From Podarcis filfolensis (Eukaryota): a stretch of DNA of 64,000 nt. The stretch is taken from the NCBI GenBank assembly GCA_964270895.1, contig OZ185446.1; one strand, 5' to 3'. Under the pieces are notes generated by a model. That model saw only the letters and a list, made by a program, of their open reading frames with translations, was not told the DNA's origin and searched no databases. Below are positions 1 through 64,000 of the stretch, piece by piece. The stretch's first letter is position 1. Each line of letters starts with the position of its first letter. The position numbers and the translations under genes were made by a program.

Positions 1-473
1 GCACTGAACATCTCCCTGCTTCCAGTGATAAAGTCTCTTGGAATATTGGCCAACACAAATCTGAGAGTTAATACCAAATTCTAAAACAATTCAAGTACTA
101 TGGAAGCACCAAAAGTGTAACACTAAAAGATTGTATTGTAATATTTTTGAAAATGACAATAGAAGGGTGTAAAGTTCCAAAGTGACGGACTATGGGTGAT
201 GGCCAGCGGTGACTGCAATCTATTCCCCCTGCTCTGGATGGACCCCCAACCCTGTGGGGGGGGGGTGCGAGGGACTGCCAGCAAGGGGCTTACTTTCCTT
301 CTTATTTGATACTACCTTACTGTACATTCTGAAGGGCAGATGAAGACATGCATTTCCCCCCTTTAACAACAACAAATTTGCAACAATAATTTCCACTTGT
401 AGATTCCTTGCATTTTAAAGAGACAAGAGCATACATGCAAATATCTGCATATCTGTTCCCAAAGTCAATTTAC

Positions 474-567
474 CTTGTGAGAGTGGATGTGTTATGAGCA
501 ACAAGAGGTTTGCAAACAGTTTACTGTGCAACTTGTTGAGTGTCAAGTAATTATGCAACAAGTTGTA
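474..567 (-). other. Candidate 94-nt internal coding exon of an unidentified gene (YNLLHNYLTLNKLHSKLFANLLLLITHPLSQ)
   Basis: On minus strand: acceptor tttttctttcag, donor CAAG|gtaaat; only frame 0 is open. Peptide not recognised and no partner exon found. Confidence 0.25.
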
Positions 568-1211
568 CTGAAAGAAAAATTATGAACAAGGTCTATTTTT
601 AAATAGGAATGATGTACAATTAAACAATTCATCTATGTAATATGCAGCAAGGATGTGAAATGATACTGATTATCCTGCCATTTGGAAATTTTGAATCTGC
701 TCTAACAATGGATGAATTGATAAGTGGAATGCCATCGTTTGGCCAAGTGAAAATACATATCTGTGAATCTAGATGAGAACATCCCAGCATGCTTACTCCA
801 CAACTGATTAAATGTGCATTGTATCTTGTGCATGAGCATCTAATCCTGAGGAACTCTGTCTGTGTGAAAAGCAGTCCACAGATGGCTCATTTGCAGCACA
901 CATTCTCAAGTGATATAAATAATGTTCTTCAATCTGATGTTTGTTTTATTCAATGAGAAACTCAAGGATGAGTCTCGCAGCATCCAATCCAGTGATTCCC
1001 CTCTCCCTGTCCAGTTTATTTTAGGAAATATATTTGCACCACCCCAGGCTCATTTACTGAACTCTGTTTGGCTTCAGTGGAAGGGTGTAAAAATCCAGCA
1101 GCAACCAAACAAAGGGGGAAAGAGCTAGCTGCAAAAACTTTATAATTAGCCAGGCAAAGGAGGAGAGGCAGATGGATGATACATTCCACTAAGTGTTATC
1201 GTGGAGAAATG

Positions 1212-1290
1212 CCAATAGCAGCTGATTACAGGGGCGGGGGGGGCGGGGGGAGAGATCTGGTGGTTGGGAGGGGGAAAGGAAGAGGGAGGG
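1212..1290. promoter_or_regulatory. CCAAT box, E-box, tandem GC boxes and G-rich tract (possible promoter/enhancer; G4-capable)
   Basis: gCCAAT at 1212, CAGCTG at 1219, GGGGCGGGG twice at 1231-1250, further GGG runs to about 1290, in non-repeat sequence. Confidence 0.25.
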
Positions 1291-2010
1291 AAAGCAATAA
1301 ATTGTCCTTTGTTGTTATTGCTCTCGTGATCAAAATGATTCAAAAATACAGTGTATTTGACTCTTTGGAGAGGGAAGGTAAAACATTTATAGCTCATTAG
1401 CTTCCATAAATTAAAACCCATTTTAAAGGGAAGTTTGTCATCACAATATGCAGATGCTGTGAATGCATGAATCATTATAGGCAACTGTAGACACTCCCAC
1501 CTCCCTTCTGATCCAGCCCTAGGGATACAGGACCCGCCCCCCCCTTTCTCCTCCTCAGCCAGATGCAAAGACATGGCTACAAGCTCCCTCTGCTGGACCC
1601 GGCTATGAATGCCGAGCGAAGGTGGGAATGGTCACAGCCAGTAGTTTCAAGCTTGCTTTAAAAGTTAAGGGGACGTCTTTATGACACTGCTTCTGCCGGG
1701 ATGCAGGTCCATCAAATCCACCCATATCCCTGTGCTATCAGGACTAACACAAAGCTTTATTCCCATTTCAAAAATACGTAGTGAGCAAAAACATTATTGC
1801 TATTTTTTACCTTCTCTCTGTACAGATCTTAGCACTGTTCTCCTCAGGCTGCTTCCCCCAGTGTCAATGAATTCACTTGGGAAATTCTCAACAGGAAAAC
1901 CCCCCACAGTATTTTAACACTCCCCCCCCTCCATTTCTCCTCTCTTCCCCCGAGTCATAGATTTCCCCTCTCTCTAGATAATTATATCCCACTTTTCTCT
2001 GCCTAAGCCA

Positions 2011-2344
2011 TGGGTTAAACCACTGAGCCTAGGACTTGCCGATCAGAAGGTCAATGGTTCGAATCCCCGTGATGGGGTGAGCTCCTGTTGCTCAGTCCCT
2101 GCTCCTGCCCACCTAGCAGTTCAAAAGCATGTCAAAGTGCAAGTAGATAAATAGGTACCGCTCTGGCGGGAAGGTAAACGGCGTTTCCGTGCGCTCCTTT
2201 GGTTCGTCAGAAGTGGCTTAGTCATGCTGGCCACATGACCCAGAAGCTGTACGCCGGCTCCCTCGGCCAATAAAGCGAGATGAGCGCCGCAACCCCAGAG
2301 TCGGCCACGACTGGACCTAATGGTCAGGGGTCCCTTTACCTTTA
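2011..2344 (+). mobile_element. Sauria SINE (5'-truncated)
   Basis: B box GGTTCGAATCC, Sauria SINE body (gcaagtagataaataggtacc...ggccacatgacc) and (ccttta) tail; highly similar to the copy at 27292. Confidence 0.9.
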
Positions 2345-4599
2345 AGCCTTCACAAAGTGGCTGACAACACTTAATATAAATACTAGTTACCAATCAAATA
2401 CAATCCATAAACAAATACATGACAAAGTTAAAAGCAGCTGAAAAGGGGAGGGACCATTTTTTTTTAAGTCTTTAAGGGATAGATAAAAATCCAGACATTT
2501 ATATTCTAGTCAGACAATGTAGGCGTAAGAAATAAGACTCACAAACACCCCTTGGTTGACCCAAAATAAGGAAAGTCCTGCACCCCACCAATAAAAAAGT
2601 CATCATCATTTCCATCCCCTTTGATAATTTTCAAATACAGTTTATTTTCTCACTAACTGATGGAGAATGGTCAGTAAAAAATGTGGGGAAACTTCAGCAC
2701 ACACGGCTTGAGACGGGGAAAACCAGACACCACCATCTCTACCATCAGAAGAGGAAGACAGACTTGTCAGAGTGCTTGCAAGCAGAATCCCTGATCTGGA
2801 CCTTACGCACAGCAGAAATGAATTCTCTCCCCCACAAGAATGAGTTTCAAAGTTTTACTGTAGAACAGTCTTAAAATAGTTACTTTCTATTTTGTAATGT
2901 TTATTTGTAGCACATTGAACTTAAGCAAGGAAGAAATCCTGTCCCGTCTTCTTTTCTGTCCTTAATATGGTTCAAGAACTTTCCTCTCTTTGCTCAGAGA
3001 GAGAATTCCCAAGCAAGCATCTTGTTTGTTCAAGATCTTGAGCTGAGCACCTACTGCGGCTGAACCCGATGACTGACTGAAACCCTGCGTTCTCAGGTGT
3101 CATTTTCTGCTGTGAGAGATCTCTGCTTCGGTTTCAGGGATGAGTCATCAACTAGCCTTCTCCAGCCTCTCTTTGATGCCTTTGCTAGAGGTAAACCTAT
3201 TGTACCTAATGCAAACCTATCTGCATGGCATTTTTAAATACCATGAACTCAGACATAGAACTTTGTGCATATTAAGCTTACACCTTCAACTAGACTGACT
3301 TTGAAGCCTTTACAGCAAGGGATAAAGAAGTTGTGGCCCTCCAGATATTGCTGGACTCCCAATTCCCATGGTCAGTGGCCAGGCCAACCACATCCAGAGA
3401 ACCACGGCTTCTCCACTTTTGCTTTACAAGGACATCTTCTAGCTTAGTAGTGTAAAGAGATTTCATTTCTACTGTGACAAGTTTCCCTGGAGTTTCCTCC
3501 ATTGACTCAAGCTTGGTGCTGCTGTGCAGGCTGAGCACCCAATTCCTCTCAGCTTGGTATTTCAGGATCAAATGCTGACACAAGTTTGACTGCTTAGCAA
3601 TAATACAGGGGAGGGTGCAGTCTATATCCCACCACCTCAGCAGTGATGAATCTGGGCTCTTAAAAGTATAGGGCTTTCTAGTTTGCAGTCTAACCCTGCA
3701 CACATGCCATTCAAGAAATTTCTCTTAACCATTTCTTGAATAGAGAAACCTGCCACTGATATTTTTCTATATGCCCCCAGTACGACCACTGAAGGACAGC
3801 TTTACCTTTAGACAGAAAATTGCCAGTGCTGTTGACACAAACTATTTCCTTCCAGCTCTTATCAAACCTAATGGCCGACAGCAGGAGACAAATGGAAAGT
3901 GCCAGTTTAATTGGAGAGGTAAATGCCATCACTACTCTGAACTGTTAAATCAGTGTGAAAAAGGGTGAGAGTTGATGAAGGAGTTCCATTTAATAAAAGG
4001 TTCCACAAGAACAAATAAGGTGTTTTTGCAAAGAAGAGTTCTTCAATGCAAATGGCTCAAAATGCTGGAGTGGAATGGTCTTCTGTCCTGCTATAGCCTC
4101 CAGGGCAGGGCATACACTGGACTGTGTCAGTGTACATGGGTTGCAGAGGCCTAGTTTTTCTATGTGTGCTTTTGTGCACATTTGCCTACACAGGAGTGCT
4201 TTCTTTTCTTTTCTCTTCTTTATTCCCCCCTCCCAAATATAACAAAAAAGAAAATGATGAAAATAAGAAAGAAAATACCCCGTGTTTGACACTGAAAATT
4301 AGAATGTGCATGCAATGTAATGCAGACAACAACCATTTCACACGGGGGTTCTGTTTCTGGCCCCCACAGGTGTCAGCGGAGGGCATATAAGTGTACTCCT
4401 CCCCATTGTGCTCTGCCCCCATTCCACCCATTCTGTCTTCTTCTGGGTCCAATTGATTGCACAGCAATTGGATGTGCCTAAAATAGTTGCCACCTGTATA
4501 GACATTTGATAACATATTGCATTTTGTTTTGTGCAAGTCTCTGTTAAGGATTGGAGAATATGGTACCATGTGATTTTAGGAAAAGCCATTCTTATATAT

Positions 4600-4737
4600 C
4601 AGCGGCTCTCAACCTGTGGGTCCCCAGATATTGTTGGACTACAACTCCCATCATCCCTGAGCTCTGGCCTTGCTAGCTAGGGGTGATGGGGGTTATAGTT
4701 CAACAACATCTGGGGACCCACAGGTTGAGAAAGGCTG
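4600..4737. mobile_element. hAT-type MITE
   Basis: Palindromic 138 bp with TIRs cagcggctctcaacctgtggg / cccacaggttgagaaaggctg; 8-bp TSD ttatatat/ttatagat (7/8). Confidence 0.8.
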
Positions 4738-5456
4738 TTATAGATCATAACGTAGCCTAAATTATTGTGTATGCTTTCTTTTCTTGTGGATGGTGTTCAA
4801 GGGAGGTTTCCCCACTAGGTGTTGCTGTCCGGTGCAGTTTTAGTATTTCCCTACCCTTTTTGAGATCTGGGAACTTGAGGTGAGCAGGAGTGAAGGTATT
4901 TGCTTACCTGTATGTGGTGCCATTTTGTAATGATTGAAATACAAGTTTTCCCACATAACACAATTTTTTTGTTAAGTGTCCTGCCTGGCCCACCCTTTCT
5001 GAGGGTGAAGCAGGATGAATTATATTTGGCAATATAATAATCCTGTGCTACCAGCGTACCTAAACATTGCACTTGTAAAATGTGTCTGAATACATCTGAA
5101 AGTACCCATTAACACCCACACACCTCTCCTGTATACATTAGAGAATGAGCGGGGCTTCATTTATCATGTGAGCTCCAGAACTGCACAGCCCCAACATCTG
5201 GTGAGGACTTTTAAAACAGCCTTATAAATGGCCTTTAGACTGCTTGGTGAACTGATGAGAGTTTTACGAACTAGCAAAAAGGGGAAGGAAGGATGGCTGA
5301 AGGAAGGAAGGAAAGAAAAGGGAAAAGATATGGCACATTACTATTTCCTGATCATTGGTCACGATGGCTGGGATTGGTACAAACTATAGACCAAAACATG
5401 TGGAAGACACCACACAGTGCATGAGCTGCTTGCTGTCCCCATGAACAAAGCACTAT

Positions 5457-5546
5457 AACAACAACAACAACAACAATTTATTACTTATACCCCGTCCATC
5501 TGGCCAGGCTTCCCCAGCCACTCTGGATGGCTTCCAACAGGATATC
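5457..5546 (-). mobile_element. 3' tail fragment of L2-type LINE with (AAC)n microsatellite
   Basis: Reverse complement matches the 3' end seen at 12400-12439 and 22304-22453 (ccccagccactctgg...ttccaaca); (aac)n at 5457-5476. Confidence 0.7.
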
Positions 5547-6262
5547 AAATGTGCTCTGAATGCAAATGAATACACTGAGGTGATTTGATCTTCCCAAGCT
5601 ATTGTCTGAATCAATAATATAGTGCTACTGAAGAGAGAAGTCCTTTCACTAGAGAAAGTTTACCTCAATGAAGCTGTTATCTCAATGACGACTATTGAGT
5701 GAATGACCATGATTATCTGTCTGTGCTCTGCAATATCAGTGATACCTCATTTTCTCAAAAGTGACTATTAATACACTGGTTTGTGCCATTGACTTATACA
5801 CAATAAAACTGTGCTCAACCTACACCTATCACCATAATGCATGTTTGGGGACTGGACTTGCAACCACAGCTATAGGTTAATTTCTGATCAGCTGACTTGG
5901 GCAGCTATTATACATCACCATCCCATTAAAAGTTAACTGTAAATACTGAAGGGGAAAATTCAATCTCCTTTTAAAAGTCCATTTTTCTGAGGGTTATTGA
6001 TGGTTTGATAACTACAGTGGACAGGATTTCATGGGCAGAATTTATCACAAAACTGCATCATAATGGAAATTGGTTTTATTAATTCTTTAAATCATGCTGT
6101 CTTATATGGTCTGAGACACTGCTTCTGAGAATTCTCTTTCCAAGAAACAAAATCAAATTACTACCACAAAGAGCTGGTCTACATCAAAACAAAACATGTG
6201 TGACAGTACTTGGGGGTTTGCTATGCTTTGGTATACCAGATATGGGAATGTGCTTGAATGAA

Positions 6263-6351
6263 TGGATGGCCTCTGTCATGGATGATCTAGTTGAGATTCC
6301 TGCATTGCAGGGGGCTGGACTAGATGACTCTTGGGGTCCCTTCTATGATTC
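6263..6351 (+). mobile_element. CR1 LINE 3' end fragment
   Basis: gagattcctgcattgcagggggctggactagatgac...ttctatgatt, same tail as 10602, 56790 and 60700 copies. Confidence 0.75.
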
Positions 6352-9125
6352 CTCGGATAAAAGCACCTTGCTTGTGGAAGGCTGGAAGGACAGGGAGGGG
6401 AGCTCTAGCTTGGTCTTCTGCTTAATGTGTTAGACTTCCATGTATAAATGTTTTTTTAAAAAAATCCCTGAGAACATATGGTTACTATAATACTTTTATA
6501 AAAAATGTATGGACACACTTAAAAGAGTTTCCTTCATGGCTGAGGTATTGTTGCACATAATTCAACTGTTTTGAATGATGATGGACAAAAGAATTCAGAG
6601 ACCTTTTCAGAATATTCTAAGTTTGACCTTGTGCCATCTTCTGCAGTCTTAGCTCTGGTTTTATGATATTGTTTCAATGTTTTATGTTAATTGGTGCTTT
6701 TAAGCACATAATATAAATTTAAATATTGTGATGATGATTATTAGTAATGTACGTAACAATCAGTTTAGAACTATTTTTTAATTTAAAAATGACATTTGAT
6801 TTGGATTTCACCAAGTGCTTATACTGTCATGACCAGCATTCCTACTCTTTCTACTTCCACGAAAATGTCTAGCTGCTTTAAACTCAGGGGAGGCTGTGCC
6901 TCAGATAGTCACACAGTTAACGGTGGGGAACCTGGTGTTCATGCACTGATTCCACGGTCACCAAGGGTTTTTCAATGCCCCCTTTAGAGGCCGTCTCCTC
7001 AGAGATGTAAGGAAATGAACTGGGATGCCAGTTGGACTGTACCAGCCTCTTTGCTCCTAAGGGTTAAGGAGCAGTGCCAGGACAAGGCAACGAAATCTAA
7101 ACTGGAGCTGTAAAGCTGTGAGTCTACCACCTTTTACCTGAGCTAAATTCATTTTAAGATTTTTTTCCAAAGGAAAAGGGCATTTGGAAAGGCTTAACTT
7201 TACCCCCAGAGTCTCTGTAGTTCTACTACAACAGGTTTGAGGAAACTGCCAAACTTATTCCAAAGAAATGTCCCAAACATTGGGAGAGACGAGAAATTCA
7301 GTTTCAAGTGAAGATACAAATGTTCTCAGAAACATGTGTTTTGAGAAATTTTGAGCTCAGCAATACTCAATATCAAGGGTTGTCTAAATGACTCTAACAT
7401 ACTGAAACAAAGTATTATTCAGCTTTAAAAATAAATACCTCCAAGACTTCTGACTAGAACATAAAAGAACATGAGTCAGGTATTTGGGTGTGATGAGAAC
7501 ATATTGGAGGGAACATCATTGCATACCCAGACACCACTGCATAATGGTTTCGATAGTACAGACGATGATGTTTCATGATAATTGTCTTTTTTTGTCATGA
7601 TAGTTTTCATTTTATCATCAAATACAACTTCTTTAAACAAACAAATCTGACCGTTTGGATCTATATGATGTGAACATTGGATTCGTAAAGTTGTTTTTAC
7701 AAACATAGGAGAGTAAAACTGGTTTCAGACAAACAAGTATTAGCTGAACTTTGCAAGCATCCTGGAAAGCAAAGGACACAGACCAAGAATGTGTGTCGCA
7801 TCCCTTTGCATTCCTCTTCCCCCTCCTCTGCCTCTTTGCCTCCTTTCCTTGCACAACAACATAAAGTATGACTTGCTAAACTTGCATTTTCTCTGATCAG
7901 GCATCAGAAGCTGCAGGAAAACCTCCAGCTCAGCTTTTCCCCTTTATGTTAAATTGTCAGGGAAAAGCCAATGACAGGGCTACGTTTCTTCCCTGCTCAG
8001 CACTTTGGACACGGTTTGGGTTAAAAGATACAAAATGAGACAGACGCTAAAGAAGCAGCACGAAGGGGAAAGATGCCTGAGTTGGAGAGGGAGTACTTCA
8101 AGGCAGAGGGGCTCAGCCATGAGGAGGGAGTGGGTTTGGGGTACCTTTAAGGGCTCAGAATGGGACAGTCCATTTCCCTACCAGATAATTTCCACATTTT
8201 ATGTTATCGTTGACATGACATAAAAGCCGCTTCTGAATATTGAGTGGAATCTAGCAGAATTTTAGTGTTTGTTCCAAATTAATCGATTCCACACACATCA
8301 GTTTGCAACCCTGTTAAATGGGGAAATCGCAGAAGTTTTGCAATGTGATTTTCTCATCATTTTCATGGATCACACCATGTGATGAAATTTGGAGCAGTAT
8401 TCCAGCATACAATTCTTTCCTGCCATTTTTGTATGTATTTTGTAAAAATGAACCTTGTATTCCACCAGCCAGTTTGATTCTGATGTGCTGCCCTTATTGC
8501 CAGATGTCTGGGACTCTAAGCTTGCCAAGGGCCCCCAGGAAGCCAGACTGGAGGGTGCAAATGGTAGATTTGGCTCCTAAGGAGCAGGTTGCTTACAAAT
8601 GAGGGCAAGCTTTTGCAAACCTTTGGGGGTGGGGACTGGAATCCATTGTTGGAATACTCATACTAAAAACTCGACTGCTGGTGCCTTTGCTCAGCCATTG
8701 GGACTCTTCTACTCTTTGAGATTACTCCTTTCCTTTGCTTGTGTCTGTATCATCTCCCTTTTAGTGTCTTCTTTTAAAATACAAACATCACGTCACTCCA
8801 GTTGCACTGGTGTGGGAAGAGGAGAGCTAAGCAAGTGCGCTGGACATATGAACACAGTTATATTTGCTAAAAATAGGGTGGTTGTTTTTGGAATGGGCAG
8901 GATTAGGTTGCTATTGAAATATTATCTTTCATGTTTATTCTGGTGCATCTTGGATAGTCTCTTTAGATTAAAACTCAAAAAGTAATTCATAGGGAAAAAG
9001 AAAGGACCAGTTATCTTACTGGAGGGGAGACAGGGCTGCATGCAATTCCCCATCCTGAAACAAGAGGCCTGTGATGGGAATTCATCTGGAAAGTGCCTCT
9101 CTAGTAGTATCTGCCTAACCTGATA

Positions 9126-9377
9126 CAGTGGTACCTCGGGATGCGAACGGGATCCGTTCCGGAGCCCCATTCGCATCCTGAACAGAACATAAGACGCGTC
9201 TGCGCGTGTGCAGGTCATGTCTCGTCGCTTCCACGCATGCGCATGACGTCATTATGACCATCTGTGCATGCGCAAGTGGCGAAACCTGGAAGTAACATGC
9301 TCCGTTACTTCCAGGTTGCCGCAGAGCGCAATCCAAAAGTGCTCAACTTGAAGTGCATTTATCCCGAAGTATGACTG
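9126..9377. mobile_element. Tc1/mariner (Tigger/pogo-like) MITE
   Basis: TA|cagtggtacctcgg ... ccgaagtatgactg|TA: TA duplication and imperfect TIRs; same family as 32388-32632. Confidence 0.85.
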
Positions 9378-10601
9378 TAGTATTCAGCTGTGAGGCACTA
9401 AGTCCCTGCACTGCAGTGTGCAATGAATGGATGATGAATGGGAGGCATGTAAATACCCCACAAGAAAATCAGAATGAATACTGGATGTATGCTCATTATC
9501 ATATATCTGCCCCATAAACAAATCTGAATGAATGCTCAATGATATTGGATCTAACCACTATGTAAGCTCTGAGCAAGCAAACCTATGCTGACTGAACAGG
9601 TCATCTGCAGGAGCCTTGCTTGATGAGAGTCTAATAATACATTACTGTATGTGGGAAGCCTCGTTGCCGCTGTCCTGTGTGTCCCCCCACCCCATGCCTC
9701 TCTAGCAGTAATATTTGTTAAAACAACTGCATGATATAATTTCATTAGAGTCAGTCTTTCCCCACCCCCTGAAAGTGACAGCTAGTCTTGTTTCGATAGT
9801 AGAGTCCATATAGGAATAGATGTGAGTGATCATAACTGCAAAATGTTGTGCTAAGTGTTTACAGTGGGCCACAGATAGTTCTTCATGTCACAAAAGCCTC
9901 TATAGGCTGTAGAGATGATATTGGAGGTGGGGACACCAGCAGTGGCTGAGTTCAGGATGTTCAGGTGCACACTGTGTGCAGTTTCCTGGCTCCCAGCCAC
10001 AAAGCATATTCATACTTGCATTTCTGGGAAAGACTTCTGAGCAAATCACTGCAGAGTATACAATGAGGACACACAAGGACATCCTCGGAAGTAAATGACA
10101 CATGAATGAATAAACCTCGGTGCAGGTGGGTATATAATAAGTCAGGTTCTTTTGATGAGTATTGCTCATGGAGTGAAAGAGACACAGATTCTTCTCTTAC
10201 AAATAGGTAAAACAAGTGAAGTACACTTAAATTGGAAAGTGAGTGAATGAAACAGCCTGTGTCATACAGTAAGCTCTCCCTTTTTCAAAAGGAGGATAAG
10301 ACAAAAGCACAAATAGATTCCAGACAAAGCAGTTCACTTTTATTTAGTTTTTGTGCTCCCTTTTGAAGACACAATGCAGTGTAATTAACTATAAATTAAA
10401 TGCTGAGAAGAAAGATATGTGAGGACATTCTTTGTCAGCCAAGCTAATGACAATTAGCTGGCTGAATGAAACTGAGGACCTGATCTACCACTGGGCTTCA
10501 GAACCTGATGCCAATATGGACATGAATTAATGTTATTGCAGTATGTGTTACAGAAGGTTTAGTGGGAAGGTCACAATATACTTTAAAATATGTTCAACAG
10601 T

Positions 10602-10868
10602 AGCTTGTTTTCTCCTGCTTTGGAGGGTAGGACTCAAACCAATGACTTCAAATTACAAAAAAGGAGATTCCGACTAAACATCAGGAGGAACTCTCTGATC
10701 GTAAGAGCTGTTTGACATTGGAATGGTCTCCTTCAGGAGGTTGTGGACTTTCCTCCCTTGGAGGTTTTTAAGCAGAGGTTGGGTAGCATCTGCCATGGAT
10801 GCTTTAGATGAAATTCCTGTGTTGCAGGGGGTTGGACTAGAGGACCCTCAGGGTCCCTGATTCTATGA
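10602..10868 (+). mobile_element. CR1 LINE 3' fragment
   Basis: Typical CR1 terminus (ctaaacatcagga..., ttggactag..., attctatga tail). Confidence 0.8.
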
Positions 10869-11639
10869 ATCTTCACATGAATAGTTCTACAATAGTTGAA
10901 CAGCAATCAAGAGCAACTCTCTCTGTGTTCCCAGTGCTGTTGAGATTATCTTTGGCTGAATGTAAGCATCTCCATGGGTCCAGAAAATATAGTGTCTAAA
11001 ATTAATGCCAGTATTAAGGGATGATGGGGCTCTTGGCACCCAAATTAACACTGCTAGACAATGCTGCCATCCTTGTCCCATGCAATGCTCACTTAGGCAC
11101 TGTTGCCCTCACCCCACTCCACAGAATACTGGGTGCCATCTTTGCCAACACCCCCATGGTGCAAGTAATCTGTAGTTCTACCCTGGGCAAACTGCTGTAT
11201 ATTGCCAGTGTAATGAAATGAATTAATGGAAATGTGAAGCTTTAATCAAAGTCAAAATGGAACAGGAAAAAATCCAATTGTCAAGATAGCTTTCCATGCA
11301 AAGTGGCTATCTCAGATCACCTTACAATACATAGGAGAGTTGTGAAAGGGACAACCAGAACGGATAATTGTGGCAACATCTGGCTTCCCATTTTGGGGAA
11401 GTGATGGGGACTGCAGGGCAGAATTGCCGCCAAACATCAAAATTTGAACGGGCCAATCGGGGGCTGCTAATGGGTGGAGCTTTGCTGGCGGACCGTAAGC
11501 TAGAAGTTTCCACTCCAGTCCGCCAGTGACACAAAAATTCGGCTGGGCTGGACACTTCCAGTGCAGTTGGCATAAGAGCAAACCCTCCCTCCCTTCATGC
11601 TCCTATAATAGTTTAGTTTAACCTTTTATTGCGTTTTAG

Positions 11640-12050
11640 ATTGCTTGCTTCTTAGGAAATTTAACCATACGTATTTTCTTCCAGGGTTGCGTGTTTAACC
11701 ATGTTTTGTTTTGTTTCCTAGGTAGGTAGCATCTTAACAATGTTTTGCTTCCTTTATACTATCTGACCTTGCTGTGGTTGATCTGTGGTTGCCAGTGGTT
11801 GCCGTATTTGGAGCCGGGAAAGAATTTATCTGCAGACAAATTGGCCAGTCTGAAGGTTTAGCCTTTGTCACTGCAAAAGTCACAATTTTTGGCGGTTAAG
11901 GCATTGGGTGGAATCCTAGTCATCAAGCTTTGGGGTGAATTGCTGCATCACAGGTGCGTACTCAGGACACCTGGTTAGATGGGTCTCGGTGGAATTCTCT
12001 GTCCAGAAGCCAAGTGTGGGGCAGACAGCCATGGAGTTTCCAGCTGTGGC
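11640..12050. repeat. Probable interspersed repeat, unclassified
   Basis: Repeat-like segment abutting an L2 fragment; no diagnostic TIR, LTR or ORF recognised. Confidence 0.25.
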
Positions 12051-12104
12051 CTGAGGACGGCCACTTCAGTAGATTGGCATCTTGGGGAGACTATAATCCT
12101 TGGC

Positions 12105-12439
12105 ACAATTCAAAGTGTTGGTGCTGACCTTTAAAGCCCTAAACAGCCTCGGCTCAGTAGACCTGAATGAGCGTCTCCACCCCCATTGTTTGGCCCGGAC
12201 ACTGAGGTTCAGCACCGAGGGCCTTCTGGCAGTTCCCTCCTTGTGAGAAGCGAAGTTACAGGGACCCAGGCAGAGGGCCTTCTGTGGAACGCCCTCCCAT
12301 CAGATGTCAAGGAGATAAACAACTAACTGACTTTTAGAAGACATCTGAAGACAGTTCAGGGAAGTTTTTAATATCTGATGTTTCATTGTATTTTTAATAT
12401 TTTGTTGGAAGCTGCCCAGAGTGACTGGGGAAACCCAGC
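12105..12439 (+). mobile_element. L2-type LINE 3' fragment running into an assembly gap
   Basis: ttcaaagtgttggtgctgacctttaaagccct (FKVLVLTFKAL) followed by the L2 3' UTR gggccttct...cagagtgactggggaaacccagc. Confidence 0.8.
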
Positions 12440-12588
12440 NNNNNNNNNNNNNNNNNNNNNNNNNNNNNNNNNNNNNNNNNNNNNNNNNNNNNNNNNNNNN
12501 NNNNNNNNNNNNNNNNNNNNNNNNNNNNNNNNNNNNNNNNNNNNNNNNNNNNNNNNNNNNNNNNNNNNNNNNNNNNNNNNNNNNNNNN
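12440..12588. other. Assembly gap (149 N)
   Basis: Run of N characters. Confidence 1.
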
Positions 12589-14199
12589 AGGCTGAAATTG
12601 GATATACACCCAACACCTGAGCCAAAACTCACCTACATCTGGAATCAATAAAGTTGTGGCCATTTTGTGCACTGATTGTTGTCTGCTTGAGTTTATTCAT
12701 TACACTTCAGCCACAGACACTGCCCAGGCCTGGGTGTGCTGCAACTGGAACCACAATGCTAATATCATAAAGTCAGCCATATGGCTAGTGACCTTAGCTC
12801 TTATTTCTTTATTGTGCTTTTTAATTCCTCATAATCTAACAATTAACAACAATTTAAAAGAAAATTGATTTGTTTTTGTTTTATTATGTATTTTGTGTTC
12901 TCATTTTGTTTTTTTTATGTTGTGAACTGCCCTGTGATCTTTGAATGAAGTGTGGTATGCAAATTTTTAAGAACAACAACAGAAGTTACAGCACAACATG
13001 ACAATCTATAAAATAAGATGGGGGGAAAACAGAATGAAGATTGAACATAATACGGAAAATGCTCATATGGGTTATTCACATTGAGATTCTCTGGAAAAGC
13101 AAGCTCAGCTCTTGGAAAACTGGCTCTTCTCATATGTTGTCTCAATAAGTAGATTTGCCATTCTAATTTGCATCACCTTATCTCTGGATGAAAGACAGAA
13201 AAATGATTCCATTGGGGGGGGGGGGAGGAATGCTGCTTCATTAGCTGTGCATGTAAGTGGAAGCACTGGTGCCCTTGGTGTCATTGGTATGGAGGAGATA
13301 AATATGAGGAATTGAAACATAAAGTACACTAGGAGAGAGGGTCTTTCCTAGCTCCTGCTTTCTATTTTAAGAAACAATGGTAAGAAAAGAAAAAACTTTA
13401 AAATTAAGTTGCTAGCAATAATAAGAGTATTTCCCCAGAATTCTCAGGAAGCGCAGGGGCATTTCCTCTGCCCTTCATATCTGTTAGGTTCTACATTCTA
13501 CATTTTACTGGGTGGGGGGGAATCTTTTTTCTTATTCAGTTCCCAGGAAAGGGTGCTCTGAATCAAGACAAGATGTCTTTTTGAAAAAGCTTGTGTGACA
13601 TTTTTATAGCTAGATTTCATGAAAGAATTAGTAACTGACATTCAATGATCTGGTGATCGAGATGGCCTTTAGATGTCAGTACTTAAACCTCGGCAAATCC
13701 TAATGTTACATTGCACACGGTGTTCTTTCACAAGCAGGGCTAGATTCAGGATTGTGGGCACTCAAGAGTAGCCTCCTTAACTAGCACGTGGCAGGACTGA
13801 GAGCACGCTGCAGGCGAGAATCCACTGCCAGACAGCACAAGGAAGCAAGCTTTGTGGTACGAAGAGGGGCTTAGGCTGTGGGCCACTTCATTGCCATGCC
13901 AGAGAAGGAGGTAGCAGCAGCAGTAGTCATCAGGCAAGCGAGCAAACCCACAGAGAGGAGCAGACATGATTTGTCAGCATCTGATTCACAGGAATTACCA
14001 TGGCCAGATACTAATAATATGCTATAAAAGCAAGGCTTGCAGATCATTCACAATGCACTGGGATCCCAAGTTTGTACATTACAAGTGACTTCAGCCCAAG
14101 CTACAGTCACAAGGTAGGATTGCGAATTAACACAAGGTAAGATTGTTCTGCTGAGCTCACATTTGCTATGCCTAATACTTACTTTGAAGTGCTGTAGAT

Positions 14200-14760
14200 A
14201 GCTTTAATTAAACACTGTAATAGAGAAATGTATTAATACCATGATGCATCAATATTAATTAAGGAATTAACTCTGCCTGGGCAGCCTTTGGTACTGTCTG
14301 TGTGTGCTGCTCAGCATTTAAAATTCTCTGCATTAGTTGCTACTCTTTATGCCATATGAATTAAAGAAAGTTACAACAAGTTCTTTTTGTCAGCTCTCAC
14401 CGTCTGAGCAGTGAACACAGTCGCTTTTCACCTCAAAGCTCAAACGTCACAGGCAGAGCAATCCATGGAAGACATTGCATGCCAGGCTCAATCACATCAC
14501 ATTAATAAGCAGGCGACAAGTAAATGAAATGTCAAAGCACTACAACTATTGATTGACCGTATAGTACAACATGGTGGAATCTTAATTAATATCCGTGGCT
14601 GCCTGAGAAGAGGCAGCAGCTTGCCTTCCTTATAGATTTCCTCTTGTTGCTTCAAATACACTCATTTTCTGGTGCCATATTTGATGTCCATTCAATTTAT
14701 TCATTTGACTGCCCCCATTCACCATCATCTTTATCTAGATCTGCTATGTAATTAATGCAT
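14200..14760. promoter_or_regulatory. Candidate homeodomain-bound enhancer / conserved non-coding element
   Basis: Repeat-free block with TTAATTAA at 14204, 14255 and 14582 and TAATTA at 14749. Confidence 0.3.
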
Positions 14761-15242
14761 GGGGAAATAAAAACTGGACCAGTGAGCCTCACAAATTCAG
14801 GTTTTAGTCTAGGGCACAATGGGCCAGGAAATTTTTCTGCATGCACTCCACTGAATAGATGACAGCTGCTTAGGAGCATTCAGAGGATAGACGAAGGATC
14901 CACAAGGTACTTGTGACTCAGATGCTACCCTGAACTTTATTATCAGCACAGCCTAGGGGAGATAAATAGATTGGGCAGAAGTTCCAAGAAAAGCAGCCAT
15001 CTCCACATCAGTCGAGTTGTGCCAATAGATGGTGTAATCTCTACAGTAGTTCTCCCCAACAGAGTTCATATTTGAAAGAGGAGGGTCCATCTGCCTCCAG
15101 GGCTTGTGCATGTGCCTTCACACTTGGACACTGATTCCTACAAACTGGCTCCCTCTTGCTCCTGATTCTGTTCATAACCTGCAAACTGTCTTCAGTCAAT
15201 AAAAAATTATTTGCTACTAGTTTGCTCTGTCAATCCGAGAAT

Positions 15243-15570
15243 GGCAGTGGTGATGCCTTGGGTCGAAGATTGGGGGGCAGTGGTGCATTGCACATGTGAC
15301 TTCATGCACGCAACGAGCCTGACACGTCACATGCATGACACATGTGTCATTGGGGTGAGGCCTTACCCAGCACCACGCAGCTTCAGTGGCCATGGCTTCT
15401 CCTGTCTCGCACTCAGAAAGAGCCTGCCTTTGACGTCGCACTGAGCTCGGCCCAGCACTTTGGCCTCCTTTGCCGCCTCAATAATGGGAGGGGGGCTGAG
15501 TCCCCTGCTAAGAAATATTGAGGGGGTGGACATCACCTCCGCCCCCAGAGTCACCTGGAGAACAGCATGG
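15243..15570 (+). mobile_element. Degenerate hAT-like non-autonomous element
   Basis: GC-rich island sharing gcagcttcagtggcc and aatattgagggg motifs with 62500-62815. Confidence 0.45.
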
Positions 15571-17906
15571 CATTGACATCTTAGGCACGCATTGAAGCTG
15601 CCACCTTGCAGCAGTGAAGAGCTCCAGCAACCTGCCTGCCGCAACCAAGAAGAGTTCAGTGGTCCAAAGGACCTTCACGTTGTGCAGTGCTTTAATCATC
15701 ATCAACAAAAACATTGTAGGCTGACCTACAACAACTTTTAGAAAGAAATTCAAAGCTGCAGAGTTTGAGATATTAACATATTCAACCGACATTTAAATTC
15801 AATTTAGGACTACATGAGGCAGATAATAGAATATCCAGTATCACTTAGAGCTATATGTGATAATCGTGTGACATTTTAATCTAACACTAGCCTTCTTTTG
15901 GTGGTGGCTTGATATGCTTTTGAAACTGCTGATTGAGAAAGACAGGAGCTTTGAATCTATTGCTTCTTTCCCTCAAGTCCAATTGGAAATTTCCAATAAC
16001 CAATTCTGTCTAGCATCACTGTGCTTGAACTGCTCAAGTGTGCATCTCGTAAACCTCCACAGTCTTATCTACTCGATAACACTCTGAGAAAACCAGCTTT
16101 ATATCAGGAGTAACCTCAATGACTGAAGAAAAGCACATGCTGTCAAGAGCTTAGAAGAATACTGTGATTTATCTGTCTAACTCCCCCGTCCCCCCAAAAA
16201 AACATGTTAGTAGCTATAATATGAATCACAACTAAAGCATTGAAGCGTTAATATTTACATCAGTTTATTTCTACAGCATTTTTTATTCATGCTCATTCCA
16301 GAATTCTGAGAGCCTACAATAAAATAAATTTATTAAGGTGAACAAATAAATAAATTCTCTCTCAAATTTGCATTTCATGTACAAACTGGACTGTTCCATT
16401 TCTTTCTACTTTCTTTTCTTTTCAGGGGAAACGGTTGCTTCCACAGAAAGGAAGGAATGATCAGCTTGGAAAAAACCAGAAGCTTTAATAGGAATGAAAT
16501 TGATTAAACAGAGTGTAATATAGCTAAGTAATATTGGTGTGACACTTGATCATGAGATTTCTCTGCATCAAAGCCTCTCTTCCTTACATGAAAGCTGTTC
16601 TGCAAAGGGCCTCAGAAGCCCGTTTAGCATGCTGGAATCACTCCCTTCCCAGGGACAAATTTGTTTTTTGTGAATTCTTCCTTTCATATTGTATTACATA
16701 TATGATGTTATATGATATTAGCCACTCTGAGACTGGCTCCGGCTGGGGTACAATTTTATTATTATTATTATTATACCTTTACATGGTCCTACCCTGAGCA
16801 CAATGAAGCCCACCAAACCGTTATTAATATGCAGTTTTAATTTATTCCTTCCGAGTTTAGATTCCCAACCAGCCAGTATTTACCATTTATACCATTCTTG
16901 GTAGGAAAGAAAGTGCTCTATCAAGTAACTGGTGCATGGGGCACTGGTTCTAGATTTTGCCAGCCTCCATCCATGACCTGCCAGATTTTCCCAAGCCCTG
17001 TCTCAGACCAGGAAGACTATGCCTGGCTGGGATCTGCCCATTTGGCCCTGCCAAATTTATTTATGTCAAGCAAAACTGCTCTTAGCAGGTATTTGGGTCT
17101 ACTTTGTTTTTTAGTGTTGTTTTCTTCTACAAACCTATTCACTAGGTATAGCAATGTAGACAGTTCTCAGGTGTGAAAATTTGCACATTTATTTTTAGCT
17201 CCCAGGCCCATCAGCCAGTGATCCGATGCAAACAGGTGCCATAAATCATGTCTGCTGATGCATGCATAATCCAATGTGCCACTTTGGATTACTTCTTCTT
17301 GGCACAAACAAAGGGGAAACCACTGTTCCTGAACTTCACATCTCCTTCAAGGATGACTGGGTGGAGATAGTGATAGCCTGCACAGACACAAATCCCCCTC
17401 CTGCCACACTGACCCAGAATGGCTGACAAAGAAGAAAAGGGAAACTTTCCCCTTTCAGTTGAGTCTTATATCTGAGCATTCAGAGAATATGTGAAGAACA
17501 TTAGAATTCATTTCAGCTATAAAGAGTTGTGTACCGCGATTGCTGTCACCGGTTTAGTATAAATATGAATTGAACATACCATGGCATTTTGTAACGCAAA
17601 CTCTAAGGTCTTCAGTAGAAATTAAATTGAAAAAGAAGTTCTGGATTATCCCAATTTGCTCTATTTACCCAGGCTTCATAACTTAGTAAGATTGGTCTGA
17701 AAGGGGCGCATCTTTCAGGAACTGCCCTGAAAGGAGGCCCAAAGTGTTGACCCATTCTGAGCCAGGGCAATCCGTCATTTGATTGCCCAGATGCCCTCGG
17801 TCTCAATCACCTTTGTTTATCCTGACTAACTTGGTTGCATAGGCAAATCTGCTTGGATGTATTTCATCACCACTTAATCTCTGACTGGATTTTTCACCAT
17901 TTAAGG

Positions 17907-18157
17907 CATGAGTAGGCAAACTAAGGCCTGGGGTGGGTTCTGGCCCAATCGCCTTCTCAATCCGGACCGCGGACGGTCCAGGAATCAGTGTGTTTTTACA
18001 TGAGTAGAATGTGTCCTTTATTTAAAATGCATCTCTGGGTTACTTGTGGGATATAGGAATTTGTTCATTTTCAAACCTTTAAAAATATAGTCCGGCCCCC
18101 CACAAGGTCTGAGGGACAGTGAACTGGCCCCCTGCTGAAAAAGTTTGCTGACCCCTG
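17907..18157 (-). mobile_element. hAT MITE (caggggtcagcaaac family)
   Basis: Reverse complement of the copies at 38704 and 61386; TIRs catgagtaggcaaact / agtttgctgacccctg. Confidence 0.85.
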
Positions 18158-19731
18158 AACTTTAAGGAAACAAAGAGACCTGAGAAAAGGCAGCGCTGAA
18201 GCTGCCAAAGAGGGGGAATGAATGAAACAGCATCTGCACTTTGTTAGATCTGAAAAGTGAGATGGACAAACAGCTGCCACAGTGCTGATAGTTAGTCACC
18301 AACTTTCTACAAAAGACACAACCTTCTTACTTCTTTGTTAATTTTCATTTAAGTCCCAGATAATATTTGTCCTTGAACAGGAAAATGTTGGATTCTCTTC
18401 CCACCTTTGCCTTTTGTTACCCGCACACCCACCAATTATCAGTCGAAAACAGATGAGCCGGCTTTGTGAGGCTATGTGAGCCGATGTCTCCCTATCTCCA
18501 CTTCCTTACTCTCTGCCTGCTGTGACATAACACGGGGAGCTGAAAGGGCACTGGAACATGCAAAACTGCTGATCCCTGAAGAGCGCCTCTCCAAAGAGGA
18601 TTCTGTTACTTTCCACCCCGTGCCAATTTAGAAGAATGTACCAGTCAGCAGTCAGGTCATGCATTGTGCTAGGCATGGCGCCTGAGGATGCAAAACAAAG
18701 GCTCTTCCTTGGGCTTGCAGACCAGCAAGCCGCTGATTCATCCCGCAAAGCCATTTCTCTATCTTTACTTGAACTGCCAAATTTCTGAAGCCCTGAAATA
18801 ATTTTAGAAAGCATTTCAAACTGTTTATCTTCAGAGAAAGCTTTCACATATATTTCCTTGCTGCAGAACCCTTGGGCACTGCAGACAGTTCTGGAGCCCC
18901 ACTTGCTTTGCCCTTTTCCTTGAGGTGTTTATGCGGATCAGGCCCAAAGGGAGATAACAAATCCATGGGCAGCAATGGCGAGGAAGAGGTGTGCCAGATC
19001 AAGGAAGCACTTGACGGCACACATGCACACAGTCAGGATTAGGGTCCTGACGCCCCCAGGACTTTCCTGGTATACATGCCTGGTGTTTCAGACCTCAGGG
19101 CATGTAAAGAGTTTAGCAGAGTAACTCAGCAGAGTATCAGCAGTAAATGAATCACACGAACAGCTCACTTCATCAGCAAATACGCTTTCCTGAAGCCTTT
19201 CAATAAGCATAGTGGTTGCAAGTTCTCAGCCCTGGCTGGGTGTATAGCTTCAAAAAACTGTTACAAAGAGATGCCAGTGAATTGCATAGCTTGAAAACAA
19301 GACTGACTGACTCTCACACCCGCATGCAGCCTGGAACCTTTCGTTAAACAATGAATACTAATGAGAAAGGACTGCTGAGTCACTACAGTACATTTTTCAT
19401 CTAGGAAACACTCTGGTCCATTTTTAGGCCATGACACACACATGCACACACATCCCATGTGTGAAGCCTGGAGAAAGGATTAAGTGCACAATATGCACTT
19501 GGAACACACCCAGCCCTTTCCTAAGGCTTGCAGGCGAAGTTCAATATTGGCGGGCAAACTGCTTTCAGGCAAACCTGTCTACCATCACAGATCTCCACAA
19601 TGTGGGACCTGCAGTGAGGTTCCAGGAAAACCTCAGGCCTTCCTGGTTCGTAAGTTGCAACCATTGCTCAAATGCAATTATTGCATCAAACACAGAGCAA
19701 AAAAGAAAACACTAGTTCTGCAGTCCTAAGC

Positions 19732-19864
19732 TAAGGTTACCAGATTCTTTCAATGAATCCGGGGACACTTTTCAACTTCCCCATTTCGGAAATGGATTTT
19801 GTCAGGGGACTGATTTATAAATCCGGGGACTGTCCCCAGGAAACGGGGACGTCTGGTAACCTTA
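19732..19864. mobile_element. hAT MITE, 133 bp
   Basis: Perfect TIR taaggttaccaga / tctggtaacctta; perfect 8-bp TSD tcctaagc (19724-19731 and 19865-19872). Confidence 0.9.
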
Positions 19865-20836
19865 TCCTAAGCGTGCTTAGTCTCCTGCAAGCTGGGGCCC
19901 AGCTAGCCCTTTGGTTTACTGCCTTTCATCAAGTTCATTACCAGTTACTGGCAGCCTGCTCCTCTCACTTGAGCCAGATGCAGAAGAGAAGTTCTGCCTG
20001 GTGTCATCAGCTTCCTGAGAACACCTTACTCCAAATCCCCCCACTCAGCCCCCCACAGTGATGTTAAAAACATTGCTTGGTTTCAGAGGTGACACAAATT
20101 GCTGCCCAAAATATGATATAAAATCAAAACCACCAGAATGCCTGTATTACGCAAATCCAATTGAGAATACACGTAAATGTAATAGGCTGTATGATAACAA
20201 TTGCAAAGTTATTTACTAGAAACTACTTCTCAAAAATTAGATACAGCTTCTCATAGTGTCAAAATCAACATCGTGACATAATATATTAAAATGTAGCTTA
20301 TTCAGTTGACCACCAAGTTCAGTATGTACAAAATACAAATCCTATTTTGTCAGTGCTGTAATACATTCATTTCTAATTTCTTCATCTTCTCTTGTATTTT
20401 TCTGTCCAACGTATTCCTTAGAAGAGTGACATGAAATAATCTTCTAAGTGTCTAATGAAGATGATAAAGTTGGTAGACAAAAGAAACTGGCACTGGCAGA
20501 TGCTGGCACAGACAGACAAGGAGTCCTGGATATTCCCCCGTTTTGCCCAAGGGGCTTCATCAGCTGTGTGTAGTTCTAAATCATATAAACATAGACACTT
20601 TGTAATATAATAGCTACATAAATTCCAAAGAAAGATACAAGGATATAATAAATGCACATACCACTATTGTATATAACAGCTACGTAGAACTTATTCGTAA
20701 TAGGTTCTCAGTCGAGATAAACCAGTAAGTCTGAGTACAATATAAGAGCAGGGGGGACACTAACTAAGGCAACAGGTGCAGATAATTCATGTTCATTCAC
20801 TCTTAAAGGAACATTGCTCAATGGCATGCTATAAAC

Positions 20837-20929
20837 CAGGCTTCCTCAACCTCGGCCCTCCAGATGTTTTGAGACTACAATTCCCATCATCCCTGACCAC
20901 TGGTCCTGCTAGCTAGGGATCATGGGAGT
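20837..20929 (+). mobile_element. Truncated hAT MITE related to 4600-4737
   Basis: actacaattcccatcatccctga...gctagctaggg core shared with the 4600 copy; one TIR missing. Confidence 0.7.
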
Positions 20930-21660
20930 TATCATACAGCCTATTACGTTTATGTGTTTTTTCAAAATATGATATAGCCTAAATAGAAAAAGGTTTCTGA
21001 ACTGGAGCAGGGGGTGGCATAGGAAATCTAGTAAATGTAGGAAGTGAGATTTCATAAAATTGGGGAATAGCTGCCTATTCCAATCAATTCATGCTATCTT
21101 TATGATTCTTGATATTTTCTTCTCTTCACTCTTTCTTTCTATATTTCTCTTTCTGGGGCTGCTCATAGAAAGGATGAACTAATAGAAATATCTGTAGCTA
21201 TACTGAAAGTGCCGATTTTTCAAACTTCTTTATGTAATTTCACTAATACATCTCATTTCATGACCCATATCATTGTCTGACTTTCCTCAGAAGCCACCCA
21301 GGCTGTCCATTTCTGGTAATTTGTTTGATGGGAATGAAGGACTGGGATGTGATTACTAAACTTATTTTCGCTTCAGCTTTCCAGAGGCAAAGGCCACTGA
21401 GCACCTAAAACAGCTGCAGTCCCCTGGTCCCCTTGAGTTACTTCCAATTGCAAGTTGCATCAATTCATTTTAAGATTGGCCTATCTGCCATTTGCTACCC
21501 AGAGTCTCGCACACCAGTTTCAGAGTCAAAATTAGCCAGTTCCATTCAGTGAAAATAACTGGAAATCATGTAAAGATTTCATAGGCTTTAATGTACAACT
21601 ACCACAAAAAAACAAACAAACAAAAAAAAACCAGGGGCAGGGGAGAAAGCAGAGTGCAAC

Positions 21661-21775
21661 CTAGGCTTTATTCAATTATACTCTGTGGGTCATATTTGGC
21701 TACCTTAGTTGTGCCTATTAATTTAAATGGGACTACTCTGAGTAAAAATTAGTTGATTACAACCCTATGACTTCC
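21661..21775. repeat. Short degenerate palindromic interspersed repeat (related copies near 28790, 34960, 53130, 53415, 57575)
   Basis: Shared core resembling ccattga(a/t)ttcaatggg...actctgagta in several diverged ~100-bp segments. Confidence 0.4.
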
Positions 21776-22303
21776 AATCCTGACATAGGAGCTAATTCCT
21801 AGGATCCCCATTAAAGTATCTGAGGGGATCAGGCTCCCCCAAAGTTGATGGGCATTGTCATTCAAATGGTGTGCATGTGCTGCATTTTGTGATCAGTTAC
21901 TCAGGGTGGGGCTCACCTGCCCCTGCCCCCAGATTATTCAAGTTGGCACCCCTGCTTCCTGCTTTCATATTTCCACTTTATGCTATGGTTATCAGGACCT
22001 ACAGATTCATCTTTTGACTAACAAAATGTTGACTGTGTTTCATAAGGATGATTTATCCAGCATTTTGACATAGAATTCACACACCCCATGGGACGCAAGA
22101 GAAGCCTCCCATGCTTAAAATGTACCGTGTGACATGGCACATCTGTACATGTATGTTTGCATGCATCTGCTAGAAACATGCATGAGTCATCAAACACAAA
22201 AAGTGTAGATGTGTGAAGACCTGCAGTGCTGTTGTTTCTTTCCTACTTCAAAACTGGAAGCACATAAATATGGTTACACCCACCCACCCCTATAGTGGTG
22301 GTG

Positions 22304-22348
<45 letters not shown>

Positions 22349-22453
22349 TATTACTTATACCCCACCCATCTGGCTCGGCCTCCCCAGCCACTCTGGGTGG
22401 CTTCCAACAGGATATTAAAAACACAACAAAACATCAAACATTAAAAACTTCCC
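22304..22453 (-). mobile_element. L2-type LINE 3' tail with (AAT)n microsatellite
   Basis: (aat)n at 22304-22347 followed by ttatacccc...ccagccactctgggtggcttccaacag. Confidence 0.8.
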
Positions 22454-23269
22454 TTTCTGGGATTCTCACACAGGCTGCATCAAAGAATTTCAGTTCCTCC
22501 TTACTTTCTCCCCCAGGAATGATGCCATTTCCCTTATACTGACTGAAAGAGAGATCAATTCCACAGGGCCTAAGGCTAATCATGAAGTACTTTACAACTT
22601 CCTCTGCTTCACCATGAGGCTGTGAAGGTAGTAAAGCACTATCTGCACACTCAAGGGTGGGCTGGACTGACTTTCCTTCCTCCCATAGCTGCACTGTGGA
22701 CATGTTTACCCCATACAGATGGAGAAGGATCTCTACCACCTCAAAAATACATATTTAAAACAGGAAGAGGGTGGGCTAAAAAGGAGAAGCCTCTGACTAT
22801 ATATTAAAAATTAAAAAGTAAGCCCCATCCCCTGCAAAAGTGGCCCTGGAAATGTCAGAACTTTCTCTGTCCCCCTTTTCCCACCTTCTTCATCCTCCCC
22901 AATCCCCACAAATTCACACAGTCCTCTCAGAGCCTCTCTATTCTGAAGGGAGGGATGAAGGATGATTCCAAGATGGCAGCATTATTTTTCAAGGCACACT
23001 TCCATCCTCCTGTGGTACATGAATGTGTCCAGGTTGGCACACAGTTTGGAAATCCATGAGCATGAGAAGAGATCTGCTGGGTCATAAAAAGCAGCATCCT
23101 GTTCTCAGTGTCCAGCCAGATTCCTCTGGAAAGCCCCCCCCCCCGGCTTGGGCTCCACAGCAGCTGGTTTTCAGAGACAAACTGCCTTTGACTGTGGAGC
23201 TAGTATACATCACTCACCATAGCCATGGAGAGTTTCAAGCTCCATTCATATATTTATATGCACATGGGA

Positions 23270-23800
23270 AGATAGGATCTTTTCCACCCCAATCTGCATC
23301 CCTTTACACTTCCTTACATTTGAATAACATTTGCCATTTTAATGCCCATTCTCCCAGTTCCAAGATATCCTTTTGGAGCTTCTCACAATCCCTTTTAGTT
23401 CTTACCGCCCTGAACAATTTGGCACCATCAGGACTCATTTCTCACCCCTGACTCCTGGTAATTTATAAACAAGTTACAAAGCGTAGCTCCCAATGCTTTG
23501 AGGATCCCAGATTTTTCATCCTTCCTTTGGAGAGGTGAGCATTCTTTCCTCTCCTCTGCTTCCTGTGCTTTAGCCAGATACAGATCTCTAAGAGGATCTG
23601 TTCTCATAGCCCATGACGACTAAGCTTAGGAGTCTTTGGTGAGGGACTTTATCAACTGCTTTTTGAAAGTCCAAGTACACAGTTTCTACTGGGTCACTCC
23701 TATACATATGGTTATTGACACTCTCAACAAGCTCTTAAAGGTTAGCTAGATGTATACTCTTTTGGAAACCATGCTAGCTCTTCCTTGGCAAGCCTTGTTC
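23270..23800 (-). mobile_element. Old CR1 RT-region fragment
   Basis: Reverse complement contains degraded CR1 RT motifs (gtgtacttggactttcaaaaagcagttgataaagtccct, i.e. VYLDFQKAxDKVP). Confidence 0.7.
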
Positions 23801-25265
23801 TTCTATATGCTTTGTGCTTCTACCTTGAGAAATACCATCCACCAGTTTTCCTTGTGCCACAGTGCACTATGAGTGGAATCACAACCCTCGATGGTAGGTT
23901 TTCTAGCATGGACAAATGGCTGGTTTCAAAACTTCTTGAACTATCTAAAGTATGTGCCCCAAGTAAGAAAAGGGAGCGAATGCATCTGGGGCTGAAATGA
24001 GAGACGCAAGCTTCAACTTTTTAATTAGAACAACTTGCCATATGTCAGAAGTTTCACTGAAAGCTACAGATAATGGATTTCCCTTTTCCAGCACATGAGA
24101 GTCAGGTGCACGCTTTGTAGTTAACAGCCAGCTCATTTTACTTGCAGTTTGCCTATATACCAGCTGTAGAGCCATACATAGAAACTTCTTCACTCTGGCG
24201 ATCTTTTCAACTTGCAAAGGAACTGATGGGTCCCTTACTGATGCAATTTCTTTCAGCCTCAGCTAAACTTACACTGGTTGTGTGTCATTCCTCTAACGTT
24301 TCCTTTTTTCTGAAGATAGCGCTTCCTCCTTGTTTTATGCAAGCATGTAATTTGTTTAGCCGTCTGGATTATGGCTTCCAGCCTATCTCCCAAGCACTTT
24401 TAATGGCTGGGAATATGCAAAATGCAGATGCTGTGCGTTTTTTTGGCAGGATGCCTCTGCCTTTCCCCAGGTGTTCAGGTTTGTGACAATCAACTCACAC
24501 TCACTTCAAGAGGTATTACAACTTAACACCAGGTGGGCATGTTTCGTAGATAAGTAGACTCATTACCATTTATCCCTGTGAACTGAAATTGTTCAAGGTT
24601 AAATAGGAACTGAAGGATGTTAGTAGATTTCCACCCCCACCCCCAAAAACCCCCTCTTTAATCATCTTCTTTCTGTAATCATTTCCTGTTTAGCACTCTG
24701 AAGTACTGAAAGGTGTTTAATTTTAATTAGCTGAACATTTCCTTATTTCTCAGGTTCTGCATGCCACTTTACACAACTTCACTCCTCAGCAGAACAGCAA
24801 GAGTCCTTACTAGAGACTCATTTGTAGGGCACAGAGACAATGTTACCAGACCTCCTGCCAAACCCCCACCCCCACGCCAACTGCCCCGTTTCTAATAGGG
24901 CTGTCCACCAGATCTGGCCAAAGCCTGCATCTGGAACCAAACAGAGCAGATCCAGGCTTTGACAAATTGAGCCTTTATGTAGACTAGACAGAGGTGCTCT
25001 TGGTCAGATGGAAGCTGGAACAGGGAATGAGGATCCTGCCTGTGCTGGATGGGGGAACACTTCTCCGTTGGGCATGCTCCTAGACTCACTCAGACCTCTG
25101 TGGTGGCCAGGAGTGCATTGGCACAGTTAAAGCTAGCGTGCCAGCTGTGCCCATTCCTTGAGATGCCTGATTTGGCCACAGGGACACACGCCTTAGTGAC
25201 CTATAACGCTCTACCATATTGTCTCAAATGAACCTTCCTGAGTTTTGACATTTGGGGTGGGAGGT

Positions 25266-25510
25266 CTATGGGAAGCCTTAATCTTGGTTCTGCCACCCAC
25301 CCAGGCACACTTGTGGGGGGTACGGGAGAGGGCCTTCTCGGTGGCTGCTCCCAGACTCCAGAACTCCCTCCCTAGAGAAGTCAGACTGGTTGTCTCCTTG
25401 TCCTTCCACTGGCAGGTGAAGACTTTGGGGAATTGACTGCTTTAATTAAAGGGCTGGTGCCGTGCTGTTTTTGTTGTAATTATTGTTATGTTTTAAACAA
25501 TTTTTATTTA
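25266..25510 (+). mobile_element. Diverged L2 3' fragment
   Basis: gagagggccttctcggtggctgctcccagact...aactccctccc (RAFSVAAPRLxNSLP). Confidence 0.65.
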
Positions 25511-27069
25511 TGTGTATAAATAAATGTCCTTCCACAGTGGGGACATAGGTTTTCGGGCAGGAGTTGATCACAGTGAGGGTTTACCAAATGTGCCTTCCTC
25601 TTAGCTCATTTCTCCCTTTCCTCCTGAGTTTGTGCTTCTTCAAAGTCCATGACTCCTTTGGTAGAAGCTATTATCCAATTGGGGTGCTCGCAGGCCAGCG
25701 TTTCCCAATTTTCTGTGCTTATATTGCATTTTTAAAAAGATTTGCCTTGAGAGCATCTTTAAATCTCATTTGTTGTCCATCGGTATTTCACCTTCCATTC
25801 TTAAGTTGGGTATAGTTGCTTTGGAAGATGATAATCAGGCATCTGAGCAACATGACCAGTTCAACAAAGTTGATGTTGAAGAATCATTGCTTTGACACTG
25901 GTGATCTTTGCTTCTTCCAGCAGTCACACAGCAAGGTGGTTGGGGAAGAAGAGGGGGGGGGGCAGGTAGGCAGCCTCTTCAAAGAGCAGCACAGGGCTAT
26001 TTGCAAAAGAGCCTTGGCTGTGTGCACAGTTTGTGCACAGCCAAACTGGCCAGGATTGACTCTCTGGTGAGCAGAAGTGTGTATTTCTGCTGCAACTGGT
26101 TTTGACAACAGGCACGTGGCATGAAAGATTCCAGAAGAAGGCTGGGGAGGTTCCTGTTAAACCTCTGCTGGTAGGAAGCTCCACTGGGAAGGGTCTGTCA
26201 CACTAAAGGGTCCATCTGCCATGGAGGCCAACCCAGCCTCCTGGATGGGGGACCCAGCAGAAGTGGCCCATCAGAGGATTTCAGTGATCGAGGTGGGGCA
26301 TAAGGAATCCTTAAGGGGTTCCTGCTCAGGAGAACTATCTGAACGTTTCTAAGCAAGCCAAAGTGATGCTGGCGGTTAGGCCATCTGGTGCGCTGGTCAC
26401 CCCACTTGTGTCAAAGCCTGTATTGCTGAGCAGCCTGCTTGCTCCAGGAAACTAACAAGATGAAGACATCCCATTAGAAGTTAGCTTTTGCAAACATGAA
26501 GTTCTCACAGATGGATCTATTTTCCAGAGTGCCATACTGTACATCATATATTCCCAAAGCATCTGTTCCACAAAACAAATTGGCAGAAGCTTGTCTCCTT
26601 GATGACAATGCATTCTGTGGAGCAGATGATATATGAAATAATCTTGACTTTTTTTAATACACTGCATGTGAAGGGTTTTTTATTGCTATAATAAGGACAA
26701 ATCTGTCAAGAGTTAGCACAATTTTTGCACAACATGTATCATTTCCTGTGCAAATTATTCCCATAAAGCATCCCACTAATTGCTCCTATATTAACCTCTC
26801 ACTATAGTTGAATGAAGAAACAGGATGCTTCATGTACTCAGACAACATTATCTTTGTGAAGAAAAAGTTAAATATGGCTTAGGATTTTGTTCTATACCGT
26901 ACAGAGTAAATATGAACTGTGAGCATAATTCAGCAGAAATTCCTCCTGCTCCTCAAGTCATATTCATTTCACACAGACTTGCACAGGAAATTTTCTCACT
27001 GGCTTGCACCCTTTCTTTCTCCCTCTAGTCTCTTAATTTGGTTTAAATGCAGAACTTGTGACCTTCCCA

Positions 27070-27700
27070 CCAGCCCAGCATCCTGTTTCTGAAAGTGGCC
27101 AACAAGACGCCTCTGGCAAGCCCACAAGCAGGACCTCATGCAAATAGCCCTCTCCTGCTCTTGCTTCTAGCAGTTGTTTTTTGAAGGCCCAGTGCTTCTG
27201 AACCTGGAGGTAGTGCATAGCCATTATTACTAGTAGCCATTTATAGACTTATGCTCTGCAAATTTATCTAATCATCTTTTGGAGCCACCTAGGGGACGCA
27301 CCACAGAGCCTAGGACTTGCCGATCAGAAGGTTGGCGGTTCGAATCCCCGCGACGGGGTGAGCTCCCGTTGCTCGGTCCCAGCTCCTGCCAACCTAGCAG
27401 TTCAAAAGCACCTCAAAGTGCAAGTAGATAAATAGGCACCACTCCAGCGGGAAGGTAAATGGCGTTTTCATGCGCTGCTCTGGTTCGCCAGAAGTGGCTT
27501 AGTCATGCTGGGCACATGACCCGGAAGCTGTACGCCGGCTCCCTTGGCCAATAAAGCGAGATGAGCGTCGCAACCCCAGAGTCGGCCACGATTGGACCTA
27601 ATGGTCAGGGGTCCCTTTACCTTTACTTTAAGCATCACCACACCTTGTGGCAGAGAATTCCATAAATAAATTTTATGTTGTCTGAAGAAGCCTCATAATA
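27070..27700 (-). mobile_element. Old CR1 3' fragment interrupted by a Sauria SINE
   Basis: ccagcatcctgtttc...gtggccaac...aagcccacaagcagg on the left and catcaccacaccttgtggcagagaattccata on the right of the SINE resemble CR1 3'-region sequence. Confidence 0.5.
27292..27630 (+). mobile_element. Sauria SINE (small deletion in the A-box region)
   Basis: ggggacgc start, B box GGTTCGAATCC, full body, (ccttta) tail. Confidence 0.9.
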
Positions 27701-27945
27701 AGTATTGCTCTTGGTTCTTGGGAACTCACAGCTTTGTTTTCTGAGACAAGGTGAATAGATGTTTACAATGCATAGGTTTAGATAGTATGAATGGGTCACC
27801 TTGCCTAACAACTCATCCCTAAGACATCTTGAATCAGAAGTCCCACCATTCTACAAAAAGCTCCAGGGAAGAGTATTTTATCAAAAGATGACACTACAAG
27901 AGGCCAGTGAGCGGCCAAATCCCCCACTTCCTCTCTCTTCCATAC

Positions 27946-27965
27946 ATACACACACACACACACAC
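27946..27965. repeat. (CA)n microsatellite
   Basis: Direct observation. Confidence 0.9.
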
Positions 27966-29280
27966 CTGAAAAGATTTTACAGTTCCATCAACCTACTATA
28001 GATTAGACCAGGCACTGCAAGAACAAATCACTGAACTATGAACATGTGTGGGATAAGAAACTCCCCACCCGCCATTTCTTGCCTTATCGTGGCTTTGGAG
28101 ATATCCCAGTACAGCGGTACGCCAAATTGGATAGCAGTACCATACTTTGAAAAAAGTGCAGGTGGCTTCACATCTCTTTCCATTAACAAGTTTTATCCAT
28201 GCTTGAATGGGATTATGCTTTGAATTATATTATTCTGCATATTTCAAAGTGAAGTTTGAAGCTGATAAACAACAGAAAAGAGCCCAGTTAATCTGATAGG
28301 AATCTGTTTCTGGCACTATTTTGTAAGTCTCAAATTCAAGAAAGAAAAAGATGGATATGAAACAATTTAATCTTACTGTTTTAAAATGCATTTTACATTT
28401 GGAGAAATAGTTAATGATTATTCTTTTTACATTTCTATCCTGTATCCATTGGGATTAAGGATGCATTCAGGGAGCTATTATTAAGACTGAAGTCTAACTG
28501 GTTGATTAATTAATGAAAGTTTTACTGAGGGGAGTATTTATGAACACTTTTAAGAGTTATGTTGATTCTAGCATTGTTATAATAAGGAGTGGGAAAATAT
28601 TTAGAATGGCCTCTCCTAAGTATTGGTCACAACTTTTTTTTCTTTTTTCTTACACTTCCTTCATTATATCAAAAAGTCATCTACTTTTTTGAAATAGACA
28701 TTGTCAGTTAGCTAATTTATTGGCTAAAAGGCAAGTGAATAATCTATTGCTATTTAGTTTTATCCTTGCAATGTACCTGCAATACAGCTCCGACTAAGCT
28801 TCACTTGTGTGCCCTTTATTGCTAATTAACCCCATTGAACCCAGTGAAACCTACACCTTAGTTAACATGTACCACGATTACTCAAGAAACCTGATGCTAC
28901 CTAAGTAAAGTAAACAAATAGAATAATGCAACTGATTTGGACCTAGAGATAGTGTACACATTTGTGCTTTTTCTCTCTCAGTAAGAAAACAACGTATTCA
29001 AAGACAAGCATTGTGAATCTGTAGCAGATTTCTTGACAATATTACCATTGAGTCCATGGGGTACAACAGTGACTTAGTGTGCAGGGTGAGTTGCATGCAA
29101 TATGCTACAAGGATCTTTTGTTGTTGTTGTTTAGTCGTGTCTGCCTCACATATGCATAATTAAAGCTACAGAATTCCTCTTCCACTCCTGAGGAGGAAAG
29201 CAAGAGATGTGGGACTCACCCAGACTCCCTTTTGGGCCACACATTCCAGGCACAGGAAAGCTCTTTGCCTGAGTGAAAAG

Positions 29281-29644
29281 GGCTCAGCAATAAACCCTAT
29301 GCAAATGCGAAGTGGAGTCCCTAGGATGGCTGGATGGCGCCTTGTACGCCTCCTTCCGGCAACTCCTGCAGCCAAGCTGGTGCCAAACATCTTGCTCTGC
29401 TTTCCTTTGGACCACATCAGGCAAGGTCTTGTCGTCTGGGCAGCCCAGGACCTCCAGACATACTCCCCAGGTGTATGTCCTGGAGACGTCACTGCAGTGC
29501 TCCTAATGCAACAAAAACAATGTGGGAGGCAGCAGCCATGACTTACTGATCTTTGCAGCCACAGCAAGAGCTGTGATTCTCCAGGGGTTGGACCTCACCC
29601 TCAGAGGTGCACTCCGTTGTCTCTGAAGACAGATGGATGCCAAC
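29281..29644 (+). mobile_element. 5'-truncated copy of the RTE-derived short non-autonomous element
   Basis: Collinear with the reverse complement of 51354-51658 and with 57989-58267; ends gacagatggatgccaaca. Confidence 0.7.
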
Positions 29645-31350
29645 AGTGCAAATAGCAATCCACTGAAAACCCAATAACGGTTCGCTTGTTTCAGCCATAA
29701 AATGAGGGTTTTTCCAGTGAAAGTGCCACTGCAAAAACAGAGAAAAAAGCGTGCTTGGAAATGGAGATTTAAAGCCCAGCCCTGTACATATTAAAGCAGC
29801 ACCAAAGGAAGCCTGGATGAAAGCGTTGCAAGGGTCTTGGGCAGACTGGCCCATAGGAGGGATGCTGCATATACTTTAAGCATCTGCTGAGGCACCCCAC
29901 CCTCTTTTTGTGGCAGCAATAGATGAAGATGATAGATGCCACTGGAGCCACACTGACCTGTTGGGAACATGGGATAGCCCCCGCCCTTTTTGCCTTCTCT
30001 GTATTGCCAAAGTTGAGGATTTCTTTATTTTGGATAGGTCAAAGTATTGGGCTTCTTGAAGCCTAAACTAGCTGTCACAAGTGGACTCATATGCATAACT
30101 CCAAGCATCCTCTATGCTTCAGGAATCCAGTAATGGCAAGAGCCCAATTAAAGCTGGAGCTCAAAAAATGTGAAGGTGCTGCAGGACTGAAATTGTACAT
30201 CAGAAAGCCAGACCTTTTATGTTCTGATATTTCCCCTGTGCAATTTTTGAGCTCCAGCATATTGGTGAACAAGTAGTTTAAATATCTGGAAATACAGGTA
30301 GTCAAGAACTTAAACAAGCATCTCTCTGCAAAGTGTAAACTATTAGCTTGTTTGGAAGAAAATACTATTAGACATGAAATGGTGGGATGACCTAAATGTA
30401 CCTATTTCCAGCTACATTGCAACAATCAAAATGATGGTTCTTCCCAAATTTTCTTGATTTCATTTATATGCTCCCTGCTGCATTCCATTATAATTGCTTA
30501 TGAAAACAGCAATCTAATTAAATTATTTCATTTTTCCTAGTCAAAGGCCTAAGAGTGCTAAAGTTGTGTGGTATACAGCAAGCCTCAGAAGGTGGCAGTG
30601 GCCGTGGAGGGGTTTTCATTCCTTGTGTTTTATTCCGAGTCTTTCCAAATACTGTACGTCATCAAAGTGATGAATGGAGACTTGCCCAAACGAACCTGTC
30701 AAGGTCCATCAGCTGGAAAGGAGAAGTTCTTTGGACTCTTGCTGCTTCGTGATGACCCACAAGACCTGCCACTTGCTGGTTGATGTGGACAACCCCTCCT
30801 TGGCAAACCTTAAAGTGTGCAAGCATGATATAATACTGCCCTTAGGCTTTGAGCGAGGGTGAGTCATTCTAAGCAAGGAGGCAGCAATGTGAACAGGTGT
30901 ATGCGAATCTGAACTTAAGATATGGTTTATCTCTGTAGATCATGGCATGGTATCAGATTGACATAACTTAAATGTGGCATGAGATTCTCCATCTTGAACT
31001 TTGCTAGACCTTGGTACAAGCCTGATACTGGCCTCATCTCAGGAAACACATGCAAATCAAGTTGCTAGCATAGTCTGTTCAAACTACTAAATGGATGGTG
31101 GTACAGGAGGCAGACAAAGATACGACTGGACTTTGAAGGTCAGCACCAACACTTTGAATTATGCTCAGAAATGCACTGGGAGTCAATGTAGATTCTTTAG
31201 AACTGGTGTTATATGGTCTCGGAGGTCACTCCCAGTCACCAGTCTGGCAGCTGCATTCTGGATTCGTTGTTTCTGGGTCACCTTCAAAGGTAGCCCCACG
31301 TAGAGCACGTTGCAGTAGTCCAAGCGGGAAATAACCAAAGCATGCACCAC

Positions 31351-31970
31351 CAGGGCCGTCTTTACCCAGGGGTGCAAGGGGTGCGGGGCACCTGGGCGCC
31401 AAATTCTGGGGGGGCGCCAGGTGCCCGCCACTGAAGCCGCCTAAGCTCTTAACTATCTACCTGTTATGAAATAATAAATAATTCTGATCAAGCTAGAAAA
31501 ACAAAATACATGTATACCTAGGTATTACCGAAATGTATACAGTGGTACCTCGGGTTAAGTACTTAATTCGTTCCGGAGGTCCATTCTTAACCTGAAACTG
31601 TTCTTAACCTGAAGCACCACTTTAGCTAATGGGGCCTCCTGCTGCCACCGCACCGCCAAAGCACGATTTCTGTTCTCATCCTGAAGCAAAGTTCTTAACC
31701 CGAGCTACTATTTCTGGGTTAGCAGAGTCTGTAACCTGAAGTGACTATAACCTGAAGCGTATGTAACCCGAGGTACCACTGTACCTACTGTTTCACTAAA
31801 GGACTTTCAACTTTGTGCGTTCATTTACCAAAGACGCACCGTGCAAGCAGCGGCACTTGTCATTCACAATGGCGGCGCTTGTCAGACTCAACGACGGTGC
31901 TCACAACTAAATTTGGGGGCGCTGGGCAGATCTTTGCACCCTGGTGGTACATATGTTAAAGACTTGCCTG
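31351..31970. mobile_element. hAT MITE (620 bp including a nested MITE)
   Basis: TIR cagggccgtcttta / taaagacttgcctg; perfect 8-bp TSD tgcaccac (31343-31350 and 31971-31978). Confidence 0.85.
31540..31781. mobile_element. Tc1/mariner-type MITE nested in the hAT MITE
   Basis: TA|cagtggtacctcgggtta ... taacccgaggtaccactg|TA. Confidence 0.9.
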
Positions 31971-32387
31971 TGCACCACTCTGGTGAGACAGTCTGCAGGT
32001 AGGTAGGGTCTCAGCCAGTGTACCAGATGGAGTTGGTAGACAGCTAACCTGGACACAGAATTTACCTGCACCTCCACAGACAACTGTGAGTCCAAAATGA
32101 CTCCCAGGCTGCGCACCTGGTCCTTCAGGGGCACAGTTACCCCATTCAGGACCAGGGAGTCCTCTACACCTGCCTGCTCCCTGTCCCCCCAAAACAGCAC
32201 CTTTGTCTTGTCAGGATTACATCTGAATCTGTTAGCCACAATCCTTCCTCCAACCGCCTCTAGGCACTCACACAGGACCTTCACTGCCTTCACTGGTTCT
32301 GATTTATTTCTAGTGTTGGCCCTATTGCAAAATTTTCTGTAGGCTTTGGAAATAGTTAAGGGACTCTATCATTCTTTATATCCTTTA

Positions 32388-32632
32388 CAGTGGTACCTCG
32401 GGATGTGAACGGGATCCGTTCTGGAGCCCTGTTCGCATCCCTAACAGAACGTAAGACGCGACAGTGCATCTGTGCGTGCGCAGGTCGCATTTCGCCGCCT
32501 CTGCACATGCACGTGACGTCATTTTGAGCGTCTGCATGCGTGAGCGGCGAAACCCAGAAGTAACACGCTCCGTTACTTCCGGGTCACCGCGGAGTGCTCA
32601 ACCTGAAGCGTATTTATCCCGAGGTATGACTG
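32388..32632. mobile_element. Tc1/mariner (Tigger-like) MITE
   Basis: TA duplication, TIRs cagtggtacctcggga / tcccgaggtatgactg; same family as 9126. Confidence 0.85.
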
Positions 32633-32757
32633 TATATCAAACTTTATATCAAGGTGTGTATGTATTGTAGAATTTACTGTCTGCTTAAATTGTAATTATG
32701 CTGTTGGAAGCAGCATTTATATATTCTGTTACTTTTATTTCATGTAATAAGCCAAGC

Positions 32758-33582
32758 TGTCAGAGCTACCCTAGGTCCCAGCTCACAAAGGACCAACGCT
32801 GCTTTGTTGTTAAGTATAAAAGTCTTTATTGAAGTCCAGTTTCACTTCCAGAGCCGCAGCGCGCAGCTCCACGTCTCAAGTGTCAGACCGCTGATGCTCC
32901 GTCTGAGTCTCCTCCCCCTTGACACCAATTTAAGATTCTAGCCTTGCTCCACCTTCTCCGCTGCTCCTTCCTCCTCTGGGTCCGCCTGCCCGCCGGGGTT
33001 CCGCCCTTTCTAGCCTCTTCTCCCGCTGATTCCCCTGAGCCTTCTCCCTCCCTCCGGCGGGCTTTAGGAGCTGGTTCCCCATCCGGGTCTCCTGCTGTTC
33101 CGCACGCCTGCACATTTGAACTTGGCGCGCGCGCCCAGCCAGCAGCTTTCCTCCTGACCGTTTCACTGCTGCTGTCACTGCTTCCCCCTTCGGGGGGGCT
33201 AGCTGCAACTGACCTCCCTTCCGTTCCCCCACTCTCCGATGGAGGCGTGGTCAGCCCTGACTCACTCTCTCTCTCCGCTGGAGGAGACGCTGGCCCTGAC
33301 ACATGTGACTCTTCCCCCCCACTATGCTCTGGTGGGGAAACTGGTCCCGATCCTCCACTGCTGCTTTGGGGTTCCCCTCTGGCTCCTTGTTTCTGGTGCG
33401 TCCCCCCTGGGACCCCCCTTGCCCTGACCATCGGCGCCCCCTTCTGGGAATCTTCTGATTCGCTGGAGAAGCTCATGGAATCTCTCGGGCCACTGTCATA
33501 CTCCCCTACGCTGCCCTCGGATTCTTCCCCTTCGCTCTCCAAACCCTCTCTCCCCAGTGCTCCTGCTCCTGATTCCCTGACA
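32758..33582 (-). mobile_element. Solo LTR (825 bp; Gypsy- or ERV-type)
   Basis: TGTCAG...CTGACA termini, 5-bp TSD caagc (32753-32757 and 33583-33587), minus-strand AATAAA at 32825-32830, CpG-rich. Confidence 0.85.
32883..33581 (-). CDS. Open frame inside the solo LTR: Ser/Glu/Gly-rich with repeated S/T-P-P motifs and a C-terminal Arg-rich motif (about 197 aa from the first in-frame ATG at 33476)
   Basis: No stop from the second base of the LTR to 32883; SPPE/SPPA/TPPS/SPPE repeats; RRTQRRKEQRRRW at 32949-32987. Translation unproven; GC richness favours long ORFs. Confidence 0.4.
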   Translation of the reverse strand, partial: VRESGAGALGREGLESEGEESEGSVGEYDSGPRDSMSFSSESEDSQKGAPMVRARGVPGGTHQKQGARGEPQSSSGGSGPVSPPEHSGGEESHVSGPASPPAERESESGLTTPPSESGGTEGRSVAASPPEGGSSDSSSETVRRKAAGWARAPSSNVQACGTAGDPDGEPAPKARRREGEGSGESAGEEARKGGTPAGRRTQRRKEQRRRWSKARILNWCQGGGDSDGASAV

Positions 33583-36500
33583 CAAGCGTTCTTTATTCCT
33601 CTGTGAAAGAGCTTCTTGTGGACATAAGGCTAAGGGAAAACACATTCTCATAGACAAGCACGTTATACCTCCAGCAAAAGATCCTAAACCTCTCAGCAGT
33701 GTGCGTATGAGCATCAATGAGTGCTGGCAGTGCACATGTGAGTCCAGGTACACACCTGTAACAGCAAGATACATTTGATTCTAAAGTCTCACCTAAGAGA
33801 CTTACAATGATTTTGGGAAATAACTAATTAGGTGCAAATTATTATCAGTGTCTCATGTCTTTATTCTGGGGTTTGGTATCAATTGCAGAATAATATCATG
33901 TGGAGCATGACAGTGATTTAGATCTAGGTAAAATAGCATGTGTGCAGATAAATGTCAGCCAACATGTGACACTACAAGGTGGGAAGTCACAAATAGCCAT
34001 GAAAATAAGAGGACAGGCTTAACACATATTTATCTGAATCAATGTTCCAAGAACTATTGCACTGGAACAAAGCAATGGTGCCAGGAAGGAAAAAAGACTT
34101 ATGAATAATTTTTCTTGCGGAGTATCACCATGAGAAACCATGTCCCCGGGCCTCACAGTGCCTTTGTGTCGATCTATTCCATCCATGCGTTCTCATAAGT
34201 TATGAAGATTTGTTTCTAAATATTCAACAAATTCATCATACAGTGTTGTACTGCCCTTGGCGGCATTGAACTACTGAACTGAAAAGTAATGCATTTATCT
34301 GCAGAATGAATCAGGAAGAGGTTTTACTCTATCATCGCTGCACTGCCTTAGTGGTACACAAGTGAAAAGAACAGAAAGCATTAAAAATTACACAGTGAAG
34401 CAAGCTATTATCATGATGAGGGCTTCCACAGCCGAATGCTATTGCCTGGGGAAAGGTTCGCTGTTATGCAGGGACTGGCAAAGCATTTATTTAAACTTTG
34501 GAACTCTGGTAAATGTTTGGTGGGTATGGCTTACTTTGGGTACAGGCCCTCTGAAAGAACAAAACCTTGCCAAGCAAGTCAAGAAACCTCAGGTAGAGGC
34601 AGGGTTGGTTAGCGCTGGGCATTCTTGGGCAGCTGCTGGATCCAAAAATCCTGGCAGCACCCACTGCTGACACCTGCCCTGCCCCTTTTTCATCCCCCTT
34701 CTTCCAGAGCTCCAAGTGGCTAAGTCTAGCCATCACTTTAATCTCGCACATCGTAGCTTCACACTCTGAGACACTACCGGAAAGGAACAGGGCATCTCCC
34801 AGGCACCCAGGGCTGTTTGGAGTGCTAAATATGTGCCACATAAGCCTGCCAAGGACCCATCGACTGTGGAGCTTGCTCACCAGAGGACACTTTGCCCATT
34901 GCCCCATCCAATTCCCTGCTCAGAGGAAAGTGCTGCCCCTGCCATAAAAAGATAAAGGGTGGTACCCAATCAAGAGTTACTCAAAGTAGACCCACTGAAA
35001 TGAACAAGAGCTAGGTCCATTAATTTCAATAGGTCCATTCCGAGTTAAGTTTAGCTGAATACCTCCCCCCAAATACGTACATTTTTGTGTATACGCGAGA
35101 TCTCCCTTAGCCTATTTGCTTGCATTCTTCCACAACAACAAAGATGGAGTCAAAACAACACTGGGCCTAACTAGATGTGATACAAAACATATCACTGGAA
35201 GACCCCACCCCTCTCTCTTTACTCTAAGTGGTCACTGCAAGGAGGCTTGCTATGCAGGTAAGGGAGGGGAGTGAATCCCCTCCACCTTTGCTCTTTGGCT
35301 TCCCTCCTCTTCTCATGGGCTGCAGCTCCAGTCCAATCCATTCTCCATCCCCCGACTTCAAGTGAAAAGAGAGGCAATTTCCAGTGACTAGTTGATGAGT
35401 TTTGTTGTTTTCCAAGAATTGGTGGCAATGAGGGACAGGCAGAATCTCCCCGGGACCCAATTTGATCCAAGAGCTTTCTGTTGCTGGCCCTCTGTTACCG
35501 AGAGATTAACCGCTCACAATGGGTTGGCAAAATGCTTGCAGCCTTAAGCCATTGTGAAATGGGGAAGCCACTGAGAGCACAGATTGCCATCTCTCCTGCA
35601 AATCAAGTGATAACATGGTTCTCTTTATAACAAAAATTGTGTGTTTTTTAAAATATCACAGGAGCAAGATGTGTTTTGAAAGAAGTTATCAAGGACTATA
35701 AAGCTTGAAACAATGTTCAGAAACAGAAAAATGACTTTTACTTAAATCAGAGGGAGCCAGAGAAAAAATAATAATCCCAGTGAAAATGCTTACAAGGATT
35801 AAAGGAAGAAAAGCTTACGTTAAGACTCAATAGGGTATGAAAGATTTTTTAAAAATTATTCACATCTGATGCACTTGACTCCTTTAGTCCATTTCTTTCT
35901 AAAGTGACCTATCCAGAGAAGGGGGACAGCTGCTGACGAAAGTGTGCCTGAACCTTTCAGATTCTTTCTTCAAGGCTCTCTACTGTAGAAAGAGGCATCG
36001 AAGAATAAACCACTAAATATGACTGCTTCAAAATGCTCTCTAGAATTGATTGCGCTTCAGAAGAGGAAGCAGTCAAGTGCTCTTTGAGCATATGTATTTT
36101 TCCTGTCAGTCCAAAAAGCAAAGCAAAGCAATCTGTCTTTGAAGGGATTATATTTGGAATTAGATGTTAACACAGATTTGATTTGATTTTTTTTAAAAAA
36201 CCCACCTAAATCTTTGTTGCATAAGATTCTGGAGTGGGCATAGGAAGCCTATGGCAACTGCAGATTTAAGAAAGCAGTGGAACCAAAGGGAGCCTGAGTG
36301 GGGCAATCTTTTTCATTGGGTCCAAGGTGGTGAAAAGGGTTAACGCCCTTACCCATGCACTGAAGTCCTGATGCTTCTCCCCCACCAATGATGTCTATTT
36401 AATTTTTAAAAAACCTATGCACATTAATTACTTATACGCAAAAATACCATATATAGTTCAGTTCTTTGTGGAAATGTTCGTAGCATCTTTCTTCAGAGAG

Positions 36501-36660
36501 GGGAAATGGTGTATCAGAAGAGGTCCTAGAACCTGAAGAATAGGCTTCATTTGCATAGCCAATAGGCCATTGCATCGAAGGACAGACAGAAACAAAAATA
36601 CATTATGGAAATAGTTATCATAAAATAATCTCAGTACTTAAAACTTGGCAGAGGTAATGA

Positions 36661-37090
36661 TAATAATAATAAGATCCTAGGCGACGACACTGATGTCATT
36701 CAGACAGCAGCTCTCAGTCTCATTGCTCTCTTGACAAACCTGGCAACCTTCTCTGTTGTCAAGCTGCTCTGGTCGGCTAGGAGTGAGAACAACTTGGCTT
36801 CACAAGAGCGGCCCGGGATGGCAGATAGTAGCGGCGTGATGGTCTCGTCCCTGAGATCTTTATACGGGGAGCAGGACAAGAGAACGTGTGACACAGTCTC
36901 CACGTAACCAGCTCCACAGGGGCAGAGCCGGTTCTCGAATGAAATTTTTTGATATCTACCTTCAAGAACAGATGATGGTAACATATTTAGTCTGGCCAGT
37001 GTAAAGGCCCGCCTAAGTTTTGGAGTGGTTAGGGTAGACAAATAAGGTGTGTGGAAATAAGGAGGAGTGGAAACAATGTTTGCAAACAAG
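36661..37090 (-). mobile_element. RTE-X-like LINE 3' fragment (subfamily A)
   Basis: RRAFTLARLNMLPSSVLEGRY...RLCPCG...ETVSHVLLSC (CCHC-type C-terminus), stop codon, short UTR and (ATT)n tail. Clade name inferred. Confidence 0.65.
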
Positions 37091-37296
37091 ATCAAGTTAA
37101 CTAGAGACCTGGTGAAACAGATTGTTGCTCCATCTACTCTAACATCGTGTTTCCAACAGTGATCAGCCATACACCACAATGTTGGTTTTAGTCCTTTTTC
37201 TAATTCAAAATTTTCAGTTTGGCTTTTTGACTGCTTTTGCCTTCTGTGTTGATTTATCAGTGAGATGGCCACCACAACTCATAAATCTCTTTCTAT

Positions 37297-38545
37297 GAAG
37301 GCTTCTGCTCTTAATTCAGGCACTGCACACAAACACGGCTCTTAGAGTCAGGTGTAGCCGCCTAGGACACCTAATGGACCCCATTAAAACCTTCAAAGGA
37401 GTCAGGCAAGGGTGCCTATTGGCCTCTCTACTATTTAATTTCTATCTAAATAACTTAGTATCTGCACTCAATGACTCAGAATTCCACCCGCCGAAGCTTG
37501 CAAATTGGCATATTTCGGTCCTGCTATATGCCGATGATGTGGTAATTCTATCTAGAACCCCATTAGACTCAAAAGAGCACTAAGAAAGCTCGCAGCATAC
37601 TGTGAAACTGAATGTCTCAAAATCAACTATCAAAAGACCAAGATACTCGCTTTTGGGGAAAAAACCAAAGCTTAGAATCTGGGAACTCCAAGCCCATAAA
37701 TTAGAACAAGTCACAAACTATAAGTATCTAGGAATGGTGGTACAGGCCTCAGGAACCAACAAACTTCACAAAAACTCCATCGGGAGCTCAGCGGAAAAAA
37801 CCGCAAACTGTATCCTTACATTTTTCAGAGGACAAGGGGGCTTTTTCGTCCCCACGGCTCTAAAATTATACAAGGCCAAAATGTTGGCACAGCTCCTTTA
37901 TGGATCCTTTCTGGGCCCACCTTCCTCTGCTTTCTCCTCTCTTGAGAGAGTCCAATCCAAACTCCTTAGAGCTCTCCTACAAGTCCCCAGAAGTGTTTCA
38001 AAGGCATGGGTTAGACTAGAAACGGGGATGATGAGAGTGGAGGCTTATATCTGCCTAACATCAATCTACAAATGGCTTACTTGAATCTGCTCCCCTGAGA
38101 AATAGCCCCACTGATCCTCTGTGACCAATTCCAGTCAGGCTGGCAGACTGCAGACCTGAACACCCTTCAGAAACTGGGTTTTGCCCCTCAAGCCCTTCTA
38201 AGTCTGGGGTTGGGCCAGGCAAAAGCCACGGTCAGGCAAAGAATCATAGACACCGAGAGACAATGCTCAAGGTGCTCCGACTACAAAATTGGAGATATTG
38301 AGAGATATATAGCTGCACCGACAGCATATCTCTTCTTTCTTGTATCTAAAAATGCAAGAAGGGCTTTTACACTTGCCAGAAGCTCAGCTCTGCCCTCGCC
38401 GGTCCTGGAAGGAGCCTTTAAAAAAGTCCCATATGCTCAGAGACTTTGCGCCTGTTCATTGGGAGAGATAGGAAACCCTGTACCCCCAAGCATGTTTTAT
38501 AAGCTGGTCTCTGACTGCAATAAATTATCTATCTATCTTTTTCTA
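37297..38545 (+). mobile_element. RTE-X-like LINE, 5'-truncated, frameshifted, internally deleted (subfamily B)
   Basis: RT motifs GVRQGC and LLYADD (37374-37583), later KLYKAK...LLYG and RRAFTLAR...RLCAC; ends caataaattatctatctatc. Confidence 0.75.
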
Positions 38546-38703
38546 TGAGACTCATTTTGGGCACAATCCATGCTGGCTGACTTTGCCTAGTGGCACATGG
38601 CCCAAAGAATGGTTAGGAGGGGGACTTTCCACCTTCCCAGCAGGACTGGGAAGGTTTGTGAGAAAAGGCTGGCTCTGCTTCAACAAGACTTGTTCTTCTA
38701 TCT

Positions 38704-38957
38704 CAGGGTCAGCAACTTTTTTCAGCCGTGGGCTGGTCCACCGTCCCTCAGACCATGTGGTGGGCCGGATTATATATATTTTTTTGGGGGGGGATGAACG
38801 AATTCCTATGCCCCACAAATAACCCAGAGATGCATTTTAAATAAAAGGACACATTCTACTCATGTAAAAACACGCTGATTCCTGGACCGTCTGTGGGCCA
38901 GATTGAGAAGGCGATTGGGCCGCATCCGGCTCACAGGCCTTAGGTTGCCTACCCCTG
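38704..38957 (+). mobile_element. hAT MITE (caggggtcagcaaac family)
   Basis: TIRs plus perfect 8-bp TSD ttctatct (38696-38703 and 38958-38965). Confidence 0.9.
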
Positions 38958-39532
38958 TTCTATCTTGTTACAAAAGTTTGGAACTTCCCTCTCTCTCCGC
39001 GAGCAGTGGCAAGGGTCCATGGGGTTCCAGGTACTCACCCAGGGTGTGTGTTCCTTTGGAGGCTTGAGACACAGTGGAGACTGTTGTAGCTTTAAGAAAT
39101 CTAGTTTATTCACCTACTTACACCTTCATTCTGTATGGGGGGATCCAGATCTTCTGCATGGTCATTTTGAGAGGGGTTGTCCCCTACAGCAGTACAGCCC
39201 TGGAGTCCAAGGCATCTCCCCCAGCCAGCTCTGCAGCCAGCCTGCCCCCAAATGGATCCCAGTCTCTCTTTCTCCTTCTCCTTCCCAGAACCCCTTGCTA
39301 CCAGACTTTTTTTTCCTGTCACCTCAAACACACACACCTGGGCAGCATCTGTCCCCCAGACCAAAGGATTCCTCTCAGATGGCACACCAGGCTGGTGTGC
39401 ATCAGCCACACAGGAATTCCTTGTCTGGCACAGTTCTGCAGCTTGTCCTTTTATCCATACCCCAATTAATCAAAAGCCTATCATTTATTAATTTCTGTAG
39501 GGGGGTCCCCCCAAATCTATTACAAAATGCTT

Positions 39533-39990
39533 GTTAAGTATTTTTAACAATACTTTCTACCAGTTTTCCTGGGATGGATGGTAAACTAATTGGCCTGTAA
39601 TTTCCAAGACCCCGCCCCCCTGGCCACTGATCCCTTTCAGAAATTAGTGTCCCACTAACTACTTTCCAGCCCTCAGCTCTGGAGGCTGATCTGAGGGACA
39701 AGTTAGAAGATAAGCAATTCCACATTTGAGTTCCTTGAAAACTCTTGTGTGGATGCCAGCTAGACGCAGCAATTTGTTTTTATTTTGTTTATTAGGCCTA
39801 GAACCTCATCCCTCATCACCACTATCTGCCCCAGTTCCTTAGACTTGCCTCCTGCAAAAGTTAGTTATGGCACTGGGACCTGCCCTGTATCTTCTGTTGT
39901 GAAAATAGATGCAAATAATTCTTTCAGCTTCTACTCCATCTCCTTATGCTTATTTGACACACTTTGGCTCCCTCATCATCCAAGGGCCCA
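39533..39990 (-). mobile_element. Old CR1 fragment (start of RT region)
   Basis: Minus ORF includes GNYRPISLPSIPGKLVESIVK. Confidence 0.7.
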
Positions 39991-42798
39991 ACCACCTCCT
40001 TCCCATTGCTAGTTTTAATGTATTTGAGCCATTTTGGCACATGTCCTAAGCAAGTGTGTTTGCTAAGGCTTTGTTCTCTATGTGTTTAATAATTAAATGT
40101 TTTCATGGATATTTTATCATATATTGTATTTTCTGTATCTGTAAATTCTCTGAGATCTCTGTTGGTTGTGAGATGTGATAAATAAATTTTAAACAAAACA
40201 AACCAAAACGGCTAACTTTATGCTTTCCACCATTAGGCGTGCGATAGGAATAAGGTTGATAGTCCTTGGCTCAACCTCTTATTTTAAAATACTGGTATTA
40301 CGTTGGTGATCCTCCAGTCCATAATGACTTTGTTGTTAATAGTCAGAAATGTCATATGCATGTTCTTTAAGAGCACTCTGGTATATGCCACCCAAACTTC
40401 ACAGCTTGTGAATTTAAAACTTTCCAATTAGCTTTTAAAATGTAATGCTTTTTTCACCCCCACTTAACAAAACTACTCAGATCCTCTGCCTGAAAGCAAC
40501 AAAGATGTTGGTATCTATCCAGTCTTTTCCATGGCGAAGGCTGATGCAGAGATTTCAGTTCACAACAGACTGTAAGCAATAAAGTCTTGGAATTTGTAAA
40601 AGTTATGAGAAGTCCAGTGGCATCTTCAGAAGCCTCAGCAAGATTTCTACAGCACTGGAGGCACTAAAAATAGATGTGATGACATTGGAAGGATGTGCAA
40701 AACAATGTGAAAGAATTTGTGACTTGCTTTCATGAATAGTTATAGTAGGGTATTTGAAAAAAAATGTTAAGCATGAATTTGGAAAGTGAAAGGCAATTTA
40801 TAGAGAGCAGCAAGGATTACACACACAAAAAACCTGGATTAATAAATGTTTACATCTGAAAGTAATGTGGAGTGTATTGTTTAGCATCATGCTATTAGCA
40901 CAGCTGTTTGTTATTGATCAGATTTCAGATTTCATTCATTTTTTAAAAAAGATTAATTAAATGAACTTTGCCTTAAAAGCTATTATGAGAAAGAAACACA
41001 GTCAGTGGACTGAATCAATTGATTAGAGCTCACCCAATACATGTTGCTGCCTGAGGCAGAACAGCAAATAGTATCCCCTCTCCGGGTCAAAGCCTAGAAG
41101 CCACGTCTAGCCAAGCTATTTTGGCACCTGGGGCAGAAATCCCAAGACAGCTTCTCCTCTCTGTCCCCTCCCCAGAAGTAAATGCCAATAATAAATGCAG
41201 TGACTAACAATCTGCTGCCCTTGCATGATGCTTCTCTCTGCCTGAGGGTAGGGCCAGCTGTGTCAATGCTGCCTTTTCACCCAGAGAAGGGGCTTGGATC
41301 CAGCAGACACATTTGTGAAGACAAGCGAGGAGAGGGGGCACTCGCTGATTCTCTCTTTCCTTGGCAGCCCCCTGAAAACCTGCTCTGGTGGCAGGGAGGC
41401 TGTAGGGGGGAAGATGAAAGAGGGGCAAAAATGGCCTCTCTCCACTTTTCCATTGAGGGTCCAAACACCTAACCTGACTGAAAAAATCCCACTGAATCCT
41501 ACCACTAGGTACAAAGCTGTGAGTATGAGGCTGGACTTCATGCAATCCACTCTGCACAGGGCATGAAGGGCTGGAAGGCAAAGCATCATGCAGCAGCTCC
41601 CACACGGGAGGTGCTTGTGAGAATCTTTTCCACAGATGAATTTTCTTCTCCTTGGCTGTCAAATCTAAGTAGGGTCTTTTATTATAAATGTCATGGGAGC
41701 CACTGAAGGCTCAAAGAGTTCTTTGACAGGGTACCACAAAGCTGAATATGCGACACTTTTTAGTTGTAGGTCTCTCTTCCTCTGAGAAAACCATCTTTTC
41801 ACTGGGTACCCTGCCTAGTCAGGCAGGTGGTTTGCTAAATATAGTTCCCATTGACTGCTAACTGGTGTTTTAATTTTGCTACTGTCAAGATAAAGCAGGG
41901 AAGCATATTTTTTCAATATTAAAAAGGCTAAATGGCTTCTTATGCTGCCACTCTGCTTTCTCTAGTACCTCACCTGTGAATTGCAGAGTTCTTTTGCAAA
42001 CCTGCAGATATTTGCTTCTTGTTCACTGAGAGAAGCAAATGCCATGTTCAGAAATTATTTTGCACATTTGTTCCATGAATCTGTATAGCTCCCTGGCATT
42101 CTTACAACTTACCTGGATTCCGTGTGTAAGCTATCCTGAGGAATGTTGCTACTCTTATCAAACTTGTTTGGACTTCTTTTGAATTTCCTCAGGTGTTTTA
42201 TCTAACACAAAATTCACTTCTGGTGGAATCTGATGTAACACTAAGTATGTCAAGCTCCCATAAGCCTGCCTCCTGACAACACGTCTAAGTGACAAAGAGA
42301 ATTGGAGTAAAAACAAGGCCATTGAGACACAAAAGGGAAGACTCAGCCCAAAGTTTGCACAAAAGCTCTTTTCAAAACAACAAGAGGCTGGTGAGAACTT
42401 AGATGGCTCGGTAGCCATGGAATATAGAGTGATTGACAACGGGAAAAGAAAAGTTAGCATGGGAGGAAGGGAAGAGCAGAATGTACCGCTTGGAGAGAAA
42501 GGCTGGCTGGAACCATGAAGAGCAGCACTCCTGCGGTCCTGGCTCTTCGTCAGACGTGGAACTAGAATCATCATGATGCTTGGAAGTCTTACGGATTTGA
42601 TTTAAGAAGTCAGTTCAGCATCCCAACATGGGTCTGCAGGTTACAGATTGATAAGGCATGGAACAGATCTATGATACACGGCTAAGCAGTAAGCAAAGGT
42701 GCTGATCCAACACTTGACATGGCCTCTGCGCTCTCCTATTGAGCAGGCATGGCTCTTTGTGCAGCTGAAATCCCAAGCCTTCAGCCTGGGCAAGCCAG

Positions 42799-43206
42799 TT
42801 TGGAGAATTTTTCTGGCAGCTTCCTTGCCCCATTTGGAGCCCACACGTTTCCGTGGCGTGTCTCTGCTCCCTCCGGGCTTCCAGCTCCAGTTAGCAGAGC
42901 TTAGCACAGCGTCAGAAGTAAGCCTTGTGTGCAGCAATAAATCAGGCAGACGCTCGGTGTCTTCCTTATCTTACAAGTAGCTTTAATCTCGTACAAAAAC
43001 AACAGATTGTTACTTTCCCGGTGACACGCAACTCATCTTCTCGGTACGCTCCGTGAGCGACTCAACTCACACTGCGTGTGTCTCTCTCTCTCTCTCTCTC
43101 AGAGATACTGACCACTCCCACTTCAGTCAGTGTTCTAAACACGCCTCCGAGAATGTGAGGCGTCACTCAGAACTTCTTAACCCTGTAAGTTCTGACTCTC
43201 TCAATA
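42799..43206 (-). repeat. 3' LTR of the Copia-derived element (408 bp)
   Basis: By eye, differs from 45424-45827 only by one C/T change at a CpG and two extra TC units. Confidence 0.95.
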
Positions 43207-45185
43207 CCCCCTCTCGCATCACATTCTGAGAGGACTTGTGAACACACCTTTACAGACCTCTGTGTGTCCCACACCTTCCCACCTGCCTGTTGAGTCTCCT
43301 CACAAATCTCTGGTTCGCACTGTGCGAGACCAACCCACGCATTTGTGACTCGAAACCTCTCAGGTGGAATTCCCTTTGTTGCCCGTGAAGACCGCCTGGG
43401 CACAAACTGGGGTTCTTCTTCTGACCCACTGGGGCCAGCAAGAGCGTCTTCTTCATCAGACTCCCCCTCTGACTTGACCCGTCTGTGAGCTTTCTCCATC
43501 ACTCTAACAGGAGATGAGGGCTCACTCTTGGACACTCCTTTCACAACCTGTGGAGACGCCTCCCCCTGGTGCTGATCCTGATCATCGACCAGATCACCAT
43601 TACCTGGCTCTCCCTCCTCCTCAGATTCGGACAGACAATCTGAGACAATGTCATGGCTGACTTTACGCCTTGAGCTACTTTCCTGCTGCTCTTTGAACTC
43701 AGCATGCTTACTGACCAGAAGCTTGGTCTGATCACCTTCTGGGTACGCAAATCTCCACCCCTTGGTCGCGGGTTCATACCCACAGAAGATCATTTCCTGG
43801 TACCTTGGACCACCCTCTTGCTGCAAACACTTTGGTACAGGCACCATGGCCCTGCAACCAAACGAACGGAAGAAATGCACCTGCGGCTTCTGTCCGTTGA
43901 GCAAGAAATATGGGGTGTCACCTACCACTGCATTGTAGCACCTGTTCATCGTGAAATTGGCTGTTTTTACTGCCTCCCCCCAGAAACTGTGAGGCAACCC
44001 AGAGTCACTCAATAGGACCTCTGAAACTTGAACCAGAGCCTTACTCCTCAGCTCTGCCACGCCACTCTCCTGAGGCGAAGTCACCTTGTGACGTATCCCC
44101 CTCTGGCGAAAGAAACTCTTTAGAGCAGACCCAGTGACCTCAAAACAAACCATGTACCCCTCCTGTAAAAGACACGGTACAGACAAAAGACAACAATTCA
44201 GTCCCGGCGCCACGTAGACTTCCAGCTGCGCCTGCAGGAAAGAAAGATAAACATTCCCAGACTTTTTTACAAGCCTTTGTGACCCATCAGCAAAACACAC
44301 TGTTTTCCCAGCTGAAACAGCTCTGCAGTTCTTTATCTGGACACCAGGTGACTCAGGCACAAGATGTCTATTTGCAGCAGAGTCAATGACCCAACGTAGC
44401 ACATTGTCCTTCGTTGCCTTAGCAACAGAGTTCCTTCTGCCCCCCTCCTTGGGACCTTTACAGGTGTCTTTCAAAACAGCCATTGACGCAAACAGCTGAT
44501 AAGCACCTCCTTCCCCTTCCGGCCGTCCCTGGGACTTTCCACGCTGGCCTCTTCTCCCGGGCTGGTTCCCATGGGAAATGTCCTTGGGACTTTCCTGCCC
44601 TTTCTCTGGACAGCATCTGCGCAGGTGTTCAGGGGAACCGCAAACAAAACAGCAACGAATGGAAAACTTTACAAAGTGGCCTTTGGACTTCTGTGCCCCC
44701 CCACTCTTGCCAGCAGCACTCTTTAAGGCTTTTCTTTGAGGCTTGGGGACGTGGCCTTTGGCTTCCAGCTCTGTGGTTTCTCTGCAAACCTTCTCCAGCT
44801 CCTGCCAAACAGCCTTGGCACTTTCAAGACCCTTGGACTGGCCTTTCTGGCCTGCACCCCCATTCCTGGGTGCACAGCCTCCAGAGGAACAGCTTGCCTC
44901 TGCTTTCCTCTTCCCAGCTCTCAGCAGCTTTCCAGCACACGGCTGCCCATCACGTTGGCGTGTCAAAGCATTGCAGCAGCTTCCTGACACGGCTCCAGCC
45001 CCCCTTGTGCTTCCTGGGCGTTGCACAGCCCCTCCTGGACTTGCAGCTTCTGCAGCGTCTGTGCAGCATCTGGCCCCCTCTGGTGTGGCTCCCACTGCAA
45101 CCTTCAGTGCCTGCCACGCGACCCAGGGCTCCTTCCCGTCCGCCTCTTCAAAAGGGACTGCACGCAATTCATGGCTGTCTGCCAT
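43167..45185 (-). CDS. 672-aa Gag-protease-integrase(C-half) fusion polyprotein of Copia origin
   Basis: SAKAVWQEL (gag); CCHC knuckle C179-C182-H187-C192 (44610-44651); protease WVIDSAANRHL...VYVAPGLNCCLLSV; IN C-half GIRHKVTSPQESGVAE...SGLPHSFWGEAVKTA...SFGC...FCGYEPATKGWR; RRSSR..PPERF linker; stop 40 nt inside the 3' LTR. Confidence 0.85.
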   Translation of the reverse strand: MADSHELRAVPFEEADGKEPWVAWQALKVAVGATPEGARCCTDAAEAASPGGAVQRPGSTRGAGAVSGSCCNALTRQRDGQPCAGKLLRAGKRKAEASCSSGGCAPRNGGAGQKGQSKGLESAKAVWQELEKVCRETTELEAKGHVPKPQRKALKSAAGKSGGAQKSKGHFVKFSIRCCFVCGSPEHLRRCCPEKGQESPKDISHGNQPGRRGQRGKSQGRPEGEGGAYQLFASMAVLKDTCKGPKEGGRRNSVAKATKDNVLRWVIDSAANRHLVPESPGVQIKNCRAVSAGKTVCFADGSQRLVKKSGNVYLSFLQAQLEVYVAPGLNCCLLSVPCLLQEGYMVCFEVTGSALKSFFRQRGIRHKVTSPQESGVAELRSKALVQVSEVLLSDSGLPHSFWGEAVKTANFTMNRCYNAVVGDTPYFLLNGQKPQVHFFRSFGCRAMVPVPKCLQQEGGPRYQEMIFCGYEPATKGWRFAYPEGDQTKLLVSKHAEFKEQQESSSRRKVSHDIVSDCLSESEEEGEPGNGDLVDDQDQHQGEASPQVVKGVSKSEPSSPVRVMEKAHRRVKSEGESDEEDALAGPSGSEEEPQFVPRRSSRATKGIPPERFRVTNAWVGLAQCEPEICEETQQAGGKVWDTQRSVKVCSQVLSECDARGGIERVRTYRVKKF
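43207..43215 (-). promoter_or_regulatory. Polypurine tract (GAGAGGGGG)
   Basis: Immediately upstream of the 3' LTR in element orientation. Confidence 0.85.
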
Positions 45186-45415
45186 CTTCTCCCCCGGGGC
45201 CCAGCTTACTTACAGACAGTAGTAGCTCCTCCCGGCACCCGGTACAGCACAGCTCCTCCCAGCCGGCCCCTTGCCTCACGATCAAAGGCACAGCTCCCCA
45301 GCTGGCTCCAGCTGGCTTGGCTTTCAGCTTTTCTCCACTGCCCTCTTCCTTGGCAGGAGATCACACAGCACACACCGGCACGTACTTGGCTTGCTTCACA
45401 GAGTCAGCTGATCTT

Positions 45416-45423
45416 CCATAACC
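45416..45423 (-). promoter_or_regulatory. Primer-binding site, partial (GGTTATGG), half-tRNA-iMet type
   Basis: Directly follows the 5' LTR; matches the first 8 nt of the copia-type PBS GGTTATGGGCCCAG. Confidence 0.7.
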
Positions 45424-45827
45424 TTTGGAGAATTTTTCTGGCAGCTTCCTTGCCCCATTTGGAGCCCACACGTTTCCGTGGCGTGTCTCTGCTCCCTCCG
45501 GGCTTCCAGCTCCAGTTAGCAGAGCTTAGCACAGCGTCAGAAGTAAGCCTTGTGTGCAGCAATAAATCAGGCAGACGCTCGGTGTCTTCCTTATCTTACA
45601 AGTAGCTTTAATCTCGTACAAAAACAACAGATCGTTACTTTCCCGGTGACACGCAACTCATCTTCTCGGTACGCTCCGTGAGCGACTCAACTCACACTGC
45701 GTGTGTCTCTCTCTCTCTCTCAGAGATACTGACCACTCCCACTTCAGTCAGTGTTCTAAACACGCCTCCGAGAATGTGAGGCGTCACTCAGAACTTCTTA
45801 ACCCTGTAAGTTCTGACTCTCTCAATA
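45424..45827 (-). repeat. 5' LTR of the Copia-derived element (404 bp)
   Basis: Direct repeat of 42799-43206. Confidence 0.95.
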
Positions 45828-46043
45828 GCCAGTGGGTACTCTTTCCACAGAAGCTGAGCATTCAAGGTTTGTTCATGCTGGCACTGAGCCCTCTGCATCC
45901 TCGGAGATGGGGCAGAGTCTGCAGGGCTGTCAAATTGATTCTCAAATTGACTTTTCCCAAAGTAGAACTTGATTAGGTTGGGAACTGACCACTCCCCCCA
46001 TTTTTCTTTCTGCAATGCTTGTTTCAGGGGCAAAGGAATGCTT

Positions 46044-48949
46044 GTTGCTGTTTAGTCGTGTCCGACTCTTTGTGACCTCATGGACCAGAGCACGCCAGGC
46101 ACTGCTGTCTTCCACTGCCTCCTGCAGTTTGGTTGGTAGCTTCGAGAACACTGTCCAACCATCTCGTCCTCTGTCGTCCCCTTCTCCTTGTGCCCTCAAT
46201 CTTTCCCAGCATCGGGGTCTTTTCCAGGGAGTCTTTATGGTCCAGCTCTCACTTCCATACATCACTACTGGGAAAACCATGGCTTTAACTATACGGACCT
46301 TTGTTGGCAAGGTGATGTCTCTGCTTTTTAAGATGCTGTCTAGGTTTGTCATTGCTTTTCTCACAAGAAGCAGGCATCTTTGAATTTCGTGACTGCTGTC
46401 ACCATTTGCAGTGATCATGGAGCCCAAGAAAATAAAATCTCTCACTGCCTCCATTCCTTCCCCTTCTATTTGCCAGGAGGTGATGGGCCCAGTGGCCATG
46501 ATCTTCGTTTTTTTGATGTTGAGCTTCAGACCACATTTTGCGCTCTCCTCTTTCACCCTCATTAAAAGGTTCTTTAATTCCTCCTCACTTTCTGCCATCA
46601 AGGTTGTGTCATCTGCATATCTGAGGTTGTTGATATTTCTTCCGGCAATCTTAATTCCGGTTTGGGATCCATCCAGCCCACCTTTCGCATGATGAATTCT
46701 GCATATAAGTTAAATAAGCAGGGAGACAATATACAGCCTTGCCATACTCCTTTCCCAATTTTGAACCAATCAGCTGTTCCATATCCAGTTCTAACTGTAG
46801 CTTCTTGTCCCACATAGAAATTTCTCAGGAGACAGATGAGGTGATCAGGCACTCCCATTTCTTTAAGAACTTGCCATAGTTTGCTGTGGTCGACACAGTC
46901 AAAGGCTTTTGCATAGTCAATGAAGCAGAAGTAGATGTCTTTCTGGAACTCTCTAGCTTTCTCCATAATCCAGCGCATGTTTGCAATTTGGTCTCTGGTT
47001 CCTCTGCCCCTTCGAAATCCAGCTTGCACTTCTGGGAGTTCTCGGTCCACATACTGCTTAAGCCTGCCTTGTAGAATTTTAAGCATAACCTTGCTAGTGT
47101 GTGAAATGAGTGCAATTGTGCGGTAGTTGGAACATTCTTTGGCACTGCCCTTCTTTGGGATTGGGATGTAGACTGATCTTCTGCAATCCTCTGGCCACTG
47201 CTGAGTTTTCCAAATTTGCTGGCATATTGAGTGTAGCACCTTAACAGCATCATCTTTTAAAATTTTAAATAGTTCAGCTGGAATATCATCACTTCCACTG
47301 GCCTTGTTATTAGCAGTGCTTTCTAAGGCCCATTTGACTTCACTCTCCAGGATGTCTGGCTCAAGGTCAGCAACCACACTACCTGGGGTGTACGAGACAT
47401 CCATATCTTTCTGGTATAATTCCTCTGTGTATTCTTGCCACCTCTTCTTGATGTCTTCTGCTTCTGTTAGGTACTTTCCACTTTTGTTCTTTATTATGGT
47501 AATCTTTGTACGAAATGTTCCTTTCATATCTCCAATTTTCTTGAACAGATCTCTGGTTTTTCCCATTCTATTGTCTTCCTCTATTTCTTTGCATTGCTCG
47601 TTTAAGAAGGCCTTCTTGTCTCTCCTTGCTATGTTTTGGAAATCTGCATTCAATTTCCTGTATCTTTGACTATCTCCCTTGCATTTTGCTTGCCTTCTCT
47701 CCCCTGCTATTTGTAAGGCCTCATTGGACAGCCACTTTGCTTTCTTGCATTTCCTTTTTATTGGGATGGTTTTCGTTGCTGCCTCCTGTATAATGTTGTG
47801 ATCCTCCACCTATAGTTCTTCAGGCACTCTGTCCACCAAATCTAAATCCTTAAACTTGTTCCTCACTTCCACTGTGTATTCATAAGGGATTTGACATAGA
47901 TTGTATCTTACCAGCCCAGTGGTTTTTCCTACTTTCTTCAGTTTAAGCTTGAATTTTGCTATAAGAAGCTGATGATCTGAGCCACAGTCAGCTCCAGGTC
48001 TTGTTTTTGCTGACTGTATAGAGCTTCTCCATCTTTGACTGCAGAGAATATAATCAATCTGATTTTCATGCTGCCCACCTGGTGATGTCCATGTGTAGAG
48101 TCGTCTCTTGTGTTGTTGGAAAAGCGTGTTTGTGATGACCAGCTTGTTCTCTTGGCAGAACTCTATTAGCCTTTTCCCTGCTTCGTTTTGAACTCCAAGG
48201 CCAAACTTGCCCATTGTTCCTTTTATCTCTTGACGCCCTACTTTAGCATTCCAATCCCCTATAATGAGAAGAACATCCTTCTTTGGTGTCATTTCTAGAA
48301 GGTGTTGTAAGTCTTCATAGAAGTGGTCAATTTCAGTTTCTTCAGCACCAGTAGTTGGTGCATAAACTTGGATTATTGTGATGTTAAAAGGACTGCCTTG
48401 GATTCGTATCGAGATCATTCTATCATTTTTGAGATTGCATCCCAGTATAGCTTTCGCTACTCTTTTGTTGACTATGAGGGCTACTCCATTTCTTTTACGG
48501 GATTCTTGCCCACAGTAGTAGATATGATGGTCATCTGAACTGAATTCACCCATTCCTGTCCATTTTAGTTCACTGATGCCCGGGATGTCAATATTTATTC
48601 TTGCCATTTCATTTTTGACCACATCCAACTTACCAAGGTTCATGGTTCTTACATTCCAGGTTCCTATGCAATATTTTTCTTTACAGCATTGGACTTTCCT
48701 TTCGCTTCCAGGCATATCTGCAACTGAGCGACCTTTTGGCTTTGGCCCAGCCGCTTCATCAGCTCTGAATCTACTTTTATTTGTCCTCCCCTCTTCCTCA
48801 GCAGCATGTTGGACGCCTTCCGACCTGAGGGGCTCATCTTCCAGCGTCACAACTTTTATATGCCTGTTGTCTTTGTCCATGGAGTTTTCTTGGCAGGGAT
48901 ACTGGAGTGGCTTGCCGGTTCCTCCTCCAGGTGGATCATGTTTGGTCAA
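46044..48949 (-). pseudogene. Disrupted BovB ORF: APE endonuclease plus reverse transcriptase
   Basis: IGTWNVRTM, GDWNAKVG and DCGSDHQL (APE, 47810-48949); NYRTIALIS and FIDYAKAFD; YADD at 46608-46619. Frameshifts near 47810 and 46680 and deletions near 46225 and 46130. Confidence 0.9.
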
Positions 48950-49065
48950 AACTCTCCACTATGACCTGTCCATCTTGGGTGCCCTGCTCGGCATAGTTCA
49001 TAGCTTCTCTGAGTTATTCAAGCCCCTTCACCACGGCAAGGCAGTGATCCATGAAGGGGGAAAGG
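46044..49065 (-). mobile_element. BovB (RTE clade) LINE, full-length ends, about 3.0 kb
   Basis: 5' end catggatcactgccttgccgtggtgaaggggcttg; 3' end gagtcggacacgactaaacagcaac; 11-bp TSD aaggaatgctt (46033-46043 and 49066-49076). Confidence 0.95.
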
Positions 49066-49240
49066 AAGGAATGCTTAGCCTATGTGAATTCTCACAGGAT
49101 TCCAACTTGTGCTAATTACATTTTGTATCAACATTCTTTTGGCTTTGAAATTTTCATTACTTTTCTGAATTCATTACATGAGAAGAAACCCCTAAATTTG
49201 TGTGACAAATTTCTGTGACAAACCTACTTATTGGTTCATA

Positions 49241-50045
49241 TGTAGCAGCTTGTTTGCGTGTGAAGACCCCCAAACCACCCCCAAAATAAATCACAATAGA
49301 CACAGAATATTTGTTTAGGCTTTTGGCATTAATTTGGCCACAACTTTATTGACTACAGCATGTGAGTGGTTGCTTAGGCATTGGTTCAGACTACCTGAAC
49401 CTGCGCTCAAGCAGGAACAGGACTGACAACTAGACACCACCAGAGGTCAGTAAGGGAAAACACACCGGGGGAGCACAGAGGCGGATTTCCGTCTCTTAGT
49501 TCACCCCGGATGCTCCCAGGGACTCTGGCAAGGCCCTAGCCCTGAGAGGGGATTGGACAGAGCAAATTGAGCCCCTGGATTTCTTTAACAGAATTCCTTA
49601 GCAGCAGCAGCAAGATGTGGGGTAGGCACAGCCAACCATATCCCCTCCACAAAACAATGAACCAATGCCTAACTGCCAACCTTACAAAGTTGTGATGATT
49701 TGCTACATGGTAGGCAAAAACCAAATAGCACCAGCCAATCAGCCAAGTGGCAAAATTCCTACCGGGCCCCTGCTCCAAAAGCAGACAACTCCTAGACAGG
49801 CATAGCAAGGTCAAAAACACAACCTAAAATTATAGGGAGGGAGGGCGGGGGATCCGCTGCACGATGCAAAAGAGAAAGCTCCACGCATCATGCAGCACCT
49901 TCAATAGCCCCTCATACTCCAATCAAAGCCCAAACAGCCCAATTTTCTACCCCAGCAACAGAGGTGCAGCCAATGGGGTGCAGTGGTCATCCAATCAGGC
50001 CCACCCCAGCAACAAGGAGGCAGTTTAGGTGATCTCGCTGCAACA
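49241..50045 (-). mobile_element. Solo LTR (about 805 bp), older
   Basis: TGTAGCAGC...GCTGCAACA inverted termini; minus-strand AATAAA at 49345-49350; TSD unclear (cata/cgtg). Confidence 0.7.
49435..49452 (+). promoter_or_regulatory. CTCF-like motif inside the solo LTR
   Basis: CACCACCAGAGGTCAGTA resembles the CTCF core CCACCAGRGGGC. Confidence 0.35.
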
Positions 50046-51353
50046 CGTGGCTCTCCATGATGGAGGACATGATTTACCACTGCCCATTGAGGGCAGGAGC
50101 ACTGTCGGACCATGGTCAAGGAGGAGGAGGATATTCAGAATGAGAGAAGGGAACCTTATTTAACTGGAGGGAAAAGGGCAGCTCAAGTCTCCCCCCCCCC
50201 AGAAACGCTGCCCCCCGCTGGCAAGATTATAAGTGAAACAACTCAATTTGCTGCTATTTCCCATCCTACTTACACATTACAGTAATTAGATTTAAAATAA
50301 AAATAAAAATGGGTGGTACTATGTATCAAATTCTTCTCCTTCATCCATTAATAGCAGCCTGTGTGGAGGAAAGGGGCAATAAGATAATGGAAACAGGCAC
50401 GCTGTATGCTAGTTTTTTTAACACAAACATACTGTTCTTCTAACATCTCTTAAAATTTATTATCTGAAACCATCACCCAAGAAATGCTGCTTCACATCTC
50501 TTTTTTAACAACAATCTAATGACATACATTTCAGGTAATAAAAATCAATATGACAAAAACAATAATAGGCAGGAGAAACCATGAAATGCTTCTACTGCTG
50601 GACTCCTGACAATAAACAATTCAGCTCTATAAAGAGATGCTGCAAGCAGGCCGGGGAAATGACCCAAAAGAACAACAGGGGCATCTGCTGGGTCAAGACA
50701 TTTGGGCTGTTCTTTTCTTGATAAAATAAGAAAGGGTTGTTGCTGTTGTTTTGGCAAGCCTATCAGAGGCTGTAAAGGCAGACATGTCAACAGAATGATG
50801 GAGACCAGCAGGACCACGGACATTCATCCGAGTGAGCAGAGGTGACCTGAACATGTTTGTTCATTTGGTCACTACATGCTGCCAACTTGGAGTGGTTAAG
50901 ACAGCAATCTGACAGCAAATCTTTGTTCCCTTTCTTATTGCTAGCATTGAAAAGCTATTTCCTTCTGAGAAAATCAATATACTTGTGTTTGGCCCAGATG
51001 CTATGTCCCTTTCTTAGGAATTACAGCCCATCTTGAACTCATGGACAGATCTATACAGTACATTGCAGAATGCATCCCTCTTTACAGAGAAGTCTGAGAA
51101 CCACTGTCCCAAGATCTGCTGTTCCCCTGATATTCTTTACAGAAAAGCCATGGCACATAAAACAAGTAGTGCAAGGTGATTCACACACAAAAGCAGGCAC
51201 ATCTTCAATAACTTGGCACAAAATGGAATGGCAGGCTTAAACAAACTAATGAAGGATTAGACAAACTTGGAAATGCAAGAGCTGTTAGTTGTGATAGCTA
51301 AACCTAAGAAAAAAAAGGCTCTCCACATTTGGAGGAAGTACAACTTTGAATCC

Positions 51354-52010
51354 TTGTTGTTGGCATCCGTTTGTCTTGAGAGACAATGGAGTGTGCCTCC
51401 AGGGGTGAAGTCAAACTGCTGCGTTAGCAGCACCAAAGTGACATCTCTGGAGCACAAGCCTGGGCCATGTGTATGGAGGTCCTGGGTTGCCCAGATATCA
51501 AGACTCCCTCCCGGCTGCACTGACGTGGTCCAAAGGAAAGCAGAGCAAGACATTTGGCACCAGCTTGGCTGCAGGAGTTGCCAGAAGGAGGTGTACAAGG
51601 TGCTATGCAACTGCCTTAGGATTTCCACTCCGGATTTGTGTAGGCTTTACTCCTGAGCCTTTTCTTCTCCTGAAGATATCCCGCAAGCAATGGTGGTTTA
51701 GGACCAGAGTATTCCTTCTCCTAGATGGGCTCCCTTCCTACGTTGATGAGCCCTCACTTCCCTCTATAGCACATGCAGAAACTGCCTTCTTGACCATTGG
51801 ATCCACTCTTGGTCTCATCCTTTCAATCCATCAGAGCCTGTCTTTGCATGCTGGTGAAATCCCTAACTCACAGGGTTTGAGACGCATCAGCTACCCTCAC
51901 CTGGTGCTAAACCAGCCAGCTGAACCTTTTCCCCAGGGTGTGGCAGCTGCCATATAGTGACAGCATCAAGAAGCCGCAGGTGAGAGCTGAGTGCAGGGTG
52001 GGGACCACAG
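51354..52010 (-). mobile_element. ORF-less RTE-derived short element (RTE-like 5' UTR joined to a (CAA)n tail), longest copy
   Basis: Reverse complement has RTE 5'-UTR-like motifs (accaggtgagggtagctgatg; cccatctaggagaaggaatactctgg) and ends ggatgccaacaacaa; no APE or RT motifs. Confidence 0.6.
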
Positions 52011-52032
52011 GTGGACAAGCGTCCCCAGAAGG

Positions 52033-52199
52033 AGCACTGAAAGCTGCCTTATACAGAGCCAAGCCATTGGCCCTTCTAGTTCAGTGTTCTCTACCCAGAC
52101 TGGTAGCAGCTTTCTAGGAATCTTCCCTCCTCCTACCTGGAGATGTAATGCATTGAACCCGGGACCATTTGCAGGGATTTGCGCTTTGCCACTGAGCTA
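52033..52199 (-). mobile_element. Degenerate tRNA-derived SINE (non-Sauria family)
   Basis: Reverse complement begins TAGCTCAGTGG (A box) ... GGTTCAAT (B box) and ends tataaggcagctttc. Confidence 0.6.
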
Positions 52200-54639
52200 G
52201 GGACCTTCCCTAATGCTAGATCATCATCAGCTACTTTATATATCCTGATCATAGAGTTGGGGGCTTTCATTCTCAGAACTGCTGCATTTTTGTGACCTAA
52301 GAACTGATTATTATTGGTCCCATTTCCCTTCTGTAACCTATTGCTATGCTGATCAGCAGAAGGCATCACAGTATTCATGACACGCTTCTCCCCCAGTTAA
52401 GTTGGTTTATATTTGTGGAATCAGTCATCATTCAAAGTATTTTATCACACAGAAAAATAGAGGCAGCCGTTTCTTTTGCTCTACCAAAGCCTAACATAGA
52501 CACACATTCAACATGCTTCATATTTTTATCCACTTCTATGAAAACACAGTAATTCTATTGCCCTTTCCGTGGCTAATCCTCTGAGACCATTGCCAAAGAT
52601 TAATTTAATTTGCAAAGAGATTCATAGGTAGGCAATGTATACACAGTAGATCTAGGCGTTTAAGTACATAATGAAATGCCTGCAGCTCTTGGACTTTCAC
52701 TAAAATTACAAAATGACCTGGAGGGAGACAAAGTAGCATGTTTGGAGTGAGAGAAAACTCCAAGCACAATGATAGTAATAGCAGATTCTTTAATTATCAG
52801 CAGCTGCAATGTGTTACTCCTCTCATATGGTGAGATTTCATGCTGCTTGGAAAAAACTCACAATTTTTCATTCATGGTTCCCTTAATTTTAGTTGTATTT
52901 CACAGCTGTTTTGTTTTAATAGCAGGGGGCTACCAAATATAAACAAGGACCTGAACTATCAATCTCTAACTAGTCTGAATTGAAAAGAGTTTCTTGCTCT
53001 GATCTAGAGATTTGTTCCAGCTATAGTTGCCACGGGCCACAATGGAAATCTACAGCCCACAAAGTCTTCCCCGTTCATTTCCATGGAGGGAGCAAACCCC
53101 CTGCATCATTTCCTTCATTTGGATTTCTCTTCTGGCTCCATTGAAATGAATGGGTCAGTCTCCCTATGCCAAAGTTCTGCAAACATTATCACACATACAC
53201 ACAATCTGTGAGGCTCAGAACTAGGGTCCCCAATTTCTTCACATCCTTCACATTACTAATTGGAAGCATTTTATAACTGCTGCAAAAGTGTTTATAACTG
53301 CTGCAAAAGGTGCACACAACACTTCCTTGAGTACCCCGTGAAGAAAAGCACCGGCCTTGATAATGCTGATTGTTTTTGAATGTCAAAAATTGAAGGGAGA
53401 AATCCAACTAAATGCTACTCACAGGAGGTCTACGGATTTCAAGGGGCCTACTCTGAGTATGACCAATGTGTTTCTCATGGCTCTGATTCGTGTGTGTGTG
53501 CACTCAGCCTATGGCAGGAGCTAAGGAAATACTGAGCTACCTTTGCTGGGATTGCTGGAGGTTTTTCTGTGTTTTGATCACCAGGATGAATTCTTTTAGC
53601 CTTGGTCTCTCCTGATAACTGACTTGCTGCAGCCTGCCTGTGATGTTTCTCAGTGTTGTGATGGGGTTATGGGGGTACTTCATAAACTCAGCAGTTCCAC
53701 CCAAATGCTGCATCCTTCTGATAGGATAGCATTGGTCCATGGGGCTTATTTGCCAGGTTTCCCTTGCTTTGCAGCCATTTCCACTGGAAAGCACTCCACT
53801 AGTCACTAATGCATAATCAATGTTACTTAAATAATTAACTTTAAATGCATACTTGCAATTCCTTCGGTTGTGGGCACTCAGTGCTAATGATTGAAATTCT
53901 TAAAGTGAGTCTGACATTGAATTTGAACTCAATAGTTATGTTTCCATCTGTTTCTCCTCCATAACTTACTCCTCTGTTACAAAGTGATACATTTTCCGTT
54001 ATCTCTGTACTAACAATTAGGATTAATGTAATTAAAATGGGAATTATCCTGTGAACTATAGCAATCAACCTCTTTTTATTGCCCTCTGTTGATTTGTTTC
54101 GTTCATTTGCTTCTATTTCCATTTTTAAAATTATTTGATCATTCTTCATTAATTTGCTTCCAATAAATTAAATTAAATGCAGCAAGGGAACACAAAGCAA
54201 ATTAGGTCTTAGATGTATCATGCCTTAAAGAACACAAGCTTGATTTTGTTTTTCCATTATGAAACATAAAGGGACACAGCAAAGACCTGTATTTACGCCT
54301 CCATCATTTCTAAGAGAATAGAAAACACTGGTTCAAAAACCAGTAATTTCAGTGCTAGACAGATGTTGAAATATACAAAATCCTATGGTTGGTCACACAA
54401 GTCTCAGTACATAAAGAACAGAGGAGTGGCCTGGTTTTGAGAGTCATGAAAGGGCAGTAAATTGTTATTAAATTTAGTACTGGCAGGGAGAGGCACTTGT
54501 GGGATTTTCTGCCCCAGTTGCCAAAATAGCTTCACCAGCTTTGGGTATTATACCCCATTGACTAGGTAAAATCTTTCAAATACCTAGGGATACCTACCAG
54601 TCAAATTTAAACTGAACAACACACAGACGCCGAATGATC

Positions 54640-56668
54640 ATCCAAGCAAAATGCACCACATCTGCGATTCTTCATTTTTTCTTCCTCAGATGCAAGCAGA
54701 TGGTTCCGCTACAATAAATATTTTTAATGCCAAGGTCCTTTCTCAGTTATTGTACAGCATTCCAATTTGGATACAAGCATTTAATAGAGAAGTTGAACAA
54801 ATTCAAGCAACTTTTCTTTGTAAGATCCTTGGTGCCCCTAATTGTATAAGTTACTTAGCCTTATGTGTTGAAACCGGTGAACATCTGATGGAAACCAAAG
54901 CATGGCTGACTACAACCAAGGCCTGGCTGAAAGTCCACTTTAGAACAACAGCTAACTCCTTCTTAACCTCTGTGCTTGAAGACCGCATTTCATCTAGATG
55001 GTATAGAGCGATTCAAGATAAAATTCGTAGTTTGGGCATTGCTCTCGAGAGCCTTGAAGCATGTGACGCAAGTTACATATTCCAAATAATCGAGCAGCAA
55101 CTCTACGACTACCAAAGACAGCGCTTGTTACTTCATACTCCGAGATCCTGTCCTCCGGAGGCCTTAGGTATTACAACATCCTATGGAACCTGTGCCAAAT
55201 ATCTACTACTCCCCTCCCATTGAAGAGCCTTTATGTTCACGAGATTAAATGCTTTCCCTTCTGCAGTGACCAAAGGCAGATTCTCACATACTCCATATCA
55301 AGCCTGTTTGTGTGCCTGCAACGAAGGAGTACCTGATTCAATACACCACATTCTCTTAGTTTGCTCTCTACACAGTAGACCTCACCAACTGATGCTGAGG
55401 AAAATGTTGGACTTCCAGACTATAACTCCGAGAAGAAGAAAATCGGCTTTCAGGTGGAGAGATAAAAATTAGAAACTGAATTGTTGGAACCCAATACCAA
55501 GAATTTGTCAAGAATGTATAACTTGCTGTTGAAATGGAATACACAGGATGAGATGGTTAAATCAGCTATGATTAAATGGGCACAAGACATTGGTCATGAC
55601 ATTGTGTTTGCTGACTGGGAACAGTTATGGACTACCGGTATAAAATTTACGGCATGTAATGCCTTAAGAGAGAACATTATGAAAATGATTTATAGTGGTA
55701 CATGACCCCAGTCAAGCTTGCAAAAATCTATCATACGCCCAATAATAAATGCTGGAAATGTAAGGAAACTGAAGGTACTTTCTACCACCTTTGGTGGACG
55801 TGCCCAAGGATCAAAGCCTTCTGGGAAATGATCTATAATGAAATCAAGAAGGTACTTAAGTGTACCTTTCATAAGAAACCAGAGGCCTTTCTCCTGGGCA
55901 TGGTAGGCCAATTGGTGTCAAGGAAAGATAGGACGTTCTTTATGTATGCTACAACAGCAGCAAGAGTTCTTTTAGCAAAGTATTGGAAGACACAAGAACT
56001 ACCCAAGCTGGAAGAGTGGCAGACGAAGGTGATAGACTATATGGGACTGGCTGAGATGACTGGCAGAATCCGAGACCAAGGAAAAGAGACGGTGGAAGAA
56101 GATTGGAAGAAATTCAAAACTTATCTTAAGAACTGTTGTAAAATTAATGAGTGCTAAAATGTTATGGGTAATGTAAAACAGAATTGCAGTGACAAATAAT
56201 TGGGTAAGAGAAAAAGGATTAAAGAAAGTGAATTATAAATAATTGAAATTAGGGGTTGCTGGAAAAGTTTAAAACAGGGATGCAGAAAAGGGAGGTATGG
56301 GGAAGTCGTTGAAATAAGGTTTAAGAAAAAGAGGTTAAGAAATTATACGTGTTTGTATGTTTGCTTGTTTGTGTATTGTCAGTTGTGTTGTGTTTTGATA
56401 TATGCTGGAAAATTAATAAAAAAATTATTTTTTTAAAAAAAATATAACTCCGAGAAGAAGTCAAATGAGGTTTCTCCTGGCAGATCAGGACAAAGATATC
56501 ACTGTTTTAGTAGCCTCCTTTTTAGCCACAATCTTAACCAAAAGGTTTCCCAGTGATCCATCCTTCTGGGGAACAGACAGGGCGACAGCTTCACCCTTGT
56601 TCTTTTAATTATTCCAGTGACTTGAAATGTTTTATACTGTGATGCCAATAAAGGTATTTGATTTGTTG
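54640..56668 (+). mobile_element. RTE-X-like LINE 3' fragment (subfamily C), split by an L1
   Basis: FNAKVLSQLLY...ETG, RLNAFPS...GRF, CLCAC...HILLVC; the frame resumes after the L1 as SQMRFLLADQ; ends gccaataaaggtatttgatttg. Confidence 0.7.
55439..56442 (+). mobile_element. L1-clade LINE, 5'-truncated (about 1.0 kb)
   Basis: ORF2 C-terminus CWKC...TFYHLWWTC, 3' UTR, aataaa and A-tail; 18-bp TSD tataactccgagaagaag (55421-55438 and 56443-56460). Confidence 0.9.
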
Positions 56669-56789
56669 TTGTTTTTACCTTGACTTCAGGGCATTCATTT
56701 CTATCCTTCCTCAGGTAAATAATGTATTGGACCCGTCCTCCTCAAACAATGCAGGTGTAGATCTGACCAACATCTGAATGCATAAGTAC

Positions 56790-57295
56790 ATCCTGCCCTG
56801 TTCTGCCCTGTTCCGGGCACCACGATTTAAGAAGGACATTGACAAGCTGGAACGTGTGCAGAGGAGGCTGACCAAGATGATCAAGGGTCTGGAAGCCAAA
56901 CCTTATGAGTTATGGTTGAAGGAGCTGGGTATGTTTAGCCTGGAAAAGAGGAGACTTAGAAAGGAGATATGACAGCCATCTTCCAATATCTCAAGGGCTG
57001 TCCCATAGAAAGAAGATGGAGCAAGCTTGTTTTCTCTTGCTCCGAAGCGTAGGGTCCATAGCAACGGATTCAAGTTACAAAAAGGGAGATTCCAGCTAAA
57101 CATCAGGAAGAACTTTCTGATAACAAGAGCTGTTTGACAGTGGAACAGAATGTGGTGGCTTCTCCTTCCTTGGAGGTTCTTAAGCATAGGATGGATGGCC
57201 ATCTGTTCTGGATTCTTTAGTTGAGATTCCTGCATTGCAGGCAGTTGGACTAGATGACCCTTGAGATCTCTTCCAACTCTACAATTCTATAATTC
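56790..57295 (+). mobile_element. CR1 LINE 3' fragment
   Basis: [14 protein letters not shown]...[15 protein letters not shown] and attctata-type tail. Confidence 0.9.
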
Positions 57296-57988
57296 TAATT
57301 CTACTATTTGCTGAATTGCCTGATACGTGCTAGGCTCTGTACTAAAATATTGTGAATACTGCAACCACATGAATGGGGCCATCTAAGGATTGCCCTACAT
57401 GGAGGGAAAGTGACAACTGAATGGGGTGAACTTAACCATGCCCATGTGGCTGTGGTATTTTACACGCATATCATGGAAGAGCACCGTGGGGGAGGGAGCT
57501 TGTGTGAAGTGCTGGGAGAGAGATGGCTTTAAAAAGAGCAGGTGACAAGACTCTTTTGTAAAGTAAGTACTAAACAGAGCAAGCTCTATGAAATTGATTA
57601 CACTTTTGAGTAATAGACTCCTAGAAGCACCAAGGGTACTAATTGAGTAATTATTTGAGCAACGCAGCAGTTGTGTGATTGGTTGACCATGTAACATGTT
57701 GTACTATATAGAAAAGGGAAAATGAGTTGCAGGCAGAGACATTACATCTTTTCTTCCTGTGAAGAAAGTAGAAAGAACCCCTGTAATTTATCTACTAAAA
57801 CAAAGAACTGGATTTCATGCTAATCACTATTTGGTCATTGTATTTGGTGCCTGCATTATCTTGTTCACTTCTGGAAATGAAAGGGAACAAACTGTAGGGC
57901 AAGGTTGAAACCAGGGCTGCCAGCAGGATTTTTGAGGCCTGTATCAGGGGCCTCTGACCCACTTGCAAATGACAACGCAGATTTACAT

Positions 57989-58267
57989 CAACTCCTTTAG
58001 CCAAGCTGGTGCCAAACACCTTGCTCTGCTTTCCTTTGGACCACACCAGTGAGGTTGAAGGGGGAGACCTGTTGTCTGGGCAGCCCAGGACCTCCAGACA
58101 CACCGCCCAGGCTTGCGCCATGGAGGTCACTCGGCTGCTGCTAACATAGCAAAACCATGCAGGAGGCAGCAGTTAGGAGTTCCCAGTGTCTGCAGCCACA
58201 AAGGGCAAAGTGATTCTCCAGCAGTTTGAGTTCATCCCCATTGTCTCTTGAGACAGATGGATGCCAA
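57989..58267 (+). mobile_element. 5'-truncated copy of the RTE-derived short element
   Basis: gccaagctggtgccaaaca...ctttggaccacacc...gagacagatggatgccaa, collinear with the 29281 and 51354 copies. Confidence 0.65.
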
Positions 58268-59020
58268 TGACAACAGAGAAATGTAACCAGCCAAGGACCC
58301 AGCACTACTATTGCTGACAGATCTGGCAGTGGCATAAAAAAGGGGGTACTAGAAGTATTACAAGCTTCTTTATTAGCCCTCTGAATACCTCCCCGACTCC
58401 CGTTTTGGATGCCTGAATAATTGAGCCCTGCTTGAAATACTGGCACTTGTAATATCTAAGGTTTCGGTAAGGTTGCCTGACCACAGTATTTGCAAAATGG
58501 ACATACATTATAACTGTGCTGGTAATAACCCTGTGACAAATAGAAGTCATGTGATAAATTGTATCTATTATGTGCTTTTTACCCACTTCACCTGCTCTGT
58601 CTCTCATCAAGCGGATGCTAAAAGGGCTACTTCTCACATTCCAGCTATGTGAATAGCTTCATTGCAGAGACTTTTTATTGTGTTTTTTTCCATTTCCTTC
58701 GGCTCCCCAAAATCACACATCTAAGGATGTGATTGCTCTAGAGTCTTCATGCGCCCACTGCTCATTTTTGTTTGCTTTCTGCCTTGTCTGGATGCACTGA
58801 ATTCATCTCCAAATGGCCTTGCTCACTTCTTCCTGAAGTGGAGCTGATTGTACTGAGCATACATTTTGCTGAAACTTACAGTTCCTTTATATATGGACCC
58901 ACCCTTCTGGGCCACACACTATATAACCAAGGCTGGATCTAAACACATCAAAGAAGCATTTCAGTTTAAAGCACTGTAAATTTAATCAGAGAAAACTGGT
59001 AGAGAAAAATGGGGCTCCAG

Positions 59021-59037
59021 GTCGCCATCTGGTGGCA
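59021..59037 (-). promoter_or_regulatory. Strong CTCF-like motif
   Basis: Reverse complement TGCCACCAGATGGCGAC matches the CTCF core; lies in non-repeat sequence. Confidence 0.5.
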
Positions 59038-59639
59038 CATACAACTCATATAAAACACTTTTTTCTTTACCAGTCTAGCTGAGTCCTAAGTTACACATGT
59101 GTACTGGAAAATTCATAGGGATGTCACAAAGATTTGAGCCAGTCTGGGGAAAGCAGGGAGGTCTCCTCCGCCTTCCGTGAGGAAGAGGAGAACCCTGGTC
59201 CTGTCTAATGCGGCTATCAGCACCTGCCCAAGACCCCTTTGCACACCTTGCGGCAGGGCAAGGAGACAGTAGTGCTATGGTGGCCCCCAAACTGCTGGTT
59301 TCTATATCAAGGATAATCCCTGGCATGAAACTGATGCTATTTGTGGCATTTCTCCTGGGAAACAAAAGCTCAATCTATTTTCAGATGAGCAATGGGATTC
59401 TTGTACCCTTAAATTTTAAAAAAGCAGTTGATATGAGTGCATGTATGTCTGCAACAAATGTCTTCTTGCATGGAGTTTTACCAGTGTGTATGTGTACTCA
59501 GGTACTTTGATAAACCACTGGGGGGGGGTTGAGGAAGATAGTTGATATCATTGTACATAATATTTTATCAATACTTTTTTTGTACTGTTTTATCGGTGGA
59601 CAGAAATGCCAGTGCGTATTTGTGAAACAGTGCAAAATT

Positions 59640-59705
59640 GTTGTTGTTATTATTTTATTTATACCCCACTCCTTTGGCTAGGTTTCCCCAGCCACTCTGG
59701 CTGGC
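59640..59705 (-). mobile_element. L2-type 3' tail fragment
   Basis: ttatttataccccac...tttccccagccactctgg. Confidence 0.6.
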
Positions 59706-60699
59706 TAAAGAAGAAACATGGTGGGATCAAACATGCAGCACCCCCCAGACTGTGTTTAGTACAGTTTCCTTGCAAACCCTGCCCCCCCATGTTAATAAGC
59801 AACATAAAGAGGGGAGATGCAACTGAACTGAAGGAAGCCTGTTTGTCTCTGGAGGCTGTTGCAGTGCTGGCGCATGATTGTATTAGGAAATGGAAACTAT
59901 TAAAGATGGCATTTCCTTACCAGAGTGGATGTCTCTATTCATTAAACTCTAAATTTAATAAACTTTCTTCCCATATCCCAAGAAGGCATTTAAGTGGAGG
60001 TTTAGGAGATATGGAAATTTATTTAAATTTAATTAGATTTTTCGTCAGTGTAAAACAGGGATTGGTTCTACATTTTGAGGAAAGGTGGTGCTGGGGAGAT
60101 TTTCAGCAAAGTTTGAAAGCCTGATCATTGATACTTGGCACAAGAAGCCACATGTCCTAAATGCATTTGTCATGGTTACTTTAATCACAATGCAATCCTA
60201 TGCATGTTTAACTCTTCTGCTGTGTTCAGTAGAGCTCATGGAATGATCTCAAGCAGGCAACCAAGTCCTGATAAGAAGTAATGACTCTTCAGCAGATTTA
60301 TGTACGTTTACTTACAAAAAAACACATCCAGAGCATGGCTTATTGCCTGCTTGCATTGACGATAGTTGGTCAGTCTGAAGCTTCGCCCTTCCCACAGCAA
60401 GAAGGATGCTGAATTCCCACCCTTCCCCTCTTGCCCTTCCGTTGTCCTCTGACCTTATCCAGTCTCCTAGAATGGGGACTGAGAGGCTGGCCTTCGCCCT
60501 CCCCACTTTCACTTGACAGTCTCATTCCTCTGCTTATCTGCTGATTGCCTAGCAACGCTCTGGCTGCCTCCTAACTCTCCCACTTCTTGAGGGCTAACAG
60601 TGTCTTCTTCAGGAAGAGGGGGTCAAACTGCCCCTTCTTGGCTCTGAGATGGTCTCCTGCTGTTTCCCTGAGATTGATTCCCACAAGACTTTCATGAGA

Positions 60700-60838
60700 G
60701 GTGGTGGTCTCTCCTTCCTTGGAGGTTTCCAAGCAGAGGTTGGATGGCCATCTGTCATGGATGCTTCATTTGAGATTCCTGCATTGTGGGGGTTGGACTA
60801 GATGACCCTTGGGTGCATTCCAACTCTATGATTCTATG
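60700..60838 (+). mobile_element. CR1 3' end fragment
   Basis: ttggaggttt...gcagaggttggatggccatctg...ccaactctatgattctatga. Confidence 0.8.
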
Positions 60839-61385
60839 AGGCACAAATAACATTGTGTAGTTTATCTTGGGAGCACAGTATGCCTGGAGGCAGAAGCAGC
60901 GCCACCTGCCCGTCATGGCGGTGCCACTGCTGGGCCTTGGTCTTTCCTGAATAAGCAGCCCTGTCATGGCTCAGGAGAATCTTTCACCCTTTCCAATGAG
61001 CCCTTCTCTTCTGTGCACATAGCACAGAAATGCTGCCATCTGATCATGGGCAAGGGGAGAAAGGTCTTGCTTCAGGAGGGACAAAGTATGTACGGTTGCA
61101 GCCAGATTCCCCCCCCCCCACTTTACTTGCTCCACCTAAGTGAGGGCTCATCCACATTTCCTTTTGTGCTGCTGTTTCTAGCCACAGGTATGGAATTTCC
61201 ACATTTTACATAAAATTGGAGCAAATGGCAATCTGGGGAAAATCCTATGCCTAGAAACGGGGCATAAGAGGAAGTGCAGATGAGCCAGAAGCCATAACTG
61301 CAACTCTCTGGGAATTCCACTTCAGCTCATGACACCTTTCTACAGTTATATGCAAAAAAAGAAAAAAAGAAAAAAATGTGTCCAT

Positions 61386-61696
61386 AGGGAATCAACAGCA
61401 GCACAGTCTGCCCACTCTTCTCTACAGACAGGCAGGATTGCTTTGCAGGGGTCAGCAAACTTTTTCAGCAGGGGACCGGTCCACTTTCCCCCAGACCTTA
61501 TGGGGGGCCGGACTATATTTTTTTTGGGGGGGATGAACGAATTCCTATGTCCCACAAATAACCCAGAGATGCATTTTAAATAAAAGGACACATTCTACTC
61601 ATGTAAAAACACGCTGATTCCCGGACCGTCCGTGGGCTGGATTAAGAAGGCGATTGGGCAGGATCTGGCCCCCAGGCCTTAGGTTGCCTACTCATG
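61386..61696 (+). mobile_element. hAT MITE (caggggtcagcaaac family)
   Basis: Highly similar to the 38704 and 17907 copies. Confidence 0.85.
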
Positions 61697-62499
61697 GCTG
61701 TGCTCCTTACATTGGTTTGAGAGCTGGCTATAGGGTGATTGCTAATTCTTGACTTTTCACCAGGTAATTCCAAAGCTGTAATGGATTTGTTACACTGGAG
61801 TTGTGTTATCAGATAAGGCATTGTTTGCTTGCTTCCTTGCTGCTACCTGGAAAGAGGCCTTAAGCGGCAAGCTTTGAAAATGGTGGCTTGGGAAAAATTT
61901 TTTCCAAAGGAAATGAGAAATGGTGTGACCATTTAATATATGGCCTGTGAGACAGTACTGCATAGCAGCTAATAAGATAAGATTCTTTGGAGTTTTTAGC
62001 CTTTAATAGTGTATCAAGGTTCCCCACCCCTAAAGAAGGCTGAGAATAAATTATGTGTTGGCAGGTTGAATTCAGTAACCAAGATCTGATAATGCAGTCC
62101 TGAATTACTTATGGGATTCATCTTAAATCAGCTTTTGATACAAATGTGTTTGTTTCAGTCCCCAAGCTTTTTTGGCTCATTGACAACTAGATAATTACAC
62201 TTTTCCTCCCTTCATTAGTTACTTTGGCTTCCTTTTACGAACAATTGCAATTTGGAAATGAGGCTGGCCTATATTTATGTTTCGAGACCAAATCCATCTT
62301 TTTCTTGGTTTAGCAGTCCAAATTGTTGTGCTAGGATATGGCTGTACATTGTAACACCTGAAACCCTCTGTGGAATTTGATGTCACCCAGATTTAGTGAC
62401 AGCATACTTGATTGGGCTCCTGGAAGCAAGTGAGGTGAGTCTCTGGTGAGAAGCATCCACTGCCCCTTCAGCATCATGAAGTGGGAGAGCAAAGACTAT

Positions 62500-62815
62500 C
62501 CCCTCCCCACCAGGAGCTGGCAGTGGAGGGAGGAACATCTCAAGCACCACACAAGGCAGAGGCGCAGCCTGGTGCCCAGTATTGAGGGGCCCCAGCATCA
62601 CCCACATATGCAGCATGCATGAGGCCAAGTGTGGAGCCCAGCATGGCGCAGCTTCAGTGGCCGGTGGCGCCTCTTCCCTCATGCTCAGGAGGAGGCAGCC
62701 ACTGATGCGGCTCTGTGTTCAGCCTCCGCCCCCTTGACATGGGGGTGGGGCTCAGACCCCTGCCAACAAATATTGAGGGGGCTGAAGACACTTCCACCCC
62801 AGGAGTTGGTGCCTA
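62500..62815 (+). mobile_element. Degenerate hAT-like non-autonomous element
   Basis: Shares motifs with 15243-15570; ends caggagttggtgcctatg. Confidence 0.45.
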
Positions 62816-63013
62816 TGATACAAGCACATTCTTCCTAACCAGCTACCAGTCTCCTGCTTGGGTGCAGACTGAAGATATCTGAGGGACAACTAACCAGCAC
62901 CTCGTCCAGTAGCTACCAGTATGGGAGAGCTTTTCCTTCCCCCTGGGTTGCTCAACAGCAGCGCCTGCTAGCAGGGGTACCAACCTGAATAAAAGATGTG
63001 GCATGGACACACC

Positions 63014-63014
<1 letters not shown>

Positions 63015-63050
<36 letters not shown>

Positions 63051-63918
63051 TTATTACAGTCAGAGACCAGCTTATAAAACACACTTGGGGGTACAGTCAC
63101 AGAAGCAAAATGAACAATTAAAACAATGTACAACAATAAATTTAAAAACAATGTACAACAATGTACAACAATAAACTACCACAGGGAGCTGACCCAGGGT
63201 CACCCATAGAACCGAGTTTGGGGATTTTCATAATGAACTAGTTTGAGTTGGGAGATGGTCTGCGCCTACAGATCTGTTCACAGAATCTGGCGACCATCCA
63301 GGTCGTCTTCTGATATTTGCCTAACAGGAAAAGGTTGAGTTTTTGCTTTTCCGGGAGATCGGCGAGCCTCACCAGTAGGGGATCAATGGTCTTACTACGA
63401 GCCTCTTCATAAAAGGGACATCTAAAGAACAAGTGCTCTGGGCTTCCTATCTCTCCCAATGAACAGGCGCAAAGTCTCTGAGTGTATGGGACTTTTTAAA
63501 AGGCTCCTTCCAGGACCGGCGAGGGCAGAGCCGAGCTTCTGGTGAGTGTAAAGGCCCTTCTTGCATTTTTAGATACAAGAAAGAAGAGATATGCTGTCGG
63601 TGCAGCTATATATCTCTCAATTTCTCCAATTTTATAGTCGGGGCACCTTGAGCAGTCCCATTGTCTCTCGGTGTCTATGATTCTTTGCCTGACCATAGCT
63701 TTTGCCTGGCCCAACCCCAGACTTAGAAGGGCTTGAGGGGCAAAACCCAGTTTCTGAAGGGTGTTCAGGTCTGCAGTCTGCCAGCTTGACTGGAACTGGT
63801 CGCAGAGGATCAGAGAGGCTATTCCTCAGGGGAGCAGATTCAATGTCAGCCATTTGTTGATTGATGTTAGGCAGATATAAGCCTCCACTCTCATCATCCC
63901 CGTTTCTAGTCTGACACA
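63015..63918 (-). mobile_element. RTE-X-like LINE 3' fragment (subfamily B) with (TATC)n tail
   Basis: Close reverse-complement match to 38010-38545; RLCACSLGEIGSPEHLFFRC C-terminus; (gata)n at 63015-63048. Confidence 0.8.
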
Positions 63919-64000
63919 CCATTTGAATGGCAATGCCCATCAACTTGGGGGTCAGCCCCCTCAAATGTTATATTGGAAATGTCAAAGGGACATTGGCTCC

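Follow-up and report, generated by a model that had tools for sequence, protein, structure and literature searches.

A young Copia-derived LTR retrotransposon without reverse transcriptase retains a 672-codon open reading frame in the lizard Podarcis filfolensis

Structure of the element and its insertion

We characterized a 3,029-bp element (positions 42799-45827, minus strand) in a 64-kb window of Podarcis filfolensis DNA, the window being the whole stretch analysed; a run of N occurs in it at 12440-12588. Direct repeats found at 42799-43209 and 45424-45830 were refined to LTRs of 408 and 404 nt, which differ from one another by one substitution and a 4-nt (GA)n indel. A perfect 5-bp target-site duplication (CTGGC) lies on both flanks. 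The single long ORF occupies a frame that is free of stops for 2,043 nt, compared to 33 and 45 stops in the other two sense frames over the whole element. The features are listed in the element's own 5' to 3' direction.

45828..45832 (-): upstream copy of the target-site duplication, CTGGC in the minus-strand reading, identical in sequence to 42794-42798
45424..45827 (-): 5' LTR, 404 nt, with non-canonical TATTG...CCAAA termini
45415..45423 (-): primer-binding-site-like sequence GGTTATGGA, immediately after the 5' LTR
45186..45414 (-): untranslated leader, G-rich and T-poor (G 0.39, T 0.18)
43167..45185 (-): single ORF, 672 codons including the stop, ATG to TGA, with the stop 40 nt within the 3' LTR; homology to relatives in the ORF frame only
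44733..45185 (-): degenerate Gag capsid remnant, aa 1-151; the MADSHE..PF..G..W start is homologous to relatives and the remainder is barely alignable
44610..44651 (-): zinc knuckle CX2CX4HX4C, aa 179-192, by pattern and a weak zf-CCHC match; pLDDT about 80
44154..44393 (-): protease-like beta-barrel (Pol_BBD), aa 265-344; DSA replaces DSG at 44376-44384
44139..44144 (-): in-frame junction of F348 to E349, fusing the protease barrel to the integrase core directly after the second catalytic Asp
43896..44141 (-): C-terminal helices of the integrase catalytic core, aa 349-430; the third catalytic residue is kept as E378 in VAEL
43680..43895 (-): integrase SH3-like C-terminal domain, aa 431-502 (Pfam PF25597, E 2e-14)
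43320..43679 (-): IN-RT linker, acidic and rich in Ser, aa 503-622, in which the blocks SEPSSPV, KSEGES and PRRSSRATKGIPPERF are conserved; predicted disordered
43221..43319 (-): what is left of the N-terminal lead-in to RT, aa 623-655, running from CEPE... as far as the junction of the RT/RNase H deletion
43207..43217 (-): polypurine tract GCGAGAGGGGG, inside the ORF read-through; the same 11-mer precedes the LTR in L002, an autonomous element
42799..43206 (-): 3' LTR, 408 nt, coding for the last 12-13 ORF residues and the stop
42794..42798 (-): downstream copy of the target-site duplication, CTGGC

The element is a recently inserted, young Copia-type LTR retrotransposon. Paired LTRs with a target-site duplication, a primer-binding site (PBS) with a polypurine tract (PPT), and Copia homology with phylogenetic placement all identify it as Ty1/Copia-derived, and its integrase remnant precedes the RT lead-in, which is the Copia domain order (integrase upstream of RT). 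From 18,659 matches at E ≤ 0.001, 11 relatives were domain-scanned or aligned, and all 11 were of Copia type. The 8-nt core of the PBS, GGTTATGG, stands at the equivalent position in the window element, in its relatives L001 and L003 and in L002; the ninth base, A, is common to the window element, L001 and L002 only, as L003 differs there. A search for tRNA genes within the window found none. Both LTRs of the window element have non-canonical ends (TA...AA). The insertion site adjoins a LINE and the surrounding DNA is repeat-rich. The 64-kb window contains no further copy, no solo LTR, no additional Copia fragment and no paralogous empty site.

Retained and deleted domains

Pfam recognized SH3_retrovirus in the ORF (aa 431-502, E 2e-14) and a sub-threshold Pol_BBD (aa 265-344, E 1.7e-4), but no rve, gag_pre-integrs, Retrotran_gag_2 or RVT_2; Retrotran_gag_2 was absent even at E 10. 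Of the profiles suggested in the first-pass annotation, SH3 matched, Pol_BBD and zf-CCHC matched more weakly, and rve and Copia gag did not match. Searches of NCBIfam and PDB sequences with the ORF matched nothing. AlphaFold pLDDT exceeds 90 in the integrase helices and SH3-like domain and is 70-82 in the barrel, and among PDB structures the modelled fold matches retroviral integrases best. The capsid part contains 12% hydrophobic residues, versus 30% in relatives, is predicted to be disordered and has no Pfam match, and the label 'Gag' is generous for it.

Losses were measured against intact lacertid Copia polyproteins (1385 aa), using L001 for the integrase gap and L002 for the RT gap. The first-pass annotation had described a stop-free 672-codon ORF in a 3-kb two-LTR element, which had lost the HHCC region with both catalytic Asp of integrase and all of RT and RNase H, and whose retained motifs had drifted; each of these points stands. 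In the alignment, ...GYMVCF (ending at aa 348) jumps to E349-VTG at 44141, skipping 194 aa of L001 that include the HHCC zinc finger and both catalytic Asp. RT and RNase H account for about 1.43 kb absent relative to L002, and homology to Copia polyproteins ends about 35 codons into the RT lead-in. The drifted motifs are DSA at aa 268-270, VAEL at 376 and SPQ without its preceding PY. The same annotation's claim that the second half of capsid was lost holds roughly (one gap of 16 aa and one of 31-48 aa, with 56 aa fewer ahead of the zinc knuckle), but the retained first half is itself degenerate.

With its DSA motif, the protease has probably lost its activity. The target-site duplication and near-identical LTRs indicate that the element moved without an RT of its own. 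Because it has no RT (RVT_2) or RNase H, no complete integrase (neither HHCC nor the two Asp) and probably no active protease, it would have needed the proteins of an autonomous Copia, acting in trans, in order to move.

In L002, a TGCCAG microhomology and splice-like motifs occur close to both RT breakpoints; this element has AAG/GTACC near the 5' breakpoint and a T-rich tract with CAG ahead of the PPT. That splicing might have deleted RT is an idea only, and the 6 nt that the window element retains aligned upstream of that CAG bear against it.

A related RT-less element in Podarcis muralis

The nearest relative of the window element is L001 from Podarcis muralis (56% amino acid identity over the PR-to-linker region). 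L001 is 3.9 kb long, has a 5-bp target-site duplication and carries LTRs of 426 nt that are 100% identical, have canonical TG...CA ends and are unrelated to the window's LTRs at the blastn level. One 954-aa frame covers a full Gag-PR-IN (Retrotran_gag_2, zf-CCHC, rve and SH3 present; RVT_2 absent), with a complete capsid domain (Pfam E 1e-30) and an integrase with HHCC and D,D,E. The NCBI annotation covers just 315 aa of this frame, as the uncharacterised protein LOC144327940.

The RT/RNase H breakpoints of L001 fall within about 25 nt of the window's, and the DNA alignment of the two elements, at 69% identity, continues across the RT junction with no large interruption. Each keeps 35-47 codons of RT lead-in followed by the PPT within at most 20 nt, and the L001 ORF likewise reads through the PPT into the LTR. 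The two form a clade with support of 100/99 and a stem of 0.53, and the sister elements P0005 and P0161 still carry RT sequence; other clade supports in the Copia tree are 98/92 and 95/86. Over IN-C plus SH3, the window's tip branch is 0.14, versus 0.68 for L001. Derived changes, scored in a sample of 47 aligned Copia proteins, also unite the pair: DSA, where G occupies that site in 24 of 31 Copia proteins; loss of N374 (N of QNG), which is N in 42 of 44; EL for ER, with R in 40 of 44; and a 3-aa deletion ahead of SPQ, which none of the other aligned rows inspected shows.

Based on the shared deletion region, the clade and these rare changes, RT loss is probably ancestral to the window element and L001, and it is probably old because synonymous sites between them are saturated. 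With both breakpoints close to microhomology and splice-like motifs, the RT losses may also have been independent and recurrent. As the Podarcis muralis element shares the RT-deletion region and rare motif changes, the window element belongs to a lineage, of which two members were found. A third candidate, P0005/L003, was rejected as a member: its RT deletion is different and partial, and its RNase H is frameshifted.

Uneven selection along the ORF

Between the window element and L001, the PR-to-linker region has pN 0.275 and pS 0.668 (pN/pS 0.41), and the N-terminal half of capsid (gag-N) has pN 0.60 and pS 0.74 (pN/pS 0.81). On the window branch of a three-taxon comparison, dN is 0.117 for PR-to-linker and 1.05 for gag-N; the window's gag-N has diverged about 7-9 times faster than gag-N in L001 or its own PR-to-linker region. 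Dating by dS was abandoned because synonymous sites are saturated. These ratios show purifying selection on the C-terminal two-thirds of the ORF, from the protease-like barrel through the integrase C-half and SH3-like domain to the linker, a signal that is not assignable to the time after the integrase-N deletion, nor strictly to the time after RT loss. By the same measure, the capsid N-half evolves almost neutrally.

The gag-N frame is nevertheless open, versus about 5 stops expected from its composition (P about 0.006). Outside the large deletions, the window-L001 protein alignment has another 7 gaps, each 7-16 aa long and necessarily in frame. Gag-N was also considered as a frameshifted capsid, which we rejected as blastx homology occurs in the ORF frame only, and as the product of tandem-repeat expansion, for which only 2-copy micro-repeats of 9-13 nt were seen.

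Searches for sibling copies

No sibling with the window's gag or integrase junctions was found in the protein and contig collections searched, and a metagenome contig scan returned no relatives. Exact look-ups of the 672-aa and 954-aa products gave no record, and no protein of similar length occurs among 1.84 billion representatives. In a word-index protein search, the whole ORF retrieved only four distant Copia matches, the junction-spanning piece (aa 255-520) retrieved none and a P0006 query retrieved only itself; these blanks carry little weight because the aa 255-520 search also missed P0006. The absence of siblings is weak evidence, since the searchable databases hold few ORFs of lacertid transposable elements and lack even the 954-aa frame of L001. 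The window's gag and integrase-N junctions are so far unique, as the sole relative found keeps a full Gag and integrase.

The first-pass annotation had also called Copia scarce in amniotes, a statement that needs qualifying: at a level of 90% or more, intact Copia ORFs of 1385-1386 aa group with proteins annotated in Podarcis lilfordi. Among the autonomous elements sampled, the closest shares only about 44-45% protein identity with the window element, and its LTR ends differ.

Proposed mechanism and alternatives

We propose, with a probability of roughly 0.6, that the element is a young non-autonomous Ty1/Copia-derived LTR retrotransposon from an old RT-less Gag-PR-IN lineage, whose ORF has been kept open for a role in cis. 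The ancestral lineage would have lost RT and RNase H long ago while keeping a predicted Gag-PR-IN frame in the form seen in L001. Later, on the window's branch, the capsid would have decayed and lost some of its length by deletion, and an in-frame deletion would have taken out the zinc finger and first two catalytic Asp of integrase. Mobility would then depend entirely on proteins acting in trans from autonomous Copia elements, with which the window element has its PBS and PPT in common. The frame most likely stayed open, and PR-to-linker constrained, because the protein would aid its own RNA in cis: the zinc knuckle could hold the RNA, and the integrase C-half and linker may dock onto a helper integrase, RT or particle, in a manner akin to the gag-pol fusion of mouse IAP 1-delta-1. 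The proposal is weakened by a clade of two members, the lack of siblings in the searches, the distance to the closest sampled autonomous element and the non-canonical LTR ends. More tentatively, and with considerable doubt, the element may represent a long-lived protein-coding Copia satellite in a vertebrate, whose product (knuckle, dead protease barrel, integrase C-half and linker) is an adaptor that captures helper RT, integrase or particles in cis.

The claim of the first-pass annotation that this is a non-autonomous lineage under selection survives in part, and the roles it suggested (cis-packaging, parasitism of a helper or dominant-negative regulation) are hypothetical. The element is Copia-derived and RT-less, L001 shares its RT-deletion region and motifs, and the C-terminal two-thirds carry a purifying signal, but the partial Gag-PR-IN(C) form cannot be called a selected multi-copy type while its junctions are so far unique to the window copy. 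This uniqueness, with L001 as a sole relative having full Gag and integrase, is what a single dead-end copy would leave, its gag and integrase-N deletions having arisen in the last replication cycle (by template switching) or after insertion and being in frame by chance, its 672-aa product functionless and its conservation inherited from an L001-type Gag-PR-IN ancestor. The LTRs are almost identical, so that such a copy would have had no time to decay, and two large deletions would both be in frame by chance about once in 9. However, the roughly 7-9-fold faster divergence of gag-N within an open frame points to a long gag-defective history, the alignment to L001 holds 7 extra in-frame gaps, and missing siblings mean little in databases with few lacertid element ORFs. 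We consider a dead-end copy possible, but on the unlikely side.

Truncated Gag p22 restricts yeast Ty1, and in retroviral integrases the core helices and SH3-like domain contribute to multimer contacts. The window product, which conserves these integrase parts and lacks catalysis, could likewise be an inhibitor that poisons helper particles or intasomes, serving copy-number control or a restriction beneficial to the host. Such an element would not spread easily by blocking its own helper; the ORF belongs to a mobile element that inserted very recently and has a target-site duplication, not to a fixed host locus, and no orthologous fixed copy is known, which makes inhibition improbable. A domesticated host gene of Copia origin would account for a long intact ORF with constrained domains, yet the near-identical intact LTRs, target-site duplication, PBS and PPT, an ORF end inside the LTR, the position next to a LINE in repeat-rich DNA and the lack of any similar-length protein among the 1.84 billion representatives leave it with almost no credibility. 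Nor is it at all probable that an assembly collapse or mis-join removed RT, which the first-pass annotation had named as a possible refutation: nothing was seen in its favour, the sequence is continuous and free of N over every junction, the reading frame is unbroken, and an independent element from another assembly has a homologous junction region.

If the preferred reading is correct, a lizard RT-less Copia lineage would have kept a predicted translated frame through saturating divergence, with capsid decay in one branch and conservation of the integrase C-half and RT linker. The adaptor, if true, would give LTR hyperparasites a second route, beside gag-only elements, to keep a gene. Should a genome census confirm these points, the lineage would be a natural experiment on which Copia polyprotein parts are useful to a Copia parasite, would inform integrase-RT interaction in Pseudoviridae, and would show that Copia elements and the parasites of Copia are active in lacertid genomes today. 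Its practical relevance is modest and lies in the mis-annotation of such elements as host genes.

Comparison with known systems

Autonomous lacertid Ty1/Copia elements (Pseudoviridae), such as L002/P0161 with its 1385-aa ORF, resemble the window element in PBS core, PPT 11-mer, 5-bp target-site duplication, domain order and Gag start, and fall with it in one well-supported clade (36% identity over the whole alignment, about 45% over PR-to-linker). They differ in possessing capsid, HHCC, DDE, RT, RNase H and intact DSG and PYSPQENxVAER motifs. L001 is alike in its RT/RNase H deletion region, PPT read-through and derived motifs, but is 3.9 kb rather than 3.0 kb long and keeps full capsid and integrase.

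Descriptions of non-autonomous LTR retrotransposons usually present them either as non-coding (LARD, TRIM, ETn) or as gag-only (TR-GAG). Unlike LARD and TRIM elements, which have no coding capacity, the window element has a 672-codon ORF with constrained domains. Plant TR-GAG elements are under 4 kb, carry LTRs, PBS, PPT and one ORF, lack RT and show signs of having moved recently, and their ORF is a recognisable GAG precursor only (PMC4350172); sugar beet families keep GAG/PROT with decayed POL remnants (PMC13570524). The window element is similarly short (3,029 bp) with a single ORF, but its capsid is the decayed part, its protease barrel and integrase C-half are the conserved part, and its host is a vertebrate. 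By way of analogy for an integrase-RT link, one study describes active recombinant Ty1 RT produced as a fusion with 115 C-terminal integrase residues (PMC2148107).

The mouse IAP 1-delta-1 element carries an in-frame gag-pol deletion of 1.9 kb that creates a novel fusion ORF; helper proteins act in trans, and the fusion promotes retrotransposition in cis (PMC6466679). It is a class II endogenous retrovirus rather than a Copia element, with demonstrated activity and copy number. The two are alike in that an in-frame internal deletion yields a fusion ORF, here at the F348/E349 and RT junctions. A parasite of a parasite of this type is thus unusual but not unprecedented.

Anatomy and reading frame of the element

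The Copia-type element is a recent insertion, made through the usual LTR pathway without a reverse transcriptase (RT) of its own. Refinement of the raw direct repeats (42799-43209 and 45424-45830) gave LTR lengths of 408 and 404 nt. Between the two LTRs there is a single substitution and a 4-nt difference in (GA)n length, and a perfect 5-bp duplication (CTGGC) lies on both flanks. The primer-site sequence GGTTATGGA is directly 3' of the 5' LTR and the polypurine tract GCGAGAGGGGG directly 5' of the 3' LTR.

Features of the element and its neighbour
42799-45827, minus strand: whole element, 3,029 bp
42799-43206, minus strand: 3' LTR, 408 nt
45424-45827, minus strand: 5' LTR, 404 nt
43167-45185, minus strand: ORF, ATG to TGA, 672 aa
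45942-48949, minus strand: RTE/BovB-like LINE (endonuclease 47810-48949; RT 46598-47809; C-terminal ORF 45942-46601)

The (GA)n microsatellite (43081-43100 and 45706-45721; 10 and 8 units) accounts for the sole length difference between the LTRs. Their ends read TATTG...CCAAA, not TG...CA, and a clean 5-bp duplication was made nonetheless. The element sits close to the 3' side of the LINE coding region, whose reading frame is broken into three pieces. No second copy was found within the 64-kb window, which holds a run of 149 N at 12440-12588.

The 672-aa ORF claimed by the first-pass annotation was recovered in full. Its frame is stop-free for 2,043 nt, while the other two sense frames of the whole 3,032-nt element contain 33 and 45 stops; its openness is therefore not due to chance. 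The ORF traverses the polypurine tract and stops 40 nt into the LTR. It encodes a zinc knuckle (CX2CX4HX4C, aa 179-192), a protease barrel (Pfam Pol_BBD, aa 265-344, sub-threshold at E 1.7e-4) and an integrase SH3-like domain (aa 431-502, E 2e-14). Capsid, pre-integrase, rve, RT and RNase H gave no Pfam match in the ORF, even when pieces were searched alone at E 10.

Alignment to Copia relatives also bore out the proposed jump from protease to integrase. GYMVCF, ending at F348, joins E349 at 44141, omitting 194 aa that comprise the HHCC finger and both catalytic Asp; the segment from E349 onward is what normally comes after the second catalytic Asp, and the third catalytic residue, E378, is retained. 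The predicted loss of RT and RNase H likewise holds: about 35 codons of the RT lead-in can still be matched before homology stops, and about 1.43 kb is absent. In the AlphaFold model, the barrel has a pLDDT of 70-82 and the integrase helices and SH3 domain exceed 90; the top PDB fold matches are retroviral integrases.

A second RT-less element and probable shared loss of RT

An exhaustive HMMER search with the ORF returned 18,659 matches at E<=0.001. All 11 relatives that were domain-scanned or aligned are Copia-type, and the best full-length ones share 43-44% identity with the protein. One 90% cluster joins intact ORFs of 1385-1386 aa with annotated Podarcis lilfordi proteins, showing that autonomous Copia exists in lacertids. 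Closest of all is P0006, with 59% identity, which NCBI models as 315 aa at a Podarcis muralis locus, L001.

The L001 element (OZ076959.1, 3394-7320; 3,927 bp) has 100% identical LTRs of 426 nt with canonical TG...CA ends, a 5-bp duplication and the same primer site. Its single 954-aa ORF contains a full capsid domain (E 1e-30), the knuckle, the protease barrel, HHCC, rve with D,D,E, SH3 and the linker, with no RT or RNase H, and like the window ORF it crosses the polypurine tract into the LTR. The NCBI annotation covers the last 315 aa alone, as 'uncharacterized protein LOC144327940', and the element sits antisense inside a RhoGEF/spectrin/CRAL-TRIO gene.

From PRRSSR to the LTR, the DNA of the two elements is 69% identical with no large break over the RT junction. 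Both retain 35-47 codons past CEPE/CDSE, followed within <=20 nt by the polypurine tract, and their RT breakpoints are about 25 nt apart at most. In a maximum likelihood tree of the integrase C-half and SH3 domain, they form a clade (support 100/99) on a long stem (0.53); its sister is P0005, where RT survives in part, and next out is P0161, the 1385-aa polyprotein of the autonomous lacertid element L002. P0005 belongs to a third defective relative (ENA contig ERZ27260045, 688-4059), where an in-frame deletion has taken about 190 aa out of the RT palm and RNase H resumes in another frame past the called stop; its protease and integrase still have intact motifs.

The pair also shares rare derived motif states, scored among 47 aligned Copia proteins: DSA (G at that position in 24/31), the missing N of QNG (N in 42/44), ER changed to EL (R in 40/44) and a 3-residue deletion before SPQ that is not in the other aligned rows inspected. 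That positions so conserved in protease and integrase had changed in the common ancestor suggests that it was already freed from enzymatic duty and thus non-autonomous.

RT could have been lost by template switching or through a retrotransposed spliced RNA. In autonomous L002, the sites that correspond to the two RT-deletion breakpoints (2976-2987 and 4395-4425) carry TGCCAG microhomology. Motifs resembling splice sites are there too: AAG|GTACC on the upstream side, and a T-rich tract with CAG immediately ahead of the polypurine tract. Consequently, the same deletion could recur independently, but parallel motif changes would then be needed too.

Decay of capsid and constraint on the remaining domains

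The first-pass annotation had the second half of capsid deleted. Relatives do have 56 aa more than the window ORF before the knuckle (the gaps are 16 aa and 31-48 aa long), but what remains is decayed as well: apart from its first 25 residues, only a few short motifs can be aligned, hydrophobic residues make up 12% versus 30% in relatives, and aa 32-118 have a pLDDT <50. The DNA composition there is G 0.38 and T 0.16. A compensated frameshift was rejected as its source, as blastx found no capsid homology in any other frame. From composition, about 5 stops are expected in its 133 codons and none is present (P about 0.006), indicating that the frame is being kept open. Long plus-strand ORFs (44483-45421, 44743-45222 and 45021-45605; <=312 aa) lie across the leader and gag-N, the N-half of capsid; because the sense strand is G-rich and T-poor there, stops are scarce on both strands, and these antisense ORFs look like an effect of composition, not a gene.

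Synonymous sites between the two RT-less elements are saturated (pS 0.58-0.88), so their split is old and beyond dating. From the protease barrel through the integrase-RT linker, pN/pS is 0.41 (pN 0.275, pS 0.668), compared to 0.81 in gag-N (pN 0.60, pS 0.74). When P0161 is added as third taxon, the window branch carries nonsynonymous change of 0.117 from barrel to linker and 1.05 in gag-N, against 0.225 and 0.155 for L001. Thus, in the window lineage capsid decayed while conservation persisted from the barrel through the integrase C-half and SH3 domain to the linker (integrase tree tips: 0.14 for the window, 0.68 for L001). The barrel, integrase helices and SH3 domain are also the confidently folded parts. 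This apparent constraint covers the lineage overall and may predate the integrase deletion.

Mobilization and alternative explanations

A recent insertion without its own RT necessitates mobilization in trans. The primer-binding core and polypurine tract match autonomous lacertid Copia; the sampled autonomous element is nevertheless distant and differs in LTR ends (TG...TTA in L002), and so does not reveal the true helper. The conserved protein would act in cis on its own RNA, with the knuckle gripping the RNA and helper integrase or RT contacted through the integrase C-half plus linker. Such cis action is plausible by analogy: the mouse IAP 1-delta-1 fusion boosts its own retrotransposition in cis (PMC6466679), and recombinant Ty1 RT is active as a fusion with 115 C-terminal integrase residues (PMC2148107, Methods, its ref. 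24).

As the main rival explanation, the window copy would stand alone, with gag and integrase junctions that are private to it. No siblings were found in protein collections and metagenome contigs, which is weak evidence because these collections do not even include L001's 954-aa frame. The protein could have a dominant-negative role, though a young insertion that is mobile makes this a poor fit. Neither a domesticated host gene nor an assembly artefact is supported, including the collapse over RT that the first-pass annotation had considered.

Partly coding, non-autonomous LTR elements are already known from plants, as TR-GAG (PMC4350172) and as GAG/PROT families in which POL survives as decayed remnants (PMC13570524), and from mouse. 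The window element falls outside TR-GAG because it has no recognizable GAG and carries additional domains. The most apt description is a vertebrate Copia derivative that codes for protein but lacks RT.
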